A stretch of DNA of 64,000 nucleotides, taken from Nitrospirota bacterium. GTDB taxonomy: Bacteria; Nitrospirota; Thermodesulfovibrionia; Thermodesulfovibrionales; Dissulfurispiraceae. Location: positions 640,001-704,000 of the forward strand of contig CAWBMP010000002.1 in the NCBI GenBank assembly GCA_963790025.1, read 5' to 3'. The notes beneath the pieces were generated by a model. It did no database searches. It saw only the letters and a program-made list of their open reading frames with translations, and was not told the DNA's origin. A program made the position numbers and the translations under genes. Positions 1-64,000 of this stretch are shown here, piece by piece (positions within the stretch are counted from its first letter, which is position 1; every line of letters starts with the position of its first letter).

Positions 1-520
1 TTTTTTCGCCGTATCGATCACCTTTCCTGATGAGGTCCGCCCTGATCACATACACATTGCCGTCATCGTAGAAGAAGCCGTCAATGTCCTGCCTGCGCAG
101 ATCGTTCCTGCCATATTCGATGTATTTGCAGACGAAGCCTGTGGCAAGAGAGTCATAGCCTCCTTCCGAAAACTCCCTGATGCATTCGTCAATAAGCCCT
201 GACCTCCTGACAGGCGAAGTCGCCTGGAGGAGGACCACCACATCGCACGGGATATTTTCCACAGCATGTTTAAGCACGTCCAGGGTATCTGCCTCATCAG
301 TGGCAAGCTCTGCAGGACGTTCCAGGACCTGAGCGCCATATTCTCCGGATACTCCGGCGATTTCCTGGTCTTCCGTTGAAATTGCAAAGCGGTCGAGGAG
401 CCCGGATTGCTTTGCCGCGCCGATGGTCCATGCAATAAGGGGCTTCCCGGCTATCAATTTAATATTTTTACGCGTTATCCCCTTGCTTCCACCGCGGGCA
501 GGAGTGATGCCGAGTATCAT
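1..520 (-). CDS. Acylneuraminate (CMP-nonulosonate) cytidylyltransferase, NeuA family; runs off the window edge
   Basis: Manual translation from ATG at 520: MILGITPARGGSKGITRKNIKLIAGKPLIAWTI...VVLLQATSPVR. This frame is absent from the ORF track. Confidence 0.9.
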   Translation of the reverse strand, partial: MILGITPARGGSKGITRKNIKLIAGKPLIAWTIGAAKQSGLLDRFAISTEDQEIAGVSGEYGAQVLERPAELATDEADTLDVLKHAVENIPCDVVVLLQATSPVRRSGLIDECIREFSEGGYDSLATGFVCKYIEYGRNDLRRQDIDGFFYDDGNVYVIRADLIRKGDRYGEK

Positions 521-537
521 CTAGTCAGCCCCATTTT

Positions 538-1494
538 TTACTTCCCCAATATAAACAAATGAAAGCCGCCTTCATCTTTGCTTTCATCGTCCATTTCATA
601 AAGTGGATGAAGAAATTTAATAACCGTTTCTATCCATTCGGTCTTTATAGCCCTTCTGTCCTCGATGCTTAATCCATTGCACATCTTTATCAAAGGTGAT
701 GATAGAGGTCTCATGCCGATGTCCCATATCTTCAGAGTTAAAGGAGACAGATAATAAGAGTGCTCCAGAACACTAAACCCTGCACTTTTAGCTAAAGCTG
801 CAAAATCATTGTATGACATTGTCCAATGCATATCTTCTGTTCTGCCCCGATTAAGTAATCGCAGCAATTCGGAATTTGTCTCTTTCCAGCGATATGTAAC
901 ACAGTAATCAATAAATTTATTATTGGGGATACATAAAATGGCTATTCCGCGTTTATTGAGAATTCTATAAACCTGCTGTAATGCCTTCAATGGATCAGCC
1001 AACCAGTACAGAATATTTGAAAAGATGGTTTTAAAAGTTTCATCTTCAAAAGGTAATTGACCATTTGCGTCAGACTTAATTAAATCATCATAGAAATTCA
1101 GAGCCTTTGCCTGAGCAATCAGGCTATCCTTATGGTCCAACCCGAAAGTGAAAGTATATTGTGGCTGTTCAATAACATATCCCTTCAAGTCAACGTGCTT
1201 GCATACGTTATAAATATCTTTATTATCCCAGAAACCGGTTGTATCCGTGTTAATATACCGATCATAGTCGACGGAGAATTCTCCACCTGCAGTTAGAAAG
1301 CTGGAAATACCATTCCCGCAACCCAAATCCAACGATGGAGAAGCAATTTCATATTTAGCAATCTTGGACGATGCTATTGCATTCCAAAGAGCTGACTCCG
1401 GTCTAAGCCAGTTAACATTAAGATGCGCCCTTATAAAGTTGTCAATTTTCTTTTCGAGCATAATTGATTTCCTATGACTAAAATTCAGATCCAC
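538..1494 (-). CDS. Class I SAM-dependent methyltransferase (start may be 1461)
   Basis: LDLGCGNG motif I; LPFEDETFKTIFSN; VYRILNKRG. Confidence 0.8.
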   Translation of the reverse strand: MDLNFSHRKSIMLEKKIDNFIRAHLNVNWLRPESALWNAIASSKIAKYEIASPSLDLGCGNGISSFLTAGGEFSVDYDRYINTDTTGFWDNKDIYNVCKHVDLKGYVIEQPQYTFTFGLDHKDSLIAQAKALNFYDDLIKSDANGQLPFEDETFKTIFSNILYWLADPLKALQQVYRILNKRGIAILCIPNNKFIDYCVTYRWKETNSELLRLLNRGRTEDMHWTMSYNDFAALAKSAGFSVLEHSYYLSPLTLKIWDIGMRPLSSPLIKMCNGLSIEDRRAIKTEWIETVIKFLHPLYEMDDESKDEGGFHLFILGK

Positions 1495-2153
1495 TTCCCC
1501 CTCACTGACATAAATGCTTCCGCATATTTAAGACCTATCTCGGTGCCACGCTTCTGAGCGAGAATACCGATACCTTCCGGCGACCGGGGATGAGGATAAT
1601 TCCTGCTTTCTGTCTCATAACATCTTAATGCCCTCAGCTTTTTGTTCACAAAGGCTTTTATGTCCACATAATAATTGGGCATGAACACCGTATTCGGAGT
1701 AGGGAGAGATTGCTCTGTAGAAGAAGGAACCTCATACATAAATATATTGCTGACAAACAATGCTGCAGTAGGCCTCAAAACAACACGTGCTGCGTCAAAT
1801 ACCGCCCTGTGGTCCTGATTATTATCGCCAGAAAAAGGGATATATACTATACCCGGCTTTATTTTGGCAAAATAGTTTTCGACCGGGATTATGATGTCCT
1901 GAACTGCCACATCGAGTCTTTCATCGGGAAGATCCAGGAAAACAGCTTCATCGTAGCCCAGAATTCTCTTCGCTTTTAGCGCATGAGATTTTTCTATATC
2001 ATTAAGTTTGTTATCAAAATTGTGGTTGTATGCCCTGTGCGCCACAAATATAACGCTTACCTTGTCGCCCCCGGCTTTATGTTTTGCGATAACTCCACCA
2101 CATCCCAGCGCCTCGTCATCCATATGAGGGGCAATAATCAATATTTTTTTCAT
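1485..2153 (-). CDS. PIG-L/LmbE family deacetylase
   Basis: IAPHMDDEALGCGG and NQDH motifs; start MKKILII overlaps the upstream stop. Confidence 0.9.
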   Translation of the reverse strand: MKKILIIAPHMDDEALGCGGVIAKHKAGGDKVSVIFVAHRAYNHNFDNKLNDIEKSHALKAKRILGYDEAVFLDLPDERLDVAVQDIIIPVENYFAKIKPGIVYIPFSGDNNQDHRAVFDAARVVLRPTAALFVSNIFMYEVPSSTEQSLPTPNTVFMPNYYVDIKAFVNKKLRALRCYETESRNYPHPRSPEGIGILAQKRGTEIGLKYAEAFMSVRGKWI

Positions 2154-3181
2154 CTCAAAAAAATCCCCCTTAATTCGTTGACTTCTTTTCCTGCATCTTC
2201 CCATCCGAAGTATATTGGCGGGCAGTGGTGATGTTCGGCAATCCACCTTGAATGAGGAAGATCGTAAGGGACATTTTCTATCTCAGGTCCAAAGTCAGCT
2301 TGATTGAATACCTTGCCGGTTTCTATTTTCAAATCATAATCAAAAACAATATACTTGTAATAACCTGATGTCATTCCTTCGGGAAAATTAACCCTGTTTT
2401 CAAAAATTTGATCGTATTTCTCAGCTAATTTCCTCTTCCATTCCAGAATAACCGGCAACCGTTCAAGCTGTATAAGGCCGAGTGCTGCCGTGACTTCATT
2501 CATCCGGAAATTAAAACCGTTTTGCAGCATATATGAAACATTGCCGTTCACAACTTTTTTACCGTAATTCCTGTAATACCTCAGCCATTCAAGAAAGCTC
2601 TCATCGTTTGAACAGACAACCCCGCCTTCTCCAAGGGGCATTGTCTTGGTGGCATAAAAAGAATAAGCTCCTGCCAATCCCCAAGATCCGGCCATCTTGC
2701 CGTTGAAGCGCCCGCCATGGGCATGCGCGCAATCTTCAATTAAGGCAATGTCCCTTTCTTTGCAGAAAGCTTCAATTTCGTCAATCTGAAAGGCAATATG
2801 GCCGCCTATATGGACAACAGCCACCGCCTTTGTATTCTTTGTCGCCTTTTTCTTCAAATCCTCAAAGCTAAGGCACAAATCCTCTCTATTGCAATCTGCA
2901 TATATTACCCGGCCTCCAGCTCGTTTCGCGGCAGCCGCCGTTGCCCAGAAGGTGTTCGCTGGGACAATTACATCCTTGTTCCGGACGCCTATATATTCAA
3001 ATATACTCAGCAGACCCGTGCCTCCGTTGGAGACAGCCAGACACGGAACATTTATGAGCCTGCTGAACCCCTCCTCGAAGCGTTTGACCATTTGCCCTTC
3101 GGAAAGAAAATTACTGTCGAATACATCATTCAGCAGTTGATAATATTTATTCCGGTATTCTTGTTCAAAAGGTATCTTCAT
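2150..3181 (-). CDS. DegT/DnrJ/EryC1/StrS PLP-dependent sugar aminotransferase
   Basis: IEDCAHAHG and YSFYATKTMPLGEGG (PLP lysine) motifs. Confidence 0.9.
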   Translation of the reverse strand: MKIPFEQEYRNKYYQLLNDVFDSNFLSEGQMVKRFEEGFSRLINVPCLAVSNGGTGLLSIFEYIGVRNKDVIVPANTFWATAAAAKRAGGRVIYADCNREDLCLSFEDLKKKATKNTKAVAVVHIGGHIAFQIDEIEAFCKERDIALIEDCAHAHGGRFNGKMAGSWGLAGAYSFYATKTMPLGEGGVVCSNDESFLEWLRYYRNYGKKVVNGNVSYMLQNGFNFRMNEVTAALGLIQLERLPVILEWKRKLAEKYDQIFENRVNFPEGMTSGYYKYIVFDYDLKIETGKVFNQADFGPEIENVPYDLPHSRWIAEHHHCPPIYFGWEDAGKEVNELRGIFLR

Positions 3182-3195
3182 ATAAAGCCCGGGGG

Positions 3196-4986
3196 TCAGA
3201 TAAAATTCTGTGTCTTCGTTTTGCCGAGCCGGTCGAAAAGCTCGTTGAATTTTGTGAGCCTGCAGCGTGGACAATATTTTTTGCAGAACTCGGCATCCAG
3301 CACCATCCCGGATTGTTCATTTCTCTTTGTCCCCAACCAGATATCCCTGAAGGATTCAGTGTTGATGTTTCCGATAGGTTCCATCCATTTGTGTATATTG
3401 AGCCGGCCGCACAAATATACGCTTCCGTCGGAAGCAATAACAGTGGTAAGGCTGTGCACCAAACATGGTCCGCCCGCATTCCCTTCAGTCACGTTCTGGG
3501 ACATCCCATCCGTGATGACCGAAAACCTGGAGCCTCTCTGATATCTACCCAGATACGAGAGGTCGACCTTGACGTCCAGCTCCGGATGATCGATAACAGG
3601 TCTGAACTGTATGTAGTTTACTCCAAAATCCCTGATCCTGAGAATGAGTGATTCGAGGTTCCCGATATTCTTCGAGGTGACCACATAGCCGACTCCGACA
3701 GTCGCCTTCGACGAACACAGGCGTTTTATATTGCTCATGACCCTCTCAAAGGTATCGCTGTTCTTCAGTAGCCGCTGTTCTTCAGGATTGGATGCGTCAA
3801 GACTGACACGGACCCATTCAAGTTTATCCGCAATGTGGCTTTTTATTTTAGTGCTGCCGTTGGTGATAAGACCGACTCCGAGACCGTTGTCACATGCAAG
3901 CGTGACGACATCGTCAAAATTCTTGTGAACTGTGGGTTCCCCTCCTCCTTCAATGACTATTCCACGTGTGCCTCCCTGCTGCAATTCGGGGAAAAGTCTC
4001 CTGAGGATACTAAAATCCATGTCCTTGTCCATGCGAGCCCTCAAATCCTTGTCGGAGCACCAAATACAGTTCAGATTGCAACGGTTTGTGAGCGAGAGTT
4101 CAACGCTTATAGGGTAGGTCAGATCAGGTTCGGAGTTATTATGTTTTTTCAAAGCTGCTATTTTTTCAGGGAACAAATATAGTTTTTCTAGGCCGACTTC
4201 CTGTACAGCGGCATCCTTGTTGCTCTCGGCCAGGACCGGGTTATTATCAAGCATCCCGATAATATTATCTGTATAGGGGCGTTCAAGATTTCTGAGGATA
4301 AAGTCTATAAGTTTCAAATCTTTTTCGGTGTCAAAACAGACCTTGTAATGCGGTCTTGGATTTGCATATAAGAATTTATGTGTGTTAAATTTCGTCTCGT
4401 TTTGATGAAAGTAAAGCATCCCTGCTTCGCGCTGTTCGGGAGTCAGTCTTTTCCTGTTGAGTTCCAACAGGAGATTTTTTTGCACGACATCGCATCCCGT
4501 CCCGTATATGGTCCCGGCGAAATACTCGTTGTAGCTGAATTCAAAACCGCCATCCAGATGGTTCCCTATCAAATCATTCGCCAGGAGTGGATCGAACAAA
4601 GGATAATTTCCGCTGATCTTCAATATGGTTTTCCCCTGAAAGTGTTGTACCGCACCGCATAATCTGGAGATCACATCAGATTCACTACCCCGGAAACTCT
4701 TTATATTTAACCTCTCAGCCTCCCTGACCAGTGGGTCATCATTAGGGTTGTCCGTAGAAGCGAGAATTATTTCCGACACATATTTCACCGCCCTAACTCT
4801 GGAGACTATGTGCTCTAAAACCGTTTTTCCGGCGATCTTAACCATGCTCTTGCCGGGGAATAAATTGGATTTATGCATAGCCTGAATAACTGCACACACT
4901 TTTTTTCTTGTCTTACCTGCCATATTCTTGCCTGTCAATTCCTCGACTGTCTCGATCTGTTCAGCGCCCATTTTTCCCATTTTCAA
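3196..4986 (-). CDS. Fusion: SpsF-like cytidylyltransferase + radical SAM domain with SPASM/twitch cysteines
   Basis: N-terminal IQAMHKSNLFPGK...FRGSESDVISR; CNLNCIWC, GGGEPT; C-terminal CLVH..DGSVYLC..CKKYCPRC. Confidence 0.85.
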   Translation of the reverse strand: MKMGKMGAEQIETVEELTGKNMAGKTRKKVCAVIQAMHKSNLFPGKSMVKIAGKTVLEHIVSRVRAVKYVSEIILASTDNPNDDPLVREAERLNIKSFRGSESDVISRLCGAVQHFQGKTILKISGNYPLFDPLLANDLIGNHLDGGFEFSYNEYFAGTIYGTGCDVVQKNLLLELNRKRLTPEQREAGMLYFHQNETKFNTHKFLYANPRPHYKVCFDTEKDLKLIDFILRNLERPYTDNIIGMLDNNPVLAESNKDAAVQEVGLEKLYLFPEKIAALKKHNNSEPDLTYPISVELSLTNRCNLNCIWCSDKDLRARMDKDMDFSILRRLFPELQQGGTRGIVIEGGGEPTVHKNFDDVVTLACDNGLGVGLITNGSTKIKSHIADKLEWVRVSLDASNPEEQRLLKNSDTFERVMSNIKRLCSSKATVGVGYVVTSKNIGNLESLILRIRDFGVNYIQFRPVIDHPELDVKVDLSYLGRYQRGSRFSVITDGMSQNVTEGNAGGPCLVHSLTTVIASDGSVYLCGRLNIHKWMEPIGNINTESFRDIWLGTKRNEQSGMVLDAEFCKKYCPRCRLTKFNELFDRLGKTKTQNFI

Positions 4987-5299
4987 TAATGTCTATATCG
5001 TTCTTTAATTCTTCTATCTCTTTCTTAAGCAAATCATATTCATTAATTTTCACTTTCAGAAACTCATATGTTAATTCCACTTTGCCTTTCATTCCCTTCG
5101 GGGTGAGAATATACATGTACGCCGATTTATTTCTTGAATTCTTGAACCTCATTGTCTTTATTAACCCTTTATTCAAAAGGGCGTTCAACACGTAGTTTAC
5201 CTTTCCCAGGCTTAGACCAAGCCTTCTTGAAAGGTCCCGCTGGGAGAGGTTAGCATTCTCGGATAATTCTTTCAGGAGTTTTAGCTGGTATTCGTCCAT
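4961..5299 (-). CDS. MarR-family EPS-associated transcriptional regulator
   Basis: SQRDLSRRLGLSLGKVNYVL and YMYILTPKG winged-helix signature. Confidence 0.9.
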   Translation of the reverse strand: MDEYQLKLLKELSENANLSQRDLSRRLGLSLGKVNYVLNALLNKGLIKTMRFKNSRNKSAYMYILTPKGMKGKVELTYEFLKVKINEYDLLKKEIEELKNDIDIIENGKNGR

Positions 5300-5426
5300 A
5301 ATAAATAGCGAAGGGCCAAAAAAAACTTAAAAGCTAAGAACAAAAAATGAAAAACCAAAAAATAAAACAGAAAGGCTCTTTTTTGTGCTTTTGTCTTTGA
5401 GCTACGGACTTGAAGTTAATTTAAGA

Positions 5427-5460
5427 CAGGCTACCGCCATTAGATGCTATGATAGCATCT
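5427..5460 (-). promoter_or_regulatory. ops element (GGCGGTAGCCTG) preceded by a hairpin, JUMPstart-like
   Basis: Minus strand 5438-5427 matches the ops consensus GGCGGTAGnnTG; hairpin AGATGCTATCATAGCATCT lies just 5' of it. Confidence 0.75.
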
Positions 5461-5494
5461 CCGAATTTTGAATCATTTCATAGGGATTAAATGC

Positions 5495-5540
5495 GTTCAA
5501 CTAATGAACTAATATAACTGAAGGAGTAAAGTTAAGTCAA
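5495..5540 (-). promoter_or_regulatory. Sigma70-type promoter (TTGACT-18-TATATT) with GTTCA-N5-TGAAC palindrome at the start site
   Basis: Read directly upstream of the MarR-family gene. Confidence 0.55.
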
Positions 5541-5749
5541 TGAAAAAAGGAAGAAAGACAAGGAAAATCAAGAGTTAAGAGCAAAAAAACTTAAGATTGC
5601 TTGTTTTATAGCTCCGGGCTTTAAGCTCTTAGCTGTTTTGAGACGTAAAAGGCGGGTCTATAATCAAAATCTGTCTGCCACTTTACTGAAATATTCCAAG
5701 GCGAGTGGTTTAAATTTAGACGTGGAAACTAACCTTTCCATAACATACC

Positions 5750-6100
5750 TCAATCGACTTCGAGCCCTAAGTGCAAATGGATAGCCCTCTCCAATTCCTT
5801 CAACCTTTCACGAGATATCGCCCCTGTATATTTAAATAGCCTTTTTTTATCTACCGTCCGTATTTGATTGGCCTTGGCTTTGCTATCGTTATTCAACCCG
5901 CCCTCCCGAGAGGAGATCAGTACCTCAAAGGGATATACTTTATCCACGTTTGAGGTGACAGGCACAACTGTTACAGTGTCAGCATGGGCATCATTGATGT
6001 CATTTGAAACAACTGTATCCGGTCTCGTTTTGCCTATCCTTGAGCCGAGAACCGGGTCAAGTCGTACCATATATATCCCACCTCTTTTGATTTTAGTCAA
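5750..6100 (-). CDS. PemK/MazF family toxin, possibly degenerate
   Basis: LDPVLGSRIGKTRP..VVSND and QIRTVDKKRL motifs. Confidence 0.85.
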   Translation of the reverse strand: MTKIKRGGIYMVRLDPVLGSRIGKTRPDTVVSNDINDAHADTVTVVPVTSNVDKVYPFEVLISSREGGLNNDSKAKANQIRTVDKKRLFKYTGAISRERLKELERAIHLHLGLEVD

Positions 6101-6295
6101 GACCTTCTCTTGCGGTAACGTCCCACTCCTCTATATTTCTCTCTTTCGAGTACCCTTCCGCCATCAATCGGTCACGCTCTCTTTTAAGGCGGTCCTTCAC
6201 AGATTTCCTGATGAATTCACTTCTATTGACCGTCATCCTGTCAATTTCTTTGACGAGATAATCCGGCTCACCATTATTTTACTTATCGTATACAT
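6093..6295 (-). pseudogene. Ribbon-helix-helix (EndoAI/CopG-like) antitoxin, frameshifted
   Basis: MYTISKIMVS, then a frame change near 6265 to PDYLVKEIDRMTVNRSEFIRKSV...LMAEGY...GLD*; the stop overlaps the toxin start. Confidence 0.7.
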
Positions 6296-6449
6296 GATTA
6301 ATATATAATATATTTATTGATTAATCGTCTATCTTTATATTATATAAAAAAACAACGAAAAATAGGCACTAAAAGACAAGAAGTGACTGGTAAGAAGTAA
6401 AAACAATAAAGCAATTTTTTATCTTATACCGCCTACAGCCTACTGGTTT

Positions 6450-7784
6450 TTACTGGTTTCTGCCGACTCCTATCTGGTAATATTCAAATCCGAGTTCGTG
6501 CATTTTTTGTCTGTTGTACTGGTTCCTGCCGTCGAAGATAATTTTATTCCTCAGACGTTTTGCAATTTCGTAGAAATCAGGGCTCCTGAATTCTTTCCAC
6601 TCCGTTATAAGCAACAGGGCATCAGCGCCGGAGAGTGCGTCATATTTGGAATTCACATATTCAATATTTTTAAAATCTTTAAAATAATAATTCTTTGCTA
6701 CCTCTATCGCTTTCGGATCATAGGCCCTCACGCCGGCCCCGAGCTTGGTCAGCTCATTTATTATTGTGGTGCTTGAGGCCTCCCTGGTATCGTCTGTTTC
6801 GGGTTTGAATGAAAGGCCCCATACCGCAAAAGTATAGCCGCTCAAGTCTTTACCGAATCTGCTTATGACCTTTTGCGCCAGCACTTTTTTCTGTCCCTCG
6901 TTAACTGCCTGCACTGCCCTGAGTAATTCCGGGGTATAACCGTTTTCCAGCGCAAGCCTTTCAAGCGCCCTGATATCCTTGGGGAAGCAACTGCCCCCAA
7001 AGCCGCAACCCGGATAAATAAAGCTGTATCCTATCCTGGAGTCGCTCCCTATGCCTACCCTTACTTTGTTGACGTCGGCACCGACCCGCTCGCAGATATT
7101 GGCGATCTCGTTCATAAATGATATCTTTGTAGCAAGCATTGCATTGGCGGCATACTTGGTCATCTCAGCGCTTCTGACGTCCATCGCAATAAGCCGTTCG
7201 TGGTTTTTAGTAAACGGTTCATAAAGCTCTTTTATCTTTTCAAGCGCTCTGGGACTATCTGCACCCACAATCACCCTGTCAGGCCGCATGAAGTCCTCAA
7301 TTGCTGCGCCTTCCTTCAGAAATTCGGGATTGGAGACAACATCGAAGGGAATTTGCGAATTGCGGGCCGTCAATTCCTCGTGGATAATCTCTCTCACTTT
7401 AGCAGCAGTGCCCACAGGAACAGTGGACTTGTCCACAATAACCATATAATGTGACATATTCCTGCCGATATCACGCGCAACCTGCAGTACATACTGGAGA
7501 TCGGCACTGCCGTTCTCGCCCGTTGGAGTCCCAACAGCTATGCAGCATATCTCACTGTTGTCCAGCGCTTCTTTTACGGAGGTCGTAAAGTGCAGTGTGC
7601 CAAGTTTGAAGTTTTCCAGCACCATGGCTTCCAGTCCCGGTTCGTAAATGGGGATAACGCCTTTCCTGAGATTTTCTATTTTAGCTTCATCCACGTCAAC
7701 ACAGATCACATTATTCCCCATCTGCGCCATACAGGTGCCTGTGACCAGTCCCACATAACCCGTGCCGATAATAGAAATCTTCAT
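6450..7784 (-). CDS. ugd: UDP-glucose 6-dehydrogenase
   Basis: [14 protein letters not shown] and [10 protein letters not shown] motifs. Confidence 0.95.
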
Positions 7785-7802
7785 CAGTTACTCCTTAAAA
7801 AC

Positions 7803-7829
7803 CAGGTTAAGGTTAAGGTTAAGGCTAAG
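7803..7829. repeat. Hexamer tandem arm (AAGGTT/AAGGCT), inverted partner of 8221-8247
   Basis: caggttaaggttaaggttaaggctaag. Confidence 0.85.
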
Positions 7830-7843
7830 ACAAAAACCCTTAG

Positions 7844-8209
7844 TCATTTTTTTGATTCCCGTAAAGTTAAGATTATTTTATTAATTTCTTTATAGATGCT
7901 ACATAAGTCATTTTCCATTTCGTTTACCTGTTTTGCATTAATATAGCCTACTCTTTTGCCATATTCCAAATGGCTTTGGGTCTCTGCTAAAGACCCTCTC
8001 GCCATATAATAAAAATTTATTTTGTCTAAGGTATGATTTCTTCCAAATGCTTCCGCAATATTCGCGGATACGCTAAGAGCAGAACGTCTCATTTGTGATG
8101 TAAATCCATAATCTTCATTACGGGGTAAATCTGCCGTAACTTTGTGTACCTTTTCAGCTATCTCCATCGCCTTTTGCCATATCGGCATCTCTTTAAAAGT
8201 TTTAAACAT
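7844..8209 (-). CDS. Four-helix-bundle protein (23S rRNA IVS-protein/Avd-like family), copy 1
   Basis: WQKAM..LPRNEDYGFTSQMRRSALSVSANIAEAFGR..ARGSLAETQSHL. Confidence 0.9.
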   Translation of the reverse strand: MFKTFKEMPIWQKAMEIAEKVHKVTADLPRNEDYGFTSQMRRSALSVSANIAEAFGRNHTLDKINFYYMARGSLAETQSHLEYGKRVGYINAKQVNEMENDLCSIYKEINKIILTLRESKK

Positions 8210-8220
8210 GCTGCAGTTAG

Positions 8221-8247
8221 CTAAACCTAAACCTTAGCCTTAACCTG
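8221..8247. repeat. Hexamer tandem arm, reverse complement of 7803-7829
   Basis: ctaaacctaaaccttagccttaacctg. Confidence 0.85.
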
Positions 8248-8254
8248 CTTTATC

Positions 8255-9676
8255 TTACCTTTCATATTTATCCTCAACTCTCACAATGTCGTCTTCTCCC
8301 ACGTATTCCCCATTCTGCACTTCAATAATTTCCAGATGGACTCTGCCGGGATTTTCAAGTCTGTGCATGGTTGATTTCGGTACATAAACCGATTCATTTT
8401 CATGTATAAGCATTTCTTTATCGCCTACCGTCACTTTGGCAGTGCCTTTTATCACAACCCAATGCTCCGATCGGTGGTAGTGCATCTGGTGGCTCAGTTT
8501 TTCATTCGGATTTACCACTATCCTCTTTATTTTGTAACGAGGGCCGTCCTCAAGAATGGTATAGCTGCCCCACGGCCTGTAGGTTGTGACATGCTCCTCC
8601 ACTTCAGTTCGTGAAGCCTCATGCAGTCTGTTAACGGCTTCTTTTACTTTCTGAGCCTCCCCTTTTCCAGCCACCAGTATGGCATCATCCGTTTCAACAA
8701 TGAGGCAATCCTTAAGCCCTATAGTGGTGATCTGGCGCTTGTTGCCGAGGATAAGCGTCCGCTTTGTGTCGATTGCAAGAACATCGCCCTGCTTCACGTT
8801 GTCGTCTTCATCCTTGTCGAGCACATCGTAGACCGAGTCCCAGGAGCCTATATCATTCCAATACAAGTCGAGAGGCATCACCACGACCTTGTCTGATTTT
8901 TCCATGACCGCATAATCTATTGAAATGTCGGGCATCTGTGCGAAGCCGGACAGCATGTCGTCGAATCCCTGAACCAGCAATCCCTGTATGTCCGGCGCAT
9001 GCCTGGCCATCTCCCCGATCATGGTTTTTATGCTGAAGGCAAACATCCCTGAATTCCAGTAATAGGAGCCGTCAACCAGATAGCTCCGGGCGGTTTCCAT
9101 GTCAGGCTTTTCCACAAATTTTTCGACCGTGTAACAGTCTGCCCCGTGATCCTTGCCTTCACCTTCGCTTTCGCGCCTACTGTTGGTGCCTATACCTATG
9201 CCTTTTCCTGCCTTTATATACCCGTATCCGGATTCGGGTCTGTCAGGCTTTACTCCGAAGGTCACAATATGGCCTTCGCGTGCTATTGTCTCGGCCAGCT
9301 TCATGTATTCTGCAAATTTGTCATCCGGTCGAATAACATGGTCCGAAGGACACATGAATATGACTTCTTCTTCACTGCAGCCGAGCTTTTCCAGGCAGTA
9401 TTTAACACCGAGCGCTGTTGCCGGAGCGGTATTTCTGCCCGCAGGTTCAAATATTAAATGTTTAATATCGGGGATATCGGCTTTCACATAGAACTTATAA
9501 TTCCCGTTAGTGACAATAACAACATCATCTTTAGTCATCACCTTCAGGAGCCTTTCAGCGGTCTGGCGCAGAAGCGATTTATCACCGGTTATCTTTAAGA
9601 ACTGTTTGGGATAGTTTCTTCTCGACAAGGGCCAAAGTCTTGTCCCGCCACCGCCGGCTAATATCAATGCCTTCAT
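8255..9676 (-). CDS. manC: Mannose-1-phosphate guanylyltransferase/mannose-6-phosphate isomerase
   Basis: LAGGGGTRLWPLSR, EPAGRNTAPA, FVEKP; C-terminal cupin RPWG..HYHRSEHW. Confidence 0.95.
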   Translation of the reverse strand: MKALILAGGGGTRLWPLSRRNYPKQFLKITGDKSLLRQTAERLLKVMTKDDVVIVTNGNYKFYVKADIPDIKHLIFEPAGRNTAPATALGVKYCLEKLGCSEEEVIFMCPSDHVIRPDDKFAEYMKLAETIAREGHIVTFGVKPDRPESGYGYIKAGKGIGIGTNSRRESEGEGKDHGADCYTVEKFVEKPDMETARSYLVDGSYYWNSGMFAFSIKTMIGEMARHAPDIQGLLVQGFDDMLSGFAQMPDISIDYAVMEKSDKVVVMPLDLYWNDIGSWDSVYDVLDKDEDDNVKQGDVLAIDTKRTLILGNKRQITTIGLKDCLIVETDDAILVAGKGEAQKVKEAVNRLHEASRTEVEEHVTTYRPWGSYTILEDGPRYKIKRIVVNPNEKLSHQMHYHRSEHWVVIKGTAKVTVGDKEMLIHENESVYVPKSTMHRLENPGRVHLEIIEVQNGEYVGEDDIVRVEDKYER

Positions 9677-9688
9677 AAGACGACACCA

Positions 9689-9715
9689 CAGGCACAGGTA
9701 AAGGTAGAGGTATAG
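9689..9715. repeat. Hexamer tandem arm (RAGGTA), inverted partner of 10110-10178
   Basis: caggcacaggtaaaggtagaggtatag. Confidence 0.8.
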
Positions 9716-9737
9716 ATCAACGCAAAGTTGTAAATCA

Positions 9738-10103
9738 TCATTTCTTTGACCCCCTCAACGCCATCACAATTTTGTTCAAATTATTGTAAATATAAATCAA
9801 ATGCTTTTCTAATTCTTCTGCTTGTTGAGCATCAATATAACCAACTCTCTTGCCGTACTCTAAATGACTTTGAGTCTCTGTTAACGATCCTCTAGCTATG
9901 TAATAAAAGTTTATTTTGTCGGATGTATGATTTCTTCCAAATGCCTCTGCAATATTAGCTGATATGCTAACAGCAGACCTTCTTATTTGTGAAGTAAATC
10001 CGTAATCCTCTTTTCGAGGCAATACTTCAGTAAATTTATACACTGTTTCAGCAATCTCAATAGCGTCTTGCCAGATCGGCATTTCTTTGAAAGTTTTATA
10101 CAC
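9738..10103 (-). CDS. Four-helix-bundle protein (IVS/Avd-like), copy 2
   Basis: Same length (121 aa) as 7844-8209 and about three-quarters identical by manual comparison. Confidence 0.9.
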   Translation of the reverse strand: MYKTFKEMPIWQDAIEIAETVYKFTEVLPRKEDYGFTSQIRRSAVSISANIAEAFGRNHTSDKINFYYIARGSLTETQSHLEYGKRVGYIDAQQAEELEKHLIYIYNNLNKIVMALRGSKK

Positions 10104-10109
10104 TTCCTT

Positions 10110-10178
10110 CTTTGCCTTTACTTTACCTCTACCTCTACCTCTACCTTTACCTTTACCTTTGCCTGAGCCTTTGCCCTG
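10110..10178. repeat. Hexamer tandem arm (TACCTC/TACCTT) overlapping the 3' end of the phosphomannomutase gene
   Basis: ctttacctctacctctacctctacctttacctttacctttgcc; encodes the tail AKAQAKVKVKVEVEVEVK. Confidence 0.9.
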
Positions 10179-11575
10179 TCCAGCTCATCTTCCAGAAATG
10201 CCTTGTATCCGGCAAGGCTCTCTTCGTCCTTTGCTTCGGCCCTCATAACGATAACAGGCTGAGTATTGCTCGTCCGTATGAGTCCCCATCCTTTTTCAAA
10301 TAACACCCTGATTCCGTCAATCAAATTGACATCGATAATCCTGTATGGCGCATTGCCGTTTTCTTTATGGGTAATGAGGTGGGATATCACATTGTCCACA
10401 ACCTCTTTCTTCCTGTCTTCAGCGCACTCATGTCTGATTTCAGGGGTGTATGACATACGGGGAACATCGGAAAGAAGCTCCTTTATGCCCTTCCCCCTTT
10501 TCTTCATGATCTCGACAAGCCTGAAAGTGGTGTATAGTGCGTCATCGTATCCGAAATAGTTGTGAGCGATAAAGATATGCCCGCTGAATTCTCCGGCAAG
10601 AAGAGCGCCCTCTTCCTTCATTTTTTGTTTTATGAGGGAGTGCCCGGTCTTCCACATAATGGGAACACCACCGTGTTTTTCTATTGCATCGAACATTACC
10701 TGAGAGCATTTTACGTCACCTATCACTTTGGCCCCGGAGTTTTTGCTCAATAGTTCCCTGCCCAGGATTATCATGAGCTGGTCTCCCCAAACAATGTTTC
10801 CCTCTCTGTCAACAACGCCGATCCTGTCAGAGTCTCCATCATATCCGACGCCGATATCCGCTCCCGACCGCTTCGTTTCCTGGATCAAATCCTGTAAGTA
10901 TTCGACTACTGTCGGATCAGGGTGGTGATTGGGAAATCTTCCGTCAGGCTCGCAGTAAAGCGGGACCACATCACATCCCATACCACTCAGAATTTCCGGT
11001 GCGACCATGCCGGCGGTGCCGTTTCCTGCATCCACAACTATTTTCACCTTCCTGAACCCTGAATCGTTAAGATATGCAAACTGTTTCAGCATAAATTCTT
11101 TATAGTCGCTTACTATATTGTATTTCTCTATCTGCCCCTCTACCTCTACTTTTATCTCTTCCTCTGCTTTTATTATCTCTTTCAGTCTTTGGATAGCGCT
11201 GCCGTGAATGGTATCTTTCCCCACACTGACCTTAAAGCCGTTATATTCAGGAGGGTTATGACTTCCTGTGACCATGATCCCGCCATCGAGGCCGAGATGA
11301 TAGAGTGAAAAATACTGAACAGGTGTCGGGCAGACCCCTATATCATATACATCGAGGCCCGAGGACACGATTCCTCTCATAAGCCCCGCAGCAAGCTCAT
11401 CGGAGCTTAGCCTCACATCTTTTCCAACACTTACACGTTTTGCCTGAGGTATACATGATTTTACCATTGAGCCAAACGCCTTCCCGATAAGCACTGCCAT
11501 ATCAGCGGTAAGGTCTTTACCTGCTATTCCCCTTATATCATATTCCCTGAAAATCGTATCTGATAACATAGTCAA
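10118..11575 (-). CDS. Phosphomannomutase/phosphoglucomutase (AlgC/ManB type)
   Basis: FREYDIRG, TGSHNP and DGDSDR motifs. Confidence 0.95.
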   Translation of the reverse strand: MTMLSDTIFREYDIRGIAGKDLTADMAVLIGKAFGSMVKSCIPQAKRVSVGKDVRLSSDELAAGLMRGIVSSGLDVYDIGVCPTPVQYFSLYHLGLDGGIMVTGSHNPPEYNGFKVSVGKDTIHGSAIQRLKEIIKAEEEIKVEVEGQIEKYNIVSDYKEFMLKQFAYLNDSGFRKVKIVVDAGNGTAGMVAPEILSGMGCDVVPLYCEPDGRFPNHHPDPTVVEYLQDLIQETKRSGADIGVGYDGDSDRIGVVDREGNIVWGDQLMIILGRELLSKNSGAKVIGDVKCSQVMFDAIEKHGGVPIMWKTGHSLIKQKMKEEGALLAGEFSGHIFIAHNYFGYDDALYTTFRLVEIMKKRGKGIKELLSDVPRMSYTPEIRHECAEDRKKEVVDNVISHLITHKENGNAPYRIIDVNLIDGIRVLFEKGWGLIRTSNTQPVIVMRAEAKDEESLAGYKAFLEDELDRAKAQAKVKVKVEVEVEVK

Positions 11576-11580
11576 ATATA

Positions 11581-11752
11581 AACCACAGAGTACCCAGAGG
11601 AAAGCGACTTTTAGGTTAAAAAACCAACGTCAAAGCCGGGAGATCACTGAGAATAAACAAAACAACTTTAGCGGCCTTCTCTGTGTCCTCCGGAATCTCT
11701 TTGTGTTTTTGTTTTTAATAATATTAAGATTTTCTCTGTGTTCTCTGTGGTT
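11581..11752. repeat. Inverted-arm element with ~9-nt ACACAGAG-type units
   Basis: aaccacagag...ctctgtgttctctgtggtt ends around an AT-rich spacer. Confidence 0.7.
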
Positions 11753-11767
11753 AACTTTCATCTCCTT

Positions 11768-12739
11768 TTATAATTTAATGCCCTTGAGCCAGCTTAGATT
11801 GTTAAGATACCACTCAACGGTCTTTTTCAGCCCTTCATCGAGATCAGTTTCAGGTCTCCAGTTCAGCAGTCTTCCAGCCTTTGTGATATCGGCACTCGTT
11901 TCGGTCATGTCTGTTTTCAGAAAGGGCTTGTAATCAATAACCGCCTTTTTCCCCAGCAATTCTTCGAGCCTGCTGATCACGTAGTTCAGCGAGCGGGGAC
12001 TTTTTCCTCCACCCAGGTTGATGATTTCATACCCTGTCTCTTTGAGCCCCTTGATAGTGCCGGCCGCTATATCGTCAATATACGTAAAATCCCTGCTCTG
12101 CGTCCCATCACCGAACAGTTCCAGCGGCTTCCCTTCATCTATCCACTTGATAAACCGGAATATGCTCATATCAGGTCGTCCGGCAGGACCGTAAACCGTG
12201 AAATACCGCAGCACAGATATGTCGAGATCAAACAGATAATGATAGGTATAAGCCATGGCTTCGGCAGCCTTTTTAGATGCCGCATAGGGTGAAATAGGTG
12301 TATTGACCGGCAGGTCCTCGGTAAAAGGCATTTTTTGCCCGGCATAAAGGGAAGAGGTCGATGCATGCACCAGCTTTTTTACTTCATATTTACGCATCAG
12401 CTCAAGGAGGTTTAAGACTCCCTGAGCATTGGTGCTCATATAAACGTGCGGGTTCTTTATGCTGTAGCCCACACCGGCGCGGGCGGCAAGATTGATGACT
12501 CCATCGAATTTATTGTCCCTGAAAATGGGGTCCATTGCTGCAAGATTTTCAATATCAATGTGGTAAAAAGTAAACCCCTTGTCCTTTTTCAGTCCCTCCA
12601 GCCTGTGGGTCTTTAATGTGACGTCATAATAGTCATTCATATTGTCGACGCCTATGACATTATTGCCCTCCTCGAGCAATTTTTGAGAAGTCTTACTGCC
12701 TATAAATCCCGCAGCCCCAGTTACCAGAATCGTTGTCAT
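11768..12739 (-). CDS. NAD-dependent nucleotide-sugar epimerase (UDP-glucuronate 4-epimerase-like)
   Basis: TGAAGFIG, YAASK and FTVYGPAGRPDM motifs. Confidence 0.9.
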   Translation of the reverse strand: MTTILVTGAAGFIGSKTSQKLLEEGNNVIGVDNMNDYYDVTLKTHRLEGLKKDKGFTFYHIDIENLAAMDPIFRDNKFDGVINLAARAGVGYSIKNPHVYMSTNAQGVLNLLELMRKYEVKKLVHASTSSLYAGQKMPFTEDLPVNTPISPYAASKKAAEAMAYTYHYLFDLDISVLRYFTVYGPAGRPDMSIFRFIKWIDEGKPLELFGDGTQSRDFTYIDDIAAGTIKGLKETGYEIINLGGGKSPRSLNYVISRLEELLGKKAVIDYKPFLKTDMTETSADITKAGRLLNWRPETDLDEGLKKTVEWYLNNLSWLKGIKL

Positions 12740-12837
12740 TTTATTCTCCTAAAAGTGTCAAAGCGTCAGAGGGTCAAAGTATCAGAGCAAACTTAAAACC
12801 AATGAAAAATCTGACAGTTGTTATAATACCAGACCGC

Positions 12838-13329
12838 TTATTTCTTTTTCAGGAGTTCTTTTTCAATCTCAACACGCGCCTGGTACTCTATTGTACTGAG
12901 CAGCACTACAATACGGTCCTTGTCTTTCATCTCCCGCTCAAAGATCCCTATGAATCCTGTGAAAGGGCCCTCGGTTATCTCCACTTTATCACCGACTTTA
13001 ATATCCGGGCTTATGACAATAAGCCCCTCCTCATTCATTCGTGACTTGATAATACTGATTATGTCTTCGCTTACAGGCCAAGGGATCCCTTTATTCCCTA
13101 TAATGCCCCTTACGCCGCGCGCATATTTAATCAAGTGATACTGGCGGAACGGATCGAATTTAGCAAACAGATAGTTGGGGAAAAAAGGCCGGATAACGTG
13201 CTCATACTTACCGCGCACGAGCCTTTTCCTTCGCAGTTTCGGATTGAACACTTCAATCGAAGCACGGGCAAGGTTTTCTTCTGCTCTATCCTCCTGCTTC
13301 GGCTTTGTATAAATAGCATACCAGTTCAT
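12838..13329 (-). CDS. RfaH/UpxY-like NusG-paralogue antiterminator
   Basis: WYAIYTKPKQE, PFFPNYLF (NGN domain); KOW GDKVEITEGPF; first gene of the polysaccharide operon. Confidence 0.85.
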   Translation of the reverse strand: MNWYAIYTKPKQEDRAEENLARASIEVFNPKLRRKRLVRGKYEHVIRPFFPNYLFAKFDPFRQYHLIKYARGVRGIIGNKGIPWPVSEDIISIIKSRMNEEGLIVISPDIKVGDKVEITEGPFTGFIGIFEREMKDKDRIVVLLSTIEYQARVEIEKELLKKK

Positions 13330-13444
13330 ATTATCGAGAATGTAGCCTTCAAGATTTTATTGTAACATATACCCCCTTTACAGGAAAGTAAGCAGTATTC
13401 TCGCTGCTTACTAAAAGGGCCTCTATTCCGTTATAATATAGCTT

Positions 13445-14983
13445 ATGTTATTCCCGGACTTTAATGAATTCAAGACATTGACCCGCCAGGGCAACCTGAT
13501 TCCCGTCTATAAGGAGATACTCGGGGACATCGAGACACCCGTGAGCGCATTTCTTAAGCTCGGGAAGAAGCCGTCCTTTCTTTTGGAGAGTGTTACGGGC
13601 GGCGAGAAATGGGCCCGATATTCATTCCTCGGCATCGATCCTGCCCTGACCCTCAGATGTACAGGCAAAAAGGTAACTATCCAGGAAAAGAAAAAAACTT
13701 CCCATTTAGAAACCGATGATCCGCTTTCCGTAATAAAGGACATCTTGTCACAGTTTACACCTGTCGAAACAGCCGGTCTGCCTCGGTTCTCCGGCGGTTT
13801 TGTCGGCTATATTGGATATGATGTGGTTAAGTTCTTTGAGCGGCTCGCCGATTCCCCGAAACCGACGTTGGACATGCCTGACATTTTTATGATGCTCACC
13901 GATACAATGCTGATATTCGATAACCTCCGGCAGACCGTCAAGGTCGTGTCAAACGTACATATAAAAGACGGGCAAAAGGCGAAGGACGAAAGGCTAAAGG
14001 AAGAAGATATTGAGAAGGCTTACCTGGACGCAGAAAAGCGGATAGATAAGATAATAAAGAAGTTAGAGGTTGGAGGCAAGAGGTTTGAGGCAAAAAGCAC
14101 AACCTCCAACCTCCAACCTCTAACCTCCAACTCCTCTTCTGTTGATTTCTCTTCCAACTTTACGAAAGAGGGCTTTATGGACGCTGTTGTTAAAGCCAAA
14201 GAATATATAATGGCAGGCGATATATTGCAGGTGGTCCTTTCACAGCGGTTTGAGACAGAGGCCCCTTTCAACCCGTTCGATCTCTACCGTGCTCTCAGGG
14301 TGATTAACCCTTCACCCTATATGTACTACCTCGATACCGGCGATGCGCAGCTTGTCGGCTCTTCACCTGAAATACTCGTCCGGCTGGAAGGCGAAAAAAT
14401 AACGCTCAGGCCCATTGCCGGGACGCGAAAAAGGGGTGACAACGAAGATGCCGACAAGGCGCTTGAGGAAGACCTCAAGAAAGATCCCAAAGAAATGGCG
14501 GAGCATATAATGCTTGTCGATCTGGGAAGGAACGATGTCGGGAGGGTTTCCGAAATAGGCTCGGTCAAAGTGACTGACGTGATGAATGTCGAACGCTACA
14601 GCCATGTGATGCACCTTGTCTCCAACGTTGAGGGGAGGCTCAAAAAAGGACTCGATGCCATTGATGTATTTAAAGCATGCTTTCCCGCCGGCACGGTAAG
14701 TGGTGCTGCAAAGGTAAGGGCCATGGAGATCATAGAGGAGCTGGAGCCTACAAAGCGCGGACCGTATGCCGGCTCGGTCGGGTATTTCAGCTATTCGGGC
14801 AATATGGACATGTGTATTACCATACGAACGCTGATTATAAAAAACGGTAAAATATTTGTTCAGGCGGGAGCAGGCATTGTGGCGGACTCTGCTCCTGAGA
14901 ACGAGTATACCGAGACAGTCAACAAGGCGATGGCGATGATGAAGACCGTGGAGTTTTTTGAAAAAAACTCAGGTAAAGGTTAA
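13445..14983 (+). CDS. trpE: Anthranilate synthase component I
   Basis: LLES, NPSPYM, PIAGT and EHIMLVDLGRND motifs. Confidence 0.95.
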   Translation: MLFPDFNEFKTLTRQGNLIPVYKEILGDIETPVSAFLKLGKKPSFLLESVTGGEKWARYSFLGIDPALTLRCTGKKVTIQEKKKTSHLETDDPLSVIKDILSQFTPVETAGLPRFSGGFVGYIGYDVVKFFERLADSPKPTLDMPDIFMMLTDTMLIFDNLRQTVKVVSNVHIKDGQKAKDERLKEEDIEKAYLDAEKRIDKIIKKLEVGGKRFEAKSTTSNLQPLTSNSSSVDFSSNFTKEGFMDAVVKAKEYIMAGDILQVVLSQRFETEAPFNPFDLYRALRVINPSPYMYYLDTGDAQLVGSSPEILVRLEGEKITLRPIAGTRKRGDNEDADKALEEDLKKDPKEMAEHIMLVDLGRNDVGRVSEIGSVKVTDVMNVERYSHVMHLVSNVEGRLKKGLDAIDVFKACFPAGTVSGAAKVRAMEIIEELEPTKRGPYAGSVGYFSYSGNMDMCITIRTLIIKNGKIFVQAGAGIVADSAPENEYTETVNKAMAMMKTVEFFEKNSGKG

Positions 14984-15079
14984 GGTATAGGTAAAGTTAA
15001 AAAAGGAAGTCCGAGGCAGAGGCAAAAATATAAAGAGATTTTTGGTTTTCCTCTTAACCTCAACCTTTACCTTTACCTG
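14970..15079. repeat. Gene-less inverted hexamer-arm element between trpE and trpG
   Basis: caggtaaaggttaaggtataggtaaag ... cttaacctcaacctttacctttacctg. Confidence 0.85.
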
Positions 15080-15101
15080 CCTTTGTTCTAGTGAGGTTAA
15101 T

Positions 15102-15686
15102 ATGCTTTTAATGATAGACAATTACGATTCCTTTACGTACAACCTTGTGCAGTACCTGGGCGAACTGGGTGAAACGATCGAGGTCTTCAGGAATGACCGG
15201 ATCACGATTGAAGAGATCGAGAAAAAACAGCCTGAAAGGATTGTCATTTCTCCCGGGCCCTGTACACCTCTTGAGGCAGGTATATCCATAGAGACAATAA
15301 GGCACTTTACAGGAAAAATCCCTATACTCGGAGTGTGTCTCGGCCATCAGTCAATAGGCGCTGCCTACGGAGGAGATATCATAAGGGCACCCCTTCTCAT
15401 GCACGGCAAGACCTCCGTTATTTATCATGACGGAAAAACATTGTTCAAAGACCTGCCAAATCCCTTTGAAGCCACCCGTTACCATTCCCTTATAATCAAG
15501 AGAGAAACACTGCCCGAATGCCTTGAAATTACCGCCTGGACAAACGACGAAATCATTATGGGAGTGAGGCACAAGGAATTTCTTGTTGAAGGCGTCCAGT
15601 TCCATCCCGAATCTATACTTACGTCAACAGGCAAGGACATACTCAGGAATTTCATACGGCTTACGGCCCCTGGAGGCACGCAGTGA
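15102..15686 (+). CDS. trpG: Anthranilate synthase component II (glutamine amidotransferase)
   Basis: [18 protein letters not shown] and QFHPES motifs; GAGG Shine-Dalgarno before ATG 15102. Confidence 0.95.
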
Positions 15687-16693
15687 TAAAGGAGGCGATT
15701 AGCCTCGTAATTCAGAATATCAGTCTGTCCGAGGCCGAGATGGCGGAATGCATGACCGAAATAATGGAAGGCAGGAGCACGGACTCCCAGATCGGAGCAT
15801 TTCTCACCGCCCTCAGAATAAAGGGTGAAACTATTGAAGAGATAACCGGCGCTGCCCGGGTAATGCGTGAGAAAGCCACGAAGATAACGGCCCCTGAAGG
15901 TGTTATCGATACCTGCGGCACAGGCGGGGACATGTCCAACACCTTCAATATCTCCACCGCGGCAGCAATCGTAGTGGCGGCATGTGGGGTGCCGGTGGCA
16001 AAACACGGCAACCGCTCTGTATCGAGCCAAACGGGGAGTGCCGACCTTTTGGAGGCATTGGGAGTAAAGGTGGACCTTCCTCCGGACAAAGTGGAACGAT
16101 GCCTCTTCGAGACAGACTTCGGCTTTCTCTTTGCACCTCTTTTCCACCCGGCAATGAAATTCGCCATAGGACCGCGGCGCGAAATCGGAATAAGGACCAT
16201 ATTCAATCTACTGGGCCCCCTTACCAATCCGGCAAATGCCAGGCGTCAGCTCACTGGAGTGTTTGCCGGCAGGTTGACCGAGCTTCTGGCTAAGGTGCTC
16301 GGCAATCTGGGCACCGTGGACGCGATGGTTGTACATGGAGAAGACGGCCTCGATGAGATCTCCATCTGCAGTGCTACAAAGGTGTCGCGGTATAGAAACA
16401 ATACCGTCGAGAATTTCTATATAAGGCCTGAAGATTACGGATTCAAGCTGGCGGATGCCGTTGATCTGACCGGAGGCAACAAGGAAGAAAATGCCCTCAT
16501 CACCAACTCCATCCTCAACGATATTGACGGCCCCCGGGGCGATATCGTGCTCCTGAACGCAGCCGCAGCCATTGTGGTGTCCGGGCACACCGATGATTTT
16601 ATTACTGCAAAGGAAATTGCCAAAGAAGCAATACGCAACGGGAAGGCCGCAAAAAAGCTGGAAGAAATCAAAAGAGTCACAAACTCTTTATAA
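15683..16693 (+). CDS. trpD: Anthranilate phosphoribosyltransferase
   Basis: DTCGTGGD and KHGNRSVSS motifs. Confidence 0.95.
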
Positions 16694-16696
16694 AAC

Positions 16697-16830
16697 CAGT
16701 AAGAAGTAAGCAGCAAAAAAAGGTGATAAAAGCGTCGTCATGCCAGCTTGCAATCCGCAGGCATGACAAAAAGTGCCTCTCAGTTTGTTCTGTCTACTGC
16801 TTACTGCCTACTTCCTTCTTTTTTACTGCT
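16697..16830. repeat. Inverted heptamer-arm element (AGTAAGC type) with an internal hairpin, between convergent trpD and rmuC
   Basis: cagtaagaagtaagcagc ... gtcatgcc..ggcatgac ... ctactgcttactgcctact. Confidence 0.75.
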
Positions 16831-18281
16831 TACTCACCTTCTTCCGTGAATTCCAGTGCTACGTGTTCTATGGTTTTTGCTGTCTGGCTTATTTCAGCGG
16901 GCGTGATTATTTCCTTGGGGCTCGAAACGCCGAGTTCTTTGAACTTTTTTATTGAAGGGATAAGGCGCGTTTCCACCGACCGGACACCCTCATTGTAAGA
17001 CTCTACCGCCTTGCGGATCGCAAGGCCTGTCTTTGCGTAATGCTCCAGCATGACAGAAAAGCGTTCGTACAAGTCCTTGCCCAGCTTGCTTATCTCCTGC
17101 GCGCTCCTGGTGAGTTGTTCCTGCTGCCAGCCGTAGGCAATGGCCTTCAGCAGGGCGATACAGGTGGTGGGGGTAGCCAGGATAACCTGCTTGGCGCTGC
17201 CGTCCTCGATGAGCTTATGGTCATACTCGATAGCAGCGCTGAAAAAGGATTCGCCGGGCAGATACATGACCACAATCTCGGGGGATTGGGCAAACTGGTC
17301 CCAGTACGCCTTTGAACTGAGCATATTCATATGGTTCCTGACACTGCTTACATAATTCGCTATCGCCTTCTTCCGTTCGTCTTCCGAAGCAGCCGATACC
17401 ACGCTCATGAAAGCGTCGACCGGGGCTTTTGCATCAATGACAATTTCCCTTCCGTTCGGAAGGCGCACAATCATGTCGGGCCTCAGTCGCCCCGAATCGG
17501 TTGAGACCGATTCCTGCTCGTAGAAATCACAATAGGCCGTCATGCCCGCAAGTTCCACAACCCTCCTCAACCCCAGCTCTCCCCATGAGCCGCTGACCTT
17601 GGGCCTTCTCAGCGCGGTAACCAGGCTGTTCGTTTCACGCTGCAGTTGCTCGTGCATCGTGGAAAGCGACCTTAGCTGCTCGGTCAGGCTGCCGAAGCTT
17701 CTGTGTCTGTTCTCTTCGATTTCCCTGAGCTGCTGCTCGTATCTTTTAAGCATTTCCTGAAGAGGCCTGATCGTGCCGTCCATTGCCGCCTGGTGCTCTC
17801 CGAGCTTTCCTTTTGTGTCTGCAACGATCTTATTGAGATTTTCCGAAGCGAGCCTGAGAAAATCCTCACTGCTGCTCTTCAGTGCCGCAGAGGAAAGCAC
17901 GCTGAAAGTATCGCTTATCTCTTTTTTCATTACCTCGATGAGCTCTTTCTGCTGTTCAAGGTTCCTGTGAGAATCTTCAAGCCGCTTGTGCGATTCCTCA
18001 AGACGTGTTACGGTCTCTATCCGCTGATGCCTTTCCGCATCGAACTCTGCCCTTAATTGGCCTGTCTCCTGGTCCTTCTGCTGGATCTGCTGCCGTAGTT
18101 CACCAACGATCGCCTCGGCGCTTTTTGCTCTTCCTTCAAGTGCTGCGATCTGGCCCGCATACGTGGAGTGAAGTTCGGCAATAAGCCGAGCGTGTTTGCC
18201 CTGGTAGCGTGCTTGAATAATAAACCAGGCAACCACAACGCCGGCGATCAGTCCAAGACCTAAGAGGACCCATTCACTCAC
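16830..18281 (-). CDS. rmuC: DNA recombination protein RmuC
   Basis: N-terminal TM segment, coiled coil, GSWGE and RPDMIVRLP..IVIDAKAP nuclease-like motif. Confidence 0.9.
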   Translation of the reverse strand: MSEWVLLGLGLIAGVVVAWFIIQARYQGKHARLIAELHSTYAGQIAALEGRAKSAEAIVGELRQQIQQKDQETGQLRAEFDAERHQRIETVTRLEESHKRLEDSHRNLEQQKELIEVMKKEISDTFSVLSSAALKSSSEDFLRLASENLNKIVADTKGKLGEHQAAMDGTIRPLQEMLKRYEQQLREIEENRHRSFGSLTEQLRSLSTMHEQLQRETNSLVTALRRPKVSGSWGELGLRRVVELAGMTAYCDFYEQESVSTDSGRLRPDMIVRLPNGREIVIDAKAPVDAFMSVVSAASEDERKKAIANYVSSVRNHMNMLSSKAYWDQFAQSPEIVVMYLPGESFFSAAIEYDHKLIEDGSAKQVILATPTTCIALLKAIAYGWQQEQLTRSAQEISKLGKDLYERFSVMLEHYAKTGLAIRKAVESYNEGVRSVETRLIPSIKKFKELGVSSPKEIITPAEISQTAKTIEHVALEFTEEGE

Positions 18282-18661
18282 GGCAGTTCTTCAACAAGGT
18301 AGTCTATTTCCGTGCGGACCAGCGCCAGTATGGCAGGATGGGGGACAATGAGATATTTCTTGTTTTCAAACTCTATTTCAACCGCGGCATCCTTAAGGAA
18401 GAGTGCGTAATCCCCCTCAGCGGCCTGCAGCGGAATATACTTTAAATCCTCCGGCCTCTTTTTCCACGGTTCCTCGATCATGTCATTAGGGCCATGCAGG
18501 GGATAGCCGGGTCCTGTCTTCACTACATAACCGCCCTGCACTTTTTCTTTCTCTTTGACCGTGGGAGGGAGATAGAGGCCTGAATTCGTTCTGTCAAGCC
18601 GGTCATCAACATCTATAAGCACCCTGTCGCCGATAATGATAAGATTCTTCTTCGCTTTCAT
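18278..18661 (-). CDS. GroES-family (Cpn10-like) protein, no adjacent groEL
   Basis: IGDRVLI..SGLYLP..GYVVKTGPG. Confidence 0.8.
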   Translation of the reverse strand: MKAKKNLIIIGDRVLIDVDDRLDRTNSGLYLPPTVKEKEKVQGGYVVKTGPGYPLHGPNDMIEEPWKKRPEDLKYIPLQAAEGDYALFLKDAAVEIEFENKKYLIVPHPAILALVRTEIDYLVEELP

Positions 18662-18691
18662 GACTATTATTATAGCGTGATCGTGGTGGGT

Positions 18692-19177
18692 TTAGGGGAC
18701 AGCAGGCTGAGGGGTTTGATCCAGTTCCCTCATATCCCCGACATTGGCAATCCCGCCGTCCTTTTTCAGATAGATTACCCGGCTTATCATCGCGTTTTGT
18801 ATCATCCTCCTGCACAAGAGGCACGGCTTGCCGTCTGCGAATGTGTTGTCTTCTTCAAAACCCGCTATGTAGATAACAGCTTCCTTCATCCTCTCAGGAG
18901 CGCCATTGACCAGGGCATTCTGTTCCGCGTGCACCGCCTCGCACAGTTCGTACCGCTCTCCTGCAGGCACATTGAGTTCCTTCCTCGTGCAGCTTCCCTT
19001 GTCAATACAATTTATAGAGCCGCGCGGGGCGCCATTGTAACCCGTGCTCACAATAACATTATCTTTTACAATTACGGCTCCGTATCTTCTGCGCAGACAG
19101 GTGGAGCGGGACGCGACAACCTTTGCAATCTCCAGGAAGTAGTCTTCCCACGAAGGTCTGTTAAATGTTACTGACAC
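18692..19177 (-). CDS. dCMP/cytidine deaminase family protein
   Basis: RPSWEDYF, HAEQNA and PCLLC zinc motifs. Confidence 0.9.
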   Translation of the reverse strand: MSVTFNRPSWEDYFLEIAKVVASRSTCLRRRYGAVIVKDNVIVSTGYNGAPRGSINCIDKGSCTRKELNVPAGERYELCEAVHAEQNALVNGAPERMKEAVIYIAGFEEDNTFADGKPCLLCRRMIQNAMISRVIYLKKDGGIANVGDMRELDQTPQPAVP

Positions 19178-21417
19178 TTCGTAAATCCGCAGTTGCGGCA
19201 TATTGCGCAGCCGCCTTCATGCTCGACGGCACCGCCGCATTCAGGGCATGCTCCGATCAGCATGATTGCCTGATCTTTTGACTTGCCGTTGCCTTTGTCC
19301 CCGTCGCTCGCAGTATGATAGTATTTCTCCAGGGCCTTGGCAATGGCATCGGAACATGAAAGCACTTTGCCTCCCTCATTCCATGACGGCTGGTGGCATG
19401 AGATGCCTTTTAACTGCTGAACAATCTCCTGGGGCTCGACATTTGATCTCAGGGCCAGGGAAATAAGCCTTCCGATTGCCTCTGCCTGGCTTGACGCACA
19501 GCCGCCTGCCTTGCCGATATTAGTAAATACTTCAAAAGGTTTACCGTTCTCATCCTCGTTAATCGTTACGTAAAGGTTACCGCACCCAGTCTTGAGCAGC
19601 CGTGTGGCGCCTATGATGACCGCAGGCCGTTTTTTTGGGGTGACTTTTGCCGGGAGCTGCTGTTTTTGCTGCGCCTTGTCTTCGCCTTTTCCGGTAGAGA
19701 GCACCTGCTCTTCTCTGGAACCATCCCTATATACCGTTACGCCTTTACATCCCTTCTTATATGCCAGCATATAGACCTCTTCTACATCCTTTGGCGCAGC
19801 TGTATGAGGGAAGTTCACTGTTTTGGATACGGCGTTATCCACATATTTCTGGAATGCTGCCTGCATCTTTATATGATCTATTGGCGTTATATCGTGGGCC
19901 GTTACAAACACCTCCCGCATCTCCTGGGGGAATTCCTTGCAATGACTGATTGAGCCCGTTCCGGCAATTTTCTCTATAAGCTCCCTGCTCCATGATCCCA
20001 TCTCTTTGGCTTCTTTCTCAAAGTAAGGATTGACCTCTATCAGTTTTGTGCCTTCCATCACATTTCTTATGAACGATACAGCGAAGAGCGGCTCTATGCC
20101 CGAAGCGCAGCCGGCCAGAATGGACAGGCTGCCCGTCGGAGCGATCGTGGTAACAGTTCCATTTCTTACAAGCATTTCATCCCTGTAGATACTGTGCTCG
20201 TAGTTGGTAAATACCCCGCGGTCTTCAGCAAGAGCGCAGGAAGCTATTCTTCCCTCAGTCTGGATGAATCCCATTACTTCTTCGGCCAAATCTATCGCTC
20301 TTGCGGAGTTGTAGGGGATTCTCATCTGAATAAGCATATCCGCCCATCCCATGACACCGAGGCCTATTTTTCTGTTGGCTTTTGTCATTTCCTCAATCAT
20401 TTTTAGCGGATACTTGTTTACATCGATAACATTATCGAGAAAGTGCACGGCTTTCCAGGTTACGTCTTTTAACCTTGGCCAGTTTACAACATACCGCCCT
20501 TCGTCATTTCTTCTCACCATTTTCGAGAGGTTTATGGAGCCCAGGTTGCAGGATTCGTAAGGCATCAAAGGCTGCTCGCCGCAGGGATTGGTTGATTCGA
20601 TCTCTCCCAGCGCAGGGGTCGGGTTGGATGAGTTCATTCTGTCCAGAAAAACTATTCCAGGCTCACCGTTCTTCCAGGCCTGTCTGACTATGGCCTCAAA
20701 CACCGACCGCGCCTTTAAACTGGCAACGGGCTGTTTGCTCCTCGGATTGAGAAGCTCGTATTCCTTGTCTTCTTCGACCGCTTTCATAAAAAGCTCAGTA
20801 ATACCGACCGATATGTTGAAATTGTTGAGCCTGTAATTGGAGTCTTTGCAGTTGATAAATTCGAGAATATCAGGGTGGTCAATTCGCAGTATCCCCATAT
20901 TCGCGCCCCTTCTGGTCCCGCCCTGCTTTACCGCTTCCGTGGCATTATCAAACACCGTCATGAATGATATGGGCCCCGAGGATATGCCCTTGGTAGAGCC
21001 GACCACGTCTCCCTTGGGTCTCAGTTTAGAAAAGCTGAAGCCTGTACCTCCCCCTGATTTATGAATTATGGCGGCATACTTCACCGCATCGAATATGGAT
21101 TCCATGGAATCATCCACCGGCAGTACAAAACAGGCTGAAAGCTGGCCCAACCTCCTGCCGGCATTCATCAGAGTGGGACTGTTGGGAAGAAACATAAGAG
21201 AAGTTATAAACTCATAAAACTCCTCTTCAGTACGTTTTACCTCTATATCCGATTTCCCATAAAGGGCATCAGCTGCTGCGATATGGCTGGCGACCCTCCG
21301 GAACAATTCCTCGGGAGTTTCAATAACCTGGCCTTCCTCATTTCTCTTCAAATAGCGCTTTTCAAGGACAGTTATCGCATTAGCCGAAAGACTTAAAACC
21401 CTGCTTGCTTCCCCCAT
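19168..21417 (-). CDS. nrdJ: Class II (B12-dependent) ribonucleotide reductase with C-terminal TSCPD/Zn-ribbon
   Basis: PNSPTLMNAG, TNPCGEQPL, ESCNLGSINL, APTG; terminal CPECG..CRNCG. Confidence 0.95.
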   Translation of the reverse strand: MGEASRVLSLSANAITVLEKRYLKRNEEGQVIETPEELFRRVASHIAAADALYGKSDIEVKRTEEEFYEFITSLMFLPNSPTLMNAGRRLGQLSACFVLPVDDSMESIFDAVKYAAIIHKSGGGTGFSFSKLRPKGDVVGSTKGISSGPISFMTVFDNATEAVKQGGTRRGANMGILRIDHPDILEFINCKDSNYRLNNFNISVGITELFMKAVEEDKEYELLNPRSKQPVASLKARSVFEAIVRQAWKNGEPGIVFLDRMNSSNPTPALGEIESTNPCGEQPLMPYESCNLGSINLSKMVRRNDEGRYVVNWPRLKDVTWKAVHFLDNVIDVNKYPLKMIEEMTKANRKIGLGVMGWADMLIQMRIPYNSARAIDLAEEVMGFIQTEGRIASCALAEDRGVFTNYEHSIYRDEMLVRNGTVTTIAPTGSLSILAGCASGIEPLFAVSFIRNVMEGTKLIEVNPYFEKEAKEMGSWSRELIEKIAGTGSISHCKEFPQEMREVFVTAHDITPIDHIKMQAAFQKYVDNAVSKTVNFPHTAAPKDVEEVYMLAYKKGCKGVTVYRDGSREEQVLSTGKGEDKAQQKQQLPAKVTPKKRPAVIIGATRLLKTGCGNLYVTINEDENGKPFEVFTNIGKAGGCASSQAEAIGRLISLALRSNVEPQEIVQQLKGISCHQPSWNEGGKVLSCSDAIAKALEKYYHTASDGDKGNGKSKDQAIMLIGACPECGGAVEHEGGCAICRNCGFTKCQ

Positions 21418-21442
21418 AAAATAATACCCCCCCCTGTCTCAT

Positions 21443-21497
21443 CTACTCTCTATAGTATAGCTTTAGACATTAAACCACAATATCTTGTGCGAGTCAA
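21443..21497 (-). promoter_or_regulatory. NrdR box (CACAATATCTTGTG, 21476-21489) inside the nrdJ promoter TTGACT-17-TTTAAT; possible weaker second box at ~21443-21458
   Basis: Matches the NrdR-box consensus acaCwAtATaTwGtg and lies upstream of an RNR gene. Confidence 0.75.
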
Positions 21498-21597
21498 GGG
21501 AAAAAATGATTATTTTATAATCTCTTGTTTTGAAACTTGTTTTGCTGTGAAGTACATGTGAACGGTTTGTTAATAACAGTAAGGGCATGGAGTTAGT

Positions 21598-21654
21598 GAA
21601 TTGGGTCAGTCTGAGAACCAGGTGGTCCGGAGCAAAAACAAACTGACCCAATTC
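21598..21654. repeat. REP-like palindrome, family shared with 40019-40092
   Basis: gaattgggtcagt...actgacccaattc; shares GCAAAAACAAACTGACCCA with the second copy. Confidence 0.75.
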
Positions 21655-21660
21655 CCTTGA

Positions 21661-22996
<1,336 letters not shown>

Positions 22997-23005
22997 ATTT
23001 TGTAC

Positions 23006-23088
23006 GCCGGTGTGGTGGAACGGCAGACGCGACGGACTCAAAATCCGTTGTCCTTCGGGACGTGAGAGTTCAAGTCTCTCCACCGGCA
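23006..23088 (+). tRNA. tRNA-Leu (anticodon CAA), CCA not encoded
   Basis: Acceptor stem GCCGGTG/CACCGGC, anticodon arm ACGGA-CTCAAAA-TCCGT, long variable arm, GTTCAAG T-loop. Confidence 0.95.
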
Positions 23089-23322
23089 CTTTATCTCAGA
23101 ATTTTATATTCAGTCATCACCCCAGTTCATACCCATTGACTTCTTTCACTAAAGTCCATTAATTTATGAAATTGCGCAAGCATAAGACTGCCTGTGCGGA
23201 ATGCGGCCCTCCGCTTCCGCACAGACTTTTCCCTCCACGGTAAATCCCCCTTTACCCTGGAACCCCAGATGCCCTCCCTTCCCTCAAGGGAGGGCATCAA
23301 CTTAGCATCTGTGCTCATGTCC

Positions 23323-24042
23323 CTATCTGCTGACACTCACGCCTATGCGCTCGCAATAATTGTATACGCTACAATGAGAGCAGAAGGGTGATATGGGCTT
23401 GCATATACCCTGACCAAATGCAACCAGTATACTGTTGATTGACTTCCAGTATTTTCTTGGCAGTTTCTCCCTTAGAGCATACTCTGTTTCCTCGGGTGTG
23501 TCGGTTTGGACATAGCCCAATCTGTTCGAGATCCTATGAACGTGAGTATCAACGCATATTCCATACTTGTTAAAGCCCAAGGTAACGACTAAATTAGCGG
23601 TTTTTCTGCCGACACCCTTTAATTTCAGTAGGTCATCGATATTATCCGGAACTTTCCCGTTGTATTGTCTTAAAATAGTTTCACTAATTGATTTTATCGT
23701 TTTTGCTTTGACTCGATAAAAACCGACAGGATATATGGCCTTTTGAATCTCGCCCACCTTCAATGAGGCCATATTTTCCGGGGTTGAAGCAATGGCAAAT
23801 AGTCTCTCAGATGCTTCGCCCGTAGTTTTATCCTGCGTCCTCAAACTGAGCACACAACTGATTAGAATCCGGAATGGGTCCCTCTGAATGGCCATTTTGT
23901 CGAGCCAGGGGACATTAAGAGTTTTTATTTGTTTTCTGAGGAGACGCATGACCTCATGAATATCGTCGTCCTTGAACCTTGCCTGCAACTTCTTCATTTG
24001 CCGCTTCCGGGGCCACGCTTCAGGCAACTCATCAACAGTCAT
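23323..24042 (-). CDS. nth: Endonuclease III (start may be 23997)
   Basis: HhH LKGVGRKTAN, VDTHV, and C-terminal 4Fe-4S cysteines. Confidence 0.9.
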   Translation of the reverse strand: MTVDELPEAWPRKRQMKKLQARFKDDDIHEVMRLLRKQIKTLNVPWLDKMAIQRDPFRILISCVLSLRTQDKTTGEASERLFAIASTPENMASLKVGEIQKAIYPVGFYRVKAKTIKSISETILRQYNGKVPDNIDDLLKLKGVGRKTANLVVTLGFNKYGICVDTHVHRISNRLGYVQTDTPEETEYALREKLPRKYWKSINSILVAFGQGICKPISPFCSHCSVYNYCERIGVSVSR

Positions 24043-24230
24043 TCGTCAATCGTAATGGCTTCCACCGGGCAGTTTTCCGCAGCGGCTTCGCAGCAACCTA
24101 CGAACTCGCAAGCCTCTTCGTCTATGACTTCCGATTTGGCGGTTATATCGTCGACGTGGAAGACTGCAGGACAAATCTCCTCGCAATTGCCGCAGCCAAT
24201 ACACTTTTCTTCATCAACAATCACTGTCAT
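24039..24230 (-). CDS. Ferredoxin
   Basis: CIGCGNCEEICP ... CPVEAI. Confidence 0.9.
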   Translation of the reverse strand: MTVIVDEEKCIGCGNCEEICPAVFHVDDITAKSEVIDEEACEFVGCCEAAAENCPVEAITIDE

Positions 24231-25165
24231 AGTTCCTCGATTATCATAGCAGCCAGCAGGGGAAACATTATCTCATGATGTCCTGTCAGCGCAAAACATT
24301 GTCCCTTCATCATAGTCGGCCTGCGCAACACATTTTCGCGGGGACGGTAATGCTGGACAAAATCCATATTTACCGTTGTGAATACCTCAACCTTGTTCCC
24401 AAGATTCCGTGCAGTTGCCAGTGCCTTGAGAAATACCTCCGGGAGCATTACAGCCGAACCGAGGTTAATATAAACGCCGCCTTCAAGGTCGGCGACAACC
24501 GAGCTAAACAGCCTGAAATCACGGAGGCTGCCCTCGCCAATGCTCGCACCGTCAGCCTCCGGATGCATATGAATAATGTCCGCGCCTACCGCAACATGGA
24601 CGGTCATGGGTATATCAAGCCTGAATCCTTCTCCGAAAATGCTCCTATCTTTAAAAGGAAACGATGAGTTCTCGATAAATGAGCCCATTGAGCGGCCTAT
24701 TCCCTCACCCTTTTTTACCCCTTCGGAGATTGCCTTGTTCACCATACCACCGGTTTCCTTGCCCATCCCGAAAGATCCGGTGCAAAGCTCCCTTCCAACG
24801 TCCTCCGAGGTTCGGCCGATGAAGGCAATCTCGAAATCGTGGATAATACAGGCGCCGTTTGCCGCTACAGCTGTAATAATACCACGCCTCATTAAATCGA
24901 TAATCAATAGCGAGAGGCCGACCTTTATGGGATGTGCGCCCATGCCCAGCACAACCGGCCTGCCGTTGCCGTAAGCCTGCAGCACTGCCTGCACTACAGC
25001 TTTTAGATCGCTTGCGGCCAAAAAGCCGGGAAGTCTGTCTGCGAAATCCCTGAATGAACCTTCCTTCTGATGAGGGAGGGCCGATTTCTCTACTGATACT
25101 TTGCTGTGCCGGTCTTTAATAGAATAGGTTTTTAAGCTGCATGGATCAGCCGGAGTATATTTCAT
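24227..25165 (-). CDS. Conserved protein, deoxyhypusine-synthase-like (GSU2086-type)
   Basis: GMGAHPIKVGL, IHDFE and GSAVMLPEVFLKA motifs; family assignment from memory. Confidence 0.6.
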   Translation of the reverse strand: MKYTPADPCSLKTYSIKDRHSKVSVEKSALPHQKEGSFRDFADRLPGFLAASDLKAVVQAVLQAYGNGRPVVLGMGAHPIKVGLSLLIIDLMRRGIITAVAANGACIIHDFEIAFIGRTSEDVGRELCTGSFGMGKETGGMVNKAISEGVKKGEGIGRSMGSFIENSSFPFKDRSIFGEGFRLDIPMTVHVAVGADIIHMHPEADGASIGEGSLRDFRLFSSVVADLEGGVYINLGSAVMLPEVFLKALATARNLGNKVEVFTTVNMDFVQHYRPRENVLRRPTMMKGQCFALTGHHEIMFPLLAAMIIEEL

Positions 25166-25271
25166 ATTGTAAGATTTTAGCATAACCATTGATTTTATGT
25201 TAAGATTTATGTTAAAAAAAAGGTTCTGGGAAACCAAAAACAAACGAGACCGTCACAAAGGAGGACATACA

Positions 25272-25559
25272 TTGCCACCCAAGTCAGCACCTAAAAAGAA
25301 TCTATCCGCCATAAAAAAAGCCCGCCAGGATGAAAAGAGGAAACTGCGCGGACAGTCTGTACGGGCGAGCGTAAAGACCCAAACCAAAAAAGTAGAGGCC
25401 CTGCTGTCCAGCAGCAACAAAGAAGAGCTTAACAAGACTTTGAAAGAAGCCATCCGCACTGTCAGCACTGCGGCATCGAAAGGAATAATTCATAAGAATA
25501 CCGCATCCAGAAAGATTTCAAAGCTTGCAAAAAAAGCACACGCAGCAATAAACCAGTAG
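25272..25559 (+). CDS. rpsT: 30S ribosomal protein S20
   Basis: SAIKKARQ..KGIIHKNTASRKIS; TTG start after GGAGG. Confidence 0.95.
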   Translation: MPPKSAPKKNLSAIKKARQDEKRKLRGQSVRASVKTQTKKVEALLSSSNKEELNKTLKEAIRTVSTAASKGIIHKNTASRKISKLAKKAHAAINQ

Positions 25560-25728
25560 GCAGCAAGAAGTAAGCAGTAAGCAGCAAAGTCTGAAAAAAC
25601 ACTGGATTCCCGCCTTCGCGGGAATTACCACACTTTTATAAATCTGTTTTTCTTTTGCTGCATACTGTTTGCTGCCTGCAGGCTGCTTGTTTTCTGTTTT
25701 CTGCTTGCTTCTTGCTGCCTACTGCCTG
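25555..25728. repeat. Inverted heptamer arms enclosing a GGATTCCCGCCTTCGCGGGAAT REP-like hairpin (~25603-25625)
   Basis: agtaggcagcaagaagtaagcag ... ctgcttgcttcttgctgcctact; spans the rpsT and holA stop codons. Confidence 0.8.
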
Positions 25729-26630
25729 CTGGTTTTCTTCAGCAGCTTAACAAGCAGATCTTCTATAACATACCTGTGGGACGTCTTTATCGCAATGTCG
25801 GCCTCATGCAGGAGTCTAATAGTGTCTGCGTGCCCCGTGGCGCCTTTTTCTGAAACGCCCGGCCGATAATCGGGCCCCTGCCGTCCATAATAATAATTCA
25901 GCGCTCCCAGTAGCATTTGCGGCTCCTGAACTTTAGTAACGCTTTCAAATATCCTGAATGCCTCCTTGGCATCTTTTTTCTTCAATGCGTCCAGCAGGTC
26001 AAAGGCATTATACTCGGCCCCGGAATAAATTATGCCCCTGAGGTCGGCAATATCAATTGTGCGGTCGCTGACAATACATGCAAGCTTCTCTATTTCAGCA
26101 GAAAGCATGCCGAGGTCTGTACCGGCCACGGCAATAAGATATTCCACTGCGCCGTCTGTGAGCCTCACCTTCTTCTGGCCCGCCTGCTCCTTTATCCACA
26201 CCGGGAGGTCCCTCTCTTGAATAGTAAGGGCAATTGTCTTCATGCTTCCGGCTGTCTTTGCATCAAAAAGCTTCGGTGCCGCACCAGCGTGGAGCATTAC
26301 CAAAAGCGCTGTACCGGCGGGATCAAGCAGGTAGTCATCGAGCTTTTGTATGTCCTTCCTGGCAAGTTTCTGGATGTTGTTGATAACAACTACCCTCCGC
26401 GCGGATATAAAAGGCAGGGTGTTAAGGATATCCAATATTTGTTCTACCGGAATCGTATCATCAGGCGACTTCATGTCGTACTCGTCGAAATTAAAACCGA
26501 CTGCGTCGCGACACTGCTCTTTTATTAAGGAGAGCGCCTCATAGAGCAAAAAATCCTCCGCGGAGTATAAGAGATATACCGGCGACGGCAGTCCCCTGGA
26601 AAGTTCCTGACGAAATTGCCTGATGCTCAT
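25719..26630 (-). CDS. holA: DNA polymerase III delta subunit
   Basis: PVYLLY, TLPF..RRVVVI and EIEKL; lptE-holA-rpsT synteny. Confidence 0.85.
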   Translation of the reverse strand: MSIRQFRQELSRGLPSPVYLLYSAEDFLLYEALSLIKEQCRDAVGFNFDEYDMKSPDDTIPVEQILDILNTLPFISARRVVVINNIQKLARKDIQKLDDYLLDPAGTALLVMLHAGAAPKLFDAKTAGSMKTIALTIQERDLPVWIKEQAGQKKVRLTDGAVEYLIAVAGTDLGMLSAEIEKLACIVSDRTIDIADLRGIIYSGAEYNAFDLLDALKKKDAKEAFRIFESVTKVQEPQMLLGALNYYYGRQGPDYRPGVSEKGATGHADTIRLLHEADIAIKTSHRYVIEDLLVKLLKKTSRQ

Positions 26631-26634
26631 TTAT

Positions 26635-27585
26635 TTATTTTGGACCACCGGGGATTTGCTTCATTTTGGCAAATACACCCGGATACGCTTCCTCAAGGAG
26701 CACCCGGTTGAGGCGCACCAGATTGAGGCCCTGCGGATTCTGCCTTATAAGCCGCTCTGTCTCATCGCTGAGCGTCAACGAGGCAAAACGCTTCTTATCA
26801 AAAATTTCCTTGTTCTGAATTAAAGTGTTCAGTTGAGTGACCAACGCGGCTTTGAGTGTTGTCGCGGAATAATCGAAAGGGTTATACGCGTCGATCTGGC
26901 GAAGAACATCCGGATTTAATTGTTCGCGTAAATATTGCGAGAGGGGGTCTTTGGCTTCCCTCAACTTGACAGTCAAGGCCCCCACATCCATGATTTCCTC
27001 GGGTTTAAAGAACAAATATGTAAAATTTTTCGGGGTATCGTAAATGATACGTTGCACCAATGACTGCGACAGATTTGACATGGCACTGACCTCCGCGAGT
27101 TCCTTTTGTGCCATAATGAACTCAATCCTTCCGGTAGCAGGGAAATAAGTGATAAAAGGGCTGTTCGCTACAAGTGGCATCACGTTGCCGGTTTCGGTAT
27201 CAACAAGTCTGAAACTGGCCAGCATCTCCACCTGATACTGTGTAGCTGTCAGGTTCACTTCGGTAGTAGGCAGCAGGTTGAAACGGAATATCTCACCATC
27301 TAACCTGTACCGGGCGGAGGGGCTTATCGAGAAGCCGTATTGGGAAAAGGTCTGCGCCAATGACAGGTGAAACTTGTCCTCCAGTTTGGGCTCAAGTGTC
27401 TTGTTCTGTATTTTGCCGACAGCAATAGTATCAAAGGGAAGGTTTGCCTTGGTTTGAATGCTATACCCGCAGCCATATAAAAGAAAAAGCAGAAGCAGGA
27501 AACAAGAAGTCAGAAGCGAAACCAAAAAGTTGAATAGTCGTTGTTTTGTCATTTTATCTCCAGATTGCCGCATATTCTTTCTCAA
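26635..27585 (-). CDS. LptE-like lipoprotein with an extra C-terminal helical domain
   Basis: Lipobox LYGCGY, LptE-like core, position upstream of holA; ~120 aa extension. Confidence 0.7.
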   Translation of the reverse strand: MRKNMRQSGDKMTKQRLFNFLVSLLTSCFLLLLFLLYGCGYSIQTKANLPFDTIAVGKIQNKTLEPKLEDKFHLSLAQTFSQYGFSISPSARYRLDGEIFRFNLLPTTEVNLTATQYQVEMLASFRLVDTETGNVMPLVANSPFITYFPATGRIEFIMAQKELAEVSAMSNLSQSLVQRIIYDTPKNFTYLFFKPEEIMDVGALTVKLREAKDPLSQYLREQLNPDVLRQIDAYNPFDYSATTLKAALVTQLNTLIQNKEIFDKKRFASLTLSDETERLIRQNPQGLNLVRLNRVLLEEAYPGVFAKMKQIPGGPK

Positions 27586-28296
27586 TTAGAATTTTATTCC
27601 CAGGTCAGGGAACATGGATGCCAGCTGACCAATCCTGTTGGTCAATAGCGTAATGCCGAATACTATCAATACCAGACCGCTGACAAGCGATATTACTTTC
27701 ATGTACTTGTAAATCTTTTTTGAATGGCTTAAAAACGCATTGATGGCAAGCGTCGAAAGAATAAAGGGAATGGCGAGCCCCAGCGAATAAACGGAAAGGA
27801 GTTTTAGCCCATATGAGGCGGACGCCTTCGAACTTGCATAGATCAAAATGGTCCCCAGAATAGGGCCTATGCAAGGGGTCCATCCTGCAGCAAAACTCAT
27901 TCCTATGATAAATGCTCCTGCATAACCCGCAGGGCCTTCATCGACATGGAACCGTTTTTCTCTCATTAGAAAGTCAAGTTTCAAAAAGCCGGTAATAAAG
28001 AGACCGAATATGATGGTGAGTATGCCGCCCCCGATCCTGAGATAATCCTGATATCTGAGGAAAAGGCTGCCAATAAATGATGAAGAGGCGCCGAGCGCAA
28101 TGAATATCGTCGAGAAACCCAGTATAAATGCCATTGTATTGCCCATAGTCCTCGACAGGCTGGGAGCTGATTTAAGTTCATCCAGCGAAAGACCGGTCAC
28201 AAACGAAACATATGCCGGGACAAGCGGCAACACACAGGGCGAAAGAAACGAAAGGAGACCTCCCAGAAAGGCCAGTGTAAAAGAGACATCTTTCAT
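27586..28296 (-). CDS. ccdA: Cytochrome c biogenesis protein CcdA
   Basis: SFLSPCVLPLVP and GWTPCIGPIL motifs. Confidence 0.9.
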   Translation of the reverse strand: MKDVSFTLAFLGGLLSFLSPCVLPLVPAYVSFVTGLSLDELKSAPSLSRTMGNTMAFILGFSTIFIALGASSSFIGSLFLRYQDYLRIGGGILTIIFGLFITGFLKLDFLMREKRFHVDEGPAGYAGAFIIGMSFAAGWTPCIGPILGTILIYASSKASASYGLKLLSVYSLGLAIPFILSTLAINAFLSHSKKIYKYMKVISLVSGLVLIVFGITLLTNRIGQLASMFPDLGIKF

Positions 28297-28772
28297 CGCG
28301 CGCATTCCTCCGCGTCTCCTTTGATTTTTTCTATTGCGTGGGGGATCACATCAAGGATCGTCTCGAGGTTCTCTTCGACTGCTTTTGGACTGCCGGGCAG
28401 GTTTATTATCAGTGTCCGTCCTTTCACTCCCGCAACAGCTCTCGATAGCATCGACCTGTTTGTCTTCACCATGCCCGCCATCCTCATCGCCTCGGCAATG
28501 CCGGGGACCTGCCGTTCGATCACATCGAGCGTTGCTTCGGGTGTAACATCCCTGGGAGAAAGGCCTGTGCCGCCGGTAGTGAAGATCAGGTCAACCTTCC
28601 CGGAATATTCCAGGAGCTTCTTTTTTATCAGCTCCCGTTCGTCGGGCAGCACATCATAATAACTCACCTTGCCTATATCTTTAATGATGTCTGCTATCAG
28701 GGGGCCGCTCCGGTCCGCCCGCTCCCCCCTGGAGCCTTTATCACTCAATGTAAGCACCGCAACGGTAATCAT
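28293..28772 (-). CDS. MogA/MoaB molybdopterin adenylyltransferase
   Basis: TTGGTGLSPRDVTPEAT and NLPGSP motifs. Confidence 0.9.
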   Translation of the reverse strand: MITVAVLTLSDKGSRGERADRSGPLIADIIKDIGKVSYYDVLPDERELIKKKLLEYSGKVDLIFTTGGTGLSPRDVTPEATLDVIERQVPGIAEAMRMAGMVKTNRSMLSRAVAGVKGRTLIINLPGSPKAVEENLETILDVIPHAIEKIKGDAEECAR

Positions 28773-28795
28773 AACAACCGCTCACTCCTAAACAG

Positions 28796-28853
28796 ACGGT
28801 TTCGCAAAAAGTTCATAGGCAACGCGCTGCATATGGACTTTTTACGAGACCGT
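28796..28853. mobile_element. Short MITE/REP-like element, internally deleted relative of 37846-37965
   Basis: acggtttcgcaaaaagttcata ... tatggactttttacgagaccgt; supplies the MOSC gene stop codon. Confidence 0.7.
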
Positions 28854-29279
28854 TATTTTGTCTCCTTTTCTTATCTTGCCGCCCCTGATGATTTTTATAA
28901 ATATGCCTTCTTTTGGCATAACACAATCACCTGCCTGATAGTAAATTCCGCATCGAGTATGGCATTCTTTGCCGATTTGGCTCACCTCGCCGATGACCTC
29001 ACCGCCGATGGTTACCCTGGTCCCGACGGGTAGAGCGGGCAGATCAAGTCCCTGGGTAGTAATGTTCTCGGCAAAATCACCCGGTTGCACCTTGAGACCC
29101 ATTGCCTGCATTTTTTGTATGCTCTCAAGCGCGAGAAGACTCACCTGCCTGTGCCACTCCGACGATGCGTGTGCATCACCCTCGATACCGAAATTATCGC
29201 TGATACTGACTTCATCAACAGGTTTTTTTCTCACACCCTTTTTATCGCTTATATTTATGGAAATTACGCTGCCCTGCAT
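28842..29279 (-). CDS. MOSC domain protein
   Basis: GDAHA, RQVSLLA, GDFAENIT and QIGKECH motifs. Confidence 0.9.
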   Translation of the reverse strand: MQGSVISINISDKKGVRKKPVDEVSISDNFGIEGDAHASSEWHRQVSLLALESIQKMQAMGLKVQPGDFAENITTQGLDLPALPVGTRVTIGGEVIGEVSQIGKECHTRCGIYYQAGDCVMPKEGIFIKIIRGGKIRKGDKITVS

Positions 29280-29300
29280 ACATTCTAAAATAACATATTT

Positions 29301-30401
29301 TTAAACAATGATGCCGCCACCCAGCACAGTATCGCCGCCATAAAATACCGCACTCTGGCCCGGCGCCGGGGCCCACTGAGGCACGTCGCAGACAACTTCT
29401 GCCACAGCATCATCGACAACTGTGATAGTGGCGGGCTCATCTCTCATGGTAGATCTGACTTTTACAGTAGAGCGGAACGAGCAAGGAGGTTGGCGGTTAG
29501 AGGTTGGAGGCTGGACTCTAGCCTCAGACATCGTAAAGGGAGGCGCTAGCCAGTTAATGGCCTCAACTCTGAAGGCCCTTCTCATCGCTGCTTCTCTAGG
29601 CCCGATATAAATCGCATTCGTTGCGCTGTCTATTCCTGCTACATAAAGCGGCTTGCCGGCGGCAATACCCATTCTTTTTCTCTGGCCTATAGTATAGAGA
29701 TGTATGCCTTTGTGAGTTCCCAACGTTTTTCCTGTTTCAACATCGATGATAGGCCCTTCCGTTTTTTCAGCCAGGCCCTCCATGAATATGCAGTAGTTTC
29801 TGTCCCCGATGAAGCAAATTTCCTGGCTCTCCGGTCTTTCGGCAGCAGGAAAATTCAGAGTTCTCGCCGTTTCACGTACCTCCTCCTTTGTCCTCGTGCC
29901 GAGCGGCAACGTTAGCCTGGCCAATTCCTCCCGTCTCAAGACATAGAGCACATACGATTGGTCCTTTTTCGGATCAACAGCCTTTTTTAACTCGGGGAAG
30001 CGTGGAGTCTGGTCTACTCTCGCATAATGGCCTGTCGCAATATACGCTGCATCCTTTTGACCTGCAATCTTCATAAGATAGGGAAACTTTATGTGCCTGT
30101 TGCACAAAATGCATGGATTTGGAGTAATTCCCTTTTTATAGGACTCAATAAACGGCTCTATGACCCGCTCCAGGAATTCCTCTCTCAAATCAATTACCGT
30201 ATGTTTTACCCCGATATGTACTGCAGTGTTTCGTGCATTTTCGATGGATTCAATAGAGCAGCAGCCGGAAAAAGAGGCTTTCAGCCGCGCTTCATAAAGA
30301 ACAAAACTCACCCCTTCGACCTCATATCCCTGAGCTTTCAAAAGATGCGCTGTAACGGACGAGTCCACCCCGCCGCTCATACCGACTACCACTTTTTTCA
30401 T
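29301..30401 (-). CDS. mnmA: tRNA 2-thiouridylase MnmA
   Basis: SGGVDS, PNPCILCN, ATGHY and SQEICF motifs. Confidence 0.95.
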   Translation of the reverse strand: MKKVVVGMSGGVDSSVTAHLLKAQGYEVEGVSFVLYEARLKASFSGCCSIESIENARNTAVHIGVKHTVIDLREEFLERVIEPFIESYKKGITPNPCILCNRHIKFPYLMKIAGQKDAAYIATGHYARVDQTPRFPELKKAVDPKKDQSYVLYVLRREELARLTLPLGTRTKEEVRETARTLNFPAAERPESQEICFIGDRNYCIFMEGLAEKTEGPIIDVETGKTLGTHKGIHLYTIGQRKRMGIAAGKPLYVAGIDSATNAIYIGPREAAMRRAFRVEAINWLAPPFTMSEARVQPPTSNRQPPCSFRSTVKVRSTMRDEPATITVVDDAVAEVVCDVPQWAPAPGQSAVFYGGDTVLGGGIIV

Positions 30402-30580
30402 CGGTTACATTACTCCGCTATGCCTGTATGCAGTGAATACATTGCCTGTCTTCTCATTATACCGCAGAAGTGGGCCGGGAGGTGACGGGATAGAGGCAGG
30501 AAATGACTAAACCGTTTTTACTTTTAAGGCTAAATATGTTACAGTTATTAACCACAATTTAAAAAGGAGAATCTCGAAGA

Positions 30581-31489
30581 ATGAGGAAAATATTAATACT
30601 GCTTATGGCACTTTTATGTGTTGGTGCCTGTTCAAAAGGCGGAGGCTTACAGGGCAATTACTTAGTAAAGATTGATGGTACGACCCTCACCAAGGAAGAT
30701 GTGCAGGCCGAAATGAATGCACTGCCTGAAATGGCAAAAGAATTCTTTCAGGGGCCTGAAGGTACCGCACGGTTTGTCGACGAACTGACTAAAAAAGAAA
30801 TGCTGTATCTCGAAGCCAAGAAAAAAGGCCTCGATAAGAATAAGGACTTTGAAAGAAAAGTGGAAGATTTCAGGAAGATTACCCTGATTAACGAACTGCT
30901 CGAAAAAGAAATAGAGGCATCGTCAAAGATCAGCGAGAAGGACGCCCAGGACTTTTACAATAGCCATAAAGATGATTTTATGATGCACAATCAAATCAAG
31001 CTGAGCCAGATAGTGGTTCAAAATGAAGCCGATGCAAAAAAAGCTTATGAACAACTCAAGAATGGCGCGGACTTCGCAAAAGTGGCTTCCACAATGTCGA
31101 CTGATAAAAAGTCTGCGAAGTCAGGAGGCGACATGGGTTCCTTTAAGAAAGGGGAGCTTACCCCTGAAATCGACCAGGTGGCCTTCAGATTGAAGAAGGG
31201 AGAAGTCAGCATGCCGGTAAGCTTAAAGGACGGCATTCATATTTTTAAAGTAACCGATGTAAAGGGACCGATTGTTGAATACGATAAGGTCAAGGGAATG
31301 ATCATGCAGCGTCTTACAGCCGAAAAGCAGAAAAGCAGCTTTGATAACTATATAGAGGGCCTCAAAAAGACTTACAAGGTTGAAATTAACAAGGACGAAC
31401 TTGCAAAGATGACTGCCGCACCGAAGGCGGCGCCAGCACCTCAAACGCCGCCTGTTACACAACCGGCACCCGCACCGGAGAAAAAATAA
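30581..31489 (+). CDS. PpiC/PrsA-type peptidyl-prolyl isomerase lipoprotein
   Basis: Lipobox VGAC; parvulin motif FAKVA..S.D..SAKSGGDMG. Confidence 0.85.
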   Translation: MRKILILLMALLCVGACSKGGGLQGNYLVKIDGTTLTKEDVQAEMNALPEMAKEFFQGPEGTARFVDELTKKEMLYLEAKKKGLDKNKDFERKVEDFRKITLINELLEKEIEASSKISEKDAQDFYNSHKDDFMMHNQIKLSQIVVQNEADAKKAYEQLKNGADFAKVASTMSTDKKSAKSGGDMGSFKKGELTPEIDQVAFRLKKGEVSMPVSLKDGIHIFKVTDVKGPIVEYDKVKGMIMQRLTAEKQKSSFDNYIEGLKKTYKVEINKDELAKMTAAPKAAPAPQTPPVTQPAPAPEKK

Positions 31490-31496
31490 TTATAAA

Positions 31497-31553
31497 GCTC
31501 ATAGTTCATAGCTCATAAACAGCATTCAACTGCCAAGAGCTATGAACTATGAG
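31497..31553. repeat. Inverted heptamer arms (GCTCATA/TATGAGC type)
   Basis: gctcatagttcatagctc ... gagctatgaactatgag. Confidence 0.8.
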
Positions 31554-31619
31554 ACAGATTTTGCACTTCAACTAATTCATCACCGTCCCCTCTCCCTCAC
31601 ATTCCCAAAGTTATTTGAA

Positions 31620-32387
31620 TAAATGGGACGGTTCTATTTTTCCTCATTTCTCTCCTTCTTTGGCCGCCCTTTCCTCCGTATCATTTCTTCAAGCGTAAAT
31701 CTCTTCTGCAGCATCGCCACGAAAGCCTCGTTCCCATACACTGCTTTCCGCTCCATCTCGCCTTTCATAGCTTCTTTTTCGGTAAGCATTCCCTTCACAA
31801 ATTCCCTGTATTTTATCCTCCGCTCCGCCTCGCTCTCCGACAATTACTCATATATTACGTGCTCATCTACTAACAAGTCCTCTCTCCCATGGCCATATGC
31901 CCGGTAGCTGCTCCACCGATACTCCTTCGGATCATCTACCATTTGCGCCCTTACCGGATTAAGCTCCACATAGCTTCCACAGGCAAGCAGATAATTATCT
32001 TTCGATATTATTATGCTCTTGTACCGGTCTTGCCAGAAATGCCCAATATGCCTGTACTTTCCCTTGTAATACTGAGCATAAGAAAGATTGACGCCCTTCA
32101 TGATCTCCGCCAGACTGCCTCCATTTACTACTGTCTCAACCACCAAATGCACGTGATTAGTCATAAGCACATAATGATAAAGCTTGTAGCCATACTTTTC
32201 TTTATACTTAAGCAATATCTCGATATATCTCTCATAATCCCTTTCATATTGAAATATGTTCTGTCGATTGTTTCCTCTCGTCAGAACATGATATATATGC
32301 TCACTCGGAGCTATACGCGCTGTTCTCGGCATTCTAAACTGTCACCGCCACCCTGTTTCTCTCAAAAAAATAGAACCGTCCCATTTA
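31620..32387 (-). mobile_element. RAYT element copy 1, bounded by perfect 22-bp inverted repeats
   Basis: TAAATGGGACGGTTCTATTTTT (31620-31641) and its reverse complement (32366-32387). Confidence 0.85.
31634..32332 (-). CDS. REP-associated tyrosine (Y1/HUH) transposase, split by an in-frame TAA at 31844-31846
   Basis: MPRTAR..YHVLTRGNNRQ, MTNHVHL (HUH), YVELNPVRA, YRWSSY; the 69-aa tail continues in the same frame. Confidence 0.9.
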
Positions 32388-32468
32388 ATCTTCTTCATCG
32401 TGTAAATTGCCTTAAATTTATTCCGCAAATGTACCCGTCCTATTTAATCTTCCATTTAATCTTGCCGT

Positions 32469-32822
32469 TTATCTTGTTCTCTGGAATTCTCTTCTAAACT
32501 CCCAAACAAATGCTATTACTAAAAAGATCGACATAATTATATTAAGTGGATACCCGAACCATAAAAACATGCAAAGGATGCCATATGAATGAAACAGAAC
32601 AAGGTGATATTTCTTTAATTTATTTTTCTTTTTATGCTCAAACAATTTAATAGCAATAACATAGCCGACCATACTGCCTGAAATAATTATTGATCTCGAC
32701 GCATATTTCCCACCCATAAAAGTAGCAATAAGGTTTGCTAAAAAAATAATGATCGATAATGCAAGTCCCCAGTTTATATATTTAGAATAAAATTGATTAA
32801 TGTTTTTATTTTCCATATACAT
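32469..32822 (-). CDS. Small AT-rich multi-TM hypothetical protein (immunity-protein-like cargo)
   Basis: 117 aa with about four hydrophobic segments, located between two RAYT copies. Confidence 0.6.
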   Translation of the reverse strand: MYMENKNINQFYSKYINWGLALSIIIFLANLIATFMGGKYASRSIIISGSMVGYVIAIKLFEHKKKNKLKKYHLVLFHSYGILCMFLWFGYPLNIIMSIFLVIAFVWEFRREFQRTR

Positions 32823-32846
32823 AACCTATCTTTTTCTATAACTGAA

Positions 32847-33612
32847 TAAATGGGACGGTTCTATTTTTCCTCATTTCTCTCCTTCTTGGGTCGCCCTTTC
32901 CTCCGTATCATTTCTTCAAGCGCAAATCTCTTCTGCAGCATCGCCACGAAAGCCTCGTTCCCATACACTGCTTTCCGCTCCATCTCGCCTTTCATAGCTT
33001 CTTTTTCGGTAAGCATTCCCTTCACAAATTCCCTGTATTTTATCCTCCGCTCCGCCTCGCTCTCCGACAATTACTCATATATTACGTGCTCATCTACTAA
33101 CAAGTCCTCTCTCCCATGGCCATATGCCCGGTAGCTGCTCCACCGATACTCCTTCGGATCATCTACCATTTGCGCCCTTACCGGATTAAGCTCCACATAG
33201 CTTCCACAGGCAAGCAGATAATTATCTTTCGATATTATTATGCTCTTGTACCGGTCTTGCCAGAAATGCCCAATATGCCTGTACTTTCCCTTGTAATACT
33301 GAGCATAAGAAAGATTGACGCCCTTCATGATCTCCGCCAGACTGCCTCCATTTACTACTGTCTCAACCACCAAATGCACGTGATTAGTCATAAGCACATA
33401 ATGATAAAGCTTGTAGCCATACTTTTCTTTATACTTAAGCAATATCTCGATATATCTCTCATAATCCCTTTCATATTGAAATATGTTCTGTCGATTGTTT
33501 CCTCTCGTCAGAACATGATATATATGCTCACTCGGAGCTATACGCGCTGTTCTCGGCATTCTAAACTGTCACCGCCACCCTGTTTCTCTCAAAAAATAGA
33601 ACCGTCCCATTA
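32847..33612 (-). mobile_element. RAYT element copy 2, near-identical to copy 1
   Basis: Same inverted repeats (32847-32868; 33592-33612, one T shorter); only a few substitutions versus copy 1. Confidence 0.85.
32861..33559 (-). CDS. RAYT/Y1 transposase copy 2, same in-frame TAA (33071-33073)
   Basis: The 162-aa part is identical to copy 1. Confidence 0.9.
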
Positions 33613-33619
33613 ATCTTCT

Positions 33620-33960
33620 TCACCCGCCAATTACCGCGCCGCCTATCGTTCCCAATGGCCCCGCGAGTGAACCAATTGCCGTTCCAACTTCAAGTCCGAT
33701 GCTTGACCCGAATGTTGTTCCAACATATTTACCTGCCGCTCCATCTAGAGTTCCGCCAATTATATTTCCAATTAGTTCACCTGTTCCGGCTGAATTGAAA
33801 ATGTTTTTTCCTGTATCCTTGGCAATGCCCCATCCAAAACCGGCATTTGAATTAGCATAGTTTGAAATAGAATTCATAGCACTATCAATAGTCGGCACAG
33901 TCGGCGTTGGTGGTGGCGGTGGTGGCGTGTATGTACCTCCCCCTCCGCCGCCGTTATTTC
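33620..33960 (-). pseudogene. Gly/Pro-linker plus glycine-zipper fragment (Rhs/polymorphic-toxin-tip-like)
   Basis: Frame reads NGGGGGGTYTPPPPPPTPTVPTIDS...GTAIGSLAGPLGTIGGAVIGG*; both ends abut CCATT(T)AATC motifs. Confidence 0.5.
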
Positions 33961-33963
33961 CAT

Positions 33964-34116
33964 TTAATCCCTTTCATCTTTAAATATGTTCTGTCAATTG
34001 TTTCCTCTCGTCAGAACGTGATATATATGCTCACTCGGAGCTATACGCGCTGTTCTCGGCATTCTAAACTGTCACCACCACCCTGTTTCTCTCAAAAAAT
34101 AGAACCGTCCCATTTA
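33964..34116 (-). pseudogene. RAYT copy 3: 5' fragment with one inverted repeat and an early TGA
   Basis: MPRTARIAPSEHIYHVLTRGNN*; repeat at 34095-34116. Confidence 0.85.
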
Positions 34117-34227
34117 ACGCATGACGGAGCTGTCAAAATCGCGTTCCAATCTGAATCCATTTTGGGACAGCCTGCCGTCCCATTTAATTCTTATTTCGTA
34201 AATGTACCCGTCCCATTTTATTTTTCT

Positions 34228-34560
34228 CTACTTGTATCTTGTGATATCGGGCTCTTTCTTAATAAGATCGATTAGTAGTAATATTACAACTATCCCATAG
34301 ATAATAATTAGAGATATGAATGAGCTTGAAGCTGGTTGCCTCGTCAGTATTGCATAGACGACGACTAAGGCAATTACAATCTTTATTACGGTAATTTTTA
34401 AAATGCCGTATTTTATTTGCAGCTTATAATATCTATTCTCTATTAACGGCTTATAAGACTTTGTAAGAATAAGCAGCACCGCATCAAGGAGCACAAATAG
34501 AACAAGGCTACTCACTTCTATGATCCTCAGCAAGTGATCAAATTTTACTAATGTTTCCAT
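34228..34560 (-). CDS. Small AT-rich TM hypothetical protein (immunity-like cargo)
   Basis: 110 aa with about three hydrophobic segments; followed by CGTCCCATTT motifs. Confidence 0.6.
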   Translation of the reverse strand: METLVKFDHLLRIIEVSSLVLFVLLDAVLLILTKSYKPLIENRYYKLQIKYGILKITVIKIVIALVVVYAILTRQPASSSFISLIIIYGIVVILLLIDLIKKEPDITRYK

Positions 34561-34566
34561 ATTCGT

Positions 34567-34896
34567 TTACCTTCTATACCACCACTTTTTCAGAGTGTCG
34601 ATTCTCCTTCCAATCCGCTCTGCCATCCCCTGATATTCTACTGACATCGCACCAACGACCTCGCGAGTTTTATTAATTTTGTCATATCCAATATCTACTG
34701 CTGTTGGAATATTTAACGCCTCGCCAATTCGGTACCCAAGATAATTTTCCATTGCGTGAGACCCACTAATTTTAGCAGCCTCCCATACGACAACTCCAAA
34801 TCTGCCTATTCTTCGGAGAAGTTTCTGGAAACGTGAAAATGAACTAAGAAGCCTCCTATGAATATCGGAGCAACAATTAAAAATAACCGGAGCCAA
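34567..34896 (-). CDS. Hypothetical protein or gene fragment directly upstream of the TM gene
   Basis: ORF track; the 5' part looks chimeric with a short TM ORF starting at ~34928. Confidence 0.4.
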   Translation of the reverse strand: MAPVIFNCCSDIHRRLLSSFSRFQKLLRRIGRFGVVVWEAAKISGSHAMENYLGYRIGEALNIPTAVDIGYDKINKTREVVGAMSVEYQGMAERIGRRIDTLKKWWYRR

Positions 34897-35261
34897 CTTA
34901 TTATTTTTCCTTTTTTTCTACGGTCCATAAATTTCTTTTAAGCTATTTAGAAAAATAGTCATATTCCTTATCTAAACATTTATAACAACTATGAGCAAAA
35001 TCAAAAGCAATTCCAATTTGAGAAGCTCTTCCTCCCCAATTTAAAAGTCCTCTAACTATTGAGGACTGCATTGGTTTTATCAAGAAAGGCGTCCCAATTT
35101 TTGATGGCGTAGTTGCAGCGTGACGCCAAGCGACATAATTAAATGTTCCCGCCGCTCCTTTGCCAGCTACTTTAAATCATTTTTTCTTCAGTAAGTTAAA
35201 GCACGATTGGCCGCCTGTCAATTTTCGTTGCTTTGTAAAAAAAAGTTGCAGGGGTGCTTAC

Positions 35262-36641
35262 CTATTTCCCTATACAAAACTCGCTGAATATTTTATTAAG
35301 AATATCATCTGTGGTAACAGCGCCGATTATAGTTCCCAAATGGTCCAGTGCATCCCGCAGGTACATGGCTATAATCTCAAGTGGAATGTCGTTTTCAAAT
35401 GACTTTACTGCCTCGGAAAGGGCTTGAGCTGCACGGTCGAGTGAATGCTTGTGTCTGATATTGGTAATAAGAGGAATTTCCGCATCCATAGGAACTCCTG
35501 AAGAAGTACACCTGCAATAGATCATGTCTTTCAGCTCCTCAATTCCCTCTCCGGTCAATGCCGATGCCATAACGAAATGCCTCAACCCCTCAGGAATAGC
35601 GAAGTCAGGAGACCGGATATCACACTTATTAATAAGAACGATTGTTTTCTTATGAGCAACAGCTGCAATGAGTTGTTCATCGGCCTTGTCAAGGGGCATG
35701 CTGCTGTCCAGCACAGCGATAACGATATCGGCGCCCTCAATGGCCTTCAGGCTCCTTTTTATACCCTCCGTTTCGGCAAGATTATGGGTCTCCCGAATGC
35801 CGGCCGTATCCATAATACGGAGCGGCAGACCCTTGATATTCAGAGTGTCTTCTATGACATCCCTGGTAGTGCCGGGCATTTCAGTAACGATTGCCCGGTC
35901 CTTTTCTAGAAGTGTGTTCATCAGCGATGATTTTCCAACATTGGGTTTTCCTACAATAGCGGTTGCGACCCCATCTCTGAAAAATCTGCCGTCTTCGTAT
36001 CCGGCTGAAAGGTCTGCCAGCTCCGTGCCGATAGCTCTTAATGTATCAATGACTTCAACCTTCCTGACTGTTTCAATTTCATCCTCAGGAAAATCGATCT
36101 GTGCCTCCACGTATGCGCACAATGTCGTTACACGGTCCTGCAGCGCAGATATTCTCTGTGAGAGCTTCCCTTCAAGCTGGGCCAGGGCGAAACGTTCAGC
36201 CTGTTCCGATCGGGCCTTTATGACATCAATAACCGCTTCTGCCTGAGAGAGGTCTATTCTGCCGTTCAAGAAAGCCCTTTTGGTGAATTCTCCGGGCTCA
36301 GCTATTCTGGCGCCTTCACTGAGGAGAAGCTGGAGCACTGTTTTAAGAGGAAGCATGCCGCCGTGGCAATTGATTTCAACCACATCCTCCCTTGTGTATG
36401 TCCTGGGTGCCCGCATAACTGTAACCAGCACTTCGTCGACTTTCACCCCCCGGGCAGGATCGACAATAAATCCATATGTTATGGTATGTGATGCCGCATC
36501 CCTCAGTCTTTTAGTCGGCGTTGTCAAAAAGATACGGCCGGCTATATCAACCGCACCTTTTCCACTAAGTCGGATAATGCCTATCCCACCCTCGCCTATT
36601 GGAGTGGCTATTGCCGCAATTGTATCGTCAGGATAGATCAT
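35262..36641 (-). CDS. mnmE: tRNA modification GTPase MnmE
   Basis: DTIAAIATP, GKPNVGKSS, DTAGIR and terminal FCIGK. Confidence 0.97.
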   Translation of the reverse strand: MIYPDDTIAAIATPIGEGGIGIIRLSGKGAVDIAGRIFLTTPTKRLRDAASHTITYGFIVDPARGVKVDEVLVTVMRAPRTYTREDVVEINCHGGMLPLKTVLQLLLSEGARIAEPGEFTKRAFLNGRIDLSQAEAVIDVIKARSEQAERFALAQLEGKLSQRISALQDRVTTLCAYVEAQIDFPEDEIETVRKVEVIDTLRAIGTELADLSAGYEDGRFFRDGVATAIVGKPNVGKSSLMNTLLEKDRAIVTEMPGTTRDVIEDTLNIKGLPLRIMDTAGIRETHNLAETEGIKRSLKAIEGADIVIAVLDSSMPLDKADEQLIAAVAHKKTIVLINKCDIRSPDFAIPEGLRHFVMASALTGEGIEELKDMIYCRCTSSGVPMDAEIPLITNIRHKHSLDRAAQALSEAVKSFENDIPLEIIAMYLRDALDHLGTIIGAVTTDDILNKIFSEFCIGK

Positions 36642-36662
36642 AACAGGATGCTTTAAATGGAA

Positions 36663-37601
36663 TTACCCGGCTTTTCGCGTCTCCACATAATACGCCGCAG
36701 CCAGCGCCGCTGTGCACCCGTCAGCTGCCGCAACCACAATCTGGTTGGCAAACTTGCGCCTTAAGTCCCCGGCAGCGAAGATGCCCGGCACGCTGGTCTC
36801 ACACTTCTCGCTTGTAATTACATAACCCTGTTCGTCTATGTGGATCGCGGGAGGGATCAATTGATTATTTGGAGAATTGCCGATAAAAATAAAGACCCCG
36901 TCCGTCGGTATTTCTCCCTTTTCACCGGTCGCAGTATTTTCGAAAGAGACAGCGTTGACAGTTCTCCCGTTTCCCTTTATTTCCGTAATTATCGTATCCC
37001 AGATTACTTCGATTCCCGGCTCGGCCATAAGACGACTTTGGAGTATGTTGGTTGCCCGCAAAGTATTTTTCCGATGAACAAGGTATACTTTTTTCACCAG
37101 CCTTGATAGATAAAGCGCTTCCTCGACAGCGGTATCTCCCCCGCCGATGACAACTACGGTCTTATCTCTGAAGAAGAACCCGTCGCAAGTAGCACAGTAT
37201 GAAACACCTGTTCCGAAGTATTCCGCTTCGCCGGGGATGCCGAGCTTTCGCAAGGTAGCGCCCAATGCAAAAATAAGGGCCACAGTGTGGAACACATCAC
37301 CATTGCCAAGCATGACCGAGTGAAAATCGGGGCCTGAATTGACTGCCGCAACCTCCTGCTGGACAAGGTTCAGGCCAAAGGACTGGGCATGATGGACCAG
37401 TTTTTCTGCCAGATCAAAACCGGTTATGCCCTCCAGGCCGGGGTAGTTCTCCACCTCTTTTGATATTGCAATCTGGCCTCCGGGCAGCCCTTTCTCGAAA
37501 AGGACCGTTTTCAGCGCGGCCCTTTGGCAATAAAGCCCTGCAGTGAGCCCTGCCGGCCCCCCTCCAATAATGATTACTTCATATGTATCGTTAACAGCCA
37601 T
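36663..37601 (-). CDS. trxB: Thioredoxin-disulfide reductase
   Basis: GGGPAG, CATCDG and GGGDTAVEEA motifs. Confidence 0.95.
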   Translation of the reverse strand: MAVNDTYEVIIIGGGPAGLTAGLYCQRAALKTVLFEKGLPGGQIAISKEVENYPGLEGITGFDLAEKLVHHAQSFGLNLVQQEVAAVNSGPDFHSVMLGNGDVFHTVALIFALGATLRKLGIPGEAEYFGTGVSYCATCDGFFFRDKTVVVIGGGDTAVEEALYLSRLVKKVYLVHRKNTLRATNILQSRLMAEPGIEVIWDTIITEIKGNGRTVNAVSFENTATGEKGEIPTDGVFIFIGNSPNNQLIPPAIHIDEQGYVITSEKCETSVPGIFAAGDLRRKFANQIVVAAADGCTAALAAAYYVETRKAG

Positions 37602-37845
37602 AATGTTTCTCCACCTGATGATATTAAGCTTATCATTGGGTCAATATTCAGTCAATCATCTACTAATAATATACGGTGTCGAGCAGTCAGGCCACAGTGC
37701 TTCAGCTAAATTTCGCAAGGCGTCCAGCCTTGCTCAAAGGCGCGGCAGCCTGTTCAGCCATCCATGGCGTCTCAGGCTGCCGATGCCCGCCTCAGCACTA
37801 TGTCCTGCCTGCTCTTGGAGAGAATTTATCAATAATAAAGAAAAA

Positions 37846-37965
37846 AGGGTTTCGTACGAAGTCCATAGGCAAGGCGCAAATCCTGACGAATGAGGCCGAG
37901 CACTCAACACGTTACTCATAAGCGATTTGAGTGCTCGGCAGTATATGGGCTTTTTACGAAACCCT
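37846..37965. mobile_element. MITE-like element with ~22-bp imperfect TIRs and an internal hairpin
   Basis: agggtttcgtacgaagtccata ... tatgggctttttacgaaaccct; internal gccgagcactcaa..ttgagtgctcggc; overlaps the yidC stop. Confidence 0.75.
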
Positions 37966-39502
37966 ACGCGGTTTTTTTTGCGAGCTTCCGGTTGGTATAG
38001 AACTGCTGTCCAATACTCAGCACATTATTCACAAGCCAGTACAGCACAAGGCCCGAGGGGAAGCTCAGAAACATGAACGTAAAGACGACAGGCATAATCA
38101 TCATCATTTTCTGCTGCATCGGGTCCATGGAGGATGGCGTCATCTTCTGCTGTATAACCATGGTGATTCCCATAACTATCGGCATGACATATGTGGGGTC
38201 CTTCAGGGAAAGATCGTGGATCCAGAACGCGAAGGGCGCCCCCCTCAGCTCAATCGAGATAAGAAGCACCTTGTACAAAGCAAAAAAGACCGGGATCTGA
38301 AGCAGCATAGGCAGACAGCCGCCCATCGGGTTCACCTTGTGCTTTTTGTAAAGCTCCATAATCTCCCGCTGCATTCTCTGCGGGTCACTTTTATATTTCT
38401 CCCTGACCTCAGCCATTCTGGGTTGTATATCCTGCAGCTTCTTCATGGATTGCTGCCCTTTATTTACAAGTGGAATAAACGGGATCCTCACAAGAGTGGT
38501 AAGAATGATAATGGCAATCCCGTAGTTGTGCGAAATCTTATAGAACAATTTTAAAACCCAGAACAACGGACGGGCAATGATAGAGAAAAAGCCGAAATCA
38601 ATCACATACTCGAGCCCTACATGATATTGCTGAAGCCGGTCGTTTTCTTTAGGACCGTTATATATCTTATATGTATTTACCCCGCTTTTGAATTGAGCGG
38701 CAACCAGAGCGTCGGCATTTTTGTCCCAGACCTTTACTTCATCGACTGCCTCTCCGGGAATAAGGGAAGAAAAGAAATACTTATCTTCCTGGGCAATCCA
38801 TTTGACGCCCTCTTTAAAGATCTTAGCCTCTTTCAATTTGGGCACTGAAAATTCAAGCCTGTCGGCATCTTTCAATACCACGGGTCCGAAGTGCACTTTA
38901 CTGTCTTTATCATAAATGCCGAAATCCTTTCCCAGGGTTATCCAGTATGTCGGAAGACCGGTTATTTCATCTTTCAGGTCAATAGCGTAGTCATCGTAAT
39001 GAAAAGTATAGGTACGGCGGATCGAAGTGCTCCCATCTGAATAGTCAAAGGCAAGTGAGGCAGTATTTATCCTGGGAGTGAGTTTGACATTGCTTCCGCG
39101 AACCAGAAAAGGGGCATGAGCGAACTGGAATCCATCATCCGCCCCAATCGAAAACGGGGGTAAGGCCTCATCCCGCATTAATACTATCGGGTTCCCTTTA
39201 TTATCTTTGTACTGCTTGAGCAGTATGCTTTTTATGGTGCCTCCCATGGAGCTGAAGGTGGCCGTATACAGATCATTCTCCACCACCACTTCTCTTTCTC
39301 CTTCGGACGCATTTATCTTTGGGATTGACGCAGGAGCGTTAGCAGAAGCCTGTTTCATTTCCTCCTTAGTGGGTTCTTTAGAGGATTCCCTGGCAATATT
39401 TCCGCTCGTTACCGGAGGTGCTGGGGGTTTCACAAAAAAATACTGGTATACGAGGAGTATGGCAATAGAAATAGTAATTGCAAGCAACGTCCTTTTTTCC
39501 AT
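37964..39502 (-). CDS. yidC: Membrane protein insertase YidC
   Basis: IDFGFF, NPMGGCLP and GLVLYWLVNN motifs. Confidence 0.97.
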   Translation of the reverse strand: MEKRTLLAITISIAILLVYQYFFVKPPAPPVTSGNIARESSKEPTKEEMKQASANAPASIPKINASEGEREVVVENDLYTATFSSMGGTIKSILLKQYKDNKGNPIVLMRDEALPPFSIGADDGFQFAHAPFLVRGSNVKLTPRINTASLAFDYSDGSTSIRRTYTFHYDDYAIDLKDEITGLPTYWITLGKDFGIYDKDSKVHFGPVVLKDADRLEFSVPKLKEAKIFKEGVKWIAQEDKYFFSSLIPGEAVDEVKVWDKNADALVAAQFKSGVNTYKIYNGPKENDRLQQYHVGLEYVIDFGFFSIIARPLFWVLKLFYKISHNYGIAIIILTTLVRIPFIPLVNKGQQSMKKLQDIQPRMAEVREKYKSDPQRMQREIMELYKKHKVNPMGGCLPMLLQIPVFFALYKVLLISIELRGAPFAFWIHDLSLKDPTYVMPIVMGITMVIQQKMTPSSMDPMQQKMMMIMPVVFTFMFLSFPSGLVLYWLVNNVLSIGQQFYTNRKLAKKTA

Positions 39503-39520
39503 TATAAAAATCCTTTACAT

Positions 39521-39730
39521 TTATTTTACCGGGTCATATCCGCCCGGATGAAATGGATGGCACTTTAAAATTCTTTTAATGGTAAGATAGCTGCCTTTAA
39601 ACGCGCCATACTCTTCTAAGGCCTCGATGGAATACTCTGAACATGACGGCGTAAATCTGCAACTGGAAGGCAATACAGGTGAAATCAAATACCTGTATAA
39701 TTTCACCAGGACAATTATAAGCGTCTTCAC
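39521..39730 (-). CDS. yidD: Membrane protein insertion efficiency factor YidD
   Basis: [22 protein letters not shown]; likely GTG start at 39730. Confidence 0.93.
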
Positions 39731-39755
39731 TGCCCAAAGCCCCCTATCACACCCA

Positions 39756-39798
39756 CTGAGCACTCAAATCGCCATAAGCAGCGTGTTGAGTGCTCGGC
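39756..39798. repeat. Palindrome matching the internal hairpin of the 37846-37965 element
   Basis: ctgagcactcaaatcg...cgtgttgagtgctcggc. Confidence 0.8.
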
Positions 39799-39801
39799 TG
39801 G

Positions 39802-39942
39802 TCAGCCTGCCAAACGTTTCCTGCCCTTCGCCCTTCTGTTCTTCAGCACCTTTCTGCCGCCGGTAGTGCTAATACGAGTACGAAAGCCGTGGGTCTTTTT
39901 CCTTCTGCTTTTATGCGGATTATATGTTGTATATGTTCCCAT
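39802..39942 (-). CDS. rpmH: 50S ribosomal protein L34 (not in the ORF track)
   Basis: [46 protein letters not shown], preceded by GGAGG. Confidence 0.95.
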
Positions 39943-39976
39943 TTTAACTGCCCTCCGCTAGAAATATCGAACACAA

Positions 39977-40006
39977 ATTATAAATTCTTCAACAACATAA
40001 TGTCAA
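39977..40006 (-). promoter_or_regulatory. Sigma70 promoter of rpmH (TTGACA-18-TATAAT)
   Basis: Consensus hexamers on the minus strand. Confidence 0.75.
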
Positions 40007-40018
40007 CAACAAAGACGG

Positions 40019-40092
40019 GTTGGTAGTGGTACAGTTTGTTTTTGCTCCGGATCAAATAGTCTTTGGCAAAAACAAACTGACCCACTGCCAAC
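40019..40092. repeat. REP-like long palindrome after the livK-like gene
   Basis: gttggtagtggtacagtttgtttttgc / gcaaaaacaaactgacccactgccaac. Confidence 0.75.
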
Positions 40093-40094
40093 GG

Positions 40095-41204
40095 TTAATG
40101 GTATTCCTCGAACTTCCCGTTTTTTGTTATCCATACTACATACGGCGACTGGGCCACGTCGCCTTTTTCGGTAAATCTTATCCTTCCGAGAGAACCGTTA
40201 AACTCAAGTGAATGAATTTTTTCCGCAACGGCCTTGCCTTCTGTTGTGCCGGCAGCCTGGATGGATGCAAGCAATATATTTGCCGCTTCATAGGCATAAA
40301 TGGAATAAGGTCCCATTTCGCCGTATTTTGAAGTATATTTTTCTATAAAGCCCCGGGCAGCCGGTATGTTCTTCGGATCCGGACTGAATGTGAGATAGGT
40401 TCCCTCCGCAGCTTTGCTTCCCGCAATCTCAACGAACTTGGGGTCGATAGAACCGTCTCCGCTCATAAAAGGGACCATCAAACTTACTTCCCGTGCCTGT
40501 TTTACAAGAAGACCGGTTTCAGGATATATTCCGCCAAAGTAGATAAGATCGGGGTTTTTTTCCTTTACAGAAGTAAGGACGGGCTTGAAATCCTTATCTC
40601 CCAGGGTAATCCCTCCTGTGTAAACCACTTCTATGCTACCCGAAAGGTTTTTTCTGAATTCCTCCGCCAGACCTTGCCCGTAAGTGGTTTTATCATGAAT
40701 TATGGCAACCCGTTTTATAGCGAGCTTGTTGCTGACAAATTCGGCGGCGACTTTGCCCTGCTGGTCATCCCTGCCGCATACCCTGAAAACATTTCTGTAT
40801 CCACGTTCTGTGAGCAGGGGATTCGTTGAAGCCGGCGTTATCATTGGGATATTTGCACGATTATAAACATCCGATGCGGGAATCGAACAGCTGGAATTAT
40901 AGTGGCCTACTATTCCTGCAACCCCTTCGTTGCTCAATTTATTGGCAACTTCCACCGCCTGCTTGGGATCGGCCTGGTCATCGCCAAGTATAATTTCTAC
41001 TTTCTTGCCCAAAACGCCGCCTTTGGCATTCCATTCCTCTACGGCTATACCGCCTCCATTTTTAAAGTCACTCCCTATTTTAGCCTGGGCACCTGTCATC
41101 TGGGCAGCGATAGCTATTTTTATAGTTTCTTCCTTTTTCGAGCAGCCTGCAACCACAAGCAGAAAAACTGCACACACCGTAAAAGACAGGGCAAACCGTT
41201 TCAT
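40095..41204 (-). CDS. Branched-chain amino acid ABC transporter substrate-binding lipoprotein (LivK/LivJ-like)
   Basis: Lipobox VAGC, DDQADP, GHYNS and FRVCGRDDQQG motifs. Confidence 0.9.
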   Translation of the reverse strand: MKRFALSFTVCAVFLLVVAGCSKKEETIKIAIAAQMTGAQAKIGSDFKNGGGIAVEEWNAKGGVLGKKVEIILGDDQADPKQAVEVANKLSNEGVAGIVGHYNSSCSIPASDVYNRANIPMITPASTNPLLTERGYRNVFRVCGRDDQQGKVAAEFVSNKLAIKRVAIIHDKTTYGQGLAEEFRKNLSGSIEVVYTGGITLGDKDFKPVLTSVKEKNPDLIYFGGIYPETGLLVKQAREVSLMVPFMSGDGSIDPKFVEIAGSKAAEGTYLTFSPDPKNIPAARGFIEKYTSKYGEMGPYSIYAYEAANILLASIQAAGTTEGKAVAEKIHSLEFNGSLGRIRFTEKGDVAQSPYVVWITKNGKFEEYH

Positions 41205-41278
41205 AAAGCATTTCCTCCTTAATAATATGTTTCTAACCGCAGCAGTTCAGAGAATAAAAAATGTAAGACATATCCCCA

Positions 41279-41920
41279 TTACACATTCCGAATTGAAGTT
41301 TTAGCATATTTAAGAAATCTCTGCACATTTTGTTTTATATCGCCCTCCAGTAGCCCCGATGATACAGCGACACACGCGCAACCGGTTTCAAAGACAGACA
41401 GGACATTGTCAGTCTTTATCCCCCCGATTGCCACTACGGGAAGTGTCACGGCATTTATCACCGCTTGCAACCCCTCCACCCCCTTAGGGGCTCCCACCTC
41501 TTTTGTTGTTGAAGGAAAGATCGAACCAAAGCCTATGTAATCGGCACCGCCTCTTTCAGCTTCGAGCGCTTCCTTAATGGAGTGAGTCGAGATCCCAATT
41601 ATTCTATTTCCCATGAGCCTTCTAGCCTCACCTAGAGGAAGGTCTTCCTGACCAAGATGCACACCGTCAGCGTCAACAGCTAGGGCGATATCGGCATAGT
41701 CATTGATAACAAGACAGGCGTTGAACTTCCTGGTGATTTCTCTCAGCTGCAGAGCTTCAGAAAAGGCCTCTTTTGCAGTCTTGCCTTTCCCCCTGTATTG
41801 GACCCATCTTATGCCGGACTCAACGATTATCGTGATATTCTTCTGCAGCGTGCCGCTAATGCCTGATGGACCCGTAATGAAGCAAATACGATGGTTCTTG
41901 AAGTCAAAGCTACTCGGCAA
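41279..41920 (-). CDS. thiE: Thiamine-phosphate synthase
   Basis: VQYR, IND, GVHLGQED, IGISTH and VAIGGI motifs. Confidence 0.93.
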   Translation of the reverse strand: MPSSFDFKNHRICFITGPSGISGTLQKNITIIVESGIRWVQYRGKGKTAKEAFSEALQLREITRKFNACLVINDYADIALAVDADGVHLGQEDLPLGEARRLMGNRIIGISTHSIKEALEAERGGADYIGFGSIFPSTTKEVGAPKGVEGLQAVINAVTLPVVAIGGIKTDNVLSVFETGCACVAVSSGLLEGDIKQNVQRFLKYAKTSIRNV

Positions 41921-43295
41921 TGCCGTTTTTCCCAGCCTCTACAGAATGTTCAAGTTCTGCCATCCTTTCAATAAAGTCCGTGCTAAAATTGCCCTTTATA
42001 AAAACAGGATGATTTAAGACTTTCTTGTGAAAATCAATAGTCGTCTTTATCCCCTCGATAATAAACATGTCTAGTGCCATCTTCATTTTTGCAATGGCAT
42101 CCTCTCTGTTTTTTGCATGGACCACCAGTTTTGCGATCATCGAGTCATAGTGAGAAGGAACTACCCAACCAGCGTATGCTGCAGTATCAACTCGCACTCC
42201 CGGACCGCCGGGCGGTAGAAAAAATGTCAACTTGCCTGGAGAAGGGATAAACTTTTCAGGGTCTTCAGCGTTTATCCTGCATTCTATCACATGCCCTGTA
42301 AGCTTGATCTGGCCCTGTTTATACAAAAAAGGGAATCCGGCGGCTATCTTGATCTGTTCCTTTATAATGTCAATACCGGTGAGTTCTTCAGTAACCGGGT
42401 GTTCCACCTGTATCCTGGTATTCATCTCCATGAAATATATATTTTGTTCCTGGTCAACGATGAACTCCATCGTGCCCACATTTTTATATTTCATCGCCTT
42501 TGCAGCGCGCACAGCAAGCTCTCCCAGCTTTTTGCGAAACTTCTCCGTCGCAACGGGCGATGGGGCCTCCTCTATGAGCTTTTGATGCCTCCTCTGGATG
42601 GAACAGTCGCGTTCTCCAAGATGGATCACATTCCCCCTGCCGTCGGAGATTATCTGGACCTCGATATGCCGGATAGAAGTCAAGTATTTTTCAATATACA
42701 CTTCACTATTGGCAAACGAGGCGAGCGCCTCACGCTGCGCCATATGAAAGGCAGGGGCTACCCCGTCCTCATCGTTGACAATCCTCATTCCCCTGCCCCC
42801 GCCTCCGGCGGAGGCTTTTATAATGACAGGCAAGCCTATCTTCTTCGCCACCTTGAGCGCCGCCTCCGCAGACTCCACCGGTCCGTCACTGCCAGGCACC
42901 ACCGGAATTCCGCGCCGCTTCATTACAAGGCGGGCCTTCGCCTTGTCGCCGCCCATTTTCATATTCTCCACAGACGGTCCTATAAAGGTAATGCCTGATG
43001 TCGCGCATGATTCGGCGAACTGCGGGTTTTCTGAAAGAAAACCATAGCCCGGGTGGATTGCTTCAGAATCGGTAAGTTCCGCAGCGCTGAGGATTGCAGG
43101 TATACTCAAATAGCTATATGTCGGATTTGCAGGACCTATACAGATAGACTCGTCAGCAACTCTTATGTGCAGGGCGTCACGTTCGACATCGGAAAAAATG
43201 GCAACGGTTTTGATTCCGAGTTCCTTGCATGCACGAATAATGCGTACTGCAATCTCCCCCCGGTTGGCAATCAGTATTTTTTTAAATAGCTTCAA
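41910..43295 (-). CDS. accC: Acetyl-CoA carboxylase biotin carboxylase
   Basis: ANRGEIA, HPGYGFLSEN and EMNTRIQVEH motifs. Confidence 0.97.
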   Translation of the reverse strand: MKLFKKILIANRGEIAVRIIRACKELGIKTVAIFSDVERDALHIRVADESICIGPANPTYSYLSIPAILSAAELTDSEAIHPGYGFLSENPQFAESCATSGITFIGPSVENMKMGGDKAKARLVMKRRGIPVVPGSDGPVESAEAALKVAKKIGLPVIIKASAGGGGRGMRIVNDEDGVAPAFHMAQREALASFANSEVYIEKYLTSIRHIEVQIISDGRGNVIHLGERDCSIQRRHQKLIEEAPSPVATEKFRKKLGELAVRAAKAMKYKNVGTMEFIVDQEQNIYFMEMNTRIQVEHPVTEELTGIDIIKEQIKIAAGFPFLYKQGQIKLTGHVIECRINAEDPEKFIPSPGKLTFFLPPGGPGVRVDTAAYAGWVVPSHYDSMIAKLVVHAKNREDAIAKMKMALDMFIIEGIKTTIDFHKKVLNHPVFIKGNFSTDFIERMAELEHSVEAGKNGIAE

Positions 43296-43752
43296 CGCCG
43301 TCTACCCCTGCGGGCTCGATCAAAAAAAGCGGTTCGCCATATTCTACAGGGTGCCCGTTTTCGACCAGCATCTTCATCACTACGCCATCAATCTCACTCT
43401 CGATTTCATTCATAAGTTTCATGGCCTCTATAATGCATAAGATCTGTCCCTTTTTCACGACTGTACCCGCATCGACAAAAGGCTCAGCGTCAGGCGACGG
43501 TGACCGGTAGAAGGTGCCTACAATCGGAGATGTCACAGTAAAGAGCTTGCCTTCCGGCTCCGGTTCCGTTGCAGGTTCCTCCTTACCGTGCATATCTCTC
43601 CTGCCGGGCATAATCGTTTGCGGGACCTCAAGGTGACTGAAAAATTTATCTCGCCGGATTTTAACCTTAACACCGTCCTTCTCTACCACAAGTTCCGTTA
43701 TATCTGTATCTTTTAAAAGACCAATTAATTCTTTCAAATCGTCAAATTCCAT
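43282..43752 (-). CDS. accB: Biotin carboxyl carrier protein
   Basis: SPIVGTFY and EAMKLMNEI motifs. Confidence 0.95.
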   Translation of the reverse strand: MEFDDLKELIGLLKDTDITELVVEKDGVKVKIRRDKFFSHLEVPQTIMPGRRDMHGKEEPATEPEPEGKLFTVTSPIVGTFYRSPSPDAEPFVDAGTVVKKGQILCIIEAMKLMNEIESEIDGVVMKMLVENGHPVEYGEPLFLIEPAGVDGVEAI

Positions 43753-43776
43753 TATGGCCTCCTCCAATTAGCTTGC

Positions 43777-43882
43777 AGCGTTATAGCGTTCAGCGCACAG
43801 TGTACAACTGAAAGGATTGGGATTGTATACAAATTTGTATTATGCCTTTACCGCTGTACGCTGAACCCTGAACGCACAACGC
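43777..43882. repeat. Inverted heptamer arms (CAGCGTT type) between efp and accB
   Basis: cagcgttatagcgttcagcgcacag ... ccgctgtacgctgaaccctgaacgc. Confidence 0.7.
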
Positions 43883-44442
43883 TATTTCACCTTTTCAATA
43901 TAGTCCGACGTCCTGGTATCTATCTTCAACACATCGCCAATAGCAATATGGAAAGGTACTTTCACCACAAGTCCGGTTTCGAGCTTCGCTGGTTTTGTGG
44001 ACCCCGAGGCCGTATCTCCCCGGAAAGCAGGATCTGTTTCTACTACAGCAAGCTCTACAAACATCGGCGGTTCGACCGTCATAGGCGAGTCTTTATAATA
44101 AAGAATCTTCACAGTCATGTTCTCTTTAATGAATTTCATTGTGTCACCAAGCTGAGCTGACGTTAAGGGGACCTGCTCAAACGACTCGGTATCCATGAAA
44201 TAGTAAAGAGTGTCCTGGGCGTACAGATACTGCATATCTTTCTCTTCGAGGCCCGGCGACTGAAATTTTTCTCCAGACCTGAATGTGTCTTCAAGGACGC
44301 TTCCTGTCTTCATGTTTTTCATTTTGGTCCTAACTACAGCACCGCCCCTTCCCATCTTGACATGCTGGAAGTCGACAATCTCAACCGGCTCTCCCTTGTA
44401 TACTATTTTTGCACCTTTTCTGAAATCACTTGTGCTAAGCAA
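43882..44442 (-). CDS. efp: Elongation factor P
   Basis: FQHVKMGRGGA (Arg at the modified position), GDTA and KPAKLETG motifs. Confidence 0.97.
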   Translation of the reverse strand: MLSTSDFRKGAKIVYKGEPVEIVDFQHVKMGRGGAVVRTKMKNMKTGSVLEDTFRSGEKFQSPGLEEKDMQYLYAQDTLYYFMDTESFEQVPLTSAQLGDTMKFIKENMTVKILYYKDSPMTVEPPMFVELAVVETDPAFRGDTASGSTKPAKLETGLVVKVPFHIAIGDVLKIDTRTSDYIEKVK

Positions 44443-44506
44443 TGAATACCTCCCTATATATTAGCTCATAGCTGAGAGCTAAGAGCCGAGGGCCTTTTTT
44501 AATGAG

Positions 44507-45580
44507 CTATTTTACTATTTCGAGTTCCCTGCTGAGGCCCGTTAAAAGCATGCCTTTTTCACCCTTTAAAGCTACCACATCCTCTATCCGCACGCCGCCT
44601 AATTTCGGTATATAGATGCCGGGCTCTATAGTGAAGACAAAACCGTCGGCAATCCTGTCCCCTGCAGCCCATGACACGCGCGGAGCCTCATGCACATCAA
44701 GTCCGACTCCGTGGCCGGTCCCGTGGCCAAAAAATTCATTGTATCCAGCCTCTTTTATAGTTTCACGGGCAGCCCGGTCAATAGCCTGTGTCTTAACCCC
44801 TGCCCCAACAGCAGACACAGCTCTTTGTAGCGCCTTGTTTACGACATTGTATATTTTAATCTTTTCCTGGAGGTCGGCGCCTGCCATAAGCAGCGTTCTC
44901 GTCATGTCGGAATAATAACCTTCAGCTTCCCCGCCCCAGTCAATTATAACAAAATCCCCTTTTTGTATTTTCTTATCAGTTGGCTGAGCATGCGGTTTCG
45001 AAGCATTATAGCCGGAAGCAACTATAGTATCAAATGGTATATTTCTACATCCTTCTTTCTTGAGCTGCTCCTCAAGTCTCAGGGATATTTCCCTTTCCCT
45101 TGCCCCGACTTTTATCCTCGGTTTGACTTTCAGGAAGGCGGCTTCCGCTCTTTCTATCGCCTTCTGAATAAGGCTGATTTCCGCCACATCCTTCACTTTT
45201 CTCAAATTCTCTATGGTGTTTGCCAAGGGCTCCAGTGTAACTTTCAAGCCCTGGAGCAATAAATAAAAGTCATAAGAGAGCGATGTCTCGAATCCAAGCC
45301 TCCTGACACCCAGGGATTTGACGAGGCGCCGGAGCAATGCCGCTCTTTTGCCTTTTTCATTACCGATTTCATACCCCTGGACCTCTGCTTCCGCTTGCTC
45401 CGTATACCGGAAATCGGTAAAGAACAGCGACCTCTCTTTTGTGATAAGCGCAAAGCCTGATGAACCGGTGAAACCGGTCAGATAGCGTACATTTTTTATA
45501 TCGCTGACATAGAAGGCTTCTATATTCTTTTCCCTGAGTACCTTCCAAACACCTTTTATTCTCGATTCCTGCTGTATCAT
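44507..45580 (-). CDS. Xaa-Pro aminopeptidase (M24)
   Basis: YLTGFTGS, SDMTRT, HGTGHGVGLDVHE and GVRIED motifs. Confidence 0.93.
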   Translation of the reverse strand: MIQQESRIKGVWKVLREKNIEAFYVSDIKNVRYLTGFTGSSGFALITKERSLFFTDFRYTEQAEAEVQGYEIGNEKGKRAALLRRLVKSLGVRRLGFETSLSYDFYLLLQGLKVTLEPLANTIENLRKVKDVAEISLIQKAIERAEAAFLKVKPRIKVGAREREISLRLEEQLKKEGCRNIPFDTIVASGYNASKPHAQPTDKKIQKGDFVIIDWGGEAEGYYSDMTRTLLMAGADLQEKIKIYNVVNKALQRAVSAVGAGVKTQAIDRAARETIKEAGYNEFFGHGTGHGVGLDVHEAPRVSWAAGDRIADGFVFTIEPGIYIPKLGGVRIEDVVALKGEKGMLLTGLSRELEIVK

Positions 45581-45599
45581 TATGTTTACTGATTCCCGT

Positions 45600-46292
45600 T
45601 CACTGTGGACTTTGAAATGCAAACTGTTTCTTTATTGCTTCAAGGAAATTGTCTAATTTCTTTACAATAGTCTCTTTGTCTTTTCCCAAAAATTTGATAA
45701 GAGCTGCCAGTTCTTCTTTCCGCTGCAGTATTCGTTTGTTACCCGGGTTGCGTATAAGCATTTCCTTATACAATTCCATGGCCTCGGTATTTCGCCCAAG
45801 AGCAATAAGCCCTTCAGCCTCTTTCAACTTCGATAAGTCAGAATCGGGTGCCCTTAAAGCCGGTGTCGAAGGCCCTTTCGGTGCATGGTGCCGGGAACTG
45901 ACTGCTGACATCATTCCTCCGGCGGAGGGTCCTATTTCATGAACTTTTATATATTCTTCTGAAACGGGTTCGGTGATACCAAGTCCTCTGCATGCCGCTG
46001 CAAGCCCCTTACGGGCGAAACTGTTGTCGGGAGCTTTTTTTAGAACTGCTGAAAATTGTTCTTGCGCCTCTGCAAACTTACTGCCATGGAGATACCATCT
46101 CCCCAGAGTTACCTGTGCGGCAAGGAAATCGGGGTTTTTCATGATACCATCAACCATCAGATGAACAGCTTCATCAATCTGGTCCAGCTTCTTCAACTCT
46201 TCTGCAAGAGATAGAAAGAGCTTTGAATCCGGTTTCTGCTTCAGTCGCTCTCTGAGCCTCTCCATATAGGTGGTGCCGTCAACATTAACCAC
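45600..46292 (-). CDS. Tetratricopeptide repeat protein
   Basis: TPR-like helices (FLSLAEEL, AAQVTLGR). Confidence 0.75.
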   Translation of the reverse strand: MVNVDGTTYMERLRERLKQKPDSKLFLSLAEELKKLDQIDEAVHLMVDGIMKNPDFLAAQVTLGRWYLHGSKFAEAQEQFSAVLKKAPDNSFARKGLAAACRGLGITEPVSEEYIKVHEIGPSAGGMMSAVSSRHHAPKGPSTPALRAPDSDLSKLKEAEGLIALGRNTEAMELYKEMLIRNPGNKRILQRKEELAALIKFLGKDKETIVKKLDNFLEAIKKQFAFQSPQ

Positions 46293-46322
46293 AGCGTAAT
46301 CCTCTCCACAAATATTCAGTTA

Positions 46323-47501
46323 CTAATTGTTATACTTTAACTCGATAATTCTGTCAAATATTGCATTTGCCACAGCCGTTTTAGCCATTACCGGAAGCTT
46401 GGTTTCCTGCTTCCTGTCTATTATTATCACCTCATTTGTATCAACATCAAACCCGGCGCCTTTCCTTGTAATATCGTTAAAAACGATCATATCTATATTC
46501 TTTGCGGTGAGCTTCCCGCGGGCCCTATCGATTCTGGCACCAGTTTCCGCAGAGAAGCCGCAAGTAAAAGGACGCTGCTTGAGCTTTCCCACTGCTTCAA
46601 GGATATCGGTGGTTTTAAGGAGATTCAGGGAAAATTTATCTTTCTTCTCTATCTTGCTGCTTTTCGATTCAGCAGGCTTGAAATCCGCCACTGCAGCCGA
46701 CATTATCAGCATCGTCGACATGGGGATATTGTCCATTACCGCAGCAAGCATATCCGGGGCCGATTCGGCATAGATCACGTCGACACCCTCAGGAGGACTG
46801 ATAGAGACCGGCCCGCTTATAAGTGTAACCTCAGCCCCCCGCCTCCTGGCAATCCGCGCAAGCGCATACCCCATTTTGCCTGAGGACCTGTTGGTGATAT
46901 ACCGGATTGGATCGAGGTATTCTCTTGTCGGCCCTGCGGTTATCAGTACCTGTTCGCCCGCCAGGTCCTGTTTAGTCAGGGCGGCAACTGAAGATTCAAG
47001 GATATTTTCGCTATCGGCCATCCTGCCAATGCCTTCCTCGCCGCAGGCCAGGCTCCCCCTTTCGGGCCCGATAAAAAGCACCCCAAGAGAAGCAAGGTAG
47101 TGCAGATTTCTCTGAAAGACAGGGTTTTCATACATCCTCCAGTTCATCGCCGGAGCAATGATTACCTTGCCGTTGAATGCGAGCAGTGTGGTGCTGATCA
47201 TATCGTCGGCAATACCCTGCGCATATTTACTGATTACATTGGCGGTTGCCGGCGCCACGATAAAGAGATCGGCACTTGCCGGAAGACTGATATGCGTTAG
47301 CGGGAACTCAAACATATCAGAGTAAACGTGTTCGCCTGCAGCCAATTCAATTGAAAGAGGTGTAATAAAACGTTTCGAGGCCTCTGTCATGATGACCCTG
47401 ACAGAGGCCCCTTCCTGTTTCAGTTTTTTTATGAGATCGATGGCCTTATAAGCAGCTACACTCCCGGTAATTCCTAAAAGTACAGACTTGCCCTTTAGCA
47501 C
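46323..47501 (-). CDS. coaBC: Phosphopantothenoylcysteine decarboxylase/ligase
   Basis: GSVAAYK, APAMN, TAGPTRE and NRSSGKMG motifs. Confidence 0.95.
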   Translation of the reverse strand: MLKGKSVLLGITGSVAAYKAIDLIKKLKQEGASVRVIMTEASKRFITPLSIELAAGEHVYSDMFEFPLTHISLPASADLFIVAPATANVISKYAQGIADDMISTTLLAFNGKVIIAPAMNWRMYENPVFQRNLHYLASLGVLFIGPERGSLACGEEGIGRMADSENILESSVAALTKQDLAGEQVLITAGPTREYLDPIRYITNRSSGKMGYALARIARRRGAEVTLISGPVSISPPEGVDVIYAESAPDMLAAVMDNIPMSTMLIMSAAVADFKPAESKSSKIEKKDKFSLNLLKTTDILEAVGKLKQRPFTCGFSAETGARIDRARGKLTAKNIDMIVFNDITRKGAGFDVDTNEVIIIDRKQETKLPVMAKTAVANAIFDRIIELKYNN

Positions 47502-47531
47502 AATTACACACTATACGGTTTCGTAAAAAGC

Positions 47532-47924
47532 TTACTCTTCACTTTCTTCGGTTTCTTCGCCCTCGCTAAACAGATCTTCCAGTGCCTTCTCCGGTGATCC
47601 CTTCTCGTGGAGGTATACCTTGAGGTCTTTCTCAAGCTCAGAGAGGTCTTCAAGGGGCTTTCTCTTCTCCTCGATGAGTTTCTTATAGTCGATTTTTTCA
47701 GACTTCTCCTTTGCCGTAATTGCATCCGGACCCGTGAGAAATTCGATTTTATTGCCGACGGCCTCAAGAATAGCCGTTGTGGTCACCTTTTTTGTCTTTG
47801 ACTGGACCTTGGACGAGGCACCCAGGGAAAGCTCGCGTGCCCTCTGGGCGGCAATCACTACAAGCCTGTATCTGCTGTCAATTTCCTTTTTGTCATATTC
47901 AACGGGCAATGCTATTATGTCCAC
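47532..47924 (-). CDS. rpoZ: RNA polymerase omega subunit with an acidic C-terminal extension
   Basis: SRYRLVVIAAQRAREL; gmk-rpoZ-coaBC synteny. Confidence 0.9.
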   Translation of the reverse strand: MDIIALPVEYDKKEIDSRYRLVVIAAQRARELSLGASSKVQSKTKKVTTTAILEAVGNKIEFLTGPDAITAKEKSEKIDYKKLIEEKRKPLEDLSELEKDLKVYLHEKGSPEKALEDLFSEGEETEESEE

Positions 47925-47925
47925 C

Positions 47926-48549
47926 TTATACTTCCTCCTCCAAAAAGTTTCTATGTATCCATTCGTGATCGATGCTCGTTATACACGCCCTCTCGGCTAT
48001 AACAATAGCTTCCAATTCTCTTAGAGCATCTTCCATCTTATCATTTACTATAACATAACCGTAATTTTCGTACTCCTTTATCTCCCCGACAGCGTTCTTG
48101 AGCCTTCTTCCGATAACTTCGTCCGAATCGCTCATCCTTTCCACGAGTCTTTTCCGGAGAACCTCCATTGAGGGCGGCAATATAAAGATGAAGATGCAAT
48201 CAGAGAGGCCCTTTCTTATCTGATGCGCACCCTGCACATCAATGTCCAGTAGCACATCGATGCCGGCGTCAGCCAACTCTTCAATCCTTTTTTTTGAAGT
48301 CCCGTAATAATTGCCATGCACTTCGGCCCACTCGATAAACACCTCTTCATCGATCATCGCTTTGAAAGTGTCTTTATCCACAAACGTATAGTGCAAGTCG
48401 TTTATTTCTCCCGGTCTGGGCATCCTGGTTGTGTAAGATACGGAATGCCGTATCCCGGGAAGGGTCGCGCAGAGTTTATGGCACAACGTGGTTTTCCCGG
48501 CGCCGGATGGGGCCGATATTACAAACAGGCTACCCTTGTTCCTCTTCAT
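47926..48549 (-). CDS. gmk: Guanylate kinase
   Basis: [19 protein letters not shown] and YYGT motifs. Confidence 0.95.
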
Positions 48550-48814
48550 CCTCGACCTCTTTGTCGCCCTCTTTAACACTGGCAATCCTCTGTGCTATGG
48601 TTTCCACCTGGATAGCTGATAATATTATATGGTCACTGTCGGTCACAATTATCGACCGGGTCTTCCTTCCTTCGGTTGCATCAATAAGTTTTCCCCTCCC
48701 GCGCGCCTCCTCCCGCAATTTCCTGATCGGTGAGGAACCAGGATTTACAATGGCGACCACCCGCGAGGAATGTATGACATTGCCGAAACCTATATGTATA
48801 AGTGTGCTTTTCAT
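48530..48814 (-). CDS. DUF370/RemA family protein
   Basis: IGFGN and [12 protein letters not shown] motifs. Confidence 0.9.
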
Positions 48815-48896
48815 AGTGTCAGTGTTTAGTGTCAGTGTCAGTGTTTAGTGTCAGTGTAATTCCTTTACTGACACTGTCACTGTTCACTGTCACTGA
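48815..48896. repeat. Inverted arms of CAGTGT-type tandem repeats
   Basis: agtgtcagtgtttagtgtcagtgtcagtg ... actgacactgtcactgttcactgtcactg. Confidence 0.85.
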
Positions 48897-49738
48897 ATAT
48901 TTTGCACCTGTTCCTTGAGCTTTTCAATGCCTGTTTTTATTTCGATAGTCAGGTTTATTATTCTTATATCGTCTGCTTTTGACGCAATAGTGTTCGCCTC
49001 CCGGTACATCTCCTGCATAAGGAAATCGAGTTTTCTGCCCACTGCCTCGCCATGATAAAGGAAGGACTTGAATTGCTGAAAATGGCTGCGAAGCCGCGCC
49101 AATTCCTCTGTAATATCACTCTTCTGTGCAAGCAGAGCAACTTCCTGAGCGAGCCTGGTCTCATCGATTGTTATGGTGGAGGACAGTTCCTCAACTTTCC
49201 TCGCAAGAACTTCCTTATGTGCCATAGCCATGTCCCGCGAAAATACCTCGACCTGTTCCCTGAGGCCCTCGACCCGTCCGGCATGGAACTCCAGCTCTTT
49301 TTTCAGCGCCTCCCCCTCTTTATTGCGCATCTCCTCAACACGCGTTACGGCATCGCGCAGCGCATCATAAAGATCATCGGCACTATACGCCGGCTCCTCA
49401 GTCAACAAAAATTCACGGTACCATGACAAAAAACTGATATCAAGAGACCCCGGGATTGACAATGATTTCTGTAAATCCAAAATCGTGTCATAAATATCTC
49501 TTACCAGTTCCTTGTTGGCACGTACCTTGACCTGCCGTTTATCGGTCAGTGATATAGTAATGTCGAACTTGCCCCGCGCAAACCGTTCTTTAATCAAATT
49601 CCTGACCGGTATTTCGTGTTCCATGAGAAAAGAAGGCATCTTGACGTTCACATCGACATACCGATGGTTTAGAGACCGCACCTCGACCTTAAAACCCTTT
49701 CTTTCGGCAGCCCCGTAACCCGTCATGCTCTGAATCAT
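48890..49738 (-). CDS. YicC/YloC family endoribonuclease
   Basis: SMTGYG, RSLNHRY, GRKLDFLMQEM and EQVQNI motifs. Confidence 0.93.
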   Translation of the reverse strand: MIQSMTGYGAAERKGFKVEVRSLNHRYVDVNVKMPSFLMEHEIPVRNLIKERFARGKFDITISLTDKRQVKVRANKELVRDIYDTILDLQKSLSIPGSLDISFLSWYREFLLTEEPAYSADDLYDALRDAVTRVEEMRNKEGEALKKELEFHAGRVEGLREQVEVFSRDMAMAHKEVLARKVEELSSTITIDETRLAQEVALLAQKSDITEELARLRSHFQQFKSFLYHGEAVGRKLDFLMQEMYREANTIASKADDIRIINLTIEIKTGIEKLKEQVQNIQ

Positions 49739-49998
49739 GCCTTTACCCCCGTTATTTTCACTATCTTTCTCCTGGAAGTCCCGCCCCTGAGTATTATTAT
49801 ATTACTTTTCCTGACACCAAACTTTTCTGCCAGAAGTTCTATAAGCTGTTCATTCGCCGCACCTCCAACCGGAGGGGCCGTAAGTTTGACCTTGAGCACG
49901 TTATCCGTAACACCGGCAATCTCCTTTTTTGAAGACCGCGGGTCAACTTTAACTTCAATGATTATACCATCCTTCGTTTTACTGTAGGGAATTTCCAT
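49735..49998 (-). CDS. DUF167/YggU family protein
   Basis: LKVKLTAPPVGGAAN..GGTSRRK. Confidence 0.85.
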   Translation of the reverse strand: MEIPYSKTKDGIIIEVKVDPRSSKKEIAGVTDNVLKVKLTAPPVGGAANEQLIELLAEKFGVRKSNIIILRGGTSRRKIVKITGVKA

Positions 49999-50863
49999 TC
50001 TGCCTTCTAAACCGGGGTTGATAATATACCTCACCTCCTGCGATCGTTGCAACAGCGAGGACGACTCCGCAGATAACATCTATTACATAGTGGTACCTGC
50101 AGTAGACTGCGGCAAAAATCAGGAGCGCTACAGGGGCGATCATGAACCAGAATAACGTTCTTTCGTAGCGATATGCCAGGAAAAGCACTGTGAGCGCAAC
50201 CCCGGTATGCCCGCTGGGGAATGCATCCCTTTTAACTCCCTCGAGGAGATTGAGCACGCCCTGTATCGGACCGGAGACTAAATAGCCATCCAGATTCACG
50301 ACCTGGAGGTGTTGCATTGTATACCGCGGACCGAGTGCAGGGAAAAGCAGGTAGCCGATATAAGACAAATAAAAGCATAGAAGCATCAAAAAAAGCGATT
50401 TTTCAAATGCCTCCCTTTTTCCCTTAACCCATAACACCATGCCAAGGATAATCGGAAGGAAATAATAGGTCGCATAGGCGGTTTCAAGTACATCCGTAAG
50501 AAATGGGTTAATCATTCCCTCAAGAAAAACAGTGGGGTATTCACGAAAAATGCGATAATCAATTCTTATAAGCAGGTAGTCGATATCGTGCGGATTGATG
50601 TTGTGCACAATCAGGCCAAGGCTGTCAAAAATAATGAGCACGCTGAGGACGGGGAAAATCAGATCATGGACCACAGCAAAGAATTTAGTGCTCCGGCCCA
50701 AATTCACCAGCACAATCTGAAAAAGCGCCAGTGATGAATATATAACCATTAGGTATCCGGCGGCAGGAATTTTATCGAAAAAAAACAGCGTCAGGACCAA
50801 CAGAAATAGGCTGAACACGATGGTAGCGGCATCTGCCGGCCTGCATTTCAGAAACCGTATCAT
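49979..50863 (-). CDS. PAP2-family membrane phosphatase/phosphotransferase
   Basis: PALGP, AFPSGH and RYHYVID motifs. Confidence 0.85.
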   Translation of the reverse strand: MIRFLKCRPADAATIVFSLFLLVLTLFFFDKIPAAGYLMVIYSSLALFQIVLVNLGRSTKFFAVVHDLIFPVLSVLIIFDSLGLIVHNINPHDIDYLLIRIDYRIFREYPTVFLEGMINPFLTDVLETAYATYYFLPIILGMVLWVKGKREAFEKSLFLMLLCFYLSYIGYLLFPALGPRYTMQHLQVVNLDGYLVSGPIQGVLNLLEGVKRDAFPSGHTGVALTVLFLAYRYERTLFWFMIAPVALLIFAAVYCRYHYVIDVICGVVLAVATIAGGEVYYQPRFRRQNGNSLQ

Positions 50864-50867
50864 AATA

Positions 50868-51404
50868 TTACAGCTTACTCAACGCCCTTCTGACAGATTT
50901 TTCCCTTTTTGAAAGTTTGTAAGAGTTGCCCTTCCTGGAAGACACAACTTCGTCATATTCGCCGGAATCTTTCAACTCGTCCGCTCCATAAATGTCAGCA
51001 GCAGCGCCGGCTTCTAAGGGAATATCCTTCAACGCAGCTTCTTTATACACTTTTTCGAGGAATTCTTCCGACGGTACCGGGATGGAATTGACCGACCATG
51101 CATAGCGAACAATATCTTTATCCGAACTTACGACTATCCATTCCTTCCGGTTTTTCGCGATAATCCTCTTGATAACTTCGTCAGCTCTTTCGCCGAGCCC
51201 CGAATAAATGATTGACACACCGCCGCGGACTGCCAGGCTCTCATTGCCCCGGCCTGCCTTATAGCCGTCAAACACAACAGTTATGTCATGCATCCTGATT
51301 CGTTTATACCGGACCATCAGATCAATGAAATCATCGCGTGCCTTCTCCCTGCTGTTGTGAGAAGTCCCTATGACATTGTACCCGTCAATAATTATACTTG
51401 TAAT
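50868..51404 (-). CDS. NYN/YacP-like RNase, apparent ATT start
   Basis: Frame extends upstream to ITSIIIDGYNVIG; VVFDG, ADEVI and VVSSD motifs. Confidence 0.8.
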   Translation of the reverse strand: MTSIIIDGYNVIGTSHNSREKARDDFIDLMVRYKRIRMHDITVVFDGYKAGRGNESLAVRGGVSIIYSGLGERADEVIKRIIAKNRKEWIVVSSDKDIVRYAWSVNSIPVPSEEFLEKVYKEAALKDIPLEAGAAADIYGADELKDSGEYDEVVSSRKGNSYKLSKREKSVRRALSKL

Positions 51405-51433
51405 AGCCTTTCACCTCAGTCTGTGCTTCAGTT

Positions 51434-51572
51434 CATAAATACAGTGTCGCACCGAGAGTGTCGAGGCGCCGCTCCAGCAAGGCGCACGGCTGAAGCGTAC
51501 TGTCGAGTCCGTTAAAGGAGTGCAACGAAGCTTAAGCGGATGCATCGGCACTCGAATGCAACTGTATTTATG
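51434..51572. mobile_element. MITE/REP-like element with imperfect TIRs
   Basis: cataaatacagtgtcgcaccgagagtgtcga ... tcggcactcgaatgcaactgtatttatg; contains GCAAGGCGCA as does 37846-37965. Confidence 0.65.
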
Positions 51573-52137
51573 TATTGAAGCACTTAGCTATATCAAGGAT
51601 CATCTCCGCAGTAGTTTTGCTGTAATTGCCGATGTAGTTGAGGCTGCTCCTTACTTCTTTTTCTACATTTGCCATCTCGATATAAAACATAGTGCGGTTG
51701 AACACGAAGTACTGCACGTCTCCCGCCTTCTCCTCCATAAACCGGTAACACCCCATTCCGTATTCAACAGACCCGTCCCTCTTTTGCATCTCGTAGGGTA
51801 CTCCGTGTATTCTGCATATCATGGGACGATGTGCATAGAGAATGCACAAACCGTTCTCGTTGAGCGGACACATGACCCGCACATCGTCGGGAGAGGCGTT
51901 ATGGATCCTTACGACGTTCTCGGCGCGGCTTATTATCTCTCTTCTCCTGTCCCTGTCAAGACCCCTGAGGCCTTCGGCAAGATAAAGCTCCTCAGCCAGC
52001 ATGTGGTGATGGAATTTAGTCTTGCAGCAATTGTCGGCACAGCCGTCACAGCCGAACTTGTAAGAATCAAGGGCAGCCGAATACAGAGAGTCGATGGCCC
52101 CGAATATTTCCTCAAGTCTCTTTAAATGCCTGTCCAT
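51568..52137 (-). CDS. YkgJ-like cysteine-cluster protein
   Basis: CDGCADNCC..CPL..CILYAHRPMICR. Confidence 0.8.
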   Translation of the reverse strand: MDRHLKRLEEIFGAIDSLYSAALDSYKFGCDGCADNCCKTKFHHHMLAEELYLAEGLRGLDRDRRREIISRAENVVRIHNASPDDVRVMCPLNENGLCILYAHRPMICRIHGVPYEMQKRDGSVEYGMGCYRFMEEKAGDVQYFVFNRTMFYIEMANVEKEVRSSLNYIGNYSKTTAEMILDIAKCFNT

Positions 52138-52344
52138 TATTCCTCCGCAAATACCTTAAGCACGGTCGCATGGTCTTTTCTGAATCAGGTCCCATGTTGC
52201 GTCATCAATTTCATTTATATACTCCGAAAGCGTGTAACTCCAGCCGCATTCCATGCAGCGCAGTGTCACCGCCTTTCAGCCGGTAATCACTTTAAGCTCG
52301 CCGTTACATTTCCTGCATTTCATAAAAAGACCCTCCAAGCCGAG

Positions 52345-52440
52345 CTAAGGGCTGAAGGCAAATGGCTAAAGGTTTAATAAAATGAAAAAGTCTGTTTTTA
52401 TTTTTCCTGGTTTTTGCCCTTTACCTTTTGCCTTTAGCCC
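52345..52440. repeat. Inverted heptamer arms (GGCTAAA type)
   Basis: gctaagggctgaaggcaaatggctaaagg ... ttgccctttaccttttgcctttagcc. Confidence 0.75.
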
Positions 52441-52463
52441 GGTTTTTAATATACCATACTATT

Positions 52464-52997
52464 GTGGATCAGTTAAAATTACTAAACCATACTCTCTTGT
52501 GGCGGAACAGGGAACAATGGGAAAAAGCAGTACAACTCCTGGAGCTGTTTTTCGACAATAATGGCGCCGTTTTCGCCGCAGCTAAAGAGAAGGCATCATT
52601 GCTTAAAGATACCATTAACTCAATCGATGCCTTTATCCAGCGGCATACCGACGAAGTATGCCCGCACTGTCAAAATGTATGCTGCATAAACAGGCACGGT
52701 TATTACGATTATGAAGACCTTATCTATGTTTACGCTCTCGGGATGAAGCCCCCTGCTTACAAAGAGGGCATTGAGGATACGTCTTCCTGTCAATTCATTT
52801 CGCGCAACGGCTGCACCATTGAAAGGGCCTTGCGCCCGTTCAGGTGCAACTGGTATTTCTGCAGCGAGCTCATACGCCACATGGAAGAGGGACCCCCAAA
52901 ACCTTACAGGGACTTTATCAGGCAGTTCCAAAGGGCGACCGGGGCAAAAAAAACAATGCTGGATGAGTTCTTCGCGGCCGCACAAGGAAATAACTAA
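52464..52997 (+). CDS. Cysteine-cluster hypothetical protein (YkgJ-like)
   Basis: CPHCQNVCC..CQF..GC..RPFRC..YFC; start uncertain. Confidence 0.65.
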   Translation: MDQLKLLNHTLLWRNREQWEKAVQLLELFFDNNGAVFAAAKEKASLLKDTINSIDAFIQRHTDEVCPHCQNVCCINRHGYYDYEDLIYVYALGMKPPAYKEGIEDTSSCQFISRNGCTIERALRPFRCNWYFCSELIRHMEEGPPKPYRDFIRQFQRATGAKKTMLDEFFAAAQGNN

Positions 52998-53024
52998 CCT
53001 CCGGTTTTAAGAAAGGAGTTCACT

Positions 53025-55712
53025 ATGTCAATAAAAAATCTCGAAACCTTGTTCAAACCCAAAAGGGTTGCCGTTATCGGTGCAAGCGAGGACCCAGATT
53101 CCATAGGTTATCGTATTCTCAGCAACATGGTCGGCAAAGGATTCAAGGGCGTAGTATATCCTGTGAATCCTTTATTGGAGGGAGTGCAGGGGATAGAGGC
53201 ATACAAATCCATCTCCTCCATAACCCAGCCGGTCGATCTGGCGGTAATTGCTGTTCCTATTGACGCCATTCTTTCCACACTGGAAGAGTGCGGCAAAAAG
53301 GGAGTTAAGGGAGTGTCCATAATATGCCCCGACTTCGAGAGCAAGGTCAAAGACCTCCATCTTTGGGCATCCCAGATCAAGGAGCTTTCTTTTAAATATG
53401 CTTTAAGAGTCGTCGGTCCGAACACTCTCGGCTTTATCAGGCCCAGTATGAATCTAAATGCGAGCATCTTTCCCAAAATGCCCAAGAAAGGCAACATCGC
53501 TTTTATTGCCCAGAGCGCTACGCTTTCCGCTGCCCTGCTGGACAGGGCGGTAAGCAAGAACGTCGGCTTCAGTTATATAATTTCATTGGGGGCCAAAATG
53601 GACCTCGGCTTTTCCGACCTGATCGATTTCCTGGGCGTCGACCCCGAGACAAGGGCCATTATTCTTTACCTCGAATATATCTCTCGTGGACGGAAATTCA
53701 TGACTGCTGTCAGGAGCTTTGCGCGGAGCAAGCCTATCGTTGTCGTCAAGTCGGGCAAATTCGATATCTCGGCCCAAATGTCTTTGACCCATTCAGGGTT
53801 TCTTGCCGGGGAAGACAGGGTCTACGATGCTGCATTCAAACGGGCTGGGGCAGTGAGGATAGATGAAATTCTCGATCTATTCTATATGGTTGAGACGCTC
53901 GCCAAACAGCGCCGTCCGAAAGGGAACCGCCTTGCCATTATTACCAATGCCGGTGCGCCGTCCATACTTGCAGTCGATACACTTTTGCGCCTTGAGGGCA
54001 AGCTGGCTAAACTCTCGGACGAGACCATGGCAAGCCTGAAACAACAATTGCCCGCGGTAACGCAGGCGCATAACCCTCTCACTCTCTTCACCAATGCCTC
54101 TACCGTAGAATACCATGCAGCAGTCAAACACTGCTTGAACGACTGGGACGTGGATGGAGTGCTGGTACTGCATGTGCCTTATTTCGGCACAGACCCGACA
54201 GAGATTGCATGGGCGGTCGCGGCGGCATCACAGGAAAATCCCTCTGTTCCCATCTTTACAGTCTGGATGGGCGATGATCAGGTGTCCTCTGCGCGGGAAT
54301 ATCTGAATGCTAAAGGGATACCCACCTTTGTTACTCCGGAGCAGGCGGTAAAAAGTTTTATTTACATGTACCGTTACGATTACAACTTGCAGCTCCTTCA
54401 GGAAACGCCCGAAACCATTCTCAAAGATTTCGCGCCGGATTCCAAGGGTGCCATGGAAATCTTCAAGCAGGCAGCAAAAGAGAAAAGGTTCATACTGAGC
54501 CTCAATGAGATCAAAGCGGTACTGCAGGCATACGGCATCCCGGTGATAGACACCAGGAGGACCGGAAGCGAAGAGGAGGCCATACATATAGCCGAAGATC
54601 TCGGCTATCCTGTGGTACTGAAAATAGATTCGGAGAAGATCATCAACAAGCTCGAGAAAGGAGGGGTGATCCTTAATCTCAAGGACAGCTCTTCCGTGCA
54701 ATCCGCCTTCAGGCAGATCAGGAAAATAGCCGATGACATAGGGGACCCCGACGCTCATGTCATAGTCCAGCCTATGATCATTAAGCACGGCTTTGAACTG
54801 GCGATCGGCGCAAAGAAAGACCCGACGTTCGGAGCGGTCATCCTTTTCGGTACCGGTGGAGAACTCCTTGAAGCACTTGGAGATTATGCGGTAGGCCTTC
54901 CCCCGCTCAATCAGACGCTTGCCAGACGCATGATGGAGGAAACCAAAATTTACAAATATCTCCAGACACAGGAGGCATACAGAGAGATGCTGCCGTTGCT
55001 TGATGAAATGCTGGTACGGTTTTCGCAGCTTATTGTTGATTTCCCCTGTATAAAAGAGATCGATATTAATCCCTTCGTCATCACAGGCAAAGAAGGGTTT
55101 GTGCTGGATGCGGCCATACTGCTCGAAAAAGACGAAATGGATGAATGTGAACGAATGAGAGAGGATATTTGTCCCTCCCATCTTTCCATCTGCCCTTATC
55201 CTTTTAAATACATCAAGGAGGTCGTACTGAAAGATGGGACTCCGGCAGTCATCAGGCCCATACGGCCCGAAGATGAACCGCTGATTTACGAGTTCTTCAA
55301 GTTGCTCTCCGATGACACTATTATGTTCAGGTTCTGCCAGCGCCTGACCGATATGCCGCATGAGCGACTGGTAAGATATTGCCAGATAGATTACGACAGA
55401 GAGTTGGCCTTTGTGGCTGTAATCAAGGACAATTCGGACCGGGAAAAAATCATTGCCGATATACGGATCATCAAAATGCCTGACCTTGAAACCGCCGAGC
55501 TTGCTATAACGGTGGCCGATGGATGGCAGGGACGTGGTATCGGCAGCATGCTGATGGAGTACTGCATCGATATTGTAGTGCAGATAGGATTAAATCTTGT
55601 CTGGATGGAGATCCTGAAAAACAACTCGAGGATGCTTCACCTTTCAAAGACTTACGGCTTTAAACAGGTGCATGATGATGAAGATATGATAAAGGTCATG
55701 CGCCAGTGGTAG
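53025..55712 (+). CDS. Acyl-CoA synthetase (NDP-forming)-GNAT fusion, Pat/PatZ-type
   Basis: CoA-binding VAVIGAS and GPNTLG; ATP-grasp YPVVLKI and IDINP; C-terminal IRPIRPED..WQGRGIG. Confidence 0.9.
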   Translation: MSIKNLETLFKPKRVAVIGASEDPDSIGYRILSNMVGKGFKGVVYPVNPLLEGVQGIEAYKSISSITQPVDLAVIAVPIDAILSTLEECGKKGVKGVSIICPDFESKVKDLHLWASQIKELSFKYALRVVGPNTLGFIRPSMNLNASIFPKMPKKGNIAFIAQSATLSAALLDRAVSKNVGFSYIISLGAKMDLGFSDLIDFLGVDPETRAIILYLEYISRGRKFMTAVRSFARSKPIVVVKSGKFDISAQMSLTHSGFLAGEDRVYDAAFKRAGAVRIDEILDLFYMVETLAKQRRPKGNRLAIITNAGAPSILAVDTLLRLEGKLAKLSDETMASLKQQLPAVTQAHNPLTLFTNASTVEYHAAVKHCLNDWDVDGVLVLHVPYFGTDPTEIAWAVAAASQENPSVPIFTVWMGDDQVSSAREYLNAKGIPTFVTPEQAVKSFIYMYRYDYNLQLLQETPETILKDFAPDSKGAMEIFKQAAKEKRFILSLNEIKAVLQAYGIPVIDTRRTGSEEEAIHIAEDLGYPVVLKIDSEKIINKLEKGGVILNLKDSSSVQSAFRQIRKIADDIGDPDAHVIVQPMIIKHGFELAIGAKKDPTFGAVILFGTGGELLEALGDYAVGLPPLNQTLARRMMEETKIYKYLQTQEAYREMLPLLDEMLVRFSQLIVDFPCIKEIDINPFVITGKEGFVLDAAILLEKDEMDECERMREDICPSHLSICPYPFKYIKEVVLKDGTPAVIRPIRPEDEPLIYEFFKLLSDDTIMFRFCQRLTDMPHERLVRYCQIDYDRELAFVAVIKDNSDREKIIADIRIIKMPDLETAELAITVADGWQGRGIGSMLMEYCIDIVVQIGLNLVWMEILKNNSRMLHLSKTYGFKQVHDDEDMIKVMRQW

Positions 55713-56964
55713 TTTTTGCAAGGCTTTTCAGGTATCGTATTCTCTCAAGCACGGGTGGGTGAGAATAGTACAGCGCCGCATACAGCGGGTGTGGGTAGAA
55801 ATTGGAGAGATTTTCCTTTGAAAGCTTGACGAGGGCATTGACCATGCTCCCCGTATCTCCTGTGAGTTCGTATGATGCCAGGTCAGCCTGCCGCTCATAC
55901 CTCCGGGATAAGAAATTAGGGAGCGGCTTCAGCGGGAACAGAAAGATGCCTGCAACAAAACCAAGCAGCAGTAATTTCACAAAGAGGGTGCCTCTGCCCG
56001 GGGTCATCCCGATCCCAAAAACGTGCAGAAGAATATCGCTTTGAACAATCCTGTATGAGACATACATGCCCAGAAATGAAAAAATCTCAAAAGCGGCAAG
56101 GGTCTTCAGAAGATGTTTTCTTCTCCAGTGGCCAATCTCATGGGCAAACACGGCCAGGATTTCATTGTTATCCATGCGCTCAAGGAGAGTATCATACAGG
56201 ACTATCCTTTTTGTCCTCCCTATCCCGGTAAAATAGGCATTTGTGTGCTTGCTCCTCCTTGAAGCATCCACCTTCAATACCCTGCTTGCATGAATGCCGG
56301 CCTTGTCCGCAAGCGCAATGATCTTCTCCTTGAGCAACTCATCCTGAACAAGCGCAAATTTGTTGAACAACGGCTCGATGACATACGGCGATATATACAT
56401 AACAAACAAGCTGAAAATAAAAAGAAAACCCCACACCCATAACCACCAGTAGCGGGGGCCCCACTGAATAAGCCAGAGACCCGCGAAAGTGACGAGTGAG
56501 AACATGATCATCGATATAAGGATGGACTTTATAAAATCCGATATCCAGAGCCGCAGCGTCATGGTGTTGAACCCGTACCTGTTTTCTATTCTGAAAACAT
56601 TATAGAGACTAAAAGGGATTGATGTTGTCTCTTCTGCAAAGGATAAAAGCAGGAAAAAAAGCCACCCGGAAACAATGAAGGATAAATTGAGCGACGCAAT
56701 CCACACACAATAACGGTCCAGCAAGCCGCCAAATACGAAGGCAATAACAACAATATTTCCAAACAGCGACGAAATAAAACCGAACCGGGTCTTGTCGGTC
56801 TCGTAGGCCCGCATTTTTTCGAGCATCGGAACATCGACCTGCCCCTCAAACTCCGGAGGTATCGAAACACCCTTTTTCCTCATATGTGTGAGGTTGAGGC
56901 ATTGCACCGCGTATTCAAACGCTTCCTTAACTACATAGAGTATGAGAATCGCTATTCTTACCAT
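55696..56964 (-). CDS. M48/Ste24 family metallopeptidase
   Basis: NAYFTG, HEIGH and YSHPP motifs. Confidence 0.92.
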   Translation of the reverse strand: MVRIAILILYVVKEAFEYAVQCLNLTHMRKKGVSIPPEFEGQVDVPMLEKMRAYETDKTRFGFISSLFGNIVVIAFVFGGLLDRYCVWIASLNLSFIVSGWLFFLLLSFAEETTSIPFSLYNVFRIENRYGFNTMTLRLWISDFIKSILISMIMFSLVTFAGLWLIQWGPRYWWLWVWGFLFIFSLFVMYISPYVIEPLFNKFALVQDELLKEKIIALADKAGIHASRVLKVDASRRSKHTNAYFTGIGRTKRIVLYDTLLERMDNNEILAVFAHEIGHWRRKHLLKTLAAFEIFSFLGMYVSYRIVQSDILLHVFGIGMTPGRGTLFVKLLLLGFVAGIFLFPLKPLPNFLSRRYERQADLASYELTGDTGSMVNALVKLSKENLSNFYPHPLYAALYYSHPPVLERIRYLKSLAKTTTGA

Positions 56965-56970
56965 GTATAG

Positions 56971-57591
56971 TTATGGCTGGGTCTGATTGATATTCCTGTA
57001 GATAAACAGCATAAAATCATACGCCATCCTGTCATGCCTGAGAGATATAAAGGGAGAAAGGTTTTCAGCTGCAAATGCAAATGCCTCTTCAGGAGAAGTA
57101 TAGTGCAACTCAAAATCTTTATTGGGATTATAAACAGAGAGGGCATTAAAGGCAAGCGCACTGCGGCAGTGTTTGAAAAGTTTAATCAGGGCGTTCCTGA
57201 TTGTCTCATCAAGCCCCTGGACATTCAGATTAAACACGCCGCAGAGGAATATATAATCAAAATCCTCGCCAAGTACATCTTTTTCAATATCAAAAACTCT
57301 GAAATCGACACCGGGAAATTTTTCTTGTGCCAACGCAACAAGTTTCTCATTAATATCAAAACCTGAATATCCTACCTGAATATCCCTGTCTTTCAGGAAC
57401 TGGTAGAAATCTCCTTTCCCGCATCCGTAGTCGAGGACCTTCCCGCCGCTGATGTCTCCTATATCAAGAAGGCTTTCGTAGTGTAAACGCTGCCCTGCAT
57501 CCGACCACCTGACCGCCTCCGGTCTGTCGCCGAGCAGGCCGAGTTGCCTGTCGAAAAAATTGACCACCCACTTTTTTGAGAGCTCGTCCAT
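56971..57591 (-). CDS. Class I SAM-dependent methyltransferase
   Basis: VLDYGCGKG motif. Confidence 0.85.
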   Translation of the reverse strand: MDELSKKWVVNFFDRQLGLLGDRPEAVRWSDAGQRLHYESLLDIGDISGGKVLDYGCGKGDFYQFLKDRDIQVGYSGFDINEKLVALAQEKFPGVDFRVFDIEKDVLGEDFDYIFLCGVFNLNVQGLDETIRNALIKLFKHCRSALAFNALSVYNPNKDFELHYTSPEEAFAFAAENLSPFISLRHDRMAYDFMLFIYRNINQTQP

Positions 57592-57650
57592 AGATAATTA
57601 TAAACTAAAGGCCATCTACTTTCCTGCTGCCATCTGTTACAATAAAAGAC

Positions 57651-58115
57651 ATGGCTAAAGTCAGTGCAGGAATTCTTATGTTTCGTCTTAACGGCAATGG
57701 CATCCAGGTATTATTGGTGCACCCCGGCGGTCCTATCTGGAACAAAAGAGACCTTGCCGCATGGTCCATACCCAAGGGGTTGATCGGTCCCGGAGAAGAG
57801 GCGCTCGATGCTGCGCAGAGGGAGTTCATGGAAGAAACCGGTTTCAGGGCCTCGGGACATTTTATGCCCCTCAAATCCGTAATACAGCCCGGCGGCAAAA
57901 TCGTGCAGGCTTGGGCGCTCGAAGGCGACTGCGATCCATCGGCAATCAAAAGCAATTATTTCTCTATGGAATGGCCCCCGGGCTCCGGCCGGTCCCAGAG
58001 GTTTCCCGAAGTTGACCGGGCCTCATGGTTTGGGCTGGAAGATGCAAGAATAAAGATTCATAAAGGGCAGTCACCCCTGCTTGATGAACTTGAGCAAATG
58101 CTCTCAAAGTCGTAA
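57651..58115 (+). CDS. NUDIX hydrolase
   Basis: VHPGGP; Nudix box PKG..E..AAQREFMEETG. Confidence 0.9.
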   Translation: MAKVSAGILMFRLNGNGIQVLLVHPGGPIWNKRDLAAWSIPKGLIGPGEEALDAAQREFMEETGFRASGHFMPLKSVIQPGGKIVQAWALEGDCDPSAIKSNYFSMEWPPGSGRSQRFPEVDRASWFGLEDARIKIHKGQSPLLDELEQMLSKS

Positions 58116-58144
58116 AATTTCACTATGAAAAACACCGGATTATT

Positions 58145-58801
58145 ATGCTGAAAAGACAGATTGCCGTAGGCGACATACATGGCCTTTTTGAGCTGCTAAA
58201 AACACTGGTCGAAAAAAATATCGGGTTCAGACCCGATGAAGACATGTTAATCTTTATGGGCGATTACATCGACCGCGGAAAGCAAAGCAAAGAAGTCGTC
58301 CAGTATGTAAGTGCATTGAAAGATAAACACCCTGATTCCATTGTTCTACTCAAAGGGAACCATGAAGACCTTGCCTATAATGTGCTGACGGCCCTGGACC
58401 CGCGAAAGGAAATGCTGTTTTGGGGTTTCAACGGAGGCAATGATACTGTCATCAGCTTCGACGGTATTGACAATGCCAGGGAATACCTCATCCCCTTTAT
58501 CAACTCATTGCAACTCTATTACGAAACCGATACACACATTTTTGTGCATGCGGGCATTCCGCGCGGCAAAGACTTGAGCACGGCTACCCCTGAAGAACTC
58601 CTCTGGGGCAGGGATTTTAACTATGCCGGGGAAAAAACACTCGTTGTAGGTCACACCCCCAAAAGCAAGGTCGACTATTTCAACAACGGCAAAATACTGT
58701 GCGTAGATACCGGAGCATATATAAGCGGCATCCTTTCTGGCTATGATGTACTTAATTCGAAACTGTATAAGGCCGAAAAGAAAGATGGCATTATTTCCTG
58801 A
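58145..58801 (+). CDS. Metallophosphoesterase (PrpA/B-like Ser/Thr phosphatase)
   Basis: GDIHG, GDYIDRG, GNHE and GHTP motifs. Confidence 0.92.
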   Translation: MLKRQIAVGDIHGLFELLKTLVEKNIGFRPDEDMLIFMGDYIDRGKQSKEVVQYVSALKDKHPDSIVLLKGNHEDLAYNVLTALDPRKEMLFWGFNGGNDTVISFDGIDNAREYLIPFINSLQLYYETDTHIFVHAGIPRGKDLSTATPEELLWGRDFNYAGEKTLVVGHTPKSKVDYFNNGKILCVDTGAYISGILSGYDVLNSKLYKAEKKDGIIS

Positions 58802-59489
58802 TAATGCGTCCTGTGGGCTCCCATAGGGGGGCATTTACCTGCGGCGGAGGGCGAAAGCTCTCCACAAGGTCTCCTATTTTTGCCTTGTTAAAATCCTTTA
58901 TTCTTATGCCGACATGCTTCCCGGGTGTTACTTTGTTTACCGTGGCATTCCCTATATGGAGCGACTCTATTGCGCCTTCATACACAGGACCCATGGCAGA
59001 GATGATGCGGAAACGTTCACCAACGGCAAAAAAACCTTCCTGGATTTGGCATCCAATGATAATCCCCTTCCGGGTGCTTTTGAAAAGGGCTATTATTTTG
59101 CCCGATCCGATAATCTGCTCCTCCGGCGGATGTGGAACCATGTCCCCGGCAATGGCCTGAATATCATCTGTCAACTTGTAAATAACATCATATAGGCGGA
59201 CCTCGACCTTGTGCTCCCTTAACACTATGTCCATAGCCGGCATCACCGCCACCTGGAAACCAACAATAAGCCCGCTTGCAGTCACGGCAAAGAGGACATC
59301 AGATTTACTTATGGCGCCGACACCGCTGTGAATAACAGTGATTTCGACATTGGGCGTGGTAAGTGCCGTAATACTCTTCGTAACAGCCTCCACACTTCCC
59401 ACGGAGTCACACTTAAGGACAATTTCGAGCTTCGGCTTTTTCTCTTGTGCCGTAAGTCCTGGCGCCGGTAGTTTCTTTATTGTTTTCAT
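58791..59489 (-). CDS. Stand-alone protein resembling the IF-2 C-terminal domains (no GTPase domain)
   Basis: IVLKCDSVGSVEA..GVGAISKSDV..IVGFQV..YDVIYKLTDDI..IIGC..IESL; likely ATG at 59489. Confidence 0.75.
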   Translation of the reverse strand: MKTIKKLPAPGLTAQEKKPKLEIVLKCDSVGSVEAVTKSITALTTPNVEITVIHSGVGAISKSDVLFAVTASGLIVGFQVAVMPAMDIVLREHKVEVRLYDVIYKLTDDIQAIAGDMVPHPPEEQIIGSGKIIALFKSTRKGIIIGCQIQEGFFAVGERFRIISAMGPVYEGAIESLHIGNATVNKVTPGKHVGIRIKDFNKAKIGDLVESFRPPPQVNAPLWEPTGRIIRK

Positions 59490-60134
59490 GGGATTCCTAT
59501 TCAAAGCATAGGACTTTGGCCCGGCGGTGTCAATGTCAAATTGAAGAAGAATTTTGTTTTTAACATTGACACTATGAAACAAAAAATCAAAGAGAATCGT
59601 ATAAACTGTTCGCCGGGATGCAGCTTTTTTAAAAGCTGAAACTGCATGCTGTTGAGGGTCTAAACTGATGATAACCAATAGAGGAACTGGCATACGACCG
59701 GCCAGTCTCTCGATTGGATTATTTGCGGCAGATTCCTGCCAGTCACTCCGATTCATTCCTGCCGACTGCTCCGTTTTCTTTCTGCCACCCGTTCCGAAGC
59801 AAACTTGCCGCTCGTCGCGGGACGACTTGGCGTCGCCTTGAAACAGTGACGGATAGGTACTTCCTGGAGTCCGCAACAGTTTCGGTTATTAATATCTGTT
59901 TTTTTCAATCCAAGTGCGCAAACTTAAGAGGTCTCGGCTAGCGCAAAGTACGCTCTAAACAAGGCGTGCCCGAGTGGACCTAAGCTGATGAGAAGTTTCT
60001 TCGGAAATCTTGAGTCTTCTCATTAATATTTCATCCAGAAGAAATAGGAATCCTTGCGCCGCATCACAACTGTCCTGCTGGTGATAGTATTAGAAAATAG
60101 CCCTGGCTCCCATGGTTGACAAAGACAGAAGAGC

Positions 60135-60163
60135 TTGACATATTATGAGCATATGCTTATAAT
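60135..60163 (+). promoter_or_regulatory. Consensus sigma70 promoter TTGACA-17-TATAAT with palindrome ATGAGCATATGCTTAT in the spacer
   Basis: Read directly from the sequence; GTG start follows 6 nt after the -10 box. Confidence 0.8.
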
Positions 60164-60169
60164 TATCTT

Positions 60170-60455
60170 GTGGCGAGACCTAAGAAATGCAGATGCGTCA
60201 AATCCAGACCAAATGCCATATATTTTAAAGCCTAGGGGTATCCCCCTTATGGAACTTGCAGAGATATCCATCAGCTTGGACGAATTTGAGGCTATAAGAC
60301 TGGCAGACTACGAGGGGCTTTATCACGAGGACTCAGCCGGTAAAATGGAGATTTCACGCCCGACATTTGGCAGGATATTAAATGATGCTCACAGAAAGAT
60401 CGCTGAGTGCCTTTTACAAGGCACTCAGCGATCGAAGATGAATAAAAAAAACTAG
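60170..60455 (+). pseudogene. DUF134 family DNA-binding protein, frameshifted
   Basis: MARPKKCRCVKSRPNAIYF, an extra A at ~60227, then KPRGIP..EFEAIRLADYEGL..MEISRPTFGRIL. Confidence 0.8.
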
Positions 60456-60466
60456 GAGGTAGAGTG

Positions 60467-60847
60467 ATGAAAGTATGTTTTCCAGTAGAAAAGAACGAGG
60501 GAGTCGAAAGCATGGTGTTTAACCATTTCGGCACGGCGCCGCTCTTCGTAGTTGTGGATACCCAAACAGACGAGGTTTCGGTAATAACCAACAGGGATCA
60601 GCACCATGTTCACGGGCAGTGTAATCCCGTTAGGGAGCTGGGTAATAAGCAGGTTAATGCCGTAGTGGTCGGCGGTATCGGCAGTGGCGCTCTCAGAGGG
60701 CTAAATCTATCAGGAATAAGAGTTTATCAGACACGGGCTCAGAACGTTAAAGAGAATGTCCTAATGTTCAGAACTGGGTCCCTTACGGAGTTTACGCCCA
60801 TGCAATGCTGTGGTGGACATACACAAGGAGAAGGCTGCGCTCATTAA
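60467..60847 (+). CDS. NifB/NifX-like (FeMo-cofactor-binding fold) protein
   Basis: HFGTAPLF and VVGGIG motifs; His/Cys-rich. Confidence 0.85.
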   Translation: MKVCFPVEKNEGVESMVFNHFGTAPLFVVVDTQTDEVSVITNRDQHHVHGQCNPVRELGNKQVNAVVVGGIGSGALRGLNLSGIRVYQTRAQNVKENVLMFRTGSLTEFTPMQCCGGHTQGEGCAH

Positions 60848-60991
60848 TGTAGAGCCGAAGGTCAGAGGCTTGGATCAGGAAAGGATCATCAATCAGCGGC
60901 TGTTTTTGGTAATTGGTAATATGATTTAGGTCAGACATTGAGCCACGCTTGAGGATTTATTGAGGGGAGCGAGAGAGAGTTTTTTTCGTTT

Positions 60992-61618
60992 ATGGCAAAC
61001 ATCGAGCCCTTTGAAAAACATGCAGAGCAGTATGAGGCATGGTTTGAAAGGAAAGGATTCCTATGAGTCTGAACTCCGGGGAGTGAAGATGATAATGCCC
61101 GAGAGCATAACGGTATAGAGATAGGCGCAGGGAGCGGAAGGTTTGCCGCTCCACTTGGTATCAAGTTTGGCGTTGAACCATCAGCAGCTATGCGCGCACT
61201 TGTCCGGCAAAGGGGGATCGATATGATCGACGGTGTCGCAGAATACCTACCTTTCTCCAACTACCGATTAGATTTCGCCATTATGGTAACAACCATCTGT
61301 TTTGTGGCCAATGCAGAGATGTCCATCAAAGAGGCTTACCGGGTATTGAAGACCGGAAGGCATCTGATAATAGGGCTTATCGACAAAGAAAGTCTTCTCG
61401 GCAAGTTGTATCGGATGAACAAGGACAAATGCGTATTTTACAAAGCTGCTAAGTTCTATTCTGTCGGGGAACTCCTTACCCTTCTTGGGCAGGCAGAGTT
61501 TAAAGACTTTCGTTTCACCCAGACGATCTTTCATTATCTTTCAGAGATAAAAGAAACCGAGCCGATGAGGGAAGGTCACGGCGAAGGCTCATTTGTCTTT
61601 ATAGGAGCGGTAAAATGA
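60992..61618 (+). pseudogene. Class I SAM methyltransferase, interrupted near the 5' end
   Basis: MANIEPFEKHAEQYEAWF..* then GIEIGAGSGRFA..GVEPS in the downstream reading frame. Confidence 0.75.
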
Positions 61619-61640
61619 TCTTTCCTTCCGCGAATATCAT

Positions 61641-62875
61641 ATGAAGCACAGAGAAGACAGAATGAGAGACGCATCTGCTGATGAAGGCAAGAAGGTGGCG
61701 ATCATGTCTTTCAGGCTTAATATCTTACGCACAGCAGTAAAATTTCTCCTCTACATTTTCACCGGCATTCCTTCTCATTTAGAGAGGCTATACAGTCCCT
61801 GATGCCGTGCACGGAAGGCGCCCCGTCAGGCGGGATTTACTTTTCTGAGAAGAAACCGGAAAAGTTCCCCTGGGGCCTGTACAAAGTCGAGAGCATCGCG
61901 GCAGCGCTTTCATCAGGATTGATCTTCTTTGCCGCCTTTGGGATAGCAAAGATGATAGCCAAACCGGTAGCCAGTCTTGCGAACCTTGATATCGGCCTAT
62001 CTGCTGTTTTTTTGATGGTCCTTCCCGATCTGTTTTTCTATAAATATGAATCAAAGACCGCAAAAACCATGAATTCTCCAGCTCTGATGGCTGATGCAGA
62101 AAACTGGAAGATGGACACGGCATCCCTGATTGTTTTAGGATTTAGGGATAATAGGCGCGAAGTTTTCATATCAGGCTATGGAAACGATAGCGGCCATAGT
62201 TGTTTTTATAGCCGTCGTAAAGTCGGGATACGGAATTCTCCGGAATTTCATGAAGAGTCTTCTGAAGCATCAGTTGAAAAGGGAACGCTTAAAAAGATAG
62301 AAGAAATTATCAGAGGGTTCCCGGTGGTTAGGGATATAGCTGAGGTGAACGCGAGAAATTCCGGCAGGTATATATTCGTAAGTGCCATCCTCGGGCTCTC
62401 CGTAAAAAGATTAAAGGATGCCCATGAGATAGCGGACAATATAGAAAGAAAGATAAGAGAAAACATCTCTTTTGTGGAAAGGGTGATTATCCATTATGAG
62501 CCTGAGAAGAAGGACTACACACGACATGCCGTGCCCCTTGCCGACCGGGACGGCTCCGTCTCGGAGCATTTCAGCAGTGCACCGTTTATCGCCTTATGGG
62601 ATCAGGGGCCGGATGGAGCAATTCTATCACAAGATGTAATTGAAAACCCCTTCCGAAGTCAGGAAAAGAGAAAAGGGATAAGTCTCGCGGCTTTCCTCGC
62701 GGAAAAGGACATTGATATTCTCTATATAAAGAAGTCCTTTGAAGGCAAGGGGCCGGAATATGTACTTGCCGATGCCGGTATTGAGGTAAGAAGAGTCGAT
62801 AGAGAGAGCCTAACTAAACTGATGAAAATAGATGACAGTAAAAATAACTCCAGCCTTGTTACCGGTGAGGTATGA
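61641..62875 (+). pseudogene. Cation diffusion facilitator with C-terminal NifB/NifX domain, multiple frameshifts
   Basis: FPWGLYKVE, SPALMADA, AHEIADNIE and HFSSAPF pieces; TM segments broken across frames. Confidence 0.75.
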
Positions 62876-62946
62876 GAAGGGACAGCAACACGAAAACAGG
62901 AGTTTTTTTGAAGCCTATGGAAACTCACAATAGAGCTGGAGGATAA

Positions 62947-63989
62947 ATGAAAAAACAGCGGGTTTATGACATTATTGTAAACAATCTGCCTGCGGGCTTT
63001 TCAACGGTTGAAAAGGATGGACTCAGCGTCGACTTCAATCATGCGGCAGAAAAAATAAGCGGCTACTCAAAAACGGAGGTGATGGGTAAGTCCCATCTGG
63101 ATATCCTACACGGCACACCAGATAGGAATGCCTGTCCTTTGTTTAACTATTCACTGTCGAAACGCAAGGAAGCCATTGAAGCAGAGGCTACATTAAAAAG
63201 AAAAGACGGCGCTCCTGTTCTCCTGTCAGTCACAACTGCCCCGCATTATGTACGCCAAGGAAAACCTCATGGCGGCTGAGCCCCTCCCGGATAACCGAAT
63301 CCAAACGGCTGGAAAGAGAGCGAAAGGACAACTTTTACATGCTCGCCCGCGAAGACGTGACAACATGAAATTTTCCGACGCCGTGCAAGACGGCCCATCA
63401 CGGAGAAACAGCAAGATTACCTTGAAATAATGAGTGATGAACTTGACAAATTATTAGACCTGATAACAGATTTTCTCGAATATTCCCGGTTTGAGGCAAA
63501 GGCGTATAAGCCGGTTCGGCCCGTTCAATATAGAAACCGCTATATACAAAAATATCGAGACCGTCAGAATTGAGGCAGATACCAGGGATGTGCACTATCT
63601 TTTGAACATCAAAAGATCCCTCCATGCTCGATGCCGATGAAATGATGATAAACCGTGTAATACGATATCTTCTCGTAAATGCAATAAGGTATACCAATCC
63701 AGGGGGGACAATAACTATCACACTTTCGGAGGGGGTTCACGATGTCTTTTTTGAGGTCACCGATACAGGTATTGGTATTGCAGCAGAACATCTCCCTTAT
63801 ATATTTGACGCGTTTTATCGAATAAACAGAGATTCAAAGGGCTCAGGACTTGGACTGTCCTTTGCAAAAGTAATAGTGGATGCGCATGGAGGCAGGATAT
63901 GGGCCAAAAGCTCACCCGGCAATGGGAGCACTTTCAGCTTCACCTTGCCCAAAATATTAGAAGACAGGACTTCACTTCAGGAAAGATAA
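62947..63989 (+). pseudogene. PAS-domain sensor histidine kinase, frameshifted
   Basis: PAS (FNHAAEKISGY), HisKA helix ITEKQQDYLEIM..FLEYSR and HATPase (DTGIGI, GSGLGL) lie in different frames. Confidence 0.8.
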
Positions 63990-64000
63990 TATCCGGCTCA

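Follow-up and report, generated by a model that had tools for sequence, protein, structure and literature searches.

Four-helix-bundle genes enclosed by inverted short-repeat arrays whose period follows the protein lineage

Two repeat-armed genes in a pmm-manC-ugd operon

The window, by which we mean the whole 64,000-nucleotide stretch of DNA that was analysed, carries on its minus strand the gene order pmm > hb2 > manC > hb1 > ugd, which confirmed the proposal of an earlier sequence-only reading that two small cassettes occupy consecutive gaps of this operon. The host genes are pmm/pgm (10118-11575), upstream of cassette 2, manC (8255-9676), between the two cassettes, and ugd (6450-7784), downstream of cassette 1. 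Each cassette holds one minus-strand ORF of 121 amino acids, hb1 (7844-8209; pI 9.2) in cassette 1 and hb2 (9738-10103; GTG start) in cassette 2, and that both are four-helix-bundle genes (PF05635/TIGR02436) enclosed by their own inverted hexamer arms, as had been claimed, was established by the profile scores given below, by the arms themselves, and by the period-6 arrays detected by TRF at 7804-7829, 8221-8246, and 10110-10164.

The arms of cassette 1 (7799-7829 and 8221-8251) are 31 nt long, 84% complementary, and enclose 391 nt, and the paired arms of cassette 2 (9687-9728 and 10120-10161) are 42 nt long, 79% complementary, and also enclose 391 nt. On the mRNA side, the upstream arm of cassette 1 (8221-8251) is purine-rich with AGGTTA-type units and starts about 3 nt past the manC stop codon, and the downstream arm (7799-7829) is pyrimidine-rich and ends right before the ugd ribosome-binding site. 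The upstream arm of cassette 2, which spans 10110-10175 in AGGTAR units, is mostly read as a C-terminal extension of Pmm (AKAQAKVKVKVEVEVEVK), and the downstream arm (9687-9728) lies within a mini-ORF of 22 codons, which overlaps the hb2 stop codon at its start (ATGA) and the manC start codon at its stop (ATGA). The PF05635 gene is the sole ORF between each pair of arms, so that the cassettes were found to contain no transposase of the kind sought for IS, MITE, and REPIN-RAYT systems, as the sequence-only reading had held. They are also AT-richer than their surroundings, with a GC content of 34.4% and 34.7% versus 46.7-47.7% in the neighbouring genes and 47.4% in the genome. The claim that the repeat unit differs between the copies and matches within each pair stood in part: own pairs score 16 and 18.5 versus 11 for the cross-pairing of copy 1 with copy 2, but AGGTTA (cassette 1) and AGGTAR (cassette 2) proved to be variants of one consensus, AGRYNR.

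Several other features were observed in this region. A NusG/KOW paralogue (12838-13329) heads the polysaccharide operon carrying both cassettes, and a PemK/MazF-like toxin gene lies downstream of ugd in an AT-rich stretch (5750-6100). Hexamer-like runs occur in frame in manC (9150-9210), where the run is a variable loop longer than in same-genus relatives, and in pmm (11137-11173). Scans of the region for promoters and terminators gave results at chance level. Contigs assembled from the DNA of sequencing runs cover the stretch in pieces only; a joint in run X3 that skips cassette 1 (28-nt side, with 17 other letters between) was considered as a sign of excision and rejected, because it most likely represents the gene-less hairpin of another organism.

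The hb1 and hb2 proteins

Against PF05635, hb1 and hb2 scored 123 and 122 bits (cut-off 33.8), and against TIGR02436, they scored 121 and 120 bits (cut-off 24); they were the only intact members of the family detected in the genome. The AlphaFold model of hb1 has four helices (pLDDT 96) and matches Xcc0516 (TM 0.89), Avd (TM 0.81), and also BT_0352. Within the RxxxSxxxNxxE motif given for the family in the accessible text of PMC3936711, S46, N50, and E53 are invariant and R42 is nearly so. The closest solved relatives, PDB 2GSC and 2RLD, have five chains each, by analogy with which we infer that the hb proteins may assemble as pentamers.

The two proteins share 74% amino-acid identity with a dS of about 2.3, which is near saturation. 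Purifying selection on the protein is shown by a dN/dS of about 0.07-0.16 between close relatives, and hb1 and hb2 are old, conserved paralogues; a recent tandem duplication was rejected on account of the high dS and because hb2 is closer to the gene of a relative (locus L033) than to hb1. The nearest relatives are Nitrospirota records, so that the host probably belongs to this phylum, and the next-nearest, at 66-71% identity, are those of Ignavibacteriota, Geobacter, WOR-3, Clostridia, and KSB1, which points to inter-phylum transfer. A search for the family in 50,697 phage records gave no match; 42 plasmid records matched at less than 60% identity, mostly cyanobacterial ones, and viral contigs yielded 5 distant family loci.

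The fold of the hb1 model brings in an explanation in which the protein would assist, in the manner of Avd, a reverse transcriptase supplied in trans, with the cassette RNA being copied and inserted and the repeats made or read by the complex. Like the Avd of diversity-generating retroelements (DGRs; PDB 4DWL and 8UB7), hb1 is a basic protein of this fold with solved relatives of five chains, and according to the available part of 10.1101/2023.10.23.563531, the DGR reverse transcriptase depends on Avd. Moreover, in 75 of 82 loci, the cassette lies in the same orientation as both of its neighbours, an arrangement that would suit an RNA route as well as a simple need for a promoter. However, the hb protein is 14% identical to Avd, the scores against the Avd equivalog model were 26.7 and 22.7 bits (cut-off 80), a PF00078 search of this genome, which is 98.8% complete, gave no match, and reverse transcriptases are similarly frequent in gene-carrying genomes (19 of 45) and in those without the gene (5 of 16). 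We regard this explanation as improbable.

Inverted arms and repeat period across the family

The repeat-armed layout is real and widespread. When 110 family loci were collected and 3 at contig edges were left out, an inverted-arm score of at least 12 was obtained for 87 of the remaining 107, as compared with 1 of 188 windows taken from these loci at shifted positions. In addition, the arms of a cassette pair better with each other than with foreign hexamer arms (median 18 versus 11; 52 of 67 loci), so that both the enrichment and the within-cassette matching that the sequence-only reading had anticipated were borne out.

The repeat period follows the protein lineage across many phyla. Among relatives with arms, hexamers were found in 47 of 50 at 50% or higher identity to hb1 versus 1 of 24 at less than 40%. 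On a tree of 127 proteins, the period labels 6, 7, and 8 required 8 changes versus a shuffled mean of 36.5 (0 of 200 shuffles as low), and on a tree of 199 proteins, they required 14 versus 63.7, values to be read with the tree alignments being about 120 columns long, about half of the inner branches of the trees being weakly supported, and near-copies inflating the clustering. One clade of 68 proteins (SH-aLRT 90) with about 14 phylum labels comprises 51 hexamer-armed members, 17 unlabelled members, and none with 7- or 8-mers. As an independent check, a metagenome search with an octamer-armed protein was combined with the 5 viral loci to give 85 loci, 73 of them usable: the closest labelled relatives were octamer-armed in 8 of 8 cases, hexamers were found in 0 of 73, and 9-mer arms were present, in a sample that, following two queries overall, is biased to their relatives. 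Arms of 9 nt were seen at L219 and L227 (L denotes our family loci), and 11-nt repeats flank family genes at L081:809-1172 and L124:167-530. Two loci, L071 and L079, each contain a gene of the hexamer clade together with a heptamer-armed one, indicating that the repeat unit tracks the gene and not the host. At L071:2497-2960, the 3' end of a gene is duplicated with a second downstream arm, which suggests tandem duplication of a cassette end.

Over 684 hexamer units, the core AGRYNR is nearly fixed (A 97%, G 96%, R 98%, Y 92%), and it persists across proteins that are about 45-50% identical and come from about 14 phyla. The median stem is 4.6-5.3 units; unit counts vary widely (quartiles 4.3-10.5 in hexamer arms), and a constant arm length of about 32-37 nt fits the data as well as five units. 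In this genome, 12 of 21 hexamer arms have a C directly in front of the first unit, as compared with only 21 of 89 in the cassette loci, which argues against a general outer-end motif. A decay of units from the outer to the inner end of the arms was looked for and not demonstrated. The link between period and lineage suggests a likely mobile cassette, with a protein that probably recognises the repeats on either side of its gene.

Occupancy of the same junctions within the genus

The pmm|manC junction was compared in seven operon copies from six genomes of the same genus, and it was filled by a cassette in one (L033), held a gene-less hairpin in four (L031, L032, L034, and L035), and was without an insert in two (L036 and L037). 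The last two represent the empty orthologous sites that had been suggested as a check, and filled, gene-less, and empty states at the same junctions within a genus indicate patchy occupancy. At 8 more distant loci in which the gene order is conserved, there is no cassette. At manC|ugd, the relatives carry a hexamer hairpin (L033), heptamer hairpins (L031 and L034), an octamer hairpin (L032), an octamer arm at a contig end (L035), or nothing (L037), and other junctions that are filled in relatives are empty in our genome (L132 and L133) or carry another unit (L021). Three of the gene-less pmm|manC loops open with ATGTATA, resembling the start of the gene, and the L034 hairpin seems to retain the context of its stop codon, which suggests deletion of the ORF. 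A heptamer-clade remnant in this genome (contig C2, 471189-471275), which consists of an upstream arm, 29 codons, and a downstream arm at a site that is filled in L022 and L026, is counted here as a putative deletion intermediate. No clear target-site duplication was found when filled and empty junctions were compared by eye between genomes that are only 70-85% identical.

This turnover bears on the explanation that the arms are self-maintaining repeats, kept by slippage and template switching, which travel with the gene and are spread by ordinary recombination and transfer with no recognition by a protein. Slippage preserves the period of a repeat, and linkage together with slippage could preserve the period without any protein. 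L031 and L035 share one gene-less allele without being sisters, and L032 appears to be chimeric, so that recombination does move these alleles. However, homologous recombination alone does not create the swapping of unrelated 6-, 7-, and 8-mer types at one junction within the genus, and the fixed hexamer core across divergent proteins and phyla also speaks against this explanation, which we judge to be quite unlikely.

At pmm|manC, the frame of Pmm continues into the upstream arm, and in 6 of 6 arm-bearing junctions, the downstream arm is crossed by an open mini-ORF that ends on the manC start codon; hexamers are frame-neutral and, hence, may permit translation through the arms. In the hairpins of L031, L032, and L035, this mini-ORF was observed to encode a short hydrophobic, signal-peptide-like peptide that stops on the manC start. 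Such coupling, the purifying selection on the protein, and the NusG/KOW gene at 12838-13329 would be in accordance with domesticated regulators, in which the protein binds the arms and tunes read-through or translational coupling in long operons, such as the NusG-paralogue-led polysaccharide operon here. Translation through the downstream arm was rejected as a family-wide rule, however, as coupling was found in 6 of 53 hexamer loci versus 21 of 476 background gaps; of the 6 pmm|manC junctions with arms, 4 lack the gene, and the neighbouring genes of the family are of many kinds. A regulatory role of this type thus seems very improbable.

Gene-less hairpins and 23S rRNA inserts

Throughout the genome, 107 hairpins of this type were detected (68 heptamer, 26 hexamer, and 13 octamer, including a hexamer hit at C2:40711 that is probably outside this family) versus 0 in the shuffled genome, which amounts to dispersed non-coding copies with terminal inverted repeats. 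The purine arm comes first in 103 of the 107, and the median loop is 34 nt. Two of them hold the intact genes, and one further site holds the 29 codons described above; a search of the genome for gene remnants gave this one clear fragment besides hb1 and hb2, and past gene content is therefore not demonstrable for most of the gene-less hairpins. In the window, a gene-less hexamer hairpin of the AGGTAR class, like cassette 2, lies at 14971-15078 between ORFs that we take from their translations to be trpE-like and trpG-like. The trpE-like gene itself contains an in-frame heptamer hairpin (AGAGGTT/CAACCTC; 14058-14131) and a single heptamer run (13971-14000), and further gene-less hairpins were seen at 25554-25731 (AGTAAGC heptamers, with a short GC-rich palindrome in the loop) and 48815-48895 (AGTGTC hexamers). 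Two Y1 transposase matches of equal score lie 1.2 kb apart in the window (31964-32302 and 33191-33529); all 11 such matches in the genome are outside the two cassettes.

In both 23S rRNA genes of this genome, a 109-nt gene-less hexamer hairpin replaces a 6-nt loop (C4:1569986-1570070, L237; C2:711158-711242, L236), in support of the link to 23S intervening sequences (IVSs) made in the sequence-only reading. In relatives of the genus (denoted by G numbers), the same loop carries hexamers (G006 and G002), heptamers (G004), octamers (G003 and the other copy of G004), a degenerate insert (G007), or no insert (G001), and the insert of G002 contains a nested second set (L242). Both this nesting and the recurrent exchange of inserts at given sites suggest that hairpin loops already present serve as targets.

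Pairing of the arms as RNA

The sequence-only reading had proposed an mRNA stem as the reason why the arms are maintained. Its fullest form is that the gene is looped out and the stem is cut by RNase III in the manner of an IVS, segmenting the operon transcript. When folded as mRNA, each cassette is indeed closed by a predicted stem between its two arms (z = -3.5 and -4.9; 0 of 100 shuffles as good), an RNase III gene is present in the genome, and the same type of arm interrupts the 23S rRNA. In addition, the accessible part of PMC4990558 places heptameric repeats of the Coxiella IVS at an RNase III site and next to a start codon. In unit-order shuffling, the heptamer arms gave a weak register signal (28 versus 14; sign p 0.04, Wilcoxon 0.10), and the pairing of hexamer arms was not weakened (23 versus 25); as the repeats pair in several registers, this test is a weak one.

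Other measures spoke against selection on the mRNA strand. Stem mismatches of the G·U and A·C types numbered 193 and 197 in the cassettes and 106 and 123 in the hairpins of this genome, as compared with 19 and 2 in a tRNA control, and among 141 cassettes, the sense strand was more stable in 73 and the antisense strand in 67. The sense strand was more stable in 7 of 7 distinct 23S inserts, which include the native helix. None of the G·U, strand-stability, and unit-order tests revealed selection for pairing of the arms on the mRNA strand. Furthermore, the open frame through the downstream arm at all six arm-bearing pmm|manC junctions means that ribosomes would tend to melt such a stem. In their behaviour, the arms are closer to a pair of inverted arrays of a motif specific to each cassette than to an mRNA stem, and this part of the sequence-only reading was not upheld; the lack of strand bias in pairing favours binding of the arrays by the protein, and maintenance as an mRNA stem is rather unlikely.

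Relation to known systems and a possible mechanism

The cassettes work like an rRNA IVS or a REPIN-type system, yet they belong to neither. They share with the 23S IVS (S23p/23S_rRNA_IVP) the protein family inside complementary termini, which are predicted to form a stem in both cassettes, and gene-less hairpins of their hexamer class are found in the 23S genes of this genome. Unlike rRNA IVSs, both lie within a protein-coding operon and show no sign of selection for RNA pairing, and they are accompanied by about 100 dispersed gene-less copies and by a repeat period tied to the clade. In REP/REPIN-RAYT systems and MITEs, a gene flanked by inverted repeats is accompanied by many gene-less hairpin copies in intergenic gaps. 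The cassettes resemble these systems in their inverted-repeat-flanked gene and many intergenic gene-less hairpins, but their gene has no transposase domain, their arms are tandem arrays of 6-11-nt units, and no clear target duplication was seen in the junctions compared by eye.

Heptamer repeats have been reported without explanation in Xanthomonas and Nostoc (PMC4692102) and, as TAACTGA, in Beggiatoaceae (PMC4679880). According to the available text of these papers, they are likewise short tandem repeats of intergenic regions, which often form inverted pairs and lie near start codons; that text makes no link to a four-helix-bundle gene, and the cassette family also has hexamer, octamer, 9-mer, and 11-mer arms. 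IVP-type genes also occur in rRNA inserts of CPR bacteria (10.1101/2024.02.27.582315, accessible part), and family genes occur inside cas loci, with no mention of arms in the available text (PMC3936711). Our literature search, which covered mainly freely accessible journals and main texts, found no paper on repeat-armed four-helix-bundle cassettes outside rRNA or on a link between period and clade.

We propose, with a probability of about 0.5, that this is a mobile cassette without a transposase, in which an Avd-like ring protein would bind its own repeats and host enzymes would perform the insertion. The IVP/Avd-fold gene is flanked on each side by an array of about five short repeats, with the two arrays inverted relative to each other, and the predicted pentameric product of the gene may bind these arrays with one unit per subunit and bring the cassette ends together, presumably acting on fold-back DNA and not on an mRNA stem. 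Host enzymes would then insert the cassette at gene junctions or hairpin loops, and the gene might later be deleted between the arms, leaving the approximately 100 gene-less hairpins, including the 23S insert. An array-binding ring gains support from the five chains of the solved relatives, the median stem lengths, and the contact of all five Avd protomers with one stem-loop, with flipped-out bases between protomers, as described in the accessible part of 10.1101/2023.10.23.563531. Our analysis identified no enzyme for the insertion.

A broader version of this proposal, which we put forward only tentatively, is that the cassettes might represent a widespread class of mobile units free of transposase and integrase, in which the ring protein and its arrays form a matched code of 6, 7, 8, 9, or 11 nt per subunit and which, by inserting into hairpin loops and gene junctions, would be the common source of rRNA IVSs and of the unexplained short-tandem-repeat hairpins of bacteria. 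This reading would offer one possible source both of rRNA intervening sequences and of the intergenic repeat hairpins that have long been noted in bacteria. It would also provide a common protein family of unclear role with a testable function, in that each clade predicts its own ligand, AGRYNR arrays in the present case, and if movement needs no transposase, it would involve new chemistry.

Follow-up and report, generated by a model that had tools for sequence, protein, structure and literature searches.

TIRtron copies and a putative decayed Rhs module between ppiC and mnmE of a Nitrospirota bacterium

Introduction

The ppiC-mnmE interval of a Nitrospirota bacterium (GCA_963790025.1, here G000) measures 3.77 kb. 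Units with a Y1/HUH transposase and variants of a short repeat alternate there with AT-rich, co-oriented small open reading frames (ORFs). This arrangement raises the question whether small toxin and immunity genes are captured at the repeat by the HUH enzyme, comparable to an integron, or whether the interval was formed in another way. Capture was the original prediction, made solely from the window, i.e. the analysed stretch of 64,000 nucleotides (CAWBMP010000002.1:640001-704000). Coordinates refer to the window; other genomes and contigs are designated G and C.

Structure of the interval

The following features were assigned (TIR, terminal inverted repeat):

31498..31553, no strand: hairpin with perfect 17-nt arms, directly 3' of the ppiC stop (31489), found by repeat search
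31582..31591, plus: ACCGTCCCCT at the left island boundary, possibly what is left of a degenerate TIR; this 10-mer recurs in the CCCC variant of relatives
31617..31641, no strand: TIR, 3' end of TIRtron copy 1, holding the stop codon of the full-length frame
31634..32332, minus: TIRYT gene copy 1; 162 codons precede an in-frame TAA (codon 163) and 69 follow it
32366..32390, no strand: TIR, 5' end of copy 1; the repeated unit extends 7 nt beyond, to 32397
32418..32463, no strand: diverged TIR variant (32418-32451, 85% to 34191-34224) and partial TIR head (32452-32463)
32469..32822, minus: 117-aa ORF with two hydrophobic segments (Kyte-Doolittle scan), 30% G+C
32844..32868, no strand: TIR, 3' end of copy 2, found by inverted-repeat search
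32861..33559, minus: TIRYT gene copy 2, TAA at codon 163 as in copy 1
33592..33614, no strand: TIR, 5' end of copy 2, one base deleted; the next 7 nt are common to copy 1
33620..33958, minus: start-less fragment with Gly/Pro run and glycine-zipper-like part, frame open into the transposase stump
33960..34116, minus: third TIRYT copy, 5' stump with about the 33 first codons, 96-97% to the full copies
34163..34224, no strand: two TIR variants (34163-34185 and 34191-34224)
34228..34560, minus: gene of a 110-aa membrane protein, putative immunity protein, whose homologue follows two Rhs toxins of G010
34567..34896, minus: 109-aa ORF, remnant of an Rhs C-terminal toxin tip, without core or proper start
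34897..35261, no strand: AT-rich uncharacterised rest with a 46-aa ORF and a near-motif at 35090, ending at the mnmE stop

What the original prediction had observed was confirmed as a whole. Two units of 782 bp, 99.4% identical, contain the Y1/HUH transposase gene inside 25-nt inverted repeats, and a third copy is present as a 5' fragment with a repeated part of 150 bp. By alignment the shared unit comprises 31616-32397 and 32843-33622, with three substitutions and two one-base indels. Direct repeats were found as a pair (31616-31915/32843-33142, 99%) and as a three-way repeat (32235-32384/33462-33611/33965-34114, 93-97%). The inverted repeats flanking each unit measure 22-25 nt with 96-100% complementarity. 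Other TIRtron fragments of G000, located at C4, show 88-93% identity.

Each gene described before as encoding 162 aa is a gene of about 232 codons, interrupted by an in-frame TAA in both full copies alike. The truncated protein retains the entire catalytic core, as seen in the translation and with Pfam. All three substitutions between the copies fall 3' of the premature stop. By position alone the probability of this is about 0.02; the observation is weak, yet it would fit a continuing constraint on a 162-aa core enzyme that is still active. The copies share 7 nt past one TIR and 1 nt past the other. A unit transposed with asymmetric ends, as known for HUH elements, and a segmental duplication would explain this equally well. 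The TGA of the Gly-rich ORF is the final 3 nt of the run common to both copies. The third copy has its upstream TIR at 34095-34116; a partial TIR-like head (33960-33969) marks its junction with the Gly-rich fragment.

Ten sites had been named for the motif CGTCCCATTT. Four of them are exact (32377, 34106, 34176, 34209), three deviate by a single mismatch or indel (32436, 33603, 35090), and two hold only the 3' half (32452-32463, 33960-33969). The site at 31583 is a poor match, although the 10-mer 31582-31591 is common to the CCCC variant of the relatives. The near-motif at 35090 is probably due to chance. With up to one mismatch, 12 matches were counted in the window versus 4.97 ± 2.30 in shuffled sequence; none of 100 shuffles reached 12, and nine matches lie within 31.6-35.1 kb. 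Mapped over the whole genome, as had been suggested, the motif gave 23 exact copies, where composition would predict about 6.5. Exact copies of the 19-mer AAATAGAACCGTCCCATTT number eight in the genome (four in the window, three at C4:39137-40078, one at C2:436557). At 33603 a ninth site with a one-base deletion was found; G000 contains nine TIR copies.

The TIR variant at 32418..32463 begins 6 nt past the stop of the 117-aa ORF, and the variant at 34191-34224 begins 8 nt past the stop of the 110-aa gene. The latter corresponds to the TIR that codes for the final residues of the G010 homologue of the 110-aa protein. Passive accumulation would explain such tight placement past two immunity-like genes only loosely. 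The variant at 34163-34185 folds as a 6-bp GC-rich hairpin. The TIRs have no fold of their own (MFE 0 to -2.8 kcal/mol; z-scores -1.46 to +0.82 versus shuffles). Partial TIR heads end after ...ATGG (twice in the window, once in C4), GGGGACG and GGTTCC (both in G014). Thus, no fixed cut site is visible.

Classification of the transposase

The element is of a known kind, a TIRtron with a TIRYT gene (TnpAY1 subclass 2.1, RAYT group 1). Pfam Y1_Tnp matches residues 11-123 of the TIRYT protein with E 1.7e-16, and the translation contains the HUH motif NHVH, FWQ and the tyrosine motif YVELNP. Orthologues are intact with 228-242 aa; their amino acid identity to the window protein is 68-76%, and the MAGs that encode them bear the labels of several phyla. 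Quentin et al. (2018, PMC6006769) equate subclass 2.1 with the TIRYTs of Di Nocera et al. (2013). For this subclass they give NHVH/NH[YF]H, W[EQ], YIELNP/Y[IV]HLNP and a median of 238 aa (their Table 1), and also a C-terminal HTH-like domain (Bac_DnaA_C, HTH_23 or HTH_28). The motifs and the orthologue lengths agree with this description; in the window copies the frame stops at codon 163. The 69-aa tail showed no HTH family and no Pfam or NCBIfam match at E ≤ 0.1. Since short and long versions are given in the same source, a short tail may escape the profiles.

Like TIRtrons, the element combines a Y1/HUH protein of about 230-240 aa (NHVH, W[EQ], Y[IV]ELNP) with terminal inverted repeats instead of REP hairpins, and the upstream TIR lies about 50-60 nt before the ATG. 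Elsewhere TIRs occur singly, as dimers or in clusters; a genome has several divergent paralogues, and near-identical duplicates occur occasionally. The same TIR pair borders all eight full-length orthologues from other MAGs. Of the nine G000 paralogues examined, seven are bordered by TIRs of their own, located 52-61 nt 5' of the ATG, and six of these seven contain the core GGGGTCA. In the description by Di Nocera et al. (2013, PMC3733652), the TIR of TIRtrons contains GGGGWSAS, placed at a fairly constant distance 5' of the gene. With GGGACGG, the TIR core of the window copies differs from the published one. In relatives it is GGGGACGG, with seven of eight positions matching, about 50 nt before the ATG; GGGGTCAG of a paralogue matches exactly. 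The window element also differs from known TIRtrons in that both copies are nonsense-truncated and stand as a tandem cluster within putative toxin-immunity remnants.

REPtrons and the REPIN-RAYT systems of E. coli and Pseudomonas are similar in the HUH/Y1 gene between inverted short repeats, which are also present elsewhere as inverted doublets. In contrast to these, sequence inspection and folding revealed neither a palindrome with GT[AG]G foot nor a stable hairpin at the TIRs, and only nine copies occur in G000. The best NCBIfam match, REP_Tyr_transpos (NF047646), reached 68.1 bits, below the curated equivalog cut-off of 80. Membership in RAYT/REPtron was rejected because of this score, the non-palindromic repeats and the low copy number. 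The expectation that RAYTs are usually single-copy is too strong for group 1, with near-identical duplicates reported for 6.3% (Bertels et al. 2017, PMC5581495). IS200/IS605 elements resemble the unit in small size, the Y1/HUH enzyme as sole protein, one asymmetric end and no visible target duplication, but have Y...Q instead of YVELNP (Y...NP) and subterminal hairpins instead of inverted repeats. This assignment was rejected on account of the tyrosine motif, the inverted-repeat ends and a low score with the NCBIfam IS200 profile (NF033573, 25.8 versus a cut-off of 55).

Cargo genes

The small ORFs are AT-rich and co-oriented as described before, with 30-35% G+C versus 47% in the genome and all on the same strand. 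An origin from Rhs toxin tips and immunity genes had been proposed for them; it stood for the unit of 109-aa ORF and 110-aa gene, for which homologues were found in G010, but not for the other two ORFs, for which no relatives were detected.

Only the last 73-83 residues or so of the 109-aa ORF align to Rhs toxin tips. It matches the extreme C-terminus of an RHS-repeat protein of G010:C34 (34%, E 4e-10), which itself shows RHS_repeat with E 1.3e-44, and the C-terminus of an RHS-repeat protein of G010:C2 (37% over 73 aa, E 3e-9). The 110-aa ORF matches the gene 3' of a G010 Rhs toxin (34%, E 1e-19), and homologues follow both toxins. Tip and 110-aa gene are spaced by 7 nt. Judged by these similarities, this cargo unit is a decayed Rhs remnant of tip end and putative membrane immunity gene. 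Neither an rhs gene nor an Rhs core end was found in G000, so the arrangement of an Rhs orphan array, a main rhs upstream and orphans with a core piece, is absent from this genome.

The 117-aa ORF has no second copy in the genome and retrieved only itself among 5.8 billion protein clusters. For the Gly-rich fragment no relatives were found in the databases searched, and the comparison with the Rhs tips of G010 (E 0.28) was not significant. Two of the three cargo units are thus without detectable link to Rhs. Both the Gly-rich fragment and the 117-aa protein may be further toxin/immunity remnants.

The repeat in related genomes

The TIR was detected in 15 of 41 related genomes, the CCCC variant being among their forms. 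Across the family it is present in 35 of 61 genomes with up to 61 copies per genome, versus 0-2 for the reversed control. Short TIR doublets, 45-80 bp apart, keep pieces of the element ends and occur in several copies per genome. Across genera, the TIR sequence is far better conserved than the transposase gene. In two genomes from different families, one solo TIR follows rplQ directly.

The repeat had been placed at the boundaries of the modules; this holds and recurs in other genomes. The Rhs core-end search gave 45 matches in 19 of 61 genomes, 41 of them with known TIR positions. Six matches, representing five loci in five genera, have a TIR within 2.5 kb; G009:C244 is an additional case of a TIR at an Rhs array. 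By chance about 0.3 would be expected by our estimate, which presumes uniform TIR placement, and the ends of Rhs arrays may simply tolerate insertions. The three loci with compared flanks occupy different chromosomal contexts. In G010 and G539, TIRs supply the final codons of immunity ORFs that are unrelated. The cognate TIRYT is absent in each of five genomes with a TIR inside Rhs arrays, which fits TIRs brought by the modules, or relics. The order at G010:C34 matches the window, with Rhs toxin, immunity gene, three TIRs and TIRYT; the TIRtron shares 77% DNA identity, toxin and immunity protein just 34% protein identity. The kind of element is ordinary; what stands out is the recurrence of its repeat at toxin-immunity arrays of related bacteria.

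Turnover of the cargo at ppiC-mnmE had been expected among relatives. The gap measures 45-181 bp in 11 of the 12 relatives with adjacent ppiC and mnmE, so that there is neither a platform nor cargo turnover in them. The twelfth has a gap of 918 bp, without the repeat inside. Hence, the whole 3.77-kb interval is lineage-specific. The hairpin at 31498..31553, a terminator-like element at the left edge of the insert, has comparable counterparts in the short gaps of the relatives.

Origin of the interval

The interpretation given in the original prediction is partly supported. We regard the interval as probably a lineage-specific accretion of TIRtron and decayed Rhs modules that recombined, with no dedicated capture platform. 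Two selfish parts would be involved, the TIRtron as an IS-like unit of about 775 bp (two recent copies, one stump, diverged and partial TIRs) and modules, now decayed, from an orphan array of polymorphic toxins of Rhs type. The TIR family may have come to lie habitually directly 3' of immunity genes at the module boundaries of Rhs arrays, either by insertion there or by travelling along during module exchange. Additional insertion beside existing TIRs could have followed, and the conserved TIRtron copies would have recombined homologously; neighbouring DNA would thereby have been duplicated and reshuffled. The varied ends of the partial heads point to nesting and recombination, not to a fixed cut. 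We infer this order of events; an intermediate, an empty-site pair or a recombinant was not observed for the window locus. HUH-catalysed cassette capture is not needed to explain the interval.

Such capture, with toxin/immunity cassettes taken up or shuffled by single-strand cutting and joining at the TIR, integron-like and integrase-free, appears unlikely. It would account for the TIR or variant at every module boundary of the window, the partial heads at two junctions there and one at C4, and the TIRs at Rhs module boundaries of six further genomes, and the truncated protein still has its whole catalytic core. TA modules bracketed by TIRs or TIR doublets (G000:C4, G001:C6, G014:C63) and a 65-aa antitoxin-like ORF within a 270-bp TIR pair (G024:C3) point in the same direction. 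However, the orientation of the bracketing is not constant, and the ParE/RHH cassette of C4 recurs in G002 at 90% identity beside a serine recombinase without the repeat, the homology stopping 28-38 bp from the TIRs. Among 14 orthologous TIRtrons examined, at least nine are plain repeat-gene-repeat units with no additional repeat in the stretch viewed; one adjoins an Rhs gene and one has repeat-bracketed cargo. Varying breakpoints of the partial heads, the lack of a platform in relatives, the enzyme missing from five genomes with TIRs in Rhs arrays and the nonsense codons in both local copies also argue against capture. The likeness to integrons is one of picture only, namely co-oriented small promoter-less ORFs between recurring short sites. 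Integrons differ in the recombinase beside a fixed primary site, the site at constant position in each cassette and the enzyme class, and here no platform is conserved in relatives.

Alternatively, TIRtron, 117-aa gene and TIRtron could be a composite that originated in a single duplication and is translocated as a unit, the remainder of the interval being unrelated debris. The 117-aa gene lies exactly between the two copies, which are far closer to each other than to the stump or the C4 fragments. This is very unlikely nevertheless, as the 117-aa gene has no second copy in the genome or in the protein clusters, and the TIR variant at its 3' side has a parallel past the end of the 110-aa gene, which speaks for paralogous module ends and less for a newly formed composite.

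Equally improbable is a domesticated single-strand nuclease of REP/RAYT type in service of the host, duplicated by chance, with its cognate repeats acting as terminators or regulatory sites after small genes. REP_Tyr_transpos as best match, the conservation of the TIR relative to the gene, the solo TIR past rplQ and the 61 copies in one genome agree with it. The score below the cut-off, the absence of a footed palindrome or stable hairpin, the nine copies in G000, the broken local genes and the related proteins in MAGs of several phyla do not.

Mis-assembly of a single element as a tandem duplication is extremely improbable, for although no independent read or contig covers 32338-33543, short-read contigs of one public run, which may be the source sample, bridge four junctions (31575-31897, 33582-33995, 33966-34114 and 34085-34230), the genome was assembled in 5 contigs, the flanks differ on both sides, and the five differences between the copies argue against a duplication made by the assembler.

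The accretion of TIRtron and Rhs modules has a counterpart in E. coli, where the IS-like part is H-rpt, a member of ISAs1. The likeness to the Rhs loci lies in truncated tips and immunity genes downstream of or detached from rhs and in H-rpt embedded among the tips. PMC3032704 states that tips were annotated as insertion sequences due to H-rpt and that transposition has not been seen. The transposase class is another one, and the window genome is without rhs core; furthermore, an HUH element takes the IS-like part here, and in several genera its TIR follows immunity genes directly.

Structure of the ppiC-mnmE interval

The window covers positions 640001-704000 of contig C2 in the source genome, G000. 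The interval between the convergent genes ppiC (30581-31489, +) and mnmE (35262-36641, -) comprises 3772 bp, and all its genes lie on the minus strand, in the same direction as mnmE. It is a lineage-specific insert. Copies of a TIRtron, a Y1/HUH transposase gene (TIRYT) between 25-nt terminal inverted repeats (TIRs), alternate with small cargo genes, and one cargo unit is a remnant of an Rhs module, i.e. a toxin tip (the C-terminal end of an RHS-repeat protein) with its immunity gene. The identification of the parts listed below is near-certain.

Features of the ppiC-mnmE interval
31498-31553: hairpin with perfect 17-nt arms, precedes the first TIR
31634-32332, minus strand: transposase copy 1, after a TIR
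Between transposase copy 1 and the 117-aa ORF: TIR and diverged TIR variant with partial TIR head
32469-32822, minus strand: 117-aa membrane ORF
32861-33559, minus strand: transposase copy 2, with a TIR on either side
33620-33958, minus strand: start-less frame, Gly/Pro and glycine-zipper-like
33960-34116, minus strand: third transposase copy, a 150-bp 5' stump with TIR
Between the stump and the 110-aa ORF: two further TIR variants
34228-34560, minus strand: 110-aa membrane ORF
34567-34896, minus strand: 109-aa ORF
After the 109-aa ORF, up to mnmE: AT-rich remainder, 365 bp

The original prediction described repeat units, a recurring motif and AT-rich cargo, and this description was accurate. 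In the alignment the full units 31616-32397 and 32843-33622 differ by three substitutions and two single-base indels. With at most one mismatch the motif was found 12 times in the window, nine of these within the locus, compared to 4.97 +/- 2.30 matches in shuffles, a clear excess over chance. Mapped genome-wide, its 19-mer core has eight exact copies in 3.45 Mb. The G+C content of the cargo ORFs is 30-35%, that of the genome 47%. Two near-identical transposase copies are present as described, but not their length of 162 aa: each is a gene of about 232 codons broken by TAA at codon 163, which is CAG in the orthologues of the genomes G010 and G014. The 489-bp catalytic part is free of substitutions; all three between the full copies (31661, 31664, 31696) fall in the 210 bp that follow the nonsense codon. 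Considering position only, the probability of this is about 0.02, and the substitutions are too few for an interpretation.

Promoter-like sites are rarer in the locus than in shuffles, and the only terminator-like score inside the array belongs to a hairpin at 34163. An Rfam search of the locus gave a single sub-threshold chance match. One public DNA run contains 0.48 of the sampled words from the stretch, and no contig of this run covers 32338-33543 or 34884-35400; RNA runs containing the stretch are not listed.

Identity of the element

The element is a TIRtron and belongs to a known kind. The transposase is a Y1/HUH enzyme (Pfam Y1_Tnp, E 1.7e-16); its best NCBIfam match, REP_Tyr_transpos, stays below the cut-off (68.1 bits, cut-off 80), and the NCBIfam IS200 score is 25.8 against a cut-off of 55. 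The motifs NHVH, FWQ and YVELNP and the length of intact orthologues (228-242 aa) fit TnpAY1 subclass 2.1 as tabulated by Quentin et al. 2018 (PMC6006769, Table 1). These authors detected no REP sequences beside subclass 2.1 and regard it as equivalent to the TIRYT genes that Di Nocera et al. described in 2013. The TIRtron units of the latter study have terminal inverted repeats on both sides, with GGGGWSAS in common (PMC3733652). For group 1 RAYTs, near-identical duplicates were given as 6.3%, the top value among true RAYT groups (Bertels et al. 2017, PMC5581495).

The two TIR arms are mutually inverted, and a single arm has no fold of its own. REP-like hairpin folding of single TIRs was considered and rejected by a folding test. 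Relatives have GGGGACGG at the corresponding position, about 50 nt upstream of the ATG, and the stop codon of the TIRYT gene lies inside the downstream TIR. Orthologues of 68-76% identity, all between the same TIR pair, were found in MAGs labelled Nitrospirota, Nitrospinae, Thermodesulfobacteriota, Syntrophaceae and others.

Nine TIRYT paralogues of the source genome (G000) with 40-47% identity were examined. Seven of them contain open frames of 228-333 aa and are preceded, 52-61 nt before the ATG, by TIRs of their own (contig positions C4:1215183, C5:56299, C4:1525595, C2:336957, C4:751893, C5:305451 and C4:1309581), and the core GGGGTCA occurs in six of the seven. Thus, a whole series of different TIRtrons coexists in the genome. 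A related yet distinct repeat (…TTAGAAGCGTCCCATTTTTT…) forms an inverted pair, 41 bp apart, at G000:C2:493310-493380, which may be a doublet of another TIR family. We know of no TIRtron for which activity was demonstrated. The present element adds one more well-delimited family, with miniature derivatives, to this class.

Cargo and Rhs remnant

The original prediction of toxin/immunity cargo was partly confirmed. The 109-aa ORF aligns with the very C-terminal end of two RHS-repeat proteins from G010, a genome of the same family and a different genus (34% over 83 residues, E 4e-10; 37% over 73 residues, E 3e-9). The protein on contig C34 of G010 contains RHS_repeat (E 1.3e-44) and TcdB_toxin_midN. 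The 110-aa ORF begins 7 nt after the 109-aa ORF; it shares 34% identity (E 1e-19) with the 112-aa gene following one G010 toxin and groups with the 110-aa gene following the other. Of 301 genomes searched in the order, only 4 contain members of this small family. No RHS-repeat gene was found in the source genome, so tip and presumed immunity gene are a stranded remnant.

For the glycine-rich fragment and the 117-aa ORF relatives could not be assigned. The fragment has no paralogue in the source genome, one further weak match among 401 sampled genomes of the phylum (E 7.8e-4), two low-complexity matches among 1.84 billion representatives and Atlas scores of at most 0.84. The 117-aa ORF matches itself only and has no likeness to the 110-aa protein (E 0.72). 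Their designation as toxin and immunity gene comes solely from composition, hydrophobic segments and position. In the Rhs tips of G009:C244:8831-9601 (L172) and of G010 (L118/L135), a long glycine-zipper-rich stretch is followed by a short conserved C-terminal part. This architecture points to toxins that target membranes, each with a small membrane protein after it.

Comparison with relatives and proposed history

An integron-like platform was proposed originally, and the interval was compared across 12 relatives with adjacent ppiC and mnmE. In 11 of them the gap measures 45-181 bp and holds a hairpin; in the twelfth, G014, it has 918 bp with no TIR copy inside. Hence, the array was inserted in the lineage of the source genome only; changing cargo on a conserved platform was not observed. 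On the minus strand of the G014 gap (C45:30361-31279, L026) a cold-shock-protein-like ORF is apparent by reading the sequence.

As a whole, the account of TIRtron and Rhs remnants, joined by insertion and then recombination, is rather probable; the history of the locus is much less certain than the identification of its parts. A piece of an Rhs array with a TIRtron already directly 3' of the immunity gene, as in G010, would have arrived downstream of mnmE, and may have used an earlier TIR at the site, of which 31582-31591 (10 nt) is a possible remnant. More TIRtrons would have inserted beside existing TIRs. Homologous recombination between conserved TIRtron copies could have led to the alternation and to deletions, one of which would have joined the stump to the glycine-rich frame. 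The last duplication would postdate the nonsense mutation; either the 162-aa core was still active or the event was recombinational.

TIRs at Rhs module boundaries

Boundaries of Rhs modules are a recurrent location of the TIR family. With 2-10 copies per genome it was found there in seven genomes of six genera, directly 3' of immunity genes and mostly without its transposase. The order on G010:C34 (Rhs toxin, immunity gene, three TIRs, TIRYT) equals that of window 33960-34900, and the first TIR encodes the final residues of the immunity protein. The TIRtrons share 77% DNA identity, toxin and immunity protein 34% protein identity. On G009:C244, rhs gene, immunity gene, orphan glycine-rich tip and a second small gene are followed by a solo TIR 90 bp on.

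For an unselected sample, a 107-aa query from the Rhs core end, the conserved part before the tip, gave 45 matches in 19 of 61 family genomes, with TIR places known for 41. A TIR lies within 2.5 kb of the core end for six of the 41, which represent five loci in five genera (G010:C34, G539:C20, G314:C93, G018:C15 and G380:C14). Crudely estimated from copy numbers and genome sizes with uniform placement, about 0.3 coincidences are expected by chance; the Poisson tail is about 1e-5, or about 1e-3 if non-coding DNA is threefold richer at array ends. In G539 the TIR encodes the tail of an 89-aa gene located between a tip and the following core fragment; the TIR of G314 marks the 5' edge of an orphan module of core, tip and immunity gene, and in G018 a TIR doublet follows the tip between two membrane genes, CPBP-like as read from the sequences. 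Flanks were compared at three loci, and the chromosomal contexts differ. TIRYT genes of more than 50% identity were not found in G009, G314, G380, G018 and G539 (completeness 84-100%).

Searches of the TIRYT/TIRtron and Rhs-orphan-RAYT literature gave no report of such placement. Element and toxin remnants are of known kinds, and this recurrence is the one aspect that could deserve further work. The nearest classical parallel to the locus are the Rhs elements of E. coli, where an IS-like H-repeat is embedded among orphan tips (PMC3032704).

It is conceivable, although we consider it improbable, that the TIR marks the 3' end of toxin modules and moves with them in horizontal exchange; the modules, Rhs tips with immunity genes and some toxin-antitoxin (TA) pairs, would be transferred and stacked as tip-immunity-TIR units. 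Either the HUH enzyme would cut and join single strands at the TIR, or the TIRtron would serve as downstream homology arm opposite the Rhs core. If true, cassette shuffling would be built on a HUH element and not on an integrase. Placement by co-mobility or as a common recombination arm would bear on the acquisition and stacking of orphan tips and immunity genes and would be the first biological role for TIRYT enzymes. Should array ends merely tolerate junk, there is nothing unusual about the locus.

TA-type Pfam families were detected within 400 bp of the TIR at 7 of 35 further sites, six of the seven in the fragmented genome G011; the scan covered 83 of 84 ORFs, one containing X being left out. 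Among these, several DUF families are components of TA systems. TA neighbours are thus frequent, and they also occur at G000:C4, G001:C6, G014:C63 and G024:C3. The remaining sites of the 35 adjoin rplQ, hisF, epimerase, HflX, cytochromes etc. TA enrichment was rejected as support for capture, since six of the seven sites belong to one genome and many TIRs lie beside housekeeping genes. At G001:C6:13360-14500 (L119) a PIN/antitoxin pair has a TIR-bounded miniature element of about 135 bp on both sides, with further copies in the same toxin-antitoxin island. A cognate transposase was not found in this assembly (88% complete).

Proposed cassette capture by the HUH enzyme

Catalysis of toxin/immunity cassette capture by the resident HUH enzyme, as originally proposed for the recurring motif, is unlikely: the catalytic core is whole in both local enzymes, but both are truncated, breakpoints vary and TIRtrons are mostly plain units. 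Partial TIR heads beside full TIRs end after ...ATGG at 32452-32463 and 33960-33969 of the window and near 40048 on contig C4; in G014 they end after GGGGACG and after GGTTCC. Judged from these sequences, the varying ends look like nested insertion and deletion and not like a single cleavage site.

For 14 orthologous TIRtrons the neighbours were taken from ORF lists. Nine are plain units with no further TIR in the viewed stretch and three have a duplicated TIR only. One adjoins an Rhs gene (G010:C34), and in one (G014:C63) a second TIR brackets a small two-gene unit. An older second fragment set with 88-93% identity lies either side of a ParE/RHH pair at G000:C4:39137-40300. It includes an internally deleted copy of about 215 bp and a 3' fragment whose TIR variant has a 6-nt insertion. 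Over 641 bp the ParE/RHH cassette shares 90% identity with one in G002, which lies beside a serine recombinase with other flanks and no TIRs; the homology ends 28-38 bp before the TIRs of the source genome.

Distribution of the TIR

The TIR was found in 35 of 61 family genomes with 1-61 copies each, compared to 0-2 for the reversed control. Short TIR doublets keeping bits of the element ends occur in several copies per genome. The TIR pattern reaches a REP-like abundance in G567, with 61 copies, many of which form doublets; the other genomes have 2-25. Two genomes from different families carry a solo TIR just 3' of rplQ, the gene of ribosomal protein L17, at G016:C1:454719 (L168) and G034:C20:14892 (L166). 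Either an old copy was inherited vertically, or TIRs inserted at this site more than once.
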